In this document: one piece after another, positions 1 to 52,444 of the stretch
How positions within the stretch are numbered: the stretch's first letter is position 1
Layout of the letters: every line of letters begins with the position of its first letter
Source: Pseudomonadota bacterium
Lineage (GTDB): Bacteria; Campylobacterota; Campylobacteria; Campylobacterales; Sulfurimonadaceae
DNA: 52,444 bases
Assembly (NCBI GenBank): GCA_043797085.1
Contig: JAZDQA010000003.1
Span: forward strand, 1 to 52,444
Direction: 5' to 3'
Made by a program: the position numbers and the translations under genes
Notes under the pieces: generated by a model
The model's input: the letters and a program-made list of their open reading frames with translations, nothing else
The model's database searches: none
Told to the model about the DNA's origin: nothing

Positions 1-74
1 TGGACAATGCCAATCCGAAACTGGAGCTTGACGATCTCTCAGCTCAGTATCCATTTCGAGGGACGACTCGATAG
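1..74 (+). CDS. Possible 3' end of a gene starting outside the window (..DNANPKLELDDLSAQYPFRGTTR*)
   Basis: Open frame from the window edge to TAG at 72-74, followed by AT-rich intergenic DNA; too short to identify. Confidence 0.3.
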   Translation, partial: DNANPKLELDDLSAQYPFRGTTR

Positions 75-224
75 CGCTTTAAATTTATGATACAATTTTA
101 GGAACTACTAGATGCTGACACAGAATTCTGAACAGTCCCTATAAAATCTATCATAAGCCTCTATAATAGACGATTATCCTTATTTTAAAACACTAATTTT
201 TATAGTTTCAGAATCACTTTTCTT

Positions 225-286
225 GTCTCCACTTGATACGGGATCCATCTCTTGAATTGGATTCCGTGTCGTAGAACGGAATGACG
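225..286. repeat. REP-like palindromic element pair (GTCA/CGTC-tagged type)
   Basis: gatacgggatcca..tggattccgtgtc stem, then ..acggaatgacg; related units near 30800, 34433 and 16971. Confidence 0.5.
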
Positions 287-331
287 AGAGTATGTTTAGT
301 TAATGATGTTTGGTATTATATAATTATATAT

Positions 332-1252
332 TCAACCTCCTAAATAATGCTCCGTAATGTTCGCGCGATTATGCTTCATTTCCCAGCTCACCGCTTGCAG
401 GCTCTGCTCATAGGTATAACCTGCTTTGGCGTATTCCATCATCCGCCGCTTTGCAAAATTCCACCTAAGTCCGTGCGATCCCTCTGGCTTCATGCCCATT
501 TTCTCAGCAGCGGCACGAATATCATAACTGTATTTTTGGCGATCGATTTTGAAACGTTTATTGGTTTGAAAATGGTATAAAAGTCGATTGTAGGTAGTAG
601 TTGATACCAACACATCACCTTGCTTGCCCCCCTTCTCAGTAGTAAATATTACCCCTTTCTCAGTAGCAGTGATTGGATCAAATCGGATGCCATGCATTTG
701 CTCAGGCTTAATGAGTCCAACTCCCTCGATGCGTGCACCACTTTCATATTGAATCGTTGCCGCTAAACGATGTGTGGATTCTATTAGCGATGCGATCACT
801 ATAAGTGGATATTTATAAGTACGATTGTGGTAATTATTGGCAACGAGTTTCAAATCTCGTGACGTATTTAAAACGTCTTGACGAATCGAAAAATCATACT
901 CACCCGCTTCACCGTATTTAGACAAGGTATAGCGCTTTAAGGCAATCTCTAATTTACCCATAGATGAGGATATCTTCTCTAAATACTGCTTGCTGACATG
1001 ATATTCTGACTTGTACTCCATATAAGAAGCGACCATTTCGCCGGTAATTAATATTGGATCTTTGATTTTCCAATGTTCTCTCAAATAGTGAAAGAAATTT
1101 TCCCAAACGTCACGATACGCTTTGGCGGTCTTATATGAAGCTATGCATTGAAAATGAGGATGTGCCTTATCGACACGTTCTGTTTTTTTAGCCCCTTCGA
1201 CAAATATGGTTTTAATCAGCTCTGCCGATTGGTAATAAACAGATCCTCGCAT
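332..1252 (-). CDS. Tyrosine recombinase-superfamily protein (short, 306 aa)
   Basis: Catalytic set R (GARIEG), K (EKGGK), HxxR (HGLR), H (MKHNR), Y (EHYL); N-terminal SAM-like helical region. Confidence 0.85.
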   Translation of the reverse strand: MRGSVYYQSAELIKTIFVEGAKKTERVDKAHPHFQCIASYKTAKAYRDVWENFFHYLREHWKIKDPILITGEMVASYMEYKSEYHVSKQYLEKISSSMGKLEIALKRYTLSKYGEAGEYDFSIRQDVLNTSRDLKLVANNYHNRTYKYPLIVIASLIESTHRLAATIQYESGARIEGVGLIKPEQMHGIRFDPITATEKGVIFTTEKGGKQGDVLVSTTTYNRLLYHFQTNKRFKIDRQKYSYDIRAAAEKMGMKPEGSHGLRWNFAKRRMMEYAKAGYTYEQSLQAVSWEMKHNRANITEHYLGG

Positions 1253-1512
1253 GTGGTCTTCTCGTTGATGAAATAGGTGAACGGATTAAGCCGCCGTCCG
1301 GCAGTGATGAAAAATCATCGTGTTAAGTCAATCTACTTTATTATTTTCGTGTAAAGCGCAATCACGGCTCTTTTGGTTGCGGTGGTATGAATGACTCGTA
1401 AGTCACTCTGGGCTCCATCGATTTTTAGATTCATAATTTAAAAACAAGAGAACAATAACATGGAAATTCATTTGATTTTACTCGGAGTGTTTTGTTGTGA
1501 GAGGTTTTAAAA

Positions 1513-1625
1513 TTGCTCGGTTTCTATTTTACAGATAAATATAGCTTGTAGTCCCCAGTAGAGGGGACTAGGAGAGTTTGACAAAATACTTTGTGAAAAT
1601 GCCAAAAGAAATGCTTTTTGAATGG
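1513..1625. repeat. 113-bp direct repeat, copy 1 (left boundary of the RM cassette)
   Basis: Ungapped alignment to 11754-11866, 15 mismatches by manual count; contains cttgtagtcccc-agtaga-ggggactaggag. Confidence 0.95.
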
Positions 1626-1685
1626 TTGAGAAAACGTCTTTAGAAAAATAAATAGTCAAGAAAATTTCAAAATTTAGTTTATTAC

Positions 1686-2378
1686 CTAAAGAGACAATGT
1701 CATCCCGTTGTTTTTAAGCCATTCTTTTTTCTTCTGATAACCGGGCATAATTTTACCCAGCTCTTTCCAGAAGCGCTCGCTGTGTGAATGTTCTTGCAAA
1801 TGGGTCAACTCGTGAGCAATAACATAATCAATAATTGAAAGCGGTGCCATCGCGATCTTCCAGTTGAAATTTAGAATCCCTTCTTTAGAACATGATCCCC
1901 ATCTATATCCTAGATCAATCACCCGAATAGAGGGAAGATTCTCCTTTTTAAATCCGAATACGTGCTTGAGCCGCTCATTGATCTTTTCTTCAAGACGTAC
2001 GCAATACCAACCGATAAAGCATTTTTTAGCTTCTCTTTGATGATCTCGGCTTAGGCAAAACCATCCCTCATGCATTTTCAGTGGCTTTTCCTGAGCATCC
2101 ATTAATTTCATCCGATACCGTCGTCCCAGATACTCGAAACTCTCCCCTGTAATAAACTGTTTTTGAGGTGCTTCACTGTTTTGATGCTTCTTGATCACCT
2201 GCTTTTCCCATATCCATAGTCGCTTGTCATTGACATGTTTTTCAACGGCTTCTTCGGTAACGATTTCAGGGGCAGAAACGACTACGCTTCCATCACGCTC
2301 AACCGATATACCGATCGTTTTACGCCCAGAGCGTTTGAGCGTATACTCAATGAGTGAGTTTGAGGGTTTTAAGCGCAT
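1686..2378 (-). CDS. YgjP/DUF45 (M48-like) zinc metallohydrolase associated with type I RM
   Basis: RWGSCS, NFNWKI and DYVIAHELTH (HExxH) motifs; likely start ATG at 2378, overlapping the hsdR end. Confidence 0.85.
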   Translation of the reverse strand: MRLKPSNSLIEYTLKRSGRKTIGISVERDGSVVVSAPEIVTEEAVEKHVNDKRLWIWEKQVIKKHQNSEAPQKQFITGESFEYLGRRYRMKLMDAQEKPLKMHEGWFCLSRDHQREAKKCFIGWYCVRLEEKINERLKHVFGFKKENLPSIRVIDLGYRWGSCSKEGILNFNWKIAMAPLSIIDYVIAHELTHLQEHSHSERFWKELGKIMPGYQKKKEWLKNNGMTLSL

Positions 2379-5300
2379 GATGATTTTTTTCACATAGGTG
2401 CATAAACTCGGGCTTGAGCGTTGTGATTGCACCGATTAGAGATTTATTTTTTGTCGAAGCAAGTCGCCCTACCAGAACATTTTCGAGCTCTTTACGGGAA
2501 CTTTCTCCTGTTGTTCCCCAAAAATCTACTTTTTGAATTTCTCTTGCCGCGATTTCAACCGTATCAATCACAAGCTGCAATAGCATCTCTTGTATTGGTG
2601 CATCAAGATCTGCTTCTCCTAGTGGTGTACGAAATAGTCGGTAAAACGGCATACATACATCACATCCAATCTCAGCAAAAAATGGAAGTATTTCACTGCC
2701 AGCTTTGACATCATCAATGAATTTGGAAAACTTTTTAACCAGTTCATCCCACTGCCCTTGATGCTCTTTGATAATTTTTTCGAGTTTCTCCGCCAATGAG
2801 CGATAATAAATCGGATCTTTATCCATATTGATTTTGATGGTGTACCGCAGTGCATGTTCCATCTCAGAAGCTATCGCCTTCTCAGAACGACCTCGAAGTG
2901 CATCGGCAAATTCATCATCAAAAATTGATACGGGACGAACTTTTACACTTACCCCTTTACTGGTTACGAACTCATCTATGAGGGCTTTCACCTTAGCGCC
3001 GACCCCCTCGATGGCTAACTCTGGATCACGGTAACGGCGGAGCGCTTCGAGCTGGACCAATCCCCAGACTTTGGCATCATCAAGATAAAACTTTTTGATT
3101 GGATGCGGAAGGATAAAATCGATGATACGAGTAAAATCACGTAAAAGGACTTTGAACTCTTGGCGTAGCTTCTCATCGGCAAGTAAAACCACAGCATCTT
3201 CGAGTGTCTCTTCGGAGACTTCAGAGATCTTATACTCCGCAAAAAACTGGACAACTTTGCGATGATTACTCTCAAGGGCTTCGTACTCTTCACCAAAATC
3301 ACTCATAATTCCTTCAATATCGCTGGCTTCATAATTGGATAACGCATCCCTAAGATGATGCCCTACACCAAAATAATCGACGATTAATCCCCTGGATTTG
3401 CCGGTACTGGTTCGATTAACCCGTGCAATTGCCTGAAGTAGGTTATGGGCAACAAGCTTTTTATCCAAATACATTACCTGCTCGATCGGTGCATCAAATC
3501 CCGTAAGGAGCATATCACTGACGACGATAAACGCTAATTGTGATGTTTTTTCACCATCAAAAATTTCATCCTCATTATTGCTTTCACACGGATTGATAAG
3601 AAAAAGAGATTTTTTAAACTGCGTGACACTGCTTTCACGATGTTCTTTGGTTGTAAAACGGGGTGGAAATTCATCAGGATTATCATTGTGCTTTTTCGAG
3701 ATGACCACTGCCACACTGAGCCGTCCAACAAGTTTTTTAAGCGGGTTGTCATCCTCCATAGTATTATGATATTCTCGAATTGCCTCACTCAGTGCTTCAT
3801 GATAACGCAGTGCCGCCAACCTTGAGCTCGTAACAACTTGCGCTTTGAATCCATTCGGGAGGATATTGGTCACATAGTGCTCGACCATATCACGGGCGAT
3901 GGCTTGGATACGCTTAGGTGCGGAGAGGATATCCCCTTTGGTTCCGTATTTTTGTTTGATCTTTTCTTGTTGCTCTGACGTCAGATCCGCAAACATATCT
4001 TCAAACGCCGAATCAAATCCGCCATCACTAATCAGAGCATCGTGTGAAGTTTTCCCCTCGTAGATGATCGGCACCGTCGCGCCGTCTTTAACCGCCTGAG
4101 TGATCGTATAGGTATCAATGTATTCTCCAAACGACGTAACTGTTTTTTCGATAGGTGTACCAGTAAACGCGATACGGGCGGCATTGGGCATCGCGATACG
4201 CAAGTTTGCCCCCAGTTTGGAATACTGGCTGCGGTGTGCCTCATCGATCATTACAAGAATTTCATGTTTGTCACTGAGCTGTTTATACTCTTCGTCATCA
4301 TTGAACTTTTGCATCATGGTCATAACGATGTCGCTAGTATCATTGGAGAGAATGGCTTTGAGCTTTTTAGCCGAATCAGCAGTAATGATTTTTTCACCGG
4401 TTAATGCCGCTGTCTCTTCGAGCTGGTCTTGTAAATCGGTCCGATCGACGACAAAAACAATCTTATAGTTTTGCATTGATGCGAGTGTTCGGCTGTATCG
4501 GATTAAGAAAACCATTGTGAGGCTTTTACCGCTTCCTTGAGTATGCCATACCACTCCGCTTCGTTCATCTGTTTTAGAGTTACTTACGACCCGCTCAATC
4601 GTTTTTTTAACGGCACGGTATTGCTGATAGCGACAGGCTATTTTTATTCTCTTACGACCGCTTCCCATGACAGAAACAAAGCTTTGGACTATTTCAAGGA
4701 GATTTCTAGGAGAAAGTACTCCATACGCCATAATCGCTTGTTCATCACTTCCGCTTTCTTCCAGTGTGTAAGGATATGGATCTTTCCATCCCAAAAAGTG
4801 CTCTAGCGACGAGCTGATTGTACCTACTCGTGCATGAGTTCGGCAGGTGGCGATGAGAAGTGCATTGGTAACAAAAAGTTGCTTAGCCCCTTCACGTGTT
4901 TGAGTACCACGCGTATCGGCATAGCGTCGCATCTGCTTGACCGCTTCATCGATCGGATCGGTGACATCTGGAGCTTTGCATTCGATGACGACAAGCGGGA
5001 TACCGTTGACGAAAAGAACGAGATCAGGGACAATCGTCTCTGCTCCTTCGATCAAAAACTGCGAGACGACAAAGAAATCATTATTTTCAGGGTTCTCAAA
5101 ATCGATGTAACGTACGGTGGGAGATTTTTGCCCTGTGATGGGATTGAGATCAACTGAGGTGTTTTCCAGCAGGAGCTTAGTAGCGGCTTCGTTACTCTCT
5201 AGCAATGATCCGCTACCGCTTCGCTCCAACGTCGAAACGACCTCATGGAGATGTTCGTCGGTAAGCCAGTCGCCATTAATACGGGTGAGAGATTCTTTGA

Positions 5301-5469
5301 GCCGCGTACGCAATATTGCCTCTTTGAACGAACTACGTCCTAGCAGAGCCTCTTCGTTGCGATGTTTGTTATTGAGATCATCAACTCGGTGAGTGGTCCA
5401 CCCAAGCTTTTTGAGCAGTTCCAGCAGGTTATCTTCGACAAAAGCCTCTTCGCGAATCCATTGGCTCAT
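2347..5469 (-). CDS. hsdR: Type I restriction endonuclease subunit R
   Basis: PD..ECK nuclease motif (PDLVLFVNGIPLVVIECK), WHTQGSGKS Walker A, DEAHRSQY, FTGTP, MLLTGFDAP, QAIARVNR. Confidence 0.97.
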   Translation of the reverse strand: MSQWIREEAFVEDNLLELLKKLGWTTHRVDDLNNKHRNEEALLGRSSFKEAILRTRLKESLTRINGDWLTDEHLHEVVSTLERSGSGSLLESNEAATKLLLENTSVDLNPITGQKSPTVRYIDFENPENNDFFVVSQFLIEGAETIVPDLVLFVNGIPLVVIECKAPDVTDPIDEAVKQMRRYADTRGTQTREGAKQLFVTNALLIATCRTHARVGTISSSLEHFLGWKDPYPYTLEESGSDEQAIMAYGVLSPRNLLEIVQSFVSVMGSGRKRIKIACRYQQYRAVKKTIERVVSNSKTDERSGVVWHTQGSGKSLTMVFLIRYSRTLASMQNYKIVFVVDRTDLQDQLEETAALTGEKIITADSAKKLKAILSNDTSDIVMTMMQKFNDDEEYKQLSDKHEILVMIDEAHRSQYSKLGANLRIAMPNAARIAFTGTPIEKTVTSFGEYIDTYTITQAVKDGATVPIIYEGKTSHDALISDGGFDSAFEDMFADLTSEQQEKIKQKYGTKGDILSAPKRIQAIARDMVEHYVTNILPNGFKAQVVTSSRLAALRYHEALSEAIREYHNTMEDDNPLKKLVGRLSVAVVISKKHNDNPDEFPPRFTTKEHRESSVTQFKKSLFLINPCESNNEDEIFDGEKTSQLAFIVVSDMLLTGFDAPIEQVMYLDKKLVAHNLLQAIARVNRTSTGKSRGLIVDYFGVGHHLRDALSNYEASDIEGIMSDFGEEYEALESNHRKVVQFFAEYKISEVSEETLEDAVVLLADEKLRQEFKVLLRDFTRIIDFILPHPIKKFYLDDAKVWGLVQLEALRRYRDPELAIEGVGAKVKALIDEFVTSKGVSVKVRPVSIFDDEFADALRGRSEKAIASEMEHALRYTIKINMDKDPIYYRSLAEKLEKIIKEHQGQWDELVKKFSKFIDDVKAGSEILPFFAEIGCDVCMPFYRLFRTPLGEADLDAPIQEMLLQLVIDTVEIAAREIQKVDFWGTTGESSRKELENVLVGRLASTKNKSLIGAITTLKPEFMHLCEKNHHALKTLKLTH

Positions 5470-7256
5470 TGTATTCCTTTAGCTCTATAAGCTTGCTGTG
5501 GATGATTGGCTTCTGGATACTTTGTTACTAAAAGCCCCTCTTTGACCATGGGAGACAAATATTTATTTCGCAAAGTAATGACTTTACGATTTAATAAAGG
5601 TGCAAGCTCTTGCTTTGTGTAATAAGCGTTTGAGCATAGAACCATTATGGCTTCTCGCACCGATGGCATGGGTGCTCTTGAATGATTTCTCACGTATTCG
5701 ACAACTTCGTTAAGGTGCAAGCTCGGATCTGTAAGGTGCAAGCTCTCATCCTTATGATGCAAGCTCTCGGTAGAGTCGGATAAGGAGTATTTCATCCCTC
5801 GACCAACACCATCAGGTGTTAAGACTCCTTTATCCACCAATGAGCGCAAAATCTTTGTAGCATCTGCTGAATGTAGTGCCGCAACACTACTAAGTCGCTG
5901 ATTACTCACCTCATGCTCTGCGTATGCCAAGATTAATGCAATGCGTTCATCTTTATGGAGAAGACTATAGAGCTTACCATACTTCTCTTGCAACGTATTT
6001 TGGATTTCTGGAGGGAACAGACTTACCGTAGGAAGATAGAGCGTAGTCGTTTCATATTCAAAATCTTCATCGATACTCGGGAACTGCCAATGCTGTTCAT
6101 GCCATGCTCGTAACATCTTTGGAAAACCTGACCCTGCTTGTTCACCCCATCCTATGAACTGAAACATCTTTTGCAGTGTTTTATTACGGCAATCACTCCG
6201 ACCGCCTTTAAAAATCTCACTTTTACTGACCCGCATAATGCCGGGATTACGGAAACTGTATCCATCAATGTGTTTGATAATCAACACCCCGATATTACCG
6301 TTATAGTTTGCATGCACGAGCGAGTTAACCAATGCTTCACGAAGCGCTTCATGTACATGCGTTTCATCCACACGTTGAAGTCCATCTTTGAGCTGAAACG
6401 GTACTTTCAAATCAGCCAAAAGCTTACGAGAGGTTTTAATAGCAAAATCATACAGATTGCCCGACCATGTTCCATCGGTTGTAATGCGATCGATCCAACG
6501 ACGATCCGGATTTTCATCTTTTTCTTGATAATCCACCAGATAGTTTGGTATACCATCTAAAATTGAGCGCATCTTTCCAAACATCAGCAAACCGGCGATT
6601 GTCAGCCCCTCACTTTGATTGACTCTATCGACTCCATATCCACCAATCGAGATTAAAAAATCCTTGTCACTTTGATGACTAAATGGGTGATCGAGTTTAA
6701 AGCTATTGAACACATTTCGGTAACGGTGTAAAGAGTCCATATCCAGATCATCGAGAGTGAAATTTTTGAGGATTTTTGTGTCATTCGAGTCATTCACTGC
6801 ATCAGCGAGCAAGTGACGAACGATCTCATCTTTGGCCTTGATGTCAGATTCATGATAACGCAGATACGTTCCTACTAGAGGATTTTGTCCCATATATACA
6901 GGACGCTTTTTTCGATCGGCACGTGGGACATGAATGAGTAACAGATTCATTCCATCACAGTTGATCACCTGTACGTCTGAACTACCAAGGAGATTATGGC
7001 TGATTTTTTGAGGGTTGTTGATCTGTGTCCAAAACTGCTGTTGAACTTTTTCGATGTTGTTGATTCCGAGAAACTGCAACGAACCGTCTTTATGCTCTTT
7101 GGCTCCCAGCAATATCATTCCGCCATCGGTATTGGCAAAAGCAACATACGTTTCCCACAGTTCATTGGGGAGTTCGCCGTTACCGTCACGACCTTGGGCA
7201 GCTTTGGCTTCAAAGGAAGTACTTTCTTTAAGTTCGAGGAGTTCAGTGCAGGTCAT
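5466..7256 (-). CDS. AlbA_2/Schlafen-like domain + RecG-C-like (HATPase_c_4) + winged-helix protein
   Basis: ESTSFEAK..ETYVAFANTDGGMILLG (AlbA_2); ALREALVNSLVH, NPG, CRNKTL, EQAGSG (HATPase_c_4); C-terminal wHTH. Confidence 0.85.
   Translation of the reverse strand: MTCTELLELKESTSFEAKAAQGRDGNGELPNELWETYVAFANTDGGMILLGAKEHKDGSLQFLGINNIEKVQQQFWTQINNPQKISHNLLGSSDVQVINCDGMNLLLIHVPRADRKKRPVYMGQNPLVGTYLRYHESDIKAKDEIVRHLLADAVNDSNDTKILKNFTLDDLDMDSLHRYRNVFNSFKLDHPFSHQSDKDFLISIGGYGVDRVNQSEGLTIAGLLMFGKMRSILDGIPNYLVDYQEKDENPDRRWIDRITTDGTWSGNLYDFAIKTSRKLLADLKVPFQLKDGLQRVDETHVHEALREALVNSLVHANYNGNIGVLIIKHIDGYSFRNPGIMRVSKSEIFKGGRSDCRNKTLQKMFQFIGWGEQAGSGFPKMLRAWHEQHWQFPSIDEDFEYETTTLYLPTVSLFPPEIQNTLQEKYGKLYSLLHKDERIALILAYAEHEVSNQRLSSVAALHSADATKILRSLVDKGVLTPDGVGRGMKYSLSDSTESLHHKDESLHLTDPSLHLNEVVEYVRNHSRAPMPSVREAIMVLCSNAYYTKQELAPLLNRKVITLRNKYLSPMVKEGLLVTKYPEANHPQQAYRAKGIQ
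5711..5773. repeat. Three degenerate 21-bp tandem repeats inside the CDS (7-aa xSLHxxD linker)
   Basis: taaggtgcaagctcggatctg / taaggtgcaagctctcatcct / tatgatgcaagctctcggtag. Confidence 0.8.
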
Positions 7257-8205
7257 TTACAGTTCCTTTATTCGTGTTCAAACCATTTGAAGCGCCATTC
7301 GCCCATCTGGCAAATTCTATCTCACAATCACCTAATAACGCATCTGCGATTACTCTCGGATTTTTTTCCAATAACTCAAACACATGTCTAGATTCAGCAT
7401 TCAAATCAGACTCTCGAAATGGTACCCCATGAAATAATTTGTCACGGAGACGTCCAGCTATTTCAATCCGGTCAAATCTGTAATCAACACCATGTTCTGA
7501 ACACTGCATAATTGCAGACTCTTCCAATCCAAGCAATATTTTTACTGCTTTACGCGAACCGATTCCATCTGCTTTAAGTTTATATGCCAAACTTTCCAAA
7601 CATGAAAACAATCTGGCTATTTTAAACACCTCATTTCTCTCGGCAGTTGCATCTTGATATAATCCAATCGCAAACAAAAAATGCTCATCTTTTTCTCCAG
7701 CTTGTATCATTCGTTCGAGTTGATCGGAGAAATCATTCCCAATATTTCCGAATCCAAGCCGTTGTCGCATTCGAGAATGCGGAGGTAGCATTCGAAAATA
7801 AGTCTGTTCTTGTGTTGCAGTGACATATGCAAATGGCACAAGAGAATCACCCGACGCCCAACTAACAATTTTTTCTGGAATAGAAAACATACTTTCGGCT
7901 ATTTGTTCCATTGCTTCAGGGGTATGATCGCCATTGATAATAGCAACAAAAGCGATTACTGGCTTTGCGGACTCTCCCTGTTTTTTAAGAGTATCAAGCG
8001 CTATTTGATCTACTTCACCACGACATATTTCAATGACATATTTAGCGGTATAATCAGCTTCTTTATCAAAACCTAAAGGGCGAAAGGGAATAGCATATAC
8101 ATCATCTTTTAATTTCAAAGGTTCTTGTAAAAAGCCACCTTCCATCAGCTTATGAACAGCGGGGCGCATTGATAGAATTTCTCTGACTTCGTCAATCCCT
8201 ATCAT
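7243..8205 (-). CDS. Putative HEPN-domain (ApeA/MauJ-like) RNase
   Basis: C-terminal LFSCLESLA helix and Rx4H motif RDKLFH(G); overlaps both neighbours. Confidence 0.6.
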   Translation of the reverse strand: MIGIDEVREILSMRPAVHKLMEGGFLQEPLKLKDDVYAIPFRPLGFDKEADYTAKYVIEICRGEVDQIALDTLKKQGESAKPVIAFVAIINGDHTPEAMEQIAESMFSIPEKIVSWASGDSLVPFAYVTATQEQTYFRMLPPHSRMRQRLGFGNIGNDFSDQLERMIQAGEKDEHFLFAIGLYQDATAERNEVFKIARLFSCLESLAYKLKADGIGSRKAVKILLGLEESAIMQCSEHGVDYRFDRIEIAGRLRDKLFHGVPFRESDLNAESRHVFELLEKNPRVIADALLGDCEIEFARWANGASNGLNTNKGTVNDLH

Positions 8206-9461
8206 CCCTTCACCCTAACATCCCCACTCAACAAATCCCCCATCAACCCTTTTTTGAGGTTTCGAAGTTTAGCGAGATTGGTCTCTTCGGTTTCGATTTT
8301 ACGATCTTGGGCAGAAAGGATAGCAGCAATTTTTTCTTGTTCATAAGATAATGGCATTCCGAGTAATGTTCTATCTACAAGTTGTTTACTCAGATTAGGC
8401 TGACCAGATCCTTGTGCTTGAAAAAGTAATTTTGGCATTGCATAAGAAAGAGCATAAAAAACAAAATCATTGCAATCTGAATTTATAGGAATAGCCAAAA
8501 CCGCTTGATTCGAACAAGCATCAATTTTTAGATATGCTATCTGACCAGCTGTTGCACCATACATCGCAACTAAAATGGTATCTTTTTTAATTAACTTTGT
8601 ACTTGAATTTTTTAGTGCTTCTTCAGTAATTTTTTCTTCGGTGTCATAAATTTTGTTTTGATTGACTTCTCCTGATTTAACCCACGGAATATGCCCACTG
8701 TAATAAGATTCAGTGCCACGATCTGGCGTTCCACCAGCAAATGTTTTACTGATGTTAACAATTGCTTTTACTTCCCACCCCTCCGGAATCATCCCCAACG
8801 GACTATCAACATACGTGTGCGTTTGAGGTGAGCGGATGCCCCCCTGCTCATCGATACCATGCGTCAACAAATCCGTCATCAGCCCTTTTTTGACCATTTT
8901 CTCTTTCTCGATCAACTTTTGCGTTGCTTCGATGGTACGGTCGAGAGTGGAGAGGATGGTTGTAATTTTTTTTTGTTCAACTAAACATGGAATTTTTATT
9001 TGAAGTTTTTCAATTCTAAATAATGCCAGCTTGGGCTGCACAGCAGCTCCTATATAAGTCATAATTTCTTGTTGAACATTATCGGAATTAATTTGATAAG
9101 ATAAAAAATCCTTATCAACATTTTTAATTTCACATATTTTTGCAGCATTCTCTGTTAAATTACCATTGTGAAGAACTTCTGGAATTACACCAGCAATACC
9201 AACCGTACCAGCAATTGATATATAAACATCTTCTTTGCTGATGATATATCGTTTGACTTTGATATGAGTCTCTTCGTCAATATATTTTAAGTCTGCAAGT
9301 GAAATTGTTCTTTCTAAGAAATCAGTTACGCGTATATATGGGTGTTCAGTTTTATCAATAACATATTCGGCACCTTCAGGCAACCGTTTTCCACCCATAA
9401 CTTTTGCAAAATCAGCTATCTTTTTAACTTCCCACCCCTCAGGCACCATCATCGCACTCAC
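8202..9461 (-). CDS. hsdS: Type I RM specificity subunit
   Basis: Two TRDs each starting PEGWEVK; conserved EQKKI..L and LKKGLM..LL helices. Confidence 0.96.
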
Positions 9462-11671
9462 GCCAAATATCCCAATTCAGCTAGATAGGTTTCGAGTTCA
9501 CTCATCGCACTGTCTCGCTCGGTACGGATTTCTCCCAAGCTCACCTGATACTTATCCCAGAGATTTTCGATAGTCGAAATAATCGACTGTTTACGCTCCG
9601 ACAAATACCCCTGCGCCAACTCACGACATGAGATAGCTAGCTCATCGATGACATACCTCTGTGACTCTGTGAGCATCGCGAAAAGCTCGATCTTCAACTC
9701 TTCGATTGTTGAACGTATCGGCTGTTTGAGCGTCTCTTCTTTGGCATTGGAGAGTTTTTTCATTTGATCGGCAATTTTGGCTCGAATCGCAAGCGTTTCG
9801 TCACTCATCGATTCTGCGAACAAAGGTGAGTTCAATACATAGCTATCACTTAGCAATGCTGCGTCCCATCCGCTCGTTTTGATCGATTTGACGATGTATT
9901 TGTGGCGTACCCACCAGTTAGCAAAGATTCCCCGTACTTTAAACCGATCGAGGACGCTTGAGGCTTCAAATGCCTCTTCGATCGAGCTGTAACCAGCTTT
10001 GTATAGAGTAGAGACATCGATAGTATTATTTTCCACGTGGGCGATAAAACGATCAAACCACGCTTGAGTGATATTCATCACCGTCTCATCGGTTGAGTGG
10101 AACGCTTCGCTCTCTTCGAGTGTTGTACGGATCGCCTCACGGCTCTCAGGAATAAAACTATAGGTTCTCTCATCTCTATCCGAAAAAATCAGTTCTGGAG
10201 TGATCCCATACGTCTCCATTAACGTCGTATTCCACTCTAGTTTAGGAATCCCTCCGAGCAAATGCGCTTTCACATCATGCGGTTGGGATGGTGGAGTGTT
10301 ATCCACATAACGACGGATGTTGAGATTGTACTCTTCAGTATCGATATCACTGAGAGGAACGAGACGGGAGTATGCAGGAATCTCAAGGCGTGCGTGATAG
10401 GTGAAATTGATCTTCTCGATGTCTTCGGCACGGAGGATGTTCTGGTTCGAGGATTCGCGATACTCAGCATCGGCGTTGATAAAGAGTACTTCGTCATGTT
10501 GAGCCGATTTATCGATGATTAGCAAACACGCAGGGATACCAGTACCGTAAAATAGACCCGATGGCAAACCGATAACTGCTTGGAGGATTTTCTTCTCCCC
10601 GACGAGGTAACGGCGAAACTGCTCCTCTTCACCCCCACGGAAAAGGACACCGTGAGGCATAACCACCCCCATCTTTCCGGTAGGTTTGAGAGAGGCTATC
10701 ATGTGCTGTACAAACATGAAATCGGCTTTCTTTCCCCCCTCCGGCATGAAGTGGCTAAAACGCTCTTTGTATTGCATCTCTGATTTTTTGTAGTTTTGAC
10801 TAAACGGAGGATTGGCGATAACACGGTCAAACTGCATCAACCGACCCTCACGTGCATGAAGCGGAGTCTCTAATGTATCTTCGTTTTGGATATCAGCATG
10901 GGCAACACCGTGCAAGATCATGTTCATCTTACACATCGCCCATGTCGTAGCAACCGCATCTTGACCGTAGAGGGCAAAATCATCGGAGTTGTAGATCTCA
11001 CGGATATGCTCTTTCGCCTGAATCAGCATCCCGCCGCTTCCTACGGTAGGGTCATAGATACTCATTCCCGGTTGTGGATCGAGGAGTTTAACGAGGAGCG
11101 TTACGACACTACTAGGAGTATAAAATTCTCCCGCTTTTTTACCGGCAGAGTCAGCGAAGTATTTGATCAGATATTCATACGCTGCACCAAGTAAATCAGG
11201 GAACTCAAAATCCTCATCACGCAAACGGATTTTATCGAAGTGCTGGATCAGTTCAATGAGCTTGCTATCGCTGATTTTGGAGTTACCGATCTTTTTATTA
11301 AAATCGATATGCCCCAATACCCCCTCAAGACTTTTGATATTTGCCTCTTCGATTGCCATCATCGCGGTATTGAGAATCTCACCTACGTTTTTCTTCGCAT
11401 GACGAATCGTATTCCAGTGACCATGGAGAGGAACCGTAAACGCAAACGCATGGGTGGAGAGAAGCAGATCAATCGTTTCACTATCATGCCCATCAGATTC
11501 ATACCCATGACGTATAATTTCTCGCTGCGCATCGTATTGATCCGAAAGACGTTTGAGAAACAGCATCCCAAAAATATACTCTTTAAACTCACTCGCTTCC
11601 ATCTTACCGCGAAGGATATCTGCGGCACTAAAAAGATGTTGTTCGAGTTGGGAAAGGGTGAGTTTGCTCAT
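9458..11671 (-). CDS. hsdM: Type I RM N6-adenine methyltransferase subunit
   Basis: AADILRG N-terminal domain, [17 protein letters not shown] motif, NPPF catalytic motif, PHGVLFRG. Confidence 0.97.
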
Positions 11672-11753
11672 AGATAAAACCGTTCAATTAATGTAATGGT
11701 TTATTATAGAGCGTTAGGGCTGAAAGGGAGTTTTTGGAAGTGAATTTTGTTTT

Positions 11754-11866
11754 TTGCTCGGTTTCTATTTTGCAGAAAAAGATGGCTTGCTATCCCCAAG
11801 AGAGGGGACTTGGAGAGTTTGACGAAATACCTTGAGAAAACGCCAAAAGAAATGCTTTTCGAATGG
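11754..11866. repeat. 113-bp direct repeat, copy 2 (right boundary of the RM cassette)
   Basis: Aligns ungapped to 1513-1625; core cttgctatcccc-aagaga-ggggacttggag. Confidence 0.95.
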
Positions 11867-11877
11867 ACTTTAAAATA

Positions 11878-12426
11878 TCAGATTCTCTCAGTTTCAACAA
11901 TCTCGAGCAAGAATTGCTCAATAACTTCCGGGAGTTTTGGAAGTGATACCTGTTGATCAGATTTCATTGATTCACTATAACGCTGCAATAGTCCATTTGG
12001 TCCTTTTGTGGTAAAAAGAATTTGCCCCGAACAAAACAAACGAGAAAGATCATATTTATTCATGAGCTGATCCCAAGCTTGAGTCAGGGCATGAGCCTCA
12101 ACAACATCAATATAAACTTTCTCATTTTCAATAAACTTACAAAAAAGTGATTTATATATAACTTTTTCAACTGTATGCTCTTCGATACTAAAATAGTCAT
12201 TAGGCGCAATTTTTCTCAAAAACTCATTGCCAAATTTTCTTAATACAGATCGAAAATAATTGGAAACTTGTGCCGAGGGTGTTGCATAAATACCATTATA
12301 TGACAAATGCATTCCTAGCAATAAAGGTTTCTTCCCTCCTTCAAAATAAGTTAGAAACAGCTTGAACTTTTCATTGCTGCCAAGCTTTTCAACAGAAGTA
12401 ATAACATGTTCATAGCGATTAATCAT
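11878..12426 (-). CDS. Hypothetical island protein (182 aa)
   Basis: ORF coupled by ATGA overlap to the upstream gene; no recognised motif. Confidence 0.65.
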   Translation of the reverse strand: MINRYEHVITSVEKLGSNEKFKLFLTYFEGGKKPLLLGMHLSYNGIYATPSAQVSNYFRSVLRKFGNEFLRKIAPNDYFSIEEHTVEKVIYKSLFCKFIENEKVYIDVVEAHALTQAWDQLMNKYDLSRLFCSGQILFTTKGPNGLLQRYSESMKSDQQVSLPKLPEVIEQFLLEIVETERI

Positions 12427-12953
12427 AGTCCATTCTCCGATGTATTTGGTATTTCAAGTTCTTTCCACTTTTTCATAATCGTAGACGGTGCGACCGAAAA
12501 GCGGTGCTTCTTTTTGAGATAAAGTGACACACGTTCATAGCTATAGCCATGATCGAGGCGCAGGGTACGTACGATCGCCCAATATCCCATGAGCTTTTCG
12601 TGTTTTTGCGATCCTCTTGTTGTTTTTTGCTTGAATGTTATTGCACGCATGGAAGAAAGATCACGTATTTCATCTATGCTCAATGTTTCAAAACTTTTTT
12701 GAGTAAGTTTTTTTTCAATTGCGCGTGTATACGCAATTGCTAGTATTAAAGCACAATAAGAAATATCACCAAAGCAAGCTTGATCCTTATACGCCTCCCT
12801 TAAGCGATGAAAAACTTCCCTGTACTGTTCAAAAATAGCCAACCGAATGCTCAGCGGACAACGACCAAAATAATTAATGTGTTTAATTTGATCAGCCTGA
12901 TTAACTTTTGTCATCTTTTCAACTATGACAATTTTTTGAGACTCTTGCCCCAT
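12423..12953 (-). CDS. Hypothetical basic protein with C-terminal HTH-like segment
   Basis: Strong RBS aggaggg before ATG at 12953; C-terminus GYSYERVSLYLKKKHRFSVAPSTIMKKW resembles an HTH. Confidence 0.7.
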   Translation of the reverse strand: MGQESQKIVIVEKMTKVNQADQIKHINYFGRCPLSIRLAIFEQYREVFHRLREAYKDQACFGDISYCALILAIAYTRAIEKKLTQKSFETLSIDEIRDLSSMRAITFKQKTTRGSQKHEKLMGYWAIVRTLRLDHGYSYERVSLYLKKKHRFSVAPSTIMKKWKELEIPNTSENGL

Positions 12954-12986
12954 AAAATCCCTCCTAAATATACAATTTGACATTTC

Positions 12987-13294
12987 TGTCTACCTCTAAT
13001 ATGTTTTTTTAGGAAAAAATTTACAAATCCAATATTTTTTTTAAATTTTTGCTTATTCCTCTGTAACTAAATTAAAAAAAAGTTAAATCCAGTCACGCTT
13101 GATGTCTGACTAGAAAATTTTCTTTTTCAGCATTCGATTGATTTTAAATGGTCCTTGAAAAAATTCCACGATAAAACATATTATAGGTAGACAAGAATAT
13201 ATGAAGAAAAAAATGATCTTTGAATACCCAACTAAATATTAAAAAATTCGACTTGAAAAAAAATCTGAAAAAAAAACATATTATAGGTAGACAA
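12987..13294. repeat. Three copies of a ~21-bp motif aaaacatattataggtagaca (one inverted, two direct)
   Basis: Direct copies at 13173-13194 and 13273-13294 (exactly 100 bp apart); inverted copy with one mismatch at 12987-13007. Confidence 0.9.
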
Positions 13295-13443
13295 AACTAT
13301 AAGGGGGTGCAATAAACATAGATTTTTGATTTAGGTTCAAATAACATAAAACGCATAAAGAAGGTAACAATAAATGTTTAGGCATCTAAGTGTTCGCGCA
13401 CATAGATGGCTTTTTATTAATCTCGATCAGGAGGAAACTAAAC

Positions 13444-14640
13444 GTGTCTATTATAACAACAATCGAATTGGATCTATGTAAAAAAAAGGAAATTAAGGCT
13501 CGAATCGAAGAGTTGCAAGAGCATACTCGTAATGAATTTGCAACGATGGAACAGGTTGAAATACTCAATAAAGAAATTGAAGTACTAAAATCTCAAATAT
13601 ACTTTTCGGATCAAAAAAAGAACTTTGACGATAAATTGGAGTTAGCTTTTGATAAATTCGATCTCGATTTATCCCAATTTGATCGAGTGAAATTGAAATT
13701 CATCAAAAATGGGCTAATTGTAAAAAATGAAGTAACAATGCTTGCAGCCAAACCCTCAAGCGGAAAAAGTCTTGTAGCGATAGCCATGGCTAATATGGCC
13801 CTGAATGAAGATAAAGTCAATCGGGTAATTTATTTTGATTACGACAATGGTTTAGCTACGTTACGTGATCGAAATATTCATCATTTAATCAAGAAACATG
13901 GTCGTCGTCTACGCTATATTCATGAATCTCAGATGAATAAACAAGAGCTTGCATCATTATTGAAGCAATTGGAATCAACTGATCTGTATGATACATTTAT
14001 TATCTTCGATAGCATAAAACACTTTCACAAGGGGGATCGCGATAAGAATAAAGATTCTTCCATCACCATGGAAATGCTTAAACGATTAAGACGCCAAGGT
14101 GCGACGATCCTCTTTCTTCATCATACCAACAAGCCCCAACGTGACGTTTTAGAGCTACAGTATGCAGGTTCAAGTGCATGGGAGGAAGATTCATCAAATG
14201 CGTTTGTTTTGCAAAACAATCCTTATAAAAAGACTTTTATTTTTACACCTTTCAAGTCTCGGATCGGCGATCTTAAGCCGATTGCCTTTAAATACATTGC
14301 TAATTTACATAAGCTTGAAGAGGTAGAGCTAAACTTGGCACAAGATACGGAAGACAAGGAAGTAATCCGAAATGAAATTATTGCCTATTTGATAAGTTGT
14401 GAATCACCACCAAACGCTACTTCGATTAAAAAACATCTAGCCACTGAATGTGGTTATACAAATAACGATAAAGTCAATATTGTACTTCAAGCAGGCAAGG
14501 GACGGTTTTGGAAAGCTACAAAACTCAAAGAGAAACATAATATGGATATCTTTGAATTAATTCCTAAAATACATACAGATAACTCAGATATGTCAGATAT
14601 GCCTCAAAATACTAAAATAACAGGAGCAACAAATGCCTAA
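13444..14640 (+). CDS. AAA_25/RepA-helicase-like P-loop ATPase with N-terminal coiled coil
   Basis: Walker A AAKPSSGKS, Walker B IIFDS, LHHTNK and YAGSSA motifs; RBS aggagg before GTG at 13444. Confidence 0.8.
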   Translation: MSIITTIELDLCKKKEIKARIEELQEHTRNEFATMEQVEILNKEIEVLKSQIYFSDQKKNFDDKLELAFDKFDLDLSQFDRVKLKFIKNGLIVKNEVTMLAAKPSSGKSLVAIAMANMALNEDKVNRVIYFDYDNGLATLRDRNIHHLIKKHGRRLRYIHESQMNKQELASLLKQLESTDLYDTFIIFDSIKHFHKGDRDKNKDSSITMEMLKRLRRQGATILFLHHTNKPQRDVLELQYAGSSAWEEDSSNAFVLQNNPYKKTFIFTPFKSRIGDLKPIAFKYIANLHKLEEVELNLAQDTEDKEVIRNEIIAYLISCESPPNATSIKKHLATECGYTNNDKVNIVLQAGKGRFWKATKLKEKHNMDIFELIPKIHTDNSDMSDMPQNTKITGATNA

Positions 14641-14815
14641 ATTACTTACATTTCGCGAGATCGAACGTGTTTTTGGTTTGAAAAAAAACACCTTAACAAA
14701 AAAATATTATAAAGGGAAATTCATTCCATCAGTAAAAGTTGGAAATCGGAATTATTTTGAGGTATCGAAAATTGAAGAGTGGATAAAGACTAATTCGATA
14801 GACATGGCTTCATGA
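14633..14815 (+). CDS. AlpA/Xis-like HTH protein (putative recombination directionality factor)
   Basis: 60 aa, LLTFREIERVFGLKKNTL..GKFIPSVKVG..IEEWI pattern; RBS ggag; next to the integrase. Confidence 0.8.
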   Translation: MPKLLTFREIERVFGLKKNTLTKKYYKGKFIPSVKVGNRNYFEVSKIEEWIKTNSIDMAS

Positions 14816-14848
14816 TAGTTGAGTGGGGATAGAACCCCCTCAACTATC
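14814..14848. terminator. Hairpin between convergent xis and int (likely bidirectional terminator)
   Basis: gatagttgag/ctcaactatc perfect arms plus gggg/cccc inner stem, overlapping both stop codons. Confidence 0.7.
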
Positions 14849-16090
14849 AACCCATTTTGCATTTGCATCAATTCGCCCATGTATTTTATCTAAATAAAAT
14901 TGGTAAATTTCATCGGCTAATTTTGCATTTTGCGAAGCATAACGAGCAGTAATATTACTGCGTGTGTGACCCAATACTAAAGCCCTCAACTCTTCATTTA
15001 CCCCACTATCACGGAGTATTGTACCGATAATATGCCGCAAATCGTGGATATGTAATTTATCTTTTATCTTTGCGATTTTTAAGACTTTATCCCAATGATT
15101 GCGTACGGTTGAACCATCCATTACTGTATCATTTTGACTTGGATGGATTAGCACTTTTTTATTTTCCAAGGTTTCAAGCATTTCAGGTCGCAAGACAAAT
15201 GTAATGCGTGTGCCTGCCTTATTTTTATCCGGAATTACATGAAAAATCCCACGATTTAAATCGATATAATCCATAGTTAATGTCAAGACTTCACTCAATC
15301 TTCTACCGCTACCTAGCCAGACAAATATATCCCTGTATTTAGGTACTTCATAGTTCATCATCGCATCATAAAGTGATTTAGCCATTGGTATTGAAACAAG
15401 AACCTCTCGTTTATTATCAAGATCTCCTATATCAATGTCGGCAGGATTAAGTTCATTGATCTTATTTTGTTTATGAAAACGTTTGATTAGGGGAGAAAGA
15501 GCTTCAGTCACTTTTTTTGATGTTCTTTTACTTCTTGTCAGTTGAATTTGCTTTATTAAATCTTCAATATGCTTTTCTCGAATATCCACTAAACGCTTAC
15601 GACTCAATGGAGTATCTTTAATCCACCTATTGTAAAATGATTTCATATCTTTAGCAGTAGATGGTTTCCAAGATTGTTTGGCATTGACTGTCGTTTCCTT
15701 GAAGGGAACATAATCCTTATCCCAATACTCTTCAAGCGTGATATTTAATTTTGCTTCTTCGTCCTCTTTTGCTCTTGTATCTTCATATGATTCAAATATT
15801 TTTGGAGTAATTATCTCTTCACGGAAATCATCACGCTGATTATTAACTTTATCAATAGCTCTTTTTAGGGTAATACCAGCTTCCTCAAAAGTAAATGTAC
15901 GTTTAGAAGTAATTTTCTTTTCATTTTTTAGAACTGTAGTGCGCAAAATGAGTTTAAATGGTGGTTTGACTTTTCTAACATGCATATCTGTATCAATTAC
16001 ATCAATATCAAATATATTGGCATTATCTTCGAGATAGATTCCCTTGCACTTATACCCTTTGATATCTATTTTAATTAAGCGTTGAGCCAT
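14840..16090 (-). CDS. int: Tyrosine integrase of the island
   Basis: GRRLSE, NKAG, HIHDLRH, LGHT..ITARY catalytic motifs; RBS aaggaa supports start at 16090 (MAQRLI). Confidence 0.92.
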   Translation of the reverse strand: MAQRLIKIDIKGYKCKGIYLEDNANIFDIDVIDTDMHVRKVKPPFKLILRTTVLKNEKKITSKRTFTFEEAGITLKRAIDKVNNQRDDFREEIITPKIFESYEDTRAKEDEEAKLNITLEEYWDKDYVPFKETTVNAKQSWKPSTAKDMKSFYNRWIKDTPLSRKRLVDIREKHIEDLIKQIQLTRSKRTSKKVTEALSPLIKRFHKQNKINELNPADIDIGDLDNKREVLVSIPMAKSLYDAMMNYEVPKYRDIFVWLGSGRRLSEVLTLTMDYIDLNRGIFHVIPDKNKAGTRITFVLRPEMLETLENKKVLIHPSQNDTVMDGSTVRNHWDKVLKIAKIKDKLHIHDLRHIIGTILRDSGVNEELRALVLGHTRSNITARYASQNAKLADEIYQFYLDKIHGRIDANAKWVDS

Positions 16091-16123
16091 TATATTCCTT
16101 TCGGCATATTTGCTATACTCCAA

Positions 16124-16148
16124 GGGTACAACTTTGGGGTACAACTTT
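16124..16148. repeat. Tandem 12-bp direct repeat gggtacaacttt x2 (putative integrase arm-type sites)
   Basis: Perfect copies at 16124-16135 and 16137-16148, about 100 bp inside the att core. Confidence 0.65.
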
Positions 16149-16248
16149 ATAGGCATAAACATATCCAAATATACCTAAATAAGCAACTAAAACATTTATA
16201 ATATAGCCTAAAACAAGCAAATAGGCATCATTAAGCATAGATATCATA

Positions 16249-16298
<50 letters not shown>

Positions 16299-16372
16299 AA
16301 CCTTCTTTTTACTTCAATCTTTCATCCATTTAAGCGCCAAGAATAATCACTAAATGAAATTTCACCACAATA

Positions 16373-16906
16373 TCATGAAAAGCTACGTCCCGCAGGTAAA
16401 GTTCCTCTAGCATAAGAAGAATCATTGTTTATTTTAAGTCTCCACCAAAATCGCCCCATCATCCCTTTTGCATAATATATCTGTAGCTCATCATGCTCTC
16501 TAGCTATCCAGCCCCCGATTCTAACCATCATATTCTTGAAATCTTTTTCTCGATCTTTGTCATCTCTGAAAAGTGCATTATCCATTTTTATAGCTCGTTC
16601 ATTTTCAGCTAAGTCCATAAACTCTGATTCTTTATCAAGAACCTCGTCAAACAGTTCTTTTAATATATCAGATGCATAGATGCTGTTTTTTATGTATATC
16701 TTCTTGAGTGCTAGAAAGTTATTATATGGCTCGTTTGACCCATATCTCATATTTTTCAGATAATATACATACAATGGGCTATATAGCTTCTCTATACGCT
16801 CTTTTAACTCAGCTTTATTACTATTGCGTACAAAGATATACAGATTAGTCCCAGTAACAAGTATTGCGCCGATGATAGCACCTATTCCTATAGCATTCAA
16901 ATCCAT
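16373..16906 (-). CDS. Hypothetical protein with N-terminal TM helix
   Basis: Hydrophobic N-terminus; TAATG coupling to the hsdS remnant. Confidence 0.75.
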   Translation of the reverse strand: MDLNAIGIGAIIGAILVTGTNLYIFVRNSNKAELKERIEKLYSPLYVYYLKNMRYGSNEPYNNFLALKKIYIKNSIYASDILKELFDEVLDKESEFMDLAENERAIKMDNALFRDDKDREKDFKNMMVRIGGWIAREHDELQIYYAKGMMGRFWWRLKINNDSSYARGTLPAGRSFS

Positions 16907-17057
16907 TACAACTCCACCCTAAACGCTTTATTCAAAATAGATCCTTTCAACGCTTTGAGACTTTCCATCTTGTCATGCTGAACTCGTTTCAGCATCTCTG
17001 TTTTTCGGATACAGAGTCCAAATAGTCTACGACTTATTGTTGGATTGGAAGTGGCGC
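16906..17057 (-). pseudogene. hsdS: C-terminal remnant of an hsdS gene
   Basis: Manual translation PLPIQQ*VVDYLDSVSEK, frameshift, TEMLKRVQHDKMESLKALKGSILNKAFRVEL*, the conserved HsdS C-terminal helix. Confidence 0.8.
16971..16998. repeat. REP-like palindrome tgtcatgctgaactcgtttcagcatctc
   Basis: atgctgaa/ttcagcat stem with GTCA tag. Confidence 0.55.
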
Positions 17058-17189
17058 TTTTGAGTCTTCGAGATCATTGAGAAATTTTAAAAATAGTATC
17101 CAACTGATTTGTTCTGTATAGTACATAGCACCGCTAATACCGTCATCACGACGAAGTATGTCTGTTATTCTATTGATTTTTGATTCCAA
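17058..17189 (-). pseudogene. hsdM: N-terminal remnant of an hsdM gene, fused in frame to the hsdS tail
   Basis: TTG start with RBS aagga; LESKINRITDILRRDDGISGAMYYTEQISWILFLKFL is an HsdM N-terminal signature. Confidence 0.85.
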
Positions 17190-17190
17190 A

Positions 17191-18006
17191 TTAATCCTTT
17201 TTAAATATATTCAATTCATACAAATCATTAAATTTATTAGTTATTCTAGAAACAGCATTAAATGCTATTGTGTCGTCATCATAATTGTCAGATAATTTTT
17301 TATATATATTTAATTGAGAAAGTTCATATATTTTTTTTGGAGACAATGCTGTCGAGTATAAACGATTTGCTTGATTAGCAATAATTAAGTAATGTAGTAA
17401 AATTAGATATGACATTTTTAATCCAAAATATATATCTTTTTTTAATAAGTACAAGTCATTTTCTAAATTTACAACATTTATATTACTAATTACGATATCT
17501 CTTAAATTATCATATAATAAAATATATTTTTCAATTAATGGTATTTTGCTTATAAAATGAGCTAATGAGTCTGATTTTTCACATTTACTATTAAAAATAT
17601 AAATATCATTTTTACAATCTAATACTTCTGCAATTGATTTTTCCATTTCTGTTAATATCATAATATATCTATCAAAATCATTTTTAGTTGATTGAATCTC
17701 TAACTCTTTTAATTGATTTGAATAAAGTATATTTTGTTCTTTAAATTGTTCCGTCTGATTTTCAAATTCCTTTCTCTGCAAACCAAATTCTTTGCTTTGT
17801 ATGAAAATTCCATATGCTAACCATAAAAAAGCTAGTATGCTAAAATGACCAGATGTATAGTCCCCTAACACACCTTTTTCTTCTAATGTAATATTGCCAT
17901 CCATATAAAAATTAGCATTGGGATATTCACTAATACTAAATCCAAATAGAAAAAAGAAGTAATGCACCAATACTATAAGTGTAATTCCAATAAATAAATT
18001 TCTCAT
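17191..18006 (-). CDS. Hypothetical very AT-rich membrane protein (2 TM + coiled coil + soluble domain)
   Basis: GVLGDYTSGHFSILAFLWLAYGIFIQSKEF..QRKEF pattern; ATGA coupling to the hsdR remnant. Confidence 0.75.
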   Translation of the reverse strand: MRNLFIGITLIVLVHYFFFLFGFSISEYPNANFYMDGNITLEEKGVLGDYTSGHFSILAFLWLAYGIFIQSKEFGLQRKEFENQTEQFKEQNILYSNQLKELEIQSTKNDFDRYIMILTEMEKSIAEVLDCKNDIYIFNSKCEKSDSLAHFISKIPLIEKYILLYDNLRDIVISNINVVNLENDLYLLKKDIYFGLKMSYLILLHYLIIANQANRLYSTALSPKKIYELSQLNIYKKLSDNYDDDTIAFNAVSRITNKFNDLYELNIFKKD

Positions 18007-18278
18007 CGATAAATCTCTTTCTGCAATTCTAAATATTCATGTCCCATTTGAAGTATCCAACCAAAATTGGATGCAACTTCTCGGATCGTCCACAATCCGC
18101 TCAAATCCACCAACTTACCGAGCTTATCATCATCTAACTCTTTCACACCGTCTTTACGGTATCGATCCAGTATGAATATGAAATTTCTCTACGAAATCGA
18201 AGTTTTCAATGGCAACAACTCGCTCATAACGGCTTTTGACATCCATATTGAACGAGTATCTGATTCAGAGAGTACCAT
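18003..18278 (-). pseudogene. hsdR: Internally deleted hsdR remnant (type IB/EcoEI-like)
   Basis: Starts MVLSESDTR; after frame changes ends FILDRYRKDGVKELDDDKL..NFGWI..YLELQKEIYR*, resembling the EcoEI_R_C domain. Confidence 0.72.
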
Positions 18279-18503
18279 TATCGATTCCACTGCTTAAGTT
18301 ATAAGTAATCACTATTCTAGCCAAAATAATGTCAAAATCGTAAATATTTCAAAATAATGAATAACTATAGCTGTATAAAGCGTCAATTATAAGATGACAT
18401 TTCTATTTTAAAAAGCGCAATCCAATATTATTTGTCGTTTAAGTTATGAATAACTCTGCTTGTACTATTCTATAAGTATCCCATTAATAAGAGAGAGTGC
18501 GGT

Positions 18504-19586
18504 ATGACCAATCTAATTGCATTGCAACCCAATCGTCTTGTCCATTTTGAATCATTTGAAAAATATTTTGGAAATCGTATATTTAAAAACTTTCTCTTTT
18601 TTAGTTATATCGGGCTTTTTTTGACCGTTATCTATATTCCCTTTGACTACAATATACATGGAGCAACAAAGGAATTTTTATATATTCTTGGTGGTAGGCT
18701 GACAGCGGTATTTTTTGCTGTTATGGTTATTGTCTCCGTAATACATCCTTATTTTGAAAATCGACGTATTGAAGCAATCACAACATTTGGTACAATGGGA
18801 TTTAGTGCCGTTGCTCTGACTTATCTCTTATTTGGGAATCCGGTACATTTCGTCGGATATTCATGGATGTTTTACTTGACAGCGACGATCATGCTGACTC
18901 CGATGGTTACTAAAAAAATCTATTTTATTATGGAGAGTTTTCAAGTTCTTTTCGTCCTCTCTGTCATGGTGTTGATAGGAAAAAGCGATGAAGATATTGT
19001 GACGTATATCTTTTTTGCTTTACCGCTTGCCGGTTATGTTTTCGCCGTTATTGTTTTGAATCGTCGAAACGGTATCGAGGCGTATCAAAACGCTTTTGAA
19101 AACCATATTCTCATGTCGCTTGACGGACTTTCAAATCTTCTCAACCGCCGTACATGGTATGAGATATCCAGACGTCATTGGAATGATGACAAAGGAATAT
19201 CCTTTATTATGCTTGATATCGATCATTTTAAACGTGTAAACGATACCTATGGTCATGACTGCGGTGATCGTGTTATTGAGGCAATTTCTCGTGTTCTACT
19301 GGATGAAACAAGAGAACAGGATGTCGTAGGCAGGCTTGGGGGAGAAGAATTTGGGGTGATTTTACCTCAAGCCAATCTCGATGAAGCAAAAATAATTGCT
19401 GAGAGGATCAGAGGGAAGATAGAAGAAACTCCAATCATATATAATGGAAAAACGATTCGAGTGACGGCAAGTATCGGAGTTATTGAAAACGGTGCGTACA
19501 TTAGCGACTTTAATACCCTTGTCACACTGGGAGATAAAAACCTCTACAATGCTAAAGAGCAAGGGCGCAATCGGATTTGCTATTAG
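18504..19586 (+). CDS. Membrane-bound diguanylate cyclase
   Basis: About 5-6 TM helices, DIDHFKRVNDTYGH, RxxD I-site (REQD) and GGEEF. Confidence 0.93.
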   Translation: MTNLIALQPNRLVHFESFEKYFGNRIFKNFLFFSYIGLFLTVIYIPFDYNIHGATKEFLYILGGRLTAVFFAVMVIVSVIHPYFENRRIEAITTFGTMGFSAVALTYLLFGNPVHFVGYSWMFYLTATIMLTPMVTKKIYFIMESFQVLFVLSVMVLIGKSDEDIVTYIFFALPLAGYVFAVIVLNRRNGIEAYQNAFENHILMSLDGLSNLLNRRTWYEISRRHWNDDKGISFIMLDIDHFKRVNDTYGHDCGDRVIEAISRVLLDETREQDVVGRLGGEEFGVILPQANLDEAKIIAERIRGKIEETPIIYNGKTIRVTASIGVIENGAYISDFNTLVTLGDKNLYNAKEQGRNRICY

Positions 19587-19659
19587 AAAAGAAGCCTTTC
19601 ATACTTTTAATGCGCTGTCTATTGAAAAGAGTAAAAATACCCTATCAAAAATAATATAT

Positions 19660-21018
19660 TTATACGTCCCACGGCGCAGGTTTGCCGACGTTGGCGAATA
19701 CGGGATTTTTAAAGGCGTATTTCAAATCCTCCGCGAGGTTGAGCAATCCGCCGTATCCGCCGTAGCTTGTCTTTTTTTCCTGATTGACGTCGATAAACGA
19801 GATTTTTTTCTTGATCGCGGTGTAGAGGCTTCGACCACCTGCTAGGAGGATGTGCGCACCCGTTGAATCGATGATCTTTCCTTGCTCAGAAGCCGGTTTG
19901 GTCATGAGTACACCGTTTTCTCCCAAATATTCCCGCGCTTTGTCGATGTCATCCTGCGTCGATTTAGCCACACTGGTTGCCACTACTTCGATGCCTAAAT
20001 CCTGCAAGCCTGACGCAATCGACCATGCTTTGTTTCCACCTGTGTTGAGTACCGCTTTTTTCCCTGAGAACATTTCACGATAAGGGATAAGTGCCGTTTC
20101 AAGTTCTGCTTCGGCTTCGGCGATGACGACTTCAGCACGTGCCATGAGTTCAGGACATCCCAGTGCGGTGACGATTTCACGGATGGCGAACGTTGTATCG
20201 CGTTTACCGTAAAATGAGACTGAAATCCATGGGATACCGTATTGCTCTTGCATCTTGCGCGTGAGGGTGATGAGGGATTTGGCACATACGATGACATTGA
20301 GTTTTGCTCTGTGGGCGGTGCGAATGTCCCCTACTCGTCCATCCCCGCTCATGGAACTAAGAACTCGTAGTCCAATCTTTTCGAATATAGGAAGATATTG
20401 CCACATATCTCCCGTGACATTGTAATCCCCGATGAGATTTATATCATAGGGAGTGGTAAACTCAGGCTCTTTGGTACCGATAAGATGTTCCAGTACCGCT
20501 TCACCCGCGAGACGAGAACCTAGGTTCTTACTCCCCACAAATCCTGCGGCATGAACGGGGACAATGGGTACACCGTACTTTTCACTTCCCAATTTGCACG
20601 TCATGTCGATGTCATCCCCGACAAGCGCCGTCACACAGGTGGAATAAACGAAAATCGCTTCGGGTTTATAGTTTTCCATCACGTAATCTATCGATCCGGC
20701 AAGCCTTTTGTCCCCGCCAAAAATAACATCATTTGTCGTAATACCTGTCGTAAATCCCATTTGTGTATGATCGCGACCGGTATACGACGTTTTTGTCTCA
20801 CGGGTCTCCCATGATGCGCCTAGACACGTTTGGGGACCGTGGACGAGATGTACCGCATCAGCATAGGGGAAAAGGGAGATTTGAGCGCCATCAAAAGCGC
20901 ATCCGCCTGCAGCAAGTCCCGGTTTGGGCTTGTCACATCCCTCTCCCGGTTTTTTGTCTTTACTGTGAGAGCAGGCGCTCTCGTTCATAAGTTCTTTTAT
21001 TTTTGCGCGGCTGACCAT
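19660..21018 (-). CDS. nifE: Nitrogenase FeMo-cofactor scaffold subunit NifE
   Basis: GCAFDGAQI, HLVHGP..C.G.SW, YSTCV, NLIGDYN, SFYG and DVNQE motifs. Confidence 0.9.
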   Translation of the reverse strand: MVSRAKIKELMNESACSHSKDKKPGEGCDKPKPGLAAGGCAFDGAQISLFPYADAVHLVHGPQTCLGASWETRETKTSYTGRDHTQMGFTTGITTNDVIFGGDKRLAGSIDYVMENYKPEAIFVYSTCVTALVGDDIDMTCKLGSEKYGVPIVPVHAAGFVGSKNLGSRLAGEAVLEHLIGTKEPEFTTPYDINLIGDYNVTGDMWQYLPIFEKIGLRVLSSMSGDGRVGDIRTAHRAKLNVIVCAKSLITLTRKMQEQYGIPWISVSFYGKRDTTFAIREIVTALGCPELMARAEVVIAEAEAELETALIPYREMFSGKKAVLNTGGNKAWSIASGLQDLGIEVVATSVAKSTQDDIDKAREYLGENGVLMTKPASEQGKIIDSTGAHILLAGGRSLYTAIKKKISFIDVNQEKKTSYGGYGGLLNLAEDLKYAFKNPVFANVGKPAPWDV

Positions 21019-21052
21019 GGAAAACTCCTAGGGAGTGAATTACCGAGGTATA

Positions 21053-21068
21053 TGCAAGATTCGTGCTT
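21053..21068 (-). promoter_or_regulatory. Degenerate sigma-54 (-24/-12) promoter-like motif upstream of nifE
   Basis: Minus strand AAGCAC-GAATC-TTGCA versus consensus TGGCAC-N5-TTGCW; the conserved GG is AG. Confidence 0.4.
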
Positions 21069-23106
21069 AATAGCGATACGTCAGTGTTAAACGTGCTGAT
21101 CGAGGTTCACCCGGATGAACCATATGATCCGTCACGGATGTAGTTTCACTCGCTAATTTTGACTCATAATAATACTCGATGTCATACGTTTTACGGTCAA
21201 AGAGATTATAAATATCAACACTCACATCAATATTTTTCGTCAAATGTCGCCCTGCTTTTAGATTAACCAAAGTAGAGGGTTTCGAGCGCACCGAATTATC
21301 CTCCATAAGGGCACGACTTCCGAAATAACGCAGTCTCAATCCGCCAAAATACTCTTCATAATCAGTGATGGCGGCTCCTATCGATACCGTTTGCTCAATC
21401 GCTTCAGGGACATATTTTCCCCCTGAGGATGAGGGATCTTTATAGCGTGCACGCGAGATGGCGACATCAGCATCGAGGATAAACCAAGGTGTCGGAGTCC
21501 AGTAGTTCGCCCACTCTATCCCCATACGGCGTGATGGACCCGTAGGCTCCGTCCCTCCCGTGTCGCCAGCAAAAACAAGCTCTGAATCACTGTCCATCAT
21601 CCACAATGCTACCGAGGATTCCAAATGATCCACCGCGCGTGTTCTTACCCCAAACTCGCCCCCTTTGGTTCGTACCAGTGGTGTTGCTGAATCAACGGCA
21701 TGGGTTACACCACGGGCATCATTGCTGTGAAAGCCGTACCCACCATTAAGAAATAGTTCCGTATCTGCCCAAGGTGCAAAAATAAAACTTAGTTTCGGAC
21801 TGGCGATTGCAGCGGTTTTGACAGCCGTATCCGCAGGATTGACATCACTCGTCACATCAAAACGATACAAATCACCACGAATGCCTGCAATCATACGGAT
21901 ACTGTCACTGAGAGTCAGTTCGTTTTGGTAATAAAGTGCCGCATTCGTTTCATTGATCTTATCAGAAGTAATCGTATTAAATCGAACACGATTTTGAGTA
22001 TTATAAAGCCCAACACCACGGATAGCATCATGACGAAGTTGAAATCCATAAGACTGAACTGAGTTTATGCCTAGCATCGATCCTACCGATACATGTCCCA
22101 GACTTCCACCAAGGATAGTACGTGCATCTTTTTGTTCAAATTGATCTCCCTCTACTGGATGATCTAAATAGTACGTAAAGTTGGAAAACAAATCAAGCCC
22201 ATAATCGATTACATAAGCATTTGCACTCGTTACCCCGTTTTTATCACGATGGGTATATTCTCCTGATAAACTGTATCGATGGGTATTTCCTCCGTCACTG
22301 GGATCAAGAGAACCGTATGTCCCGATGATACCGCTATCGATTGCGCGAAGTGGAACATGATTCGTTGCATCCCAATCTCCCTTATACGCCATCGCCGTAA
22401 TCTTGTAGCTGTCACGACCTTCCTCTTTGGCATAGCTCACAACACCGTTTAGACGCTGGTACCCCTCTGGATGTTCCCAAGGACCGTCATTATGGAAATA
22501 TTCAAGCGCATACAAAAGCTTCCCACCATTGAGATCAAAAGAGTTGGCATTGAGCACACGTTTTTGATTAAAACTGCCTACGGTTACACTCGCCTCTGCT
22601 TCTGGTAGACTATCAGCATAATGGATATGGGCACTCCCTGTCGAAGCAAAATCTCCCTCTGTCGCATAATATGGTCCTTTTTTGTACATCACACTCGAAA
22701 TAAGTTCGGGAATCAAAAAATTGAGATCATTGTACCCTTGCCCATGAGCATGAGTAGGAAGATTGGTTGGCATACCCTCAATGGTTGTGAAAAAATCAGT
22801 CCCATGGTCAAGACTGAATCCACGTAAAAAATACTGATTGGCTTTACCGTCACCACTGTGCTGTGTGACAATGAGTCCTGGGACACTCTCTAGCACCTCA
22901 GCAGGTCGGAGTATCGGTCGGTTCGCTAACTGCCGTGCGGTCACGGTTCCCTCTGTTGCTGCATCGGTACTATATGAAGATTCAGCCTCACCTTTTACAC
23001 TTATAGGCAGGAGTGTCACATCTTTAAGCGTCTGCTCTCCTCCTGCGTACAACGTAGAGGTTAAAATTAGTCCAATCATAACTCCGCTTAACATCGGATG
23101 TCTCAT
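21067..23106 (-). CDS. TonB-dependent outer-membrane receptor, probably for nickel/cobalt
   Basis: Signal peptide, plug motif VPGLIVTQHSGDGKANQYFLRG..DHGTDF, C-terminal aromatic residue; divergent from nikR. Confidence 0.88.
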   Translation of the reverse strand: MRHPMLSGVMIGLILTSTLYAGGEQTLKDVTLLPISVKGEAESSYSTDAATEGTVTARQLANRPILRPAEVLESVPGLIVTQHSGDGKANQYFLRGFSLDHGTDFFTTIEGMPTNLPTHAHGQGYNDLNFLIPELISSVMYKKGPYYATEGDFASTGSAHIHYADSLPEAEASVTVGSFNQKRVLNANSFDLNGGKLLYALEYFHNDGPWEHPEGYQRLNGVVSYAKEEGRDSYKITAMAYKGDWDATNHVPLRAIDSGIIGTYGSLDPSDGGNTHRYSLSGEYTHRDKNGVTSANAYVIDYGLDLFSNFTYYLDHPVEGDQFEQKDARTILGGSLGHVSVGSMLGINSVQSYGFQLRHDAIRGVGLYNTQNRVRFNTITSDKINETNAALYYQNELTLSDSIRMIAGIRGDLYRFDVTSDVNPADTAVKTAAIASPKLSFIFAPWADTELFLNGGYGFHSNDARGVTHAVDSATPLVRTKGGEFGVRTRAVDHLESSVALWMMDSDSELVFAGDTGGTEPTGPSRRMGIEWANYWTPTPWFILDADVAISRARYKDPSSSGGKYVPEAIEQTVSIGAAITDYEEYFGGLRLRYFGSRALMEDNSVRSKPSTLVNLKAGRHLTKNIDVSVDIYNLFDRKTYDIEYYYESKLASETTSVTDHMVHPGEPRSARLTLTYRY

Positions 23107-23128
23107 TTTTGCTCCTAAAATAGAACAG

Positions 23129-23153
23129 TATTATTTTTTTAGATTTAGTATTA
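23129..23153. promoter_or_regulatory. Putative NikR operator
   Basis: TATTA-N15-TATTA fits the H. pylori NikR consensus TRWYA-N15-TRWYA; lies between the receptor gene and nikR. Confidence 0.6.
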
Positions 23154-23273
23154 TCGTTATATAGTTTAAAGATAGCCTTAAATTGAATGGATATTCATTT
23201 ACGCTTTGTAGTTATTCGTGTTGCAGATGAAATTTTGGATAAAATTGTAAAAATATTTCGATAGGATTTTTCA

Positions 23274-23687
23274 ATGGCAAGCGACGCAATCATCCGTTTT
23301 AGTATCTCTCTTCCCGAAGATCTTTTAATATCATTGGACAATCAAATTATTAATCAGGGGTATGTTTCACGATCTGAATTTATGAGGGATCTCATTCGTG
23401 AACAATTGGTAGAAGATCGCTGGAACAGCAGTGACGAAACGGTAATCGGTGTACTAACACTCATTTATGATCATCATCAACGTGATCTTTTGCAAAAAAT
23501 GACCGATTTACAACACGATAATGAGGCACAGATACTTTGTAATACCCATGTCCATATTGACCATCACAACTGCCTTGAGACAATCATGATAAAAGGGACA
23601 CCCGCACAAGTCGAAGGGGTTGCAAGTAAAATCAGCGGGCTAAAAGGGATTAATTTTTCTAAGCTAACTAAAACTGCCTCTTTTTAA
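23274..23687 (+). CDS. nikR: Nickel-responsive regulator NikR
   Basis: RFSISL ribbon-helix-helix, SRSE..RDLIR, YDHH and [11 protein letters not shown]i site. Confidence 0.95.
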
Positions 23688-24577
23688 TGATCATATTTAA
23701 TACACCCCTCACCAACACGCATCGCGGTATTTTGCTTATGCTTGCCGCTTCTTTTTTGTTTGCCCTTACCATGCTCTTTGCCAAACTCCTCTCAGCGCAC
23801 ATGGGTCCCGTTGAAGTGACATTTTGGCGCAATGCGATAGGTCTGCTTGTAATAGTGGTTTTTATTGTACGTAAACCTATTCAGAATGTCGGTGGTCGTC
23901 CCTATACGCTGATCTTTCGAGGGATTATAGGAACGATTGCTCTGCTGACATTTTTCTATACCATCAGTGCTACTTCTCTCTCAAATGCCATCGTCTATGC
24001 CAAAACAGAACCCATTTTTACTGCAATTCTCGCATTCATTTTACTCGGTGAAAAACTGAGACTTCGTGCCGTATTCGCTATTATTATAGGATTTACAGGG
24101 GTAACATTATTGAGTGGGTTTCATATTGATTATTTGCATATTATGGGATTATTGACAGGATTTTTATCCGCACTTGCCTATACCAGCGTGAGAAGTCTTA
24201 AAGCCTATTATGATGAACGTACAGTTGTACTCTCCTTTATGTTCTTTGGGGTCATCATCCCATTAGGGCTTATGATCTATACAGAATTTTTTACATCAAC
24301 GCTTTTTGCCTTTATTCTTAGTCCATTTGTCATCCCTAATGGCATCGACTGGATATGGATAGCACTAATGGGAGGAGCGGCGGCATTTGGACAGCTGTAC
24401 ATGACGCGAGCGTATTTTTATGCAAAAGCAGGATTAGTGAGCACCATCAGCTACAGTGTCGTGCTGTTTGCTTCACTTTTTGGAATATTATTAGGCGATG
24501 TATTGCCAACCCCGATGGTAATAGCAGGTGCTTTGTTGATTGTCGCAAGCGGTATACTTCTCTCACGAATCAAATAA
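23687..24577 (+). CDS. DMT/EamA family transporter
   Basis: About 10 TM helices, PIFTAILAFILLGEK motif; 1-bp overlap with nikR. Confidence 0.88.
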   Translation: MIIFNTPLTNTHRGILLMLAASFLFALTMLFAKLLSAHMGPVEVTFWRNAIGLLVIVVFIVRKPIQNVGGRPYTLIFRGIIGTIALLTFFYTISATSLSNAIVYAKTEPIFTAILAFILLGEKLRLRAVFAIIIGFTGVTLLSGFHIDYLHIMGLLTGFLSALAYTSVRSLKAYYDERTVVLSFMFFGVIIPLGLMIYTEFFTSTLFAFILSPFVIPNGIDWIWIALMGGAAAFGQLYMTRAYFYAKAGLVSTISYSVVLFASLFGILLGDVLPTPMVIAGALLIVASGILLSRIK

Positions 24578-24578
24578 C

Positions 24579-24842
24579 TTACAGCTTGCCTTTAAACTTA
24601 TCGGCAATACTATCTCCCAACTGATCGATGGGTCGTTCGCTTTTATCTGCCCATCCTGTGGGATGATCACTCTCTTTGGGATGGTTTTGCTCTACATCAT
24701 TGACGACGGGTTCAGTTACCGCTTCTTCAACCGTAGCATTGGTTTCACCATCAGGTTCAGACGGTAAAGAATCGAGATAAAAGGCCTTAAATAAAATAAA
24801 AATAAAAATAAAAATAATCACATAAATAAAACGCTGCATCAA
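24579..24842 (-). CDS. Small membrane-anchored hypothetical protein
   Basis: RBS ggag, N-terminal TM helix, acidic tail. Confidence 0.65.
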   Translation of the reverse strand: MMQRFIYVIIFIFIFILFKAFYLDSLPSEPDGETNATVEEAVTEPVVNDVEQNHPKESDHPTGWADKSERPIDQLGDSIADKFKGKL

Positions 24843-24877
24843 TACTCCTATCGGTTAGTAAAAGAGTATGATAGCAT

Positions 24878-25708
24878 TTATACTATTTTTTGTTCGTAAA
24901 TACGTACTTCACGTTGGGGATAGGGAATGGTTAGATTGGCTTCACCCAGTGCTTTGTAAACTGCCAGATTAACGGCGTACTGTACTTTAAAAAAACTTCT
25001 CGTCGGAATCCAGTACCGCATCCCAATTTCAACTGCATTATCTCCAAATTTTTCTATCCCGATAATGGACTTATTCTCACTGGAAACATTGTCAAAATTA
25101 TCGATGACATTTCGGATAATTTCAATCGCTTTTTCGATGTCATCGTCATAAGAAATACCTACGCGGGCTTCAACAATCCGATATTTAAACGAGTTGACGA
25201 GTACCTCTCCAATCATGTTTTTATTGGGAACGGTTATAAGTTCTTCATCTTCGGTTCGAAGGGTTGTATAGGCAAGTTTTATCTCTTCGACTTCCCCGTA
25301 AATTTTGTTCACCAAAATCGTATCCCCGATCTTGAAGGGACGACTGATAATCAGCGAAATTCCCGCTGCAAAGTTAGCAACACTTCCCTGTATCGCCAAA
25401 CCTGCTGTCAAGAAAATCGCACCCACAGCAGCAATAAAAGGTGCGATTGAGATACCAAGCTTACCAATAGCGACGATAATCATCGCCCCTAAAATCAATA
25501 TTCGTACTCCATTGGCAGCAAATCGGCTCAACGTCACATCAAAATCATGCTTAGTAAAAAATTTCAATAATAGATTGAAAATATACTTCGAGAGAAACCA
25601 TCCGATAACAACGATGATGAGGGCACCAATGATTTGAAAACTGTAATTGGCTAAAAACTCTATCGCCTGATTGTAAAATTGTTGAACATAATGGAGTTCT
25701 TGATCCAT
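24878..25708 (-). CDS. mscS: Small-conductance mechanosensitive channel
   Basis: GLAIQGSVANFAAG..RPFKIGD, VPN, GISYDDD, IPYPQR motifs. Confidence 0.92.
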   Translation of the reverse strand: MDQELHYVQQFYNQAIEFLANYSFQIIGALIIVVIGWFLSKYIFNLLLKFFTKHDFDVTLSRFAANGVRILILGAMIIVAIGKLGISIAPFIAAVGAIFLTAGLAIQGSVANFAAGISLIISRPFKIGDTILVNKIYGEVEEIKLAYTTLRTEDEELITVPNKNMIGEVLVNSFKYRIVEARVGISYDDDIEKAIEIIRNVIDNFDNVSSENKSIIGIEKFGDNAVEIGMRYWIPTRSFFKVQYAVNLAVYKALGEANLTIPYPQREVRIYEQKIV

Positions 25709-25771
25709 GATACATCTCCCTAAATCTTTATCGTACTATTAAAAACGTATTATGCCGTATCTCTCGTTTAG

Positions 25772-26893
25772 TTAAAACGTCACTTTGAAATTCAAATAGT
25801 ACGTCTGTCCCAATGGACCAAATTCGCTGTCGTTTTTTCCGCCGTAGAACATCGCTCCAATCCCCAATGTCATATCATCATCCAACGAATAACGAAATAC
25901 AGGTCCTGTATAAAAACTTCCATCATCTGCACTTATGATGGTTGAGAGCGTCCCATAAAGAAGCGGATCAAACTGATACCCACAACTTAGCCCGAGATAA
26001 TCACCCGCACGTACCAGATTACTCGAAGCGCCCGAGGCAGTTCCAAGTTGCAGTTCATGATCAAAGGTTCGTGACGTATGCAGCCACTCTCCGATGAGCA
26101 TCAAGGAGTTTTCAAACGCATAATCAGCACCGATCAGTCCCTGAAAAAACTTTTTCTGAAGCAGTTTATCATCAAACCATCCCCCTTCCGAGCGCAGTTC
26201 AATCCCGCTGTTTAGTAACTCCCCTTCGAGTTCATAACCGATCATTGTTACATCGTCCGCACTGACGATATCGAGCGCCGCATCAGCAAATCCAAGATAC
26301 CCTTTTACTCGTCCGGCATATTTGAAACTCTTGTCGGCTCTCTGGGCAGCGACGGCGGTAATTTGACTCAGACTGCTGGGAGAATACGAATAAGCCAGTG
26401 CAAATACTCCGTACATTTCATCGGGTTCGAGAGCGAGGGGATTTTTCGGATTAAACAAATCGGTGGGATTCCAAATACGCCCTACTCCCATACTCACCTT
26501 TTGCAGACCTATAGATACGCGTTGTTTCTCATCGGTATATCCTCCGTAAAGGCGGTAAAGCTGGGCATACATCTGCCCATCATGGTAATCATAGGTACCG
26601 CTTTGGGTAGAGAAAGGGGTGTCGGATCGGATCATGCTTGCTGATTTATAAGAGATACTGTTGATCATATCGTATCCCAAAATATTTTTGATGTCACCGA
26701 TTGCCGTTGCAAACCAATTGCCTTCACGGAGATTTTCTGTGAGACGAAATCGGTTGATATTGTAAAGTTCCTGATTGCCCGTGCCATTAAGCGGCGAAGA
26801 GAGGGTAAAGTTGCTGTTTTCAAAGGTCGTCTCATACTCTACTGCATTGATACTTAACATCAAAAGAACTGCAACCAATATTTTTCTCATCAT
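25772..26893 (-). CDS. Outer-membrane beta-barrel protein of a LolA-like/ABC operon
   Basis: Signal peptide, GLQKVSMGVGRIWNPTD motif, C-terminal YYLNFKVTF. Confidence 0.7.
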   Translation of the reverse strand: MMRKILVAVLLMLSINAVEYETTFENSNFTLSSPLNGTGNQELYNINRFRLTENLREGNWFATAIGDIKNILGYDMINSISYKSASMIRSDTPFSTQSGTYDYHDGQMYAQLYRLYGGYTDEKQRVSIGLQKVSMGVGRIWNPTDLFNPKNPLALEPDEMYGVFALAYSYSPSSLSQITAVAAQRADKSFKYAGRVKGYLGFADAALDIVSADDVTMIGYELEGELLNSGIELRSEGGWFDDKLLQKKFFQGLIGADYAFENSLMLIGEWLHTSRTFDHELQLGTASGASSNLVRAGDYLGLSCGYQFDPLLYGTLSTIISADDGSFYTGPVFRYSLDDDMTLGIGAMFYGGKNDSEFGPLGQTYYLNFKVTF

Positions 26894-27579
26894 GACCGTA
26901 GAGTGTCCTCGATAATCTCACCGTCACGCAGAACAATCGAGCGGCGCGCTTTTGAAATCACCATCGGATCGTGCGAGGAGAAGATGATGGTCACTTTTTC
27001 CTCTTCATTCAACCGTCGCATCAGTTCCATCAACTTCTCACCGTTTGCAGTATCCAGATTCGCCGTCGGTTCATCGGCGAGGATAAGTTTGGGCTTGCTT
27101 GCCACTGCCCGTGCTACTGCGACACGCTGCTGCTGTCCGCCGCTTAAATGGTCGGGAAGTTTGTTCAAATAAGCATCAATATCAAGCTCACGTGCCACCT
27201 CCAATACCCGCGCGTCGCACTCGCTTTGTGACATCCCCATAAGACGCATCACATACTCAATGTTCTCTTTTACGCTCAAAACCGGAATCAGATTGTACGC
27301 CTGAAAGACAAATCCGATGTTCTCTCTGCGAAACAGCGCCAAATCGTTTTCACCAAGTGCCGTAATCACCGTCCCCTCCAGTTCTACCGTTCCCTCACTT
27401 GGAGTATCAAGCCCGCCAATGATATTAAGAAGTGTACTCTTGCCGCTTCCGCTTGGACCGGAGATGACGATAAACTCCTCTTTTCCGATGGAGAGATCGA
27501 TCCCGTTTAGTGCATTGCTCTGGCTTTGGGAACCTTCATTGAATACTTTTTTCACATTGTGTACAGTTAAAAAATTCAT
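26890..27579 (-). CDS. ABC transporter ATP-binding protein (LolD/MacB-like)
   Basis: GPSGSGKS, LSGGQQQRV, LADEPT, SHD. Confidence 0.95.
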   Translation of the reverse strand: MNFLTVHNVKKVFNEGSQSQSNALNGIDLSIGKEEFIVISGPSGSGKSTLLNIIGGLDTPSEGTVELEGTVITALGENDLALFRRENIGFVFQAYNLIPVLSVKENIEYVMRLMGMSQSECDARVLEVARELDIDAYLNKLPDHLSGGQQQRVAVARAVASKPKLILADEPTANLDTANGEKLMELMRRLNEEEKVTIIFSSHDPMVISKARRSIVLRDGEIIEDTLRS

Positions 27580-28820
27580 GTTACAGTCTCACTAATGGAT
27601 TGGATGGGGTTACGCTTTTTGAGAGTACGAATCGGAATGATCGTCGCCGCCAATGTCGCCACTAAAACGCTCAAAAAAGCACTGGTAAAATATTCTATCT
27701 TAAGAAGCGCGTGAATACTCGAATCCATCCCGAAAATCGCAAAGGCATCACTCAATCCGGAAAGATCAAGACCATACTGCTTGAAATACCACAACAAAGC
27801 TCCGCCTATGAGCGCCCCAACGATATATCCGCTCATCGTGATAACCAGTGATTCGTAGATAATGAGGCGTGCAATGTCACGAAATTGTGTTCCTATCGCC
27901 ATCATAATCCCAAACTCCCGCACCCGCTCCAGTACCGATACGAGGACAACACCGAAAATACCCAACGTCGCAACGATAAAAATAAACGCGGAACTAATAC
28001 GGCTATACGTCTGCATCATCGCTTCCCCCTCATGCAAAGAGGGATAGAGCTCTTTGTAGGTATAGACGGTGATATTTGTATCATCGAGTTTCGACGTAAG
28101 GGAGCGTTTTACCATCCCGTCGTTATCTTGATCATTGAGCAATACAGCGATCTCCGTTGCCCCAACGATGCCCGTGAGAGTATGTAGCCTGCCGATGTCC
28201 ATCAGCAATCCGTTACTGTCAATCGCCATATTGTTCGTTTTTAGTATTCCCTCTACTTTCAAGGCGACGGAGACCACTTCATTGTGGGTATCTTGCATTG
28301 TGACAATCACCTTTTTACCGATATCGACCTTGAGTTTACGTGCTAAACGATAGCCGATGAGTGCTCCGCGCTGACGCTTGCCAAAACGGTATTCCCCTTT
28401 GATAATAAAATTTTCCAGCTGTGCATGTGATGCTTCGTCTTCCAAGTCGATTCCCGTAACATTGACCCCTTGCGAATAGCCGGCTGTGGCGATAAGACCG
28501 CGCTGACTTAAACGAGTCACATAACTACGAATCCCCTCTTGAGCGTCCAATACTTCCGTGATCTTCTGAGGCTTGGCTATATGGTACTTGATATTGTTAT
28601 CTGAACGGAACTCTTTGTGCTGAATAGAAACGGTTCCACTCCCCGTTTTAATCGAGTTTTGGGTGATCTGCACCATCATCCCCTCGTACATCCCCTCCAT
28701 CAGCAACAATCCGATCAGCGATATCGCAATCATAATGGAGATCAAAGCGGCGCGCCCTTTGCGGCGGACGATATGAAGAAGTGCCATTTTAAAATAAAGC
28801 ATTTCGGTGTGACTAAACAT
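27576..28820 (-). CDS. FtsX/LolE-like ABC permease
   Basis: 1 TM + periplasmic domain + 3 TM; ERVREFGIMMAIG motif. Confidence 0.9.
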   Translation of the reverse strand: MFSHTEMLYFKMALLHIVRRKGRAALISIMIAISLIGLLLMEGMYEGMMVQITQNSIKTGSGTVSIQHKEFRSDNNIKYHIAKPQKITEVLDAQEGIRSYVTRLSQRGLIATAGYSQGVNVTGIDLEDEASHAQLENFIIKGEYRFGKRQRGALIGYRLARKLKVDIGKKVIVTMQDTHNEVVSVALKVEGILKTNNMAIDSNGLLMDIGRLHTLTGIVGATEIAVLLNDQDNDGMVKRSLTSKLDDTNITVYTYKELYPSLHEGEAMMQTYSRISSAFIFIVATLGIFGVVLVSVLERVREFGIMMAIGTQFRDIARLIIYESLVITMSGYIVGALIGGALLWYFKQYGLDLSGLSDAFAIFGMDSSIHALLKIEYFTSAFLSVLVATLAATIIPIRTLKKRNPIQSISETVT

Positions 28821-30054
28821 AGCGTATCGCTTCGGTCGGAGTAAATCGGTTGATGATCATGATAGGATAAATCACTGTCAAAAGGTTCAGCAACAACATC
28901 ACGAGCATCTCAAACATAATTTTCATAGGATTGTATTCAGTGGGAAACGTTGCTTCGGCGACCATGTTGTACTGTTTGGCATACTCCTCGGGATCGACAT
29001 CCGCCAAAGAGGCAAACGCAATGGGGTGTTTTTCATAATGGTAACTGGCATAACCTCCAGCTGTTCCACCAAGTCCGACGCTCAAAAATCCGAGGATCAG
29101 CGCTTCGATCAACAGCATCCCCATGACCTGAGCAGGAGTCGTACCGATAGCACGCAGGACTCCAATTTGACGGATGCGCGCATAGACAGAGAGAAAAGCG
29201 AATATCCCGATAACGAAAAAGATGACGATGAAAAATATCCCCAGTGTGATGTAGCCGAAAATCGTATCGATCTCCATTGCCAAAATTAAATCTTCAAGTA
29301 TCGTCTTATAGTTTTTCACCTCCAGTTCTTCATCCAGAGCTTTTTGAACGTTGAGCGTTGCGCCATCGATTTGCTTCACATCGGCAGGATTCATGATGAT
29401 ATGCGTCGCAATGTTATGGCTTTGCATCACCCCATCAAAATAGCTCTTATTCACAAAACCTGAACCGTTATCAAACTCATAGAGCTTCGTTTTAAACAAC
29501 CCCTTAACCACGAGATTGTCCGCAGCAAACGAATAATCTGCCCCAGTAGAGATAAATGAGAGAGTATCCCCAACGCCTACTTTGAGCCGCTTTGCCAATT
29601 CCACTCCCAAATAAAGAGCATTGGTATCTGACGCTGTCAAATACTTCCCCTCCACCAAAGAGCGTTTCAGCCGCGATACTTTGGCTTCATTTTCAGGCTC
29701 GATTGCGGTGAACATCCCCCCGATCGATTGTTCCTGTGTCGAGTAGAGAGCATACGATTCGAAACGTGCGGCAGAGGCATTGATCTCTTCTATCTTTTGC
29801 AACGAATTTTTCACTTTAGCAACATCAAAAATCAGATTATCGTAACTCGGATTATCTTCGAATTCCCGATTGGTTACCTGCATATACCCAGGATAGATCT
29901 CGACACTGGAGCGGATCAGCTGATTGTGACTGCCGTTGTTTAGAGCATTGGAAAAAATAAAAAGCGCCGTTGAAAAGGCACTGAGCAGCAAGGTGACAAT
30001 AGAGCGTTTTTTATGGGTCAAAAGCTCCCGCACTGCCATCTTTAAAAGTATCAT
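28813..30054 (-). CDS. FtsX/LolC-like ABC permease
   Basis: Same topology; RIRQIGVLRAIG motif. Confidence 0.9.
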   Translation of the reverse strand: MILLKMAVRELLTHKKRSIVTLLLSAFSTALFIFSNALNNGSHNQLIRSSVEIYPGYMQVTNREFEDNPSYDNLIFDVAKVKNSLQKIEEINASAARFESYALYSTQEQSIGGMFTAIEPENEAKVSRLKRSLVEGKYLTASDTNALYLGVELAKRLKVGVGDTLSFISTGADYSFAADNLVVKGLFKTKLYEFDNGSGFVNKSYFDGVMQSHNIATHIIMNPADVKQIDGATLNVQKALDEELEVKNYKTILEDLILAMEIDTIFGYITLGIFFIVIFFVIGIFAFLSVYARIRQIGVLRAIGTTPAQVMGMLLIEALILGFLSVGLGGTAGGYASYHYEKHPIAFASLADVDPEEYAKQYNMVAEATFPTEYNPMKIMFEMLVMLLLNLLTVIYPIMIINRFTPTEAIRYV

Positions 30055-30776
30055 TGACTGTACCTGATCAGCGCATTTTTGGTAAAGCGTTCATCCTCGA
30101 TCACAACGTCGAAATCAACCTCCTCCATTTTCACGACCGTCTTATTATTCTTTTTATTTTGCGGGATCAGGGTCATCACGGTTGGGAGATAATGGCTTCC
30201 ATTCACCTTTACATCACTATAATAAAGGATACGCTGCTGCACCCCATCCTCATCATAATAAATCGCCCGCAACGGTACGAAATGTTCCTTTGCCACTTCC
30301 AGTACGATTTTCCCCCACACCACGGCAGCATCTTCTTTTGGGAGCAATGTCAGTGTGTATTTAGCCGTATCTTCAGACGTTATGCGTGCATGGTAATCAT
30401 CTACAATCGAACTTTCCTTCGCCATATCATCGTTGGTAAAATCGCTTCCCATCCAGCTTTGCATCATCATAGAGCTTGGTATCTTGATCGTCTTTTCGAT
30501 CTTTGGGACATACTGCCACATCGTCGTATCCACTTTCAAAAAAGTGATTCCACGGTCTTGTTTGGGATAGAGCACTTTGATAAAGCTTTTGTCATGCCCC
30601 CTATTCCAGCTCTCCATTTTCATCGTTCTCTCACCCCGCGCCGTCGTGACGGTCATCGTGATTTTAGAGTAACCGCTGTCGCTTTGGATATTATGTTCGA
30701 CATTTTTGATAATCGCATCGGGGGTGATCGCCCAAAGGGAGACCGAAAAGAGGAGAAAGGAGAGTAATTTTTTCAT
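30051..30776 (-). CDS. LolA-like outer-membrane lipoprotein-sorting protein
   Basis: Signal peptide MKKLLSF (start 30776); MWQYVP and SWMGSDFTNDD motifs. Confidence 0.88.
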   Translation of the reverse strand: MKKLLSFLLFSVSLWAITPDAIIKNVEHNIQSDSGYSKITMTVTTARGERTMKMESWNRGHDKSFIKVLYPKQDRGITFLKVDTTMWQYVPKIEKTIKIPSSMMMQSWMGSDFTNDDMAKESSIVDDYHARITSEDTAKYTLTLLPKEDAAVVWGKIVLEVAKEHFVPLRAIYYDEDGVQQRILYYSDVKVNGSHYLPTVMTLIPQNKKNNKTVVKMEEVDFDVVIEDERFTKNALIRYSQ

Positions 30777-30799
30777 TTGATTACCTTTTCTAACAAAAC

Positions 30800-30844
30800 T
30801 GGATTCACCCAAGGGCACTTCGCCAGCCTTCGCGGGAATGACGG
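30800..30844. repeat. REP-like element (ggattc..ccttcgcgggaatgac) interrupted by a short insert
   Basis: Ends in GGGAATGACG like the element at 258-286; inner cccaagggcacttc segment. Confidence 0.5.
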
Positions 30845-30846
30845 AA

Positions 30847-33800
30847 TTAAATCACATCCACACCCTCTAAAGCACTCAACTCTTCAATCACCTTATTATC
30901 GACCCGTATCGCAGATTCGATAACAACATCACACAGTTTCGAGACGATAGTAAGCTTGATGCCTCTACGTCCGGGATGACGGCGGATCAGGGTGTAAAGT
31001 TTTTCGAGAACTTCGAGATTTTCGCTGAGACGGATACGCAGTTGCAGCGGTTCTTGGGGTGCTTCAACGATCTTTGTTTCCACTTTCTTTGCCTCTTTTT
31101 TTGCTTCAGAAAGGGTCATGATCTTCGTCACACCGATGCGGGTAAACATCTCAGTATGCGTCACTTTGACCTTAAATGCAATCGGTTCGTCCAAATCCAT
31201 TTTTTCGAGTTGTTCAAGTTTATCGGAGAAAAGCATCATCTCGATATTGCCGTGGAAGTCCATGAGACTTACAAGCCCAAATGCTGACCCTTTTTTCGAC
31301 ATTTTTTTCGTGATTTCTTCTACTTTTCCGATAAATATGGCGTTAGACCCATCCGCGATATTTTCAACTTCTGATGATAACGTATAGCTTATCGCATCGA
31401 TTTGCTCACGGAAATTGTCGAGAGGATGACCGGATACATAAAAGCCCAGCGTGTCTTTTTCAAAATCCAACAGTGTTTTGAGATCGTATTCCTCGAAATT
31501 CTTGAGATTCAGCTCGACGCTCATAACCTCTTCATCATCTCCAAAAAGGCTAAATTGTGCGTCTTTTTGCAATGATGAACTTTTTTTAGCTGCTTCAACC
31601 ATCATTTCAACTTGCTCGATCAATGCACGTCGGGAATAACCAAAAGCATCAAATCCCCCTGCTTTGATGATGCACTCAATCACCCTTTTATTGACTTTTT
31701 GAGGTTCAATACGGTTAATAAAATCTTGAATGTCTTTGAATTCGCTCTTGGATCTGGCATCGAGAATGGACTCAACCGCCGCTTCTCCAACTCCTTTAAT
31801 CGCCCCAAGACCAAAAAGAATCTGATCCTGACCGTCTTTATTGATGGCAGAAAATTCTAGCTGAGAATGGTTAATATTTGGAGCACCAAGAAAGATTTTC
31901 ATTCGCTTGGCTTCATCGATGTATTTGACTACTTTGTCCGTATTGTCTTTTTCGCTAGTGAGCAATGCCGCCATAAACTCTTGCGGATAATAGGTTTTGA
32001 GCCATGCTGTTTGGAACGTGACCATCGCATACGCCGCTGAGTGCGATTTATTAAATCCGTATCCCGCAAATTTTTCGATCAGATCGAACAGTTCGGAGGC
32101 TTTTTTATAGTCCAAATTTTGTTTCGCCGCACCTTGGCTAAACTCATCATTGTAGGCAGAGAGGTCTTTTTTCTTACCCATCGCACGTCGGATAATATCC
32201 GAATATCCCAGACTAAAGCCCCCAATCGTTTGAACGATTTGCATGACCTGCTCTTGGTAAACGATAACTCCGTAGGTTGGTTTTAAAATCGTCTCCATCG
32301 CAGGAAACGTATAAGCAATCGCCTGCCGCCCGTGTTTACGCTCGATAAAATCGTCCAACATTCCTGATTCCATCGGTCCCGGTCGATAAAGTGCCAATAC
32401 CGCAATCAAATCCTCAAAAACGCTGGGTTTAAGACGGCGATTAAGATCTTGCATCCCCGTGGATTCGATTTGAAACATCCCAACCGTATCACCGCCTTGA
32501 ATGACCTCATAAACTTTAGGATCATTTTCATCGATAGCATGCCAATCGATCTCTTTGGCATAACGATGACGGATGAGCTTAATCGCGCTGTCGATAACAT
32601 CCAGCGTTTTCAGTCCCAAAAAGTCAAACTTAATGAGGTCAATATCTTCGAGAAAGTTAAGTGAATACTGAGTAATGTAGTTTTCTTCACCAGAGGGCTT
32701 GTAAATCGGTGTTTTTTTCCACAACGGCTCATTCGAGATAACTACTCCTGCCGCGTGCATTCCTGCATTGCGTTTTAGACCTTCAAGTTTTTTTGCGAAC
32801 TCCCAAACACGTGCTGCATTTGTATCACTTTCGACAAGCTCTTTAATCTTCGGTTCTTTTTGGAATGCACCATCCTCGGTTTTACCCCCTTTGGTTTTGC
32901 CGTTAAGGGTAATTCCTAACTCATCGGGAATCAGTTTTGCCAGCATATCGGCTTGCGAGAGAGGCATTTCCAATACGCGCGCAACGTCACGAATGACCCC
33001 TTTGGCTAACAGTGAACCGAAGGTAATGATTTGTGCGACTTGCTCACGACCGTATTTTTGTACCACATAATCGATAACTTCTCCACGGCGTGCTTGCATA
33101 AAGTCCATATCGATATCGGGCATCGATACCCGCTCAGGATTGAGAAAACGCTCGAAGAGCAGATCGTACTTCATCGGATCTATATCGGTAATTTCTAGGC
33201 TATACGCGACCAAACTCCCCGCTGCCGATCCACGCCCCGGTCCAACAGCAATTCCCATCCGTTTGGCTTCACGAACGAAATCCCAAACGATAAGCATGTA
33301 TCCGGGAAATTTCATCTGATTGATGACCCCAATTTCAAATTCCAGTCGCGCTTTGTATTCCTCATGTTTTGCTACGGGAACGTGTATCAGTCTCTCATCC
33401 AAACCGATGCGGCAACGATGGATAAAATACTCAGAATCTTCCTCCATAACCAATCCCTCTTGGAGGGCATATTCAGTGGTAAATTTAAAATTCGGAGGAG
33501 TCGGATCTCCAAGTTTTAGCTCCAGTTGACACTTATCGACAATCTCTTGGGTGTTGTACAAGGCTTCGGGAATATCGGCAAAAAGACGTGCCATCTGCTC
33601 AGGGGATTTGATGTAGAACTCATGCACCGAGTGACGCATACGTTTAGGATCATCGTAGAGTTTATTCATACCGATACACATAAAGGCTTCGTGATATTGA
33701 GCATCACCCGCGTACGTATAGTGAGTGTCATTGGTCGCGATGAGTTTAATCCCCGTCTCTTGGGAAATGCGGATCACCTGCTCATCAATAAAAAGCTGAT

Positions 33801-34374
33801 CGCTGATTCCATGACGCATGATTTCCATGTAAAAATCTTCCCCAAAGATCTCTTTATACTCCAACGCAATACGCTTCGCCTCATCATACCCAAGCGCACC
33901 ATTTTTGATATTACGTTCATTGACGGTATTGAGATGCCAGTTGACTTCCCCCTGCAAGCACGCAGAGGTACAAATAATCCCCTCGAAATTTTCACGCAGG
34001 AGATTTTTATTGATACGCGGATAGTAATAAAATCCGTTGATATAAGCTTGTGAGGAGAGGTACATCAGATTTTTATACCCGATCTCATTTTTGGCAAACA
34101 AACAAACGTGAAACCGTTGTCGTACGCTTTTATCTCCCAGTTCTTCACCATTGTGAATGTACGCTTCCATCCCGATAATTGGCTTAAGCCCTGCACCCCT
34201 CATCTGTTGATAAAAATCAATAGCACCGAACATATTGCCATGATCGCTCATTGCAACCGACGTCATCCCAAGTTCTTTAACGCGGCTTGCAAGTGCCGAA
34301 ATTTTGTTGGCACCATCGAGGAGAGAGTATTCAGTGTGGAGATGGAGGTGGGTAAAAGGGGGGATCGTACTCAT
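30847..34374 (-). CDS. dnaE: DNA polymerase III alpha subunit
   Basis: HLHLHTEYSLLDGA PHP domain, GPGRGSAAGS, PDIDMDF, KFDFLGL, YGFNKSH. Confidence 0.99.
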   Translation of the reverse strand: MSTIPPFTHLHLHTEYSLLDGANKISALASRVKELGMTSVAMSDHGNMFGAIDFYQQMRGAGLKPIIGMEAYIHNGEELGDKSVRQRFHVCLFAKNEIGYKNLMYLSSQAYINGFYYYPRINKNLLRENFEGIICTSACLQGEVNWHLNTVNERNIKNGALGYDEAKRIALEYKEIFGEDFYMEIMRHGISDQLFIDEQVIRISQETGIKLIATNDTHYTYAGDAQYHEAFMCIGMNKLYDDPKRMRHSVHEFYIKSPEQMARLFADIPEALYNTQEIVDKCQLELKLGDPTPPNFKFTTEYALQEGLVMEEDSEYFIHRCRIGLDERLIHVPVAKHEEYKARLEFEIGVINQMKFPGYMLIVWDFVREAKRMGIAVGPGRGSAAGSLVAYSLEITDIDPMKYDLLFERFLNPERVSMPDIDMDFMQARRGEVIDYVVQKYGREQVAQIITFGSLLAKGVIRDVARVLEMPLSQADMLAKLIPDELGITLNGKTKGGKTEDGAFQKEPKIKELVESDTNAARVWEFAKKLEGLKRNAGMHAAGVVISNEPLWKKTPIYKPSGEENYITQYSLNFLEDIDLIKFDFLGLKTLDVIDSAIKLIRHRYAKEIDWHAIDENDPKVYEVIQGGDTVGMFQIESTGMQDLNRRLKPSVFEDLIAVLALYRPGPMESGMLDDFIERKHGRQAIAYTFPAMETILKPTYGVIVYQEQVMQIVQTIGGFSLGYSDIIRRAMGKKKDLSAYNDEFSQGAAKQNLDYKKASELFDLIEKFAGYGFNKSHSAAYAMVTFQTAWLKTYYPQEFMAALLTSEKDNTDKVVKYIDEAKRMKIFLGAPNINHSQLEFSAINKDGQDQILFGLGAIKGVGEAAVESILDARSKSEFKDIQDFINRIEPQKVNKRVIECIIKAGGFDAFGYSRRALIEQVEMMVEAAKKSSSLQKDAQFSLFGDDEEVMSVELNLKNFEEYDLKTLLDFEKDTLGFYVSGHPLDNFREQIDAISYTLSSEVENIADGSNAIFIGKVEEITKKMSKKGSAFGLVSLMDFHGNIEMMLFSDKLEQLEKMDLDEPIAFKVKVTHTEMFTRIGVTKIMTLSEAKKEAKKVETKIVEAPQEPLQLRIRLSENLEVLEKLYTLIRRHPGRRGIKLTIVSKLCDVVIESAIRVDNKVIEELSALEGVDVI

Positions 34375-34432
34375 AAAAAACCTTGGGAAAATATGAAGGG
34401 ATTATAGTACGGAGAGGGTAAAGAGGAGCTTT

Positions 34433-34460
34433 GATTCCGTGCCATGACACGGAATAACGG
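34433..34460. repeat. REP-like hairpin / possible terminator
   Basis: attccgtg-ccatga-cacggaat; similar to 258-286. Confidence 0.5.
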
Positions 34461-34481
34461 AGTATTGTGGATTAAGAGTGT

Positions 34482-36668
34482 TTACCACTCTTTACCATGG
34501 CAATCATAACAACCGACCACTTGACCGGCTGCATACGTTTTTGTACTTCCTTCAACATTCAAGGTTCGTGCTGCCCATGTTTTAGAGAGGACACTTCCTT
34601 TATAATCAGCACCGTGACACGTGATACAGCTTGCAGTACCGCGTTCGGCAATATTATCATGAGCATTCACCGCAGCTTGACCCACGGCGTGCATACCATG
34701 AGGACCTCCTGTAAAGTTTGTAGGAACACTCGTGTGACACGTCGAACACTCAGCGATTGTTCCACTGTGCCCTTGCAATGCAATACTCTGGACGTTATCG
34801 TTAGCGTGTGAGCTTGGGTACTCTGCATGGGTCGCACCATGACAAGACTCACATTGCAAATTTCCATGCCCTTTACTGAATCGATAGAGTGATTTACCGC
34901 TCATTGGCGTATTAGCAGTGGTTGCAAATTTTGGATCAACCGTCGCACGCAATGTTCCAGGAGAAGAAAATACACTGTTATAGCGGGTAAAATTGCCCGA
35001 AGTTGTATTTTTATCATGACACTGCTGGCAATTGGGCTGATCCAACCATCCTGCACGTCCTGATTTACCCACATCGCTCATCGTACCGTGACAGCTTTGA
35101 CAATCAATGGCGTTACTTCCATTTGCATTTTTTGCATTTCCCATCGTACCTCGAAGACATTTCGTCACAGAACCGGGATGACATTGGTAACACGAATCGC
35201 GATTCAAACTGCTATTCATTGTAGTCCCTGTCTTAGGGTCGATAACATTGGCGTGTTTAGAGTGCAATGCTTCTGTTAGAGGTTTGATTCCTGTTTTAAG
35301 CGGTGTACCCAAAGCATTCGATTGATGACACGATGCACACAAAATCGGTTGCCCAGCATTGGCAGTTGCTAGTAATGTCCCTTTTGTATACGTACTGCTC
35401 ATATTCGCCGTGGCAATCGCATTTGGATGTTTATCATCATGCAGTTTTAAAATATTTTTCTTCCACTCTTTTTCTTTAATCGTATCGGTTTCCCATCCTG
35501 CGTTTGGTTTCGCAGCAGCAACACTGTTAGAAGCATGACAACTGACACAGCTCATTTCATCAGATACGGGAAGAACGACTTTTGTACTCGCCAAGATTAT
35601 CCCTGCTGCATCTTTAGCAACGACTTTGACCATCGGATAATAATTTTTGGCACCATTATCATCATATGGCATCGTAGGGATTCCCTCTGCTTCCCACCAA
35701 CTGTTAGTGCTGTTATACGTCATCGTTTGAGGAGTACTGCCTTGGGTTTTGTTACCCGTAAGTCCGGTATCAATCCCCAATGTAGCGGCAGCAGAACCAA
35801 AAAGTTTTCCAATATAGTCCCAAAAATTGGTTTTCACTCCACCATTTTTATCTTTATCGCTGGTTGTGTTAATCGAACCGGTCGCATCAGCAACTGCTTC
35901 ATAGGTTAATGTTACACCGCTCGTAATGCTTTTACCGCTTGTCACATCTTTACTAATGAGATGAGCATGAAGATTGTTGTACGGAGGAAGAATACTGAAT
36001 ATTGAGTAATCTTGTCCATCAACACAGTGCATACCTAAATCATTCCATGCAACAAGGGTATATTTTCCGTTTCCTGTCGAAATGGGTGTTGTGGATGGTG
36101 GTGTATACCCTGAACTGCCATTGGAAGCAGAATTGGGATTAAAATTACTTTGTGCTTGCGTTGGTGTTACCGTAAAAGCAGGTTTGTTAATAATAGTAAA
36201 CACGTCCGAATCCGTACTTGTTGAACTATTTAAATCAACACGCGTTGTGTGAGCTTTAATGTCATTACGTACCGTCAAATTAATATCGATACCATTAGCC
36301 GGATTTCCGTCACCATCCAACGTTTGAAGTGTTTGAAGAATACGAATAACGCGTGCATCATTCATATCCGTCGTATTAACAATATCTAAAGGGGTGATTT
36401 TCCCGTTTTTAGGTTTAGCTGACCCTAAATACAAATTTCCTATGTGAAACGTGATGGATTCACCCTCTTTGTAGATAAAGTTACCCTTGGAATCGGTGAC
36501 TCCGACTTGGGTAGCACTTTCAAATTCCAGCCCTGATACCGGAGAATCGATAAAGGTTGCCGTAGATATACCCGTATTTGGGTCAACAGTTCCTCCGCTT
36601 CCCCCGCCGCATCCTGTAAGAATAAATGCAGTTAATACCGATGAAACCAGTCCGATTGCCTGACGCAT
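34482..36668 (-). CDS. Nine-heme c-type cytochrome lipoprotein
   Basis: Lipobox LTGC + Gly linker; 9 CxxCH motifs (CVSCH, CASCH, CYQCH, CQSCH, CQQCH, CESCH, CSTCH, CITCH, CYDCH); WNDLGMHC motif. Confidence 0.9.
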   Translation of the reverse strand: MRQAIGLVSSVLTAFILTGCGGGSGGTVDPNTGISTATFIDSPVSGLEFESATQVGVTDSKGNFIYKEGESITFHIGNLYLGSAKPKNGKITPLDIVNTTDMNDARVIRILQTLQTLDGDGNPANGIDINLTVRNDIKAHTTRVDLNSSTSTDSDVFTIINKPAFTVTPTQAQSNFNPNSASNGSSGYTPPSTTPISTGNGKYTLVAWNDLGMHCVDGQDYSIFSILPPYNNLHAHLISKDVTSGKSITSGVTLTYEAVADATGSINTTSDKDKNGGVKTNFWDYIGKLFGSAAATLGIDTGLTGNKTQGSTPQTMTYNSTNSWWEAEGIPTMPYDDNGAKNYYPMVKVVAKDAAGIILASTKVVLPVSDEMSCVSCHASNSVAAAKPNAGWETDTIKEKEWKKNILKLHDDKHPNAIATANMSSTYTKGTLLATANAGQPILCASCHQSNALGTPLKTGIKPLTEALHSKHANVIDPKTGTTMNSSLNRDSCYQCHPGSVTKCLRGTMGNAKNANGSNAIDCQSCHGTMSDVGKSGRAGWLDQPNCQQCHDKNTTSGNFTRYNSVFSSPGTLRATVDPKFATTANTPMSGKSLYRFSKGHGNLQCESCHGATHAEYPSSHANDNVQSIALQGHSGTIAECSTCHTSVPTNFTGGPHGMHAVGQAAVNAHDNIAERGTASCITCHGADYKGSVLSKTWAARTLNVEGSTKTYAAGQVVGCYDCHGKEW

Positions 36669-36742
36669 AGTGACTCCTTTAATTAAACTTTATCCGTTAT
36701 GGTAAACTACGTTTATGAAGATTTGATGAATGAAGGGGTTTT

Positions 36743-37405
36743 ATGCACATATTGGTTATCGATGACAACGAGGAATTACTCTACGCACTTCAACAACTGC
36801 TCAAAGATGCTTTGTATCATGTCGATGTTGCGACTACACTCTCAGAGGGTAAAGTCAACATTGATGAAAAAAAATACGATTTGATTTTATTGGATTGGAT
36901 GTTGCCTGATGGGACGGGGATTGAGTTGTTGACTCGATTGAGACAGGAAAAAATACGAACACCGATTTTACTTTTTTCTTCTAAAAAAGAGGTTGAAGAC
37001 AAAGTTGAAGCTCTTGATGGGGGAGCGGATGATTATCTCGAAAAGCCTTTTTCAAATATCGAACTTTTGGCTCGTATTCGGGCATTATTACGTCGTGAAA
37101 GCAGTCAAAAGCAAACATTAATCGAAATCGGAAATCTTAGTATCGACTTTTCTTCTCGAAGTGTCTTGGTGAACAATGAACCTGCGAAGCTTTCTGCTAA
37201 AGAGTTTGAGTTATTGGAATTACTCATTCTTAATGCAAACACCGTATTGACACGTTATCAAATATCAGAACATTTGAGTCGCGACTTTGATCATCTTAGT
37301 GCGAGTAACATTGTCGATGCTCACATTAAAAATCTGCGTAAAAAGCTCAACGCGGATGAACTAATCCAAACCGTTAGAGGTGTAGGCTATATGATTACTT
37401 GCTAA
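36743..37405 (+). CDS. OmpR-family response regulator
   Basis: IDD, LLDWMLPD, GADDYLEKPF, IQTVRGVGY. Confidence 0.95.
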   Translation: MHILVIDDNEELLYALQQLLKDALYHVDVATTLSEGKVNIDEKKYDLILLDWMLPDGTGIELLTRLRQEKIRTPILLFSSKKEVEDKVEALDGGADDYLEKPFSNIELLARIRALLRRESSQKQTLIEIGNLSIDFSSRSVLVNNEPAKLSAKEFELLELLILNANTVLTRYQISEHLSRDFDHLSASNIVDAHIKNLRKKLNADELIQTVRGVGYMITC

Positions 37406-39102
37406 CTCGTATACGATCTAAAATGGAACAAAGCAATAGAGCCTTTCCCCTCACCCTCACTGCGGAGATATAGATCTCCTTGGAGCAATAATGCAATTCG
37501 TTTACTAATAGCAAGCCCCAAGCCACTCCCTTCCAAGCTGCTTTGATCTTTTGTGCGTACTTGATAAAAATCATCAAACAAGTCCGCCAGTGCCTCTTTT
37601 TTTATTCCGCGTCCACTGTCTTTTACCTCTAAAATAAAAAGATTTTCGTGATAATGCAGTTTCACGTCGATAAAACCATCATCCGTAAATTTAATCGCAT
37701 TGGAGAGTAAATTGATAACAACTTGACTAAAAAGACGCGGATCACTCCTAAATTCTCCATCATACGGCTCAAACATCGTTCGAATTTTCAATCCTTTATC
37801 TTCCGCCAATGGAGAAATAAGATCCAGTGCATTTTCTATGATGGTAACCGGATTACAGAGGGCAAGATGAGGTTCCATCTTCCCCGATTCCGCTTTGGCT
37901 AAATCCAAAATATTATTAATAACACCTAAAAGATGATGAGCGGAATTTTCGATTTTTTCGAGAGTTTCGCACACAGGATTTGGAGTATTTGGCTGTGTTA
38001 TCAAGTACTGCGTGAGGCTTAAAATAGAACCAAGCGGAGTCCGAAGTTCATGGGACATAGCCGATAAAAAAGAGGATTTTGCCTGTAATGCGGCCTGTGT
38101 TTTTCCCAGTAGTTCCAAACGCTTTATATTGACCAGCGTAGTAAACATAAGTGCATTAAACGAATGCGCCATAATACCGACTTCATCCAATCCTGTTTCA
38201 ACAACTGTCTGCGAATAATCACCCGTTGTTGAGATCTTCATTGCCGTAGCAGAAAGTTCTTTTAGAGGCTTGACGATATGGTGAACAATGATCCAAACTA
38301 AAAATGCGATCAATAAAAGACCAATTCCGAATCCGATCAAAAAAATAGTTTGCAGATGATATAACAGTGCAAGCGTCTCGTTTTTTGGAATAGCAGAGTT
38401 CAGTTTCCACCCCTCTAAGACCCCTTTCAATATTATCGTATCATGCAAATACGCATTTTTATCAAGATTGGGGAAATCACTTTTATAATGACTTAAAAGA
38501 GAGGCTGCAGGTGTTAGCCATCGATAAGAATTTTTATCGCTTTTCAGTTGGAGTACAAAATTTTTCAGCGGATAGGATAGGACCAAATAACCTAAAAAAT
38601 TATTGCTGTTAAATGATCCGTACACGGGTGCAAATAAATACAGATTTCCTTTAAGAAAAAAATGCGATTTACCATTTTTAGCTGCACTAACAAGAGTAGA
38701 TGCTTCCGTAAAAACGGTATTAATCTGAATTAATTTGGAAGAAGAAGGAACGGTAAAATCCGATGCCACAACAAATAAAGAAATATTTTCACCTAAATCA
38801 TCCGCTTTTTGTTCCAATAAACTGGTGATGCGTCTGTCCATATCCAGTACGATCACATCGTCCATGACTTCAAGATGGGACAGAAAAAGGATCTCTTTGT
38901 GTAATCTGTCTATGTGCGTTTTTAAATCGTTTGCTGCCAACGTAGAGTGAGAATGCAAAATATCCTGTTCTTTTTTAAGCATTAACTCTGACTCATACCC
39001 CCACAAGTACGAGAGTAACGCAATAATAATGAGCGTAATACCGCCAAATAATGCAAGAAAAAGCTTATAAACAATCGGTAAATTATTCCATCGGCGCGTC
39101 AT
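37402..39102 (-). CDS. Sensor histidine kinase (2 TM, HAMP, HisKA, HATPase)
   Basis: MSHELRTPL H-box, NLLSNAIKF, DSGRG, GSGLGL. Confidence 0.95.
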   Translation of the reverse strand: MTRRWNNLPIVYKLFLALFGGITLIIIALLSYLWGYESELMLKKEQDILHSHSTLAANDLKTHIDRLHKEILFLSHLEVMDDVIVLDMDRRITSLLEQKADDLGENISLFVVASDFTVPSSSKLIQINTVFTEASTLVSAAKNGKSHFFLKGNLYLFAPVYGSFNSNNFLGYLVLSYPLKNFVLQLKSDKNSYRWLTPAASLLSHYKSDFPNLDKNAYLHDTIILKGVLEGWKLNSAIPKNETLALLYHLQTIFLIGFGIGLLLIAFLVWIIVHHIVKPLKELSATAMKISTTGDYSQTVVETGLDEVGIMAHSFNALMFTTLVNIKRLELLGKTQAALQAKSSFLSAMSHELRTPLGSILSLTQYLITQPNTPNPVCETLEKIENSAHHLLGVINNILDLAKAESGKMEPHLALCNPVTIIENALDLISPLAEDKGLKIRTMFEPYDGEFRSDPRLFSQVVINLLSNAIKFTDDGFIDVKLHYHENLFILEVKDSGRGIKKEALADLFDDFYQVRTKDQSSLEGSGLGLAISKRIALLLQGDLYLRSEGEGKGSIALFHFRSYTS

Positions 39103-39105
39103 AGG

Positions 39106-39534
39106 TTATTCTTTGGCTTTAAAAAGTATTTTAAGATGATATTTTAGAGCAATTTCTTCATCAACATACCCCACAGTATTGTCAACTTTGGACAAAAACT
39201 CAGCAATGCTTTCCTGACTTTTAAAGACTTTTGGAGTCCGATGTCCCAGATAATGAGCTTGCAGCCAGTATTGCGCCAAAGTATTTCGATCTTCTTCTAA
39301 AATATTTTGCTCGAATTGATTGCGCAGCGGATTATCAATCCCTAAATTCAAAGGTATGATTTTTTTGCCTCCCAATCGAAAACGTTTACCCAAATAAATT
39401 CCTCGTATCTCATCAACATTCATGGAATCAACACCAAAACTATTTCCGGAAACAACAACAAGCGTCTCTCCTTCAAGCTGAAGCAATCCCCCGCATATCA
39501 ATAGGATTAAAAGTAACTTTCGCATCTTTATCAC
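39106..39534 (-). CDS. Small periplasmic binding-protein-like protein
   Basis: Signal peptide; IRGIYLGK..YW..P....VGYV pattern of porin-associated PBP-like proteins. Confidence 0.7.
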   Translation of the reverse strand: MIKMRKLLLILLICGGLLQLEGETLVVVSGNSFGVDSMNVDEIRGIYLGKRFRLGGKKIIPLNLGIDNPLRNQFEQNILEEDRNTLAQYWLQAHYLGHRTPKVFKSQESIAEFLSKVDNTVGYVDEEIALKYHLKILFKAKE

Positions 39535-40548
39535 CTAAAAAAGAACCGACAAAGAAAAGAGCAAACGATTTAAATCACTCTCTTGATGGGCTTCATATTC
39601 CCCTTTTAGAGCGACATTGCTAAGCGGTCGATAGGTATACCCCAAGACCGTATTAGCATCATGAAACTGTGTCAAAGGTGCTTTTTCAACCTCTATACGA
39701 AGAATAGCTTCATGTTTATCTTTCACATGCCACACTCCCTGAGCGTACATATCGTAAGAGAGTTTTTGATCTTGCTTATCGTGCCGTACAATGGATTCAA
39801 AGAGAAAATCCCACTGCTTTTTTTCTATTTTAAGCGCACCAAGCAGATACATAGACTCATCTTCACTTAACTCATATCGAAAATATCCGCCTCCAAAACG
39901 CCACAACGTCTCTTTATTTCCTATATCAAACGCAACTGCATAATGTCGATCAATATTAAAATTATTGTATCCGACATCAAGATCAGGATTGTTTTGCAGT
40001 GTTGCTGAAATACGAGATACTAAACCGTTTAATTCTCGCGATTCATAGTGAGCACCCGTCGTTAATTTCGGAAAAAAGTCCTTGACAAAATTGGGACTGG
40101 AAGTGGTAGCGCGCAGTACATTAATAGGCATTTGATTCCAAAAACCGATGTCCGAATTAAATTTTCCAATGGTTATTTGCTCATTATCTCCAAAATAATA
40201 ATCTCCATACAGTCGTTCAATGTGAAAGGTACTGCTGCTGCTCTCATGTGCATTGGCGCCGTATTCTTTTTTATATACGTCAGTAACTTCTAACTCTGCA
40301 AGAAAATCATACTGATCGAACTCGCCATACGCCAACAAAGCGATATCATCAATGTCAACAATTCTGGAATGTTTATTGACTTCATACATTGAAGAGATGT
40401 AACCGCTTAAAACGACAGGAGAATCTCCCTCTTGCAATCCATCCCCAAAGGTATACTCTTGCGCATATACCGCACTGCATGCCACTACCCACAAAAGTAC
40501 TAATTTAGCAACATTATTCATATCGATATTATATACTGAATTTTTCAT
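39535..40548 (-). CDS. Porin-like outer-membrane beta-barrel (start may be 40521)
   Basis: Signal peptide, IERLY..IGKF..IGFWN, LKGEY, C-terminal F. Confidence 0.72.
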   Translation of the reverse strand: MKNSVYNIDMNNVAKLVLLWVVACSAVYAQEYTFGDGLQEGDSPVVLSGYISSMYEVNKHSRIVDIDDIALLAYGEFDQYDFLAELEVTDVYKKEYGANAHESSSSTFHIERLYGDYYFGDNEQITIGKFNSDIGFWNQMPINVLRATTSSPNFVKDFFPKLTTGAHYESRELNGLVSRISATLQNNPDLDVGYNNFNIDRHYAVAFDIGNKETLWRFGGGYFRYELSEDESMYLLGALKIEKKQWDFLFESIVRHDKQDQKLSYDMYAQGVWHVKDKHEAILRIEVEKAPLTQFHDANTVLGYTYRPLSNVALKGEYEAHQESDLNRLLFSLSVLF

Positions 40549-40645
40549 TGCTTTGACAAAAATTAATCCCTGAATAAACTATTCGCTTTGTAGAAGTTTA
40601 AAAGTTTGGGAAGATACAATACCAAAAATAACACAAGGAGATTAA

Positions 40646-41065
40646 ATGCCAACAATTAACAAATACGTTGATATTGACACAGTAGAGAGAGAAGCTAAAA
40701 AAGATCTTATTGATCGCCACTCACCGTTCATCACGGTTGCAGGTGATGCTAAAAAAGGTGAAATGCTTGCAGTAAATGTAAGAATGGGTCAAGAATATAC
40801 TCATCCGGATGATTTTGATCACTACATCGAAAGTATCACTCTTTTCAATGGTGAAACGAAATTGGCAATGGCTACATTCGTACCGGGAACACTTGGAAAT
40901 GAAAAATCTCATGCTGAAGTAACATTCAACATTCGCCCAATGGGTAAAAAATTAACCCTTGTTGCACACGGTTACTGTACAAAACACGGTGTATGGGAAT
41001 CAACTCCAGTTATCGTAGAAGTAGAAGAAGCTTCTCAATGCTGCGGCGGCGGACACTGTAGCTAA
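40646..41065 (+). CDS. Superoxide reductase-like (class II SORL/desulfoferrodoxin-like) protein
   Basis: HSP, HPDDFDHYI and YCTKHGVW metal ligands; RBS aaggag. Confidence 0.85.
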   Translation: MPTINKYVDIDTVEREAKKDLIDRHSPFITVAGDAKKGEMLAVNVRMGQEYTHPDDFDHYIESITLFNGETKLAMATFVPGTLGNEKSHAEVTFNIRPMGKKLTLVAHGYCTKHGVWESTPVIVEVEEASQCCGGGHCS

Positions 41066-41070
41066 ACACT

Positions 41071-41092
41071 CTTGATCCCTTTGCGGGTCAAG
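41071..41092. terminator. Hairpin after the SORL gene
   Basis: cttgatcc/gggtcaag stem between convergent genes. Confidence 0.5.
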
Positions 41093-41140
41093 TACTTATC
41101 TCATCTATATCTTCCTCAAATCTTACCCTCACTCTAAAAA

Positions 41141-42001
41141 TTATTTACTTTGTCTCGAAAGGTAGTTATAAACTCCCGTTCCGACGATGAGCAATGTCAC
41201 TCCTATAATAAGATAAAACGCATTGATTATCTTACTATAATCATCTAATACAATTTTAAATACTGCCATCAAAGATTCGATGGAGAGGGCAATGATAATC
41301 GAGGTAAGAAATTTACCAAGGGTTTTACTCTGCATCTCGACACCATAATCGAGACTTTTAAACAAGACCTCATTTTCAATCATCGTTTTCGCTAAATCAT
41401 AAATAGCAAGTCCTATCGTAATCGAAATAATCGACGTAAATATTTTATGCATCACTTCATTTTGGTTATGATGCATAAAAAGAATACCTCCGAAAATATA
41501 GGCACCATAAAGAATTAAAAATATAGACACTATTCCAAGTAACAATCCGCCAAGACCCATTACTATTTTATTAACCTTCTCTAGTGCACTATTGTACTCA
41601 ATCAAACGAAGTTCTTCGAGCAGTTTAAGCATATCAAAATCAGCAACAAGATAACTATTATTTTCCTGTTTGACCACGGTAAGAGTTGGTCGCCCGCTCA
41701 TGTGATGCAAGTAAGGGTTACTAACATGGATAGGTTCATCCACAAAGCTGACCCACTTAAAATAAAAAGATTTATCGGCTCCAACACGACCATCATCGTT
41801 CTCTTTTCGACCGTAACTAGGGGTGGATTGAGTAAAAGAAGATGAAACAGCGTAAATAACTTCTGCAGCTTTTTCAAATTCAAAGAACCGCTTCATATCA
41901 TGTGAATTTAGTGAAATAGGATGAAAATTTTCCAAAATATTACGAAGATAAAATTGAGTACTATTTTTGTGTTCAGTATAGATACTTATAATCCGTTTCA
42001 T
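41141..42001 (-). CDS. PDC/Cache-like domain + PsiE-like multi-TM membrane protein
   Basis: VSNPY..SGRPTLTV Cache-like motif; GLAIYDLAKT and IIIALSIESLM TM motifs; RBS aggag before 42001. Confidence 0.65.
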   Translation of the reverse strand: MKRIISIYTEHKNSTQFYLRNILENFHPISLNSHDMKRFFEFEKAAEVIYAVSSSFTQSTPSYGRKENDDGRVGADKSFYFKWVSFVDEPIHVSNPYLHHMSGRPTLTVVKQENNSYLVADFDMLKLLEELRLIEYNSALEKVNKIVMGLGGLLLGIVSIFLILYGAYIFGGILFMHHNQNEVMHKIFTSIISITIGLAIYDLAKTMIENEVLFKSLDYGVEMQSKTLGKFLTSIIIALSIESLMAVFKIVLDDYSKIINAFYLIIGVTLLIVGTGVYNYLSRQSK

Positions 42002-42146
42002 TAGAAAACTCCTTAGAACAAGTATTCGATTTATGTTGTACACCCCTTTGAATTAAGATAGATATTGATATCTAAAATAATTCATTATTTTTTGGCAAAA
42101 TTTAGAGATATAAGATTATGATTTTTATAAACCAAAGGAGGATACA

Positions 42147-42737
42147 ATGAAATTTCAATTAATGAGCCTGCCTTATGCGCAGAGCGCACTCGAACCTCAC
42201 CTCTCGTCTGAAACTCTCTCATATCATTATGGCAAACACCATGCGGGATATGTGAACAAGCTCAATACACTTATCGAAGAAACAGAGTTTATCGATAAAT
42301 CGCTTGAGGATATTGTGAAATTCGCGAATGGCCCCATTTTCAACAATGCGGCACAAGTCTATAATCATGATTTTTATTGGCACGGACTCTCCCCTGACCC
42401 CACCAATATTTCACCCGATCTTTCCGAACAAATAGCACAGGATTTTGAAACGTTAGAGCTGTTTAAAGAGAAATTTCTAACCATTGCTTCCGGATTTTTC
42501 GGTTCGGGTTGGATTTGGCTGATTCTTACAGAAGATAAACATCTCGACATTCAAACGACGTCCAATGCAGACACCCCGATACGTCATGGACAAACACCTC
42601 TGCTTACTTGTGATGTGTGGGAACATGCCTATTACATCGACTATCGCAATGGACGACCGGACTATTTGGAGAATTGGTGGAAACTGATTAACTGGGAATT
42701 CGTATCGGACAACTTTCTACGTGCAAAGAACTCTTAA
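42147..42737 (+). CDS. sodB: Fe-superoxide dismutase
   Basis: HYGKHH, FNNAAQVYNH (Fe-type), FGSGW, DVWEHAYY. Confidence 0.96.
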   Translation: MKFQLMSLPYAQSALEPHLSSETLSYHYGKHHAGYVNKLNTLIEETEFIDKSLEDIVKFANGPIFNNAAQVYNHDFYWHGLSPDPTNISPDLSEQIAQDFETLELFKEKFLTIASGFFGSGWIWLILTEDKHLDIQTTSNADTPIRHGQTPLLTCDVWEHAYYIDYRNGRPDYLENWWKLINWEFVSDNFLRAKNS

Positions 42738-42748
42738 AGGAGTTCTTT
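42725..42748 (+). terminator. Hairpin at the sodB stop codon
   Basis: aaagaactc/gagttcttt stem followed by a T-rich tract. Confidence 0.55.
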
Positions 42749-42785
42749 ATCTCTTTTTAACGCCCTTTTTCTTATACTCTCATTT

Positions 42786-43451
42786 ATGAACTCTTACCAA
42801 AATCTTGCTTTACTCGAAAACCTTTATCGACTCAAATCACTGGGATTTAACTATGTCGATCCCATAAATCCCAACAAAGCTCAAGCCCAAACCTCATCCC
42901 TCCCGAATTCGTATGAAATGCTCAATACGACGATAAAAGGATGTCATCTGTGTGATTTGAGCAAGTCACGCACGCAGAGTATGAACGGCTTTGGCTGCAC
43001 TCGTCCTCAAATTCTTTTTTTAGATGCTTTTGTCTCCAGTGCAGAGGACGAATCCAACACGTATTATGCCGGTCGTTCAGGTGTAATGCTTCGAGATATG
43101 ATCGAAAAGGTGCTTGAGCTCACTGTCAATGATGTTTATATTACCCACGCTGTAAAATGCAAACCGTTTGGTTTTCAACAGCCCTCTCCCAGTGAATGCA
43201 GCAGCTGTTCTCCATTCTTACACAAACAGCTCGAGATTCTTGCTCCAAAACTTATTGTTACTTTGGGTGAAGAAGCATACCGTCTTTTAACCCATGACGA
43301 AAGCGACTATGAGCGTGTGCGCGGACAGCTCATCCCGTTTGGAAATATCTCCATTATTCCGATACATCATCCCACTTTTTTAGTTCGAAATCCCTCATTT
43401 AAAAAAGAGACCATGCGTGATTTACAAACCATCAAAGAAGCACTAAAATGA
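42786..43451 (+). CDS. Uracil-DNA glycosylase family 4-like protein
   Basis: CHLC, VKCKP, ECSSC Fe-S ligands; LG..A and HP..L.R motifs. Confidence 0.82.
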   Translation: MNSYQNLALLENLYRLKSLGFNYVDPINPNKAQAQTSSLPNSYEMLNTTIKGCHLCDLSKSRTQSMNGFGCTRPQILFLDAFVSSAEDESNTYYAGRSGVMLRDMIEKVLELTVNDVYITHAVKCKPFGFQQPSPSECSSCSPFLHKQLEILAPKLIVTLGEEAYRLLTHDESDYERVRGQLIPFGNISIIPIHHPTFLVRNPSFKKETMRDLQTIKEALK

Positions 43452-44428
43452 AAACTTTCCTGCTGATTTTAGTAATTTTTACTTCTTTATGGGGAGAATC
43501 GCTCAAAATCGCCCTTATGGTTTCTCCCTCAGTAGTGGGTCACTATAGTCAAGCCACCTATAATGTCACCCTCGCAACTCTCATGGCTTCACATTCTCCT
43601 TTTAAACTGACACTGTATGAAATGAACGATGAATCTGAAAAATCTATTGCTCAGGCAATGGAAAAAATAACCCATGACGATATGCAAGCCATCTTAGCCC
43701 CCTTGACGCTAAACGGCGCCAAAAATCTGGTTAAAACCCAAACCGACAAAGTTGTTTTTATCCCTACCGTACACAAACGTGATGTTGGATCTTGTGGAAG
43801 TAATGTTATCTTTGGCGCTATCGATTATCAAGCTCAAATCGAAGCATTAACCCCCTATATGACAAGCTCGATAGCCGTTTTTTACGATGAATCCCCCGTA
43901 GGTTTAAGTCTCAGCCGCGCAACCCAAACCATTGCATCCGATGCCAAAAAATCAACTGCATTGTATGCCATTGATACCCAAGGATCAAACATTGTAAAAT
44001 ATCTGGGTAAACCTACCGCTTTTTCCAAAAAAAGCATCATGATTCATCTTCCCATCGTCAAAACCTCTATGCTCGCAGCCCATTTAACCTTTACTGCAAC
44101 ACATGAGCACAATCTACTCTCCACCCAAATCAATTTTGATCCGACACTCATCACCCTGACCCAGTACAAAGACCGAAAAAATATGATTGTTGCCAATTCT
44201 ATCATCGAGCAAGTCCCCTCGATTTATGAAATCAATGCCCTGATGAACAATGATCTCACATTTGATTGGATTAACTATACCACCAGTGTCGGAACCGATT
44301 ATTTAATCTCGTATCTCAATGGCAGTGAACGCCTGTACAGCATGCGTCTTATCGATTCACAGGTCATTTATCCTGTTGAGCTGATGAGACCCAAAGAGTT
44401 TGGATTTGAACCCATGATGAGTAAATAA
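43448..44428 (+). CDS. Exported hypothetical protein, periplasmic-binding-protein type I-like
   Basis: Signal peptide; KIAL, ILAPLT, FIPT, FGAIDY pattern. Confidence 0.6.
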   Translation: MKTFLLILVIFTSLWGESLKIALMVSPSVVGHYSQATYNVTLATLMASHSPFKLTLYEMNDESEKSIAQAMEKITHDDMQAILAPLTLNGAKNLVKTQTDKVVFIPTVHKRDVGSCGSNVIFGAIDYQAQIEALTPYMTSSIAVFYDESPVGLSLSRATQTIASDAKKSTALYAIDTQGSNIVKYLGKPTAFSKKSIMIHLPIVKTSMLAAHLTFTATHEHNLLSTQINFDPTLITLTQYKDRKNMIVANSIIEQVPSIYEINALMNNDLTFDWINYTTSVGTDYLISYLNGSERLYSMRLIDSQVIYPVELMRPKEFGFEPMMSK

Positions 44429-44434
44429 TCTACT

Positions 44435-45064
44435 ATGATAAAATCCATTGAAATTTTCAGTCATCTGTCTCCTGCACAACTCCAAAAGCTTGAAAATATT
44501 TCGCTTATTCGCCACTATGAAGCCGGTGAAATAATTTTTTATCAAGGAGATGCAAGTGAATATTTTCATTTTCTGCTCCAAGGTGATGTTTCGGTTTATA
44601 AATCCAACAACACCGAAACACTTGAAGTGCATCGTTTTCGCGCTCCGTCTATGATTGCAGAAGTGGCCACGCTTAAATCGCTCCCCTTTCCTGCCAGCGC
44701 AGAAGCATTGACTGCCTGTACGATTTTAAAAATAGCAAAAGTACCCTTCATAGATATCCTTCACAACGATGCTGGGCTTAGTATCGCCATGATGACTTCC
44801 CTTATGAATAAAATAGGGACTCTCGAACGGGCACTAGAACATCTTAGCGCACCCGATACAATGTCTAAAACGGTTCGTCTGATGATGGAGCAGCCACAGC
44901 TTTTTAGTGAGCTAAAAGGGACACAAATCGCTAAAAAACTCTCCATTACCCCCGAAACACTCTCTCGAAATCTCACAAAACTCAAAAAAGAGAAACTTAT
45001 TGCCCATCAACCGCACAAGCATTTCGAAATTCTTAATAAAGTGGAACTTGAAAAATATATTTGA
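44435..45064 (+). CDS. Crp/Fnr-family transcriptional regulator
   Basis: cNMP-binding-like barrel (IFYQGD, IAEVA..FPASA) and TPETLSR HTH. Confidence 0.93.
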   Translation: MIKSIEIFSHLSPAQLQKLENISLIRHYEAGEIIFYQGDASEYFHFLLQGDVSVYKSNNTETLEVHRFRAPSMIAEVATLKSLPFPASAEALTACTILKIAKVPFIDILHNDAGLSIAMMTSLMNKIGTLERALEHLSAPDTMSKTVRLMMEQPQLFSELKGTQIAKKLSITPETLSRNLTKLKKEKLIAHQPHKHFEILNKVELEKYI

Positions 45065-45071
45065 GACTTGA

Positions 45072-45087
45072 GGATAATAATTATTAT
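45072..45087. promoter_or_regulatory. Fur/PerR-like box upstream of the DpsL gene
   Basis: GGATAAT-A-ATTATTA close to the 7-1-7 TGATAATNATTATCA; perfect palindrome ataataattattat. Confidence 0.5.
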
Positions 45088-45137
45088 TTAAGAGTCATGA
45101 GACTATACTCTTACTAATTACTTCAAAGGAGCTACAA

Positions 45138-45644
45138 ATGGCAAAACGTGGAATATCAATCCTCAAAGGGATAGAAGCAAAAACCGTTGTTGATGTTCTA
45201 AATAAAGCATATTGTGATGAGTGGTTGGCATATTATCAATATTTTATCGAATCCAAAGTTGTCAAAGGGATTATGAAAGATGCTGTGATTGCGGAGCTTA
45301 CATTACATGCCGCTGATGAACTTCGACACGCAACGATGATTTGCGGTCGTATTATTCAGCTGGGCGGGACTCCGATACTGCATCCGGGAGAGTGGCTTAC
45401 GCATTCAAACTGCAGCTATGATGCTCCTACCAATCCCGATGTTCTCGCAATCTTGGATCAGGCGATTTCAGGTGAACAATGCGCTATTACTACCTATTCC
45501 AATCTTTTAGAACTCACCCGAGAAAAAGACATTGTAACCTATGATCTAGTATCACAAATTTTGGCAGATGAAGTCGAACATGAAGAGGATTTGCAATCAC
45601 TATTTGATGATATAGAAGAATTTGTTGCGCAATTCAAACAATGA
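45138..45644 (+). CDS. Dps-like (DpsL) ferritin-family protein
   Basis: LNKAYCDEWLAYYQY, DELRHA, GEQCAI..Y, DEVEHE di-iron motifs. Confidence 0.87.
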   Translation: MAKRGISILKGIEAKTVVDVLNKAYCDEWLAYYQYFIESKVVKGIMKDAVIAELTLHAADELRHATMICGRIIQLGGTPILHPGEWLTHSNCSYDAPTNPDVLAILDQAISGEQCAITTYSNLLELTREKDIVTYDLVSQILADEVEHEEDLQSLFDDIEEFVAQFKQ

Positions 45645-46090
45645 AAAAAATAGTATTTTTCCTCCTATTATCTGCCACTCTTTTGAGTGGTGCGGATATA
45701 TTCAAACTGGTACAAACCATTGACCGAAACGATACGATAGAGTTTAAACGATTAGTACAAACCATAGAAGATGCCAATACCGCACGTTCAGATAATAACA
45801 AAACTATTCTGATGTATTCGTCATGGGTAGGTAATATTGATGCAGTCAAACATTTAGTAGATTTAGGGGCAAATGTCAATGCGCAAGACAGTTCCAACGC
45901 TACTGCATTGCATTTAGCCATTTGGAAGGATCACACAGACATTGCTCTGTATTTAATAGAACATGCTGCATCGGTATCCACTATGAGTATGGATGGTATG
46001 ACCCCCGGTGACATTGCCATCCTTCGCTCCAACACCAAAGTAATCGAAGCAATCAATCAAGCAAAACCAAAACTTAAAAGTCTATTCTGA
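45641..46090 (+). CDS. Exported ankyrin-repeat protein
   Basis: Signal peptide; TILM, GANVNAQD, TALHLA ankyrin motifs; ATGA overlap with the DpsL gene. Confidence 0.87.
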   Translation: MKKIVFFLLLSATLLSGADIFKLVQTIDRNDTIEFKRLVQTIEDANTARSDNNKTILMYSSWVGNIDAVKHLVDLGANVNAQDSSNATALHLAIWKDHTDIALYLIEHAASVSTMSMDGMTPGDIAILRSNTKVIEAINQAKPKLKSLF

Positions 46091-46462
46091 GAGCCCTGAC
46101 AAAAAGGCTCTCTCTTCCTCTGGAATCAGCGCAATAATACCTTCATGCGACAAATGAACCAGCTGTATCTCCATCACAAAGAGTTTTTCTTCATCACGAT
46201 AGACACTCTGAAGCAGCGTAAATGAAGCATTTTTAATACTTTTCAGAACCGTCTTAACTTCTAATAAATCCCCAAATTTTGCACTTTTAAGATAATCCGC
46301 CTCAATATGCTTCGCCACAAAATGACCGCCTGCCGTGATAGGAGAACGCCCCGCATCAAAAAAAATCTGACTGCGAGCACGCTCACAAAAATTGAGATAA
46401 TTAGAGTGATAAACCACACCGCCGACGTCTGTGTCTTCGTAATAGACTCGTATCTGCATCAT
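46082..46462 (-). CDS. ybgC: YbgC-family acyl-CoA thioesterase
   Basis: RVYYEDTDVGGVVYHSNYL..ERAR. Confidence 0.92.
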   Translation of the reverse strand: MMQIRVYYEDTDVGGVVYHSNYLNFCERARSQIFFDAGRSPITAGGHFVAKHIEADYLKSAKFGDLLEVKTVLKSIKNASFTLLQSVYRDEEKLFVMEIQLVHLSHEGIIALIPEEERAFLSGLSE

Positions 46463-46696
46463 TTAGCCCCTATTTCTAGGGTTTTATCGTACATCGGATT
46501 ATTGGCGGTGCCAGATTTGTACCAGATTTCCAAGAAATTCTCCCTCTTCTTTCGTAATGATTTATCTTTAAATCTTCTATACAATGGCATTGTACCAAGT
46601 TGTAAATTTTTACTGAGTCTAATGCATCCAATTTATATTAATCAGAATGAAATAAGGGATATCAATGTACCCTACTTTGTAATGTCTGAATAAAGG

Positions 46697-47146
46697 ATGG
46701 AAATGTCGTATTTTGTATGGCTAATTTTTGCAGTAATAGCGTTTGTTATCGAAATGATACTGCCGACTTTTTTTGCACTGTTTGCCGGTATGGGGTTTTT
46801 AATTGCCGGTGCGGTCGCATTTTTCGCTCCTGAGGCACTTTTCTGGCAGTTGATTGTTGCCGCTGTTTTTATGATTATTGGTGCGATTGTTTTTAAAAAC
46901 AAACACATTGCTGATAGCAATACTGTAGGTGTCGGGACACACAACGAGTTTGTCGGGATTTTGGGAAAAGCAATCAGCAACCTATCTCCCAATGAAGAAG
47001 GGGATGTTGAGCTGTATGAAAGTGTCGTTAGTAATCGTCATTGGAAAGCGCTTGCGCAAGATTTTGAGATTGAAGAGGGCAGTGAGATTGAAATCGTAGA
47101 AGTACGCGGCAATACACTGATTGTCAAAAAACACATTAAAGGATAA
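46697..47146 (+). CDS. NfeD-like (YbbJ) membrane protein
   Basis: N-terminal TM helices + C-terminal OB fold (W.A..EG..I.IV.V.GNTL.V); upstream of SPFH gene. Confidence 0.88.
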   Translation: MEMSYFVWLIFAVIAFVIEMILPTFFALFAGMGFLIAGAVAFFAPEALFWQLIVAAVFMIIGAIVFKNKHIADSNTVGVGTHNEFVGILGKAISNLSPNEEGDVELYESVVSNRHWKALAQDFEIEEGSEIEIVEVRGNTLIVKKHIKG

Positions 47147-47151
47147 ATATT

Positions 47152-48069
47152 ATGGATGCAGGAATACTTTTTTCGTTAGTTTTAGTCGGCGGAGTTATTT
47201 ATGCTCTTACTCGTATGGTGCGTATCGTCCCACAAGGTGAAGAGTGGGTCGTAGAGCGATTGGGAAAATACAATACAACCCTTCTTCCGGGTCTTCATTT
47301 ACTGATCCCTTTTGTGGATATTGTCGCGTATAAAATCGTCACCAAAGAGCTGATTCAACAAACACGAGAACAAGAAGTGATTACCAAAGACAATGCGGTT
47401 GTTATCATCAGTGCCGTTGTTTTTTACCGCGTTACTGACCCAAGCAAAGCATCGTATTCGATCAGCGATTTTGAAAGTGCTGTAGGAAATATGACAACCA
47501 CTACATTGCGTGCGGTAATCGGGGGGATGACCCTCAATGAATCCCTCTCACGACGAGATCAAATCAAAGCCGAAGTAGCCGAAAAAATTCGTGATTCATT
47601 AAGCGGTTGGGGATTGACGCTTGGTAACTTGGAAGTTCAAGACATCCGTCCAAGCCAAAACCTCCAAGAAGCCATGGAGCGGCAAGCAGCAGCAGATCGA
47701 GAACGAGAAGCGACTATCATGATCGCTGACGGAGAGAAAAAAGCAGCCATCGCAAAAGCAGAAGGTCAAAAAGAAGCAGCTGTTTTAGAAGCACAAGGGA
47801 GACTCGAAGCCTCCAAACTCGATGCTCAAGCCAAAGCAGAACTTGCCGATGGGGATCGTAAAGCGATGATTATTGTTAGCCAAGGATTAGCAGGCGGAGA
47901 AACGGCGCCACATTACCTACTAGCACAACGCTATATCGACAGTGTGCAAAACCTCAGTAAATCAGGTAATGCCAAAGTCGTCTTTATGCCCTCAGACTGG
48001 CAACAAAGCCTTGCTGGAGCGGTAGGATCATTGGGATATTTGGGAACCGCATTGGGTGATAAGAAATAG
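47152..48069 (+). CDS. SPFH/band 7 (QmcA-like) protein
   Basis: VVERLGKY, VITKDN, TTLRAVIG, AEGQK repeats. Confidence 0.93.
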   Translation: MDAGILFSLVLVGGVIYALTRMVRIVPQGEEWVVERLGKYNTTLLPGLHLLIPFVDIVAYKIVTKELIQQTREQEVITKDNAVVIISAVVFYRVTDPSKASYSISDFESAVGNMTTTTLRAVIGGMTLNESLSRRDQIKAEVAEKIRDSLSGWGLTLGNLEVQDIRPSQNLQEAMERQAAADREREATIMIADGEKKAAIAKAEGQKEAAVLEAQGRLEASKLDAQAKAELADGDRKAMIIVSQGLAGGETAPHYLLAQRYIDSVQNLSKSGNAKVVFMPSDWQQSLAGAVGSLGYLGTALGDKK

Positions 48070-48070
48070 T

Positions 48071-48712
48071 TTAATGCTCATTGCCATGACCCTTATTGCC
48101 ATGACCTCTATCTTCGTTACCGCCTTTTGATCCTTTATCCTCACGACGTTCTTCGCTATATTGTGGTCGATTATGTGATCGATTTTTTTCACCTCGGTAA
48201 TGTTCATCAATTCGATTATAATGTTCTCCTCTACGTCGTCGATCAATGACTTCATCGGGGCTAATACGGTGATAATCGGAGAGAAAACGGACGTTTACGA
48301 GATCAACAATCTCAGAATCTCGTAAATGATGGTTTCTGCCATATCCATACGCTTTTCCATAAGGAGGTCGTGAATGTCTGTGAGTATTAACCACATAAAG
48401 AGTACGTGGGTCTAAACCAAGCCGCAGACTAATATCCCACCAACTTTTTCCGCGTAGACGGAGGTCGCTAATATATCGTGCATCTCTATGGGATTTACGC
48501 GCCAAGAAATAGACAACAGACATCTCCTCACGCGGTATTGAACGTTCGATCACCATTACTTCTTGTTGAGGAACACGGTAATAATCACCTATTGAGAGTG
48601 AAAAAGCGTTTACACCCCCATTTGAACCCGAAACTCCTATATCAAAATTGGCGGCAGAAAGTGAAGTACTTAAAATTCCTGTAATAAATGCTACATAAAG
48701 TGCTTTTTTCAT
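48071..48712 (-). CDS. Exported hypothetical protein with Arg/His/Gly-rich tail
   Basis: Signal peptide MKKALY; PPYGKAYGY; GHGNKGHG tail. Confidence 0.7.
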   Translation of the reverse strand: MKKALYVAFITGILSTSLSAANFDIGVSGSNGGVNAFSLSIGDYYRVPQQEVMVIERSIPREEMSVVYFLARKSHRDARYISDLRLRGKSWWDISLRLGLDPRTLYVVNTHRHSRPPYGKAYGYGRNHHLRDSEIVDLVNVRFLSDYHRISPDEVIDRRRRGEHYNRIDEHYRGEKNRSHNRPQYSEERREDKGSKGGNEDRGHGNKGHGNEH

Positions 48713-48836
48713 ATATATTCCTTTTATCAAGATTACACATTGTAACCTATAAAGTGTTGACCAATAGTAAACAGACGCATAGCTTGTATTAACCGATTGC
48801 AGTATACACTGTCACTTTATTTTACGAAGGATTTAT

Positions 48837-49598
48837 ATGACACAATTTTTTCTTTTAGCATTTGTAATTCTCATTTTTTATTGGATAAGCAGAGGCTATT
48901 CACGCAATGCACACACTTATTCTCGCAAGCAGTTTCAAGAGTTTGTATTAACGAAAGAGCATCTTGCCAAAAGCGAGCTAGGGCTTTTTGTCGCACTGGT
49001 TGCTAAAGTTGCCAAAGCGGATGGAAGAGTAGATGAACTGGAAGCGGAGCTCATCAGTAATATGTTCAACGACATCAGCAGTCTCTTTCCCGAACCTCTC
49101 TCAACGAAAGAATTGCTCAAAGAGATTTTTGATTATGAAAAACAAATCTCCATCAATCTCGATCAAGTAGCATCAGCACTTAATGAAGCACTTGCAAACG
49201 ATGTCCATAAACGTTCACGGATGATGCAGTTTCTCGTCAATCTCTCTTATATCGACGGAGTTTTGAGTCACAGCGAAGAAGAAATGCTTCGAAAAATTGC
49301 AAAAGGACTTAACCTCAGTACCGATGAGCTGAATTCTATGTTGGAACAATTCGGATCACTTCACAGTCAAAGTATCAAAGAAAGTTCGATCGAGCAAGCC
49401 TATGCACTGCTAGGAATTACTTCCGAAACGCATACAGATGCTGTAAAAAAAGCATACAGAGCTAAAGTACGTGAATTTCATCCTGATATCATAAAATCGC
49501 AAGGAGCGTCAGACGAATATCTCAAAGAGGCAACAATAAAAGTACAAGAAATCAATGCTGCCTACGAGATGATTAAAAAAATACGAAAGATTGGGTGA
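48837..49598 (+). CDS. djlA: DjlA-like co-chaperone (TM + TerB + J domain)
   Basis: AKVAKADGRV TerB motif; HPD J-domain motif, INAAYE. Confidence 0.88.
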   Translation: MTQFFLLAFVILIFYWISRGYSRNAHTYSRKQFQEFVLTKEHLAKSELGLFVALVAKVAKADGRVDELEAELISNMFNDISSLFPEPLSTKELLKEIFDYEKQISINLDQVASALNEALANDVHKRSRMMQFLVNLSYIDGVLSHSEEEMLRKIAKGLNLSTDELNSMLEQFGSLHSQSIKESSIEQAYALLGITSETHTDAVKKAYRAKVREFHPDIIKSQGASDEYLKEATIKVQEINAAYEMIKKIRKIG

Positions 49599-49653
49599 CT
49601 TATCCGATAATATTATTTTCTTAAGCTTACGCTCTGTGCTATACTTTCACTAA

Positions 49654-49947
49654 ATGAAAGCAACAAGCACAACAACACCATTAAAAGCATCTTATTGTGT
49701 GTACATTCTGCGATGCAGTGATGATACGCTCTATACCGGAATTGCTTTGGATGTGGAAAAAAGGCTCTTAGAGCACAATAGCTCATCAAAAGGGGCTAAG
49801 TATACCCATTCTCGCCGTCCGGTTACTTTAGAGTATTCTGAGATATGTGTGAATAAAAGCACCGCACTTAAACGTGAAATGGGTATTAAAAAAATGAGTA
49901 GACTCCAGAAAAACATCTTAATAACCCAAAGTATTCCTAAGCCATGA
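49654..49947 (+). CDS. GIY-YIG nuclease (YhbQ/UPF0213-like)
   Basis: VYILRCSDDTLYTG..RL.EHN..GAKYT..RRPV..A.KRE. Confidence 0.9.
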   Translation: MKATSTTTPLKASYCVYILRCSDDTLYTGIALDVEKRLLEHNSSSKGAKYTHSRRPVTLEYSEICVNKSTALKREMGIKKMSRLQKNILITQSIPKP

Positions 49948-50165
49948 CCGTAAAACAAGACCAATTCATAACAATTGAAACTCCCAATGGAAGAACCTAT
50001 GGTGAATGCACGCATGCAGAAGTTTTAAGCATCCGCATGATTAATGGGCAATTTGTCTCGACACTGCATATAAAAGACAAACCAAAACGGTTGTCACGAA
50101 AAGATGCATTACTCTATTACACACAAAAGCTTAAACAACAATGGACTACCATCCACGATCTCTAA
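49944..50165 (+). CDS. Small hypothetical protein
   Basis: ATGA overlap with the GIY-YIG gene. Confidence 0.5.
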   Translation: MTVKQDQFITIETPNGRTYGECTHAEVLSIRMINGQFVSTLHIKDKPKRLSRKDALLYYTQKLKQQWTTIHDL

Positions 50166-50168
50166 GCT

Positions 50169-50864
50169 TTAGGGTACGATCTGTTGAGCTTTAAGATGTG
50201 CTTCTTGAGCACTTTCATTATCCCCTGCTTTTTTATAAATAATTGAGGCTCTATTAAAATAGTCTGCACTGTTTGCATTTTTAATATCCAACAGTTTTAC
50301 CGCATTGTCAAAATCATTTTCGTTTGCAAAACACTCTGCTATGTCTATTGCATGCCCGCGTTGAGAATGTGTTTCGATACTGTAATAGGCGCCATATTTA
50401 TAAATTTCTTTACGTGTGTCACCCGCTTGGTCATATTCCAAAGCTGCATTAGCACAATCAGCTTCGAGAAGGTATTTTTTGATACTGCTGATTTGTGATT
50501 CATAGTGCTTTTGAACTTCTTTCAATTTTCGCTTTTGCAGTTCAGACATGATTAAAAGAGTGATTAATATACCTATCGTCAATACAAGTATCAAATTCAG
50601 AAGGACCGACATTAGCTTCTTTGATTTTTTTATTGACGCTTTCTTGGTAGATTTTGCATCGTTAGCCGTCACGTCGCTCACTGTATCTATGACCGTAATT
50701 TTAGTTGCTTTTTCTCCATCGTGCTCAAAATTGACATCAGCACCAACACTAAGTTTTTCCGGATTTGTACAATCACCCATAAAAAAATGGTATTTATTTT
50801 CATTTTCATCTCTTAAAAATCCGCTTTTCATATCACGGTTATAATCTAATATTTTACCTTGCAT
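50169..50864 (-). CDS. Cold-shock-like OB domain + TM + TPR-like protein
   Basis: MQGKILDY..SGFL..YHFF..VGADVNFE resembles a CSD; single TM; helical C-terminus. Confidence 0.65.
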   Translation of the reverse strand: MQGKILDYNRDMKSGFLRDENENKYHFFMGDCTNPEKLSVGADVNFEHDGEKATKITVIDTVSDVTANDAKSTKKASIKKSKKLMSVLLNLILVLTIGILITLLIMSELQKRKLKEVQKHYESQISSIKKYLLEADCANAALEYDQAGDTRKEIYKYGAYYSIETHSQRGHAIDIAECFANENDFDNAVKLLDIKNANSADYFNRASIIYKKAGDNESAQEAHLKAQQIVP

Positions 50865-50945
50865 AGTTCTCAAGTTCCTTTCTAATCGCGCTTTTGATTC
50901 GAATGTTTAATAGCATCATAAGGTATTATAGCCGTGTTTAAATAT

Positions 50946-51998
50946 TTAGTGGCAGTATATTTCTACTTTTTGAATCGCTTCATCGATCGGATAACGATTT
51001 CGCCAAGAGACATATACTCTCCACTTGGTTCGATCTGCATCATCCATATCAACAATAACCGTATCAATATTCATCGCTTTTTCGACTTGAATAGTATTTG
51101 TAACGTAACGTGAAGTAAAAGTAAAATCGGGCAATACAAACGTTTCTAGCGGATTTTTTTCTGAGAGATTGATAAAATGCAACTTTGATCGAGCTAACAA
51201 ATACCCTTGTACAATGAGATCAGGATGTGCGGATTGATTATATGCGTCATTATAATCATGAGGTAACAGAGGATGGTGATTTTCAAGCCACGCTTCATCG
51301 TATGTCCCTGCATGTCTAAATCGATAATATGATGTTTTTTCAATGGCACCAAACCCTTGTGACAAATAGTGTTCATAAGGCTTATCGTGACGGATAAGCA
51401 TATCAGCTGATTCGATGCGGGGTGCTTGAATTACCTTATCAGTATGTTCTTTATGCACCAATCCGCACCCTGCTCGATTATACTCATCATAAATGTGATC
51501 TTCTTGATGTTTCAATGTGGCTTTCCCACCAAATGCGTGGGTATATCGAATCGGTATGCTCTTGCATTCTTCCGGTTTATCTAGTCTCCAGCCTATAAAT
51601 GCACGCCGCCAAAACCGCTCACCGTTTACACGCAATGTTTTTTTTAGGATCAGTTTATGGTACGGATCAAACACTTCAACAGCACAATCCCAACTGCGAT
51701 GGGGAACACGTTCTGGTGCATAGGCACGTGCATTGATGATAATATCTGTGTTGGGTTTATACGAGACGTAGTCAGACGGATATCGTAACTCTTTTTCATC
51801 ACCTTCTTTGATATAAATATCACTACCGAACAGTTCCCCCTGCTGGGAGTCAAGAGATAACTCCCACACACTATTCGTAGGATCGTTTTGTATCAGTTTA
51901 AATTTTACACGGCATAACGAACTCATATAGTTTTGATTTGATGCATCAGTATTTTCCCATGCCAGTGCAGGGAAAGGAGTATTATTCTTCAAACTCAT
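50946..51998 (-). CDS. DUF2169 T6SS accessory/adaptor protein
   Basis: SDYVSYKPNTDII.NARAYAP, V.GER.W, AFGG, AGTYDEAW..HPLLP.D motifs; follows vgrG. Confidence 0.9.
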   Translation of the reverse strand: MSLKNNTPFPALAWENTDASNQNYMSSLCRVKFKLIQNDPTNSVWELSLDSQQGELFGSDIYIKEGDEKELRYPSDYVSYKPNTDIIINARAYAPERVPHRSWDCAVEVFDPYHKLILKKTLRVNGERFWRRAFIGWRLDKPEECKSIPIRYTHAFGGKATLKHQEDHIYDEYNRAGCGLVHKEHTDKVIQAPRIESADMLIRHDKPYEHYLSQGFGAIEKTSYYRFRHAGTYDEAWLENHHPLLPHDYNDAYNQSAHPDLIVQGYLLARSKLHFINLSEKNPLETFVLPDFTFTSRYVTNTIQVEKAMNIDTVIVDMDDADRTKWRVYVSWRNRYPIDEAIQKVEIYCH

Positions 51999-51999
51999 A

Positions 52000-52444
52000 T
52001 TAGTTGATATCTACCAATTTGCTTTTGATTTCGACGTGTTCATTTCCCACAATCGAGACTTTGTTCCCCTGCATCATGATCGTTCCGTCGCTATTAAGAA
52101 TAATTGAGCTCGCTCCTACTTGGATTTCATACCGCTGTCCTACCATCGTGTATTTCATCGCTCCGACTTGCTCTGTACTGCTAATCCCCACCGTCTCATT
52201 CTTACTAGCGCCTACTGATACTTGATACCCTGCACCGATAGTCAGAGCTTTTGCAATATCAATCGTTTCGGTCTTGCTTTTGTTGACTCTCTCGGTTCGG
52301 TAGCCGTGGATGGTGACATCTTCGTTATTATCGACTGTCTCACTGCGGTCATGTTGGATATGTTCGGTTGCGTCATGGAGGACGAGGAGGCTGTAATCTT
52401 TTTGGGCTCTCATGTTGAACTGTTCATTGTTTTGAGCATCTTCG
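52000..52444 (-). CDS. vgrG: VgrG T6SS spike protein, C-terminal part (truncated by window edge)
   Basis: EQFNMRAQKD, gp5-like beta repeats, VGASSIIL..DG.I; directly upstream of DUF2169. Confidence 0.88.
   Translation of the reverse strand, partial: EDAQNNEQFNMRAQKDYSLLVLHDATEHIQHDRSETVDNNEDVTIHGYRTERVNKSKTETIDIAKALTIGAGYQVSVGASKNETVGISSTEQVGAMKYTMVGQRYEIQVGASSIILNSDGTIMMQGNKVSIVGNEHVEIKSKLVDIN

Follow-up and report, generated by a model that had tools for sequence, protein, structure and literature searches.

A candidate transfer origin of a TcpM-like mobilisation module, present in two copies around a restriction-modification operon on a Campylobacterota defence island

The closest described counterpart of the locus considered here is the TcpK-oriT-TcpM region of plasmid pCW3. 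Its oriT opens right after tcpK with 9-bp boxes spaced 3 bp apart (PMC6137059). TcpM is a relaxase of the MOB_M class, for which a profile has been published (bioRxiv 10.64898/2026.01.13.699239), and its activity is described as needing only the Tyr (PMC12857230). MobK of plasmid pIGRK is a proven relaxase (PMC8152469). A further comparison is offered by SGI1, an island with an integrase and a second tyrosine-recombinase-like protein whose gene has an oriT upstream and an RNA between oriT and gene (PMC6414798, PMC9299015). The SGI1 oriT and MpsA are reported in PMC6414798 and PMC8409611, and a small RNA (sgm-sRNA) encoded between oriT and mpsA is required (PMC9299015). The account in PMC6414798 leaves the nick site of this relaxase unmapped.

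Other systems resemble the locus in different ways. TnpI of Tn4430 is a tyrosine recombinase encoded beside IRS, a 116-bp site in which an inverted core is accompanied by accessory direct repeats (PMC2847244), and an IncA/C locus that mimicked an oriT turned out to be such a resolution site (PMC5587640). TrwC, a relaxase of the HUH type, is described as integrating DNA at a second copy of oriT (PMC3264647), which is one route to two sites around cargo.

The window, by which we mean the whole 52,444-nucleotide stretch of DNA analysed, contains two 113-bp direct repeats (1513-1625 and 11754-11866) that align without gaps with 15 mismatches and lie 10,241 bp apart (Table 1). BLAST of the 2.40-Mb genome with the repeat gave the pair at E = 5e-33, no third copy, and a next match at E = 0.046. 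Between the copies, at distances of 60 and 82 bp, lies an operon of six ORFs that is by its gene content a type I restriction-modification (R-M) operon, predicted to act in anti-phage restriction; such cargo is described as ordinary on islands of this kind (PMC10484663). A sequence-only reading of this DNA had described the repeats, the six-gene R-M operon enclosed by them, near-inverted arms around a short spacer in each copy, and a second tyrosine recombinase starting 260 bp from copy 1. All of this held up on closer analysis: the arms of copy 1 are complementary at 10 of 12 positions and those of copy 2 at 7 of 12, and the recombinase is recognisable by its catalytic residues and its predicted fold.

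Table 1. Features of the repeat locus and the surrounding island, in window coordinates.
Feature	Position	Strand	Remarks
306-aa tyrosine-recombinase-fold protein	332..1252	-	related to relaxase TcpM; proposed relaxase
Conserved structured leader	1279..1421	-	stem with UNCG-like loop, then pseudoknot-like element; at proximal copy only
Site copy 1	1513..1638	-	array ~1575-1638, hairpin 1545-1574, GAAAC block 1514-1530
YgjP-like metallopeptidase	1686..2432	-	
HsdR	2347..5469	-	
Schlafen/AlbA_2 + RecG-C-like protein	5466..7256	-	
320-aa protein	7243..8205	-	no family match; between HsdS and AlbA_2 genes
HsdS	8202..9461	-	
HsdM	9458..11671	-	
Site copy 2	11754..11866	-	array, hairpin 11786-11815, GAAAC block 11755-11771; without leader and without gene
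Gene B, 182 aa	11878..12426	-	weak fold likeness to Pur-alpha/Whirly single-strand binders
Gene A, 186 aa	12423..12983	-	C-terminal HTH-like segment
AAA_25 helicase-like protein	13390..14640	+	
HTH_17/AlpA-like protein	14633..14815	+	probable excisionase
Island integrase	14840..16168	-	
51-bp exact copy of tRNA-Met 3' part	16249..16299	+	attachment-site end of island

Comparison of the cassette DNA with 300 genomes of the order gave no close match except one 66% piece. The hsdS gene contains internal repeats (8228-8257/8864-8893 and 8766-8793/9423-9450). Its stretch 8342-8766 is replaced in two metagenome runs, X2 and X14, which points to a swapped target-recognition domain. The 320-aa gene nested in the operon (7243-8205) is a candidate defence gene.

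The left 16.3 kb of the window is an integrative mobilisable element, with an integrase, a probable excisionase and a tRNA attachment site, and no conjugation pore of its own; the other att end lies off the contig, which breaks at repeated sequence. No coupling protein (PF02534) was found in this genome, which is 96% complete, so no helper is in view. The AAA_25 protein is probably the replication protein. A 44-bp direct repeat and a matching inverted copy (13158-13301 and 12982-13007), between gene A and the AAA_25 gene, are a candidate replication origin or operator of the element. The family of gene A is present at 55 of 80 loci, with weak HTH matches in 6 of 48 members, and a tblastn search with it against plasmids gave no match. 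The predicted model of gene B is only weakly similar to the Pur-alpha/Whirly folds (best Z 6.7, rmsd 4.2, 108 aligned). Just past the tRNA-Met copy, in AT-rich DNA, are short fragments resembling another methyltransferase gene together with other decayed cargo (17034-17189 and 18003-18297), possibly the remnant of an older island. Repeated sequence lies at window 1-140 and 231-291: the start of the contig recurs at other contig ends, and a separate palindromic repeat of ~55 bp is found at many places in the genome and at 34430-34459 of the window.

In architecture alone, the locus has the same order as pCW3: an accessory gene, boxes with a 12-bp period directly after its stop codon, a spacer and a tyrosine-recombinase-like gene. 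It differs in belonging to a Gram-negative island without a conjugation locus, in having two accessory genes unrelated to TcpK, a structured leader and a site doubled around cargo, and in the 23-26% identity of its protein family to TcpM. As on SGI1, an integrase is accompanied by a second tyrosine-recombinase-like protein with a site upstream and a probable RNA in between. However, the SGI1 oriT is GC-rich with three inverted repeats, and its MpsB lies downstream. With TnpI/IRS, the locus shares a ~115-bp site that lies next to a tyrosine recombinase and combines direct repeats with an inverted pair, but here there are no conserved arms, no transposase, and two extra proteins. Cre/loxP, Xer/dif and IntI/attC share the fold and the catalytic residues, whereas the arms found here are variable, without a fixed motif, and are accompanied by an off-centre constant block, and there are no cassette arrays. 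Nor does the locus resemble an integron, as the 306-aa protein had no NCBIfam integron-integrase match and never more than two sites were seen in 95 loci.

The repeat is the core of a family-wide site that consists of an array with a 12-bp period, a hairpin whose sequence varies and, away from the centre, a conserved GAAAC block. Transfer origins are laid out in this way, with a constant block next to a variable array and hairpin. A matrix trained on 42 upstream regions recovered 35 of 42 left-out sites above the same threshold. In this genome it marked three places: both copies and the region upstream of a gene encoding a 55% paralogue of the 306-aa protein. The site is thus tied to the protein family rather than scattered, as the sequence-only reading had supposed. 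It was found at 79 of 95 distinct loci, part of which had trained the matrix, and 53 of these 79 have A or B at most 2.6 kb upstream. Two sites were present at one of the 95 other loci (L261, with HipA cargo), a count in which only 38 loci had more than 10.6 kb of upstream sequence.

Across 73 non-redundant sites, autocorrelation of the array peaks at lag 12 (z = 15.6 relative to shuffled sequences), and the far side lacks this peak. Of the 12 positions in the hairpin arms, 6.5 on average are complementary, compared with 5.2 in flanking controls, and the commonest left-arm 7-mer occurs in just 4 of the 73. The GAAAC block is constant throughout, a figure that is partly circular because the sites were anchored on GAAAC. 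In an unanchored alignment of six near copies, the longest constant run lies at the GAAAC block and not at the arms, which vary in sequence and are 6-10/12 complementary (in a fixed register; G054 is shifted). The arms differ between sites of proteins that are 83-92% identical, and the constant block lies ~35 bp off the centre of the hairpin at 1545-1574. By eye, the alignments revealed no motif common to the core arms and the array repeats. The likeness of copy 1 to relatives G054 and G058 extends to ~1638, where gene B has its stop codon in the empty form. The right ends of the repeats, 11 bp beyond GAAAC in the window and ~62 bp beyond it in L261, differ and hence do not mark a nick. No T-run follows the hairpin 3' on the gene strand, and Rfam had no match in the repeat.

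A pattern scan of 301 genomes returned single sites upstream of known homologues and other matches at about the control rate. Five further genomes scanned for the site gave nothing new, and 141 candidate stretches in viral contigs included no relative. A 17-base pattern used on metagenomes was too short, yielding 120 stretches with the true site only in L153. At one locus (L061:11155-11269), the site is inverted and lies 3.9 kb from the gene; the ORF adjoining this gene is presumably serine-recombinase-like.

The leader between site and gene is likely an RNA. Its first motif, from 44 distinct sequences, has UNCG-like loops and a covarying flank pair (C-G in 22, A-T in 20). The second was collected from 53 sequences, 47 of which form a second stem of 5-6 pairs with covarying sequence when the best register is chosen for each. 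RNAalifold found double changes at 11 of 17 pairs, and Rfam had no match in the leader. A longer inserted arm is seen in some members, and the leader of one subfamily is different.

The 306-aa protein had no match in Pfam, NCBIfam or PHROG, and a single-protein sequence search of the PDB gave none. Its predicted structure (pLDDT 86.6) has the two-domain fold of a tyrosine recombinase, with a core-binding-like and a catalytic domain, and Foldseek matched it to XerH (E = 1.8e-6) and also to IntI4, XerA and Cre. This fold and the catalytic set R-K-H-R-H/W-Y place the protein in the tyrosine recombinase superfamily: R174, K207, H260, R263, H294 and Y303 are invariant in 33 of 33 close homologues, and the six positions are kept in 129-131 of 131 family sequences. 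Homologues are found in 45 of 300 genomes of the family and 19 of 300 of the order, and make up 1028 clusters at 50% identity in the library searched. The closest named relatives of the gene are labelled Sulfuricurvum.

Profile comparison points to TcpM as the closest characterised relative of this family. A profile built from 111 members was scored against MobK, TcpM, 38 other tyrosine recombinases from the DNA of this study, and the PDB. TcpM reached 53.6 bits, compared to at most 22.3 for the 38 recombinases and 1.1 for MobK; the PDB scores were 39.9 (IntI4), 27.5, 21.9 (XerH) and at most 16.6 (Cre). The family thus appears closer to TcpM than to ordinary recombinases (53.6 vs at most 39.9 bits), although by a modest margin and as scored with its own profile. 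The TcpM match extends to the catalytic Tyr, while the PDB matches end by position 282. In hhalign, the probability was 97.3 for a wide alignment and 53.8 for a narrow one. With TcpM as the query, the family had a median of 11.2 bits and a top score of 33.1, and the best ordinary recombinase 13.9. On these scores, the link to TcpM is real but distant. No TcpK-type winged-helix partner was recognised in A or B (hhalign probability below 1 for both).

Homologues also occur on plasmids. The 35 plasmid records concerned are not independent, some being near-identical; 30 of them are typed as non-mobilisable, 3 as mobilisable and 2 as conjugative, and pIGRK is likewise typed non-mobilisable. The four small plasmids examined each have a Rep, a gene of the 306-aa family and a long upstream spacer, and one plasmid holds both a family gene and a MOBP relaxase. 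A 900-bp plasmid, pTRACA61, was considered as an excised circle and rejected, since it is a piece of pTRACA63 with no site at the joint. The neighbourhood was surveyed through 90 proteins chosen from 1047 ORFs at 80 loci: their families include R-M, BREX, CBASS, AIPR, GmrSD and reverse transcriptase, and no canonical relaxase or coupling-protein family was among them.

The empty backbone that had been predicted, geneA-geneB-site-gene, exists in three related genomes and in two metagenome studies. A strong single match to the site was found in 3 of 150 relatives, each with this order, and 16 more had short, weak matches. The metagenome comparison covers contigs from 4 of 24 runs, in four studies, none of the same strain. 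In run X1, a 688-base contig joins gene B to position 1638, and in run X2 two joints with short sides connect 1624-1625 to B or A. In run X14, one contig spans the gene, the site, ygjP and hsdR, and another consists of hsdM and the last 19 bp of copy 2, followed by 104 unaligned letters.

The filled form is kept in several lineages. Locus L153 has hsdR-ygjP-site-gene in common with the window; the genes upstream of these are of CBASS type, and within 10 kb there is no second site. Against L153, copy 1 is a mosaic, 73.5% identical in the array and hairpin and 92.5-100% on both sides. The stretch L153:13953-19240 stands in place of hsdS and hsdM, before a near-identical hsdR; we take its genes to be a CBASS-type cyclase, an E2 and a WYL-like gene. 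L261, whose family protein is a 57% homologue, has two site copies (175 bp, 83%) that enclose hipA, an HTH gene and two unknown genes. In both the window and L261, the far copy lacks leader and gene, and both pairs begin at the array. Elsewhere in the family, cargo often lies downstream of the gene, upstream of A, or between leader and gene. At L227, L233, L238, L243 and L272, a two-gene module, presumably AbiEi/AbiEii-like, separates the leader from the start of the family gene, at a distance of 1.6-2.0 kb from the site.

On balance, and by no wide measure, we favour the reading that the repeat serves as oriT in a TcpM-like mobilisation module, so far undescribed, of Campylobacterota defence islands, and was doubled when sibling elements merged. 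It starts from what was observed: the anatomy of the site, its link to the protein family, the likeness to TcpM, and the empty and filled forms. The module would have the order geneA-geneB-oriT-structured leader-relaxase. A and/or B would bind the 12-bp array, the variable array and hairpin would set specificity, and the TcpM-like protein would nick one strand at or near the GAAAC block, with transfer through the conjugation pore of another element. Two cores may be present because DNA from two sibling elements merged, through homologous recombination or recombination driven by a relaxase; the R-M operon would then have ended up with a bare oriT on one side and a complete one on the other. Both tandem accretion and decay of such elements (PMC5704250) and relaxase-driven integration into a second oriT by TrwC have been described. 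Recombination between the copies, or a nick started at one and stopped at the other, could then free or regain the operon as a by-product; with 113 bp of likeness, the filled and empty forms could be exchanged without a special enzyme.

In favour of an oriT are the top score of TcpM, the lag-12 array, the pCW3-like order, the plasmids typed non-mobilisable, the absence of a relaxase among the neighbours scanned, the mosaic copy 1, and the integrase and att site that the element already owns. Against it count the full catalytic set and core-binding-like domain, kept as in true recombinases, the distant TcpM link, the 1.1 bits of MobK, the unlikeness of A and B to TcpK, the single MOBP co-occurrence and the missing coupling protein. 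A bolder version is doubtful: the TcpM-related enzyme with its full recombinase site would be a relaxase and also an integrase specific for oriT, partnered by a Pur/Whirly-like protein and by an unclassified structured RNA encoded between site and gene, and defence operons with a bare oriT core would be loaded or released at the transfer origin.

If the oriT reading is true, defence islands of a common class (45 of 300 family genomes), and also plasmids now typed non-mobilisable, would have a mechanism of transfer, a candidate oriT and a narrowly delimited nick region. TcpM-type relaxases, known from Clostridium, would reach Campylobacterota and, with the 1028 clusters, beyond. The sharp conserved block and the natural two-site substrates make the nick site, and the question of relaxase versus recombinase, directly testable. 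No earlier paper on this module was found in searches of the open literature.

The main rival, which we consider unlikely, is that the 306-aa protein is a TnpI-like multimer or cointegrate resolvase and the repeat its resolution site with accessory direct repeats; the two-site form would be an unresolved sibling cointegrate with sites that no longer match. This agrees with the intact catalytic set, the predicted two-domain fold, the build of IRS, the need of replicating circles and small plasmids for resolution, and the precedent of the oriT mimic on IncA/C. However, IRS has near-perfect arms with a motif in common with its repeats, whereas the arms here average 6.5 of 12 against 5.2 in their controls and no left-arm 7-mer is found in more than 4 of the 73 sites. 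The higher score of TcpM relative to Xer, Cre and IntI4, and the retention of the filled form in several lineages, also argue against a resolvase.

The sequence-only reading had taken 1545-1574 as a loxP/dif-type core and the site as a dedicated point for loading and swapping defence cassettes. The two copies bracket the operon closely, empty forms exist, and the X14 contig that runs from copy 2 into unaligned letters fits cargo behind another site allele. The prediction of other cargo between paired copies came true at L261, an independent pair, and at that one locus only of the 95 others, so routine cassette loading is not supported; most loci with a site instead have A or B close upstream, and cargo often lies elsewhere. 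A core of this type is not supported: its arm sequence differs from one near orthologue to the next and throughout the family, and what stays constant is an off-centre block. Furthermore, the cargo-side half of copy 1 is not common to L153 despite the same ygjP junction, neither arrays of three or more sites nor site-cargo circles were seen, and the closest characterised relative of the protein is a relaxase. A dedicated loading point is therefore improbable and, in the form proposed, poorly supported. A last reading, in which A/B use the array as an iteron replication origin or a partition site and the protein acts in replication of the excised circle, is very improbable: the period is iteron-like and B may bind single strands, but elements and plasmids have separate replication genes (AAA_25, DUF3987, Rep) and the site tracks the 306-aa family, not any one rep type.

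The same genome contains a second element of this family (L001, G000:C9:113871-117950), with the 55% paralogue and one site. It also has an A-like gene and a DUF3987-like protein, and adjoins another type I R-M operon. The end of contig C9 overlaps the start of C4, which runs via defence-like genes to tRNA-Met.
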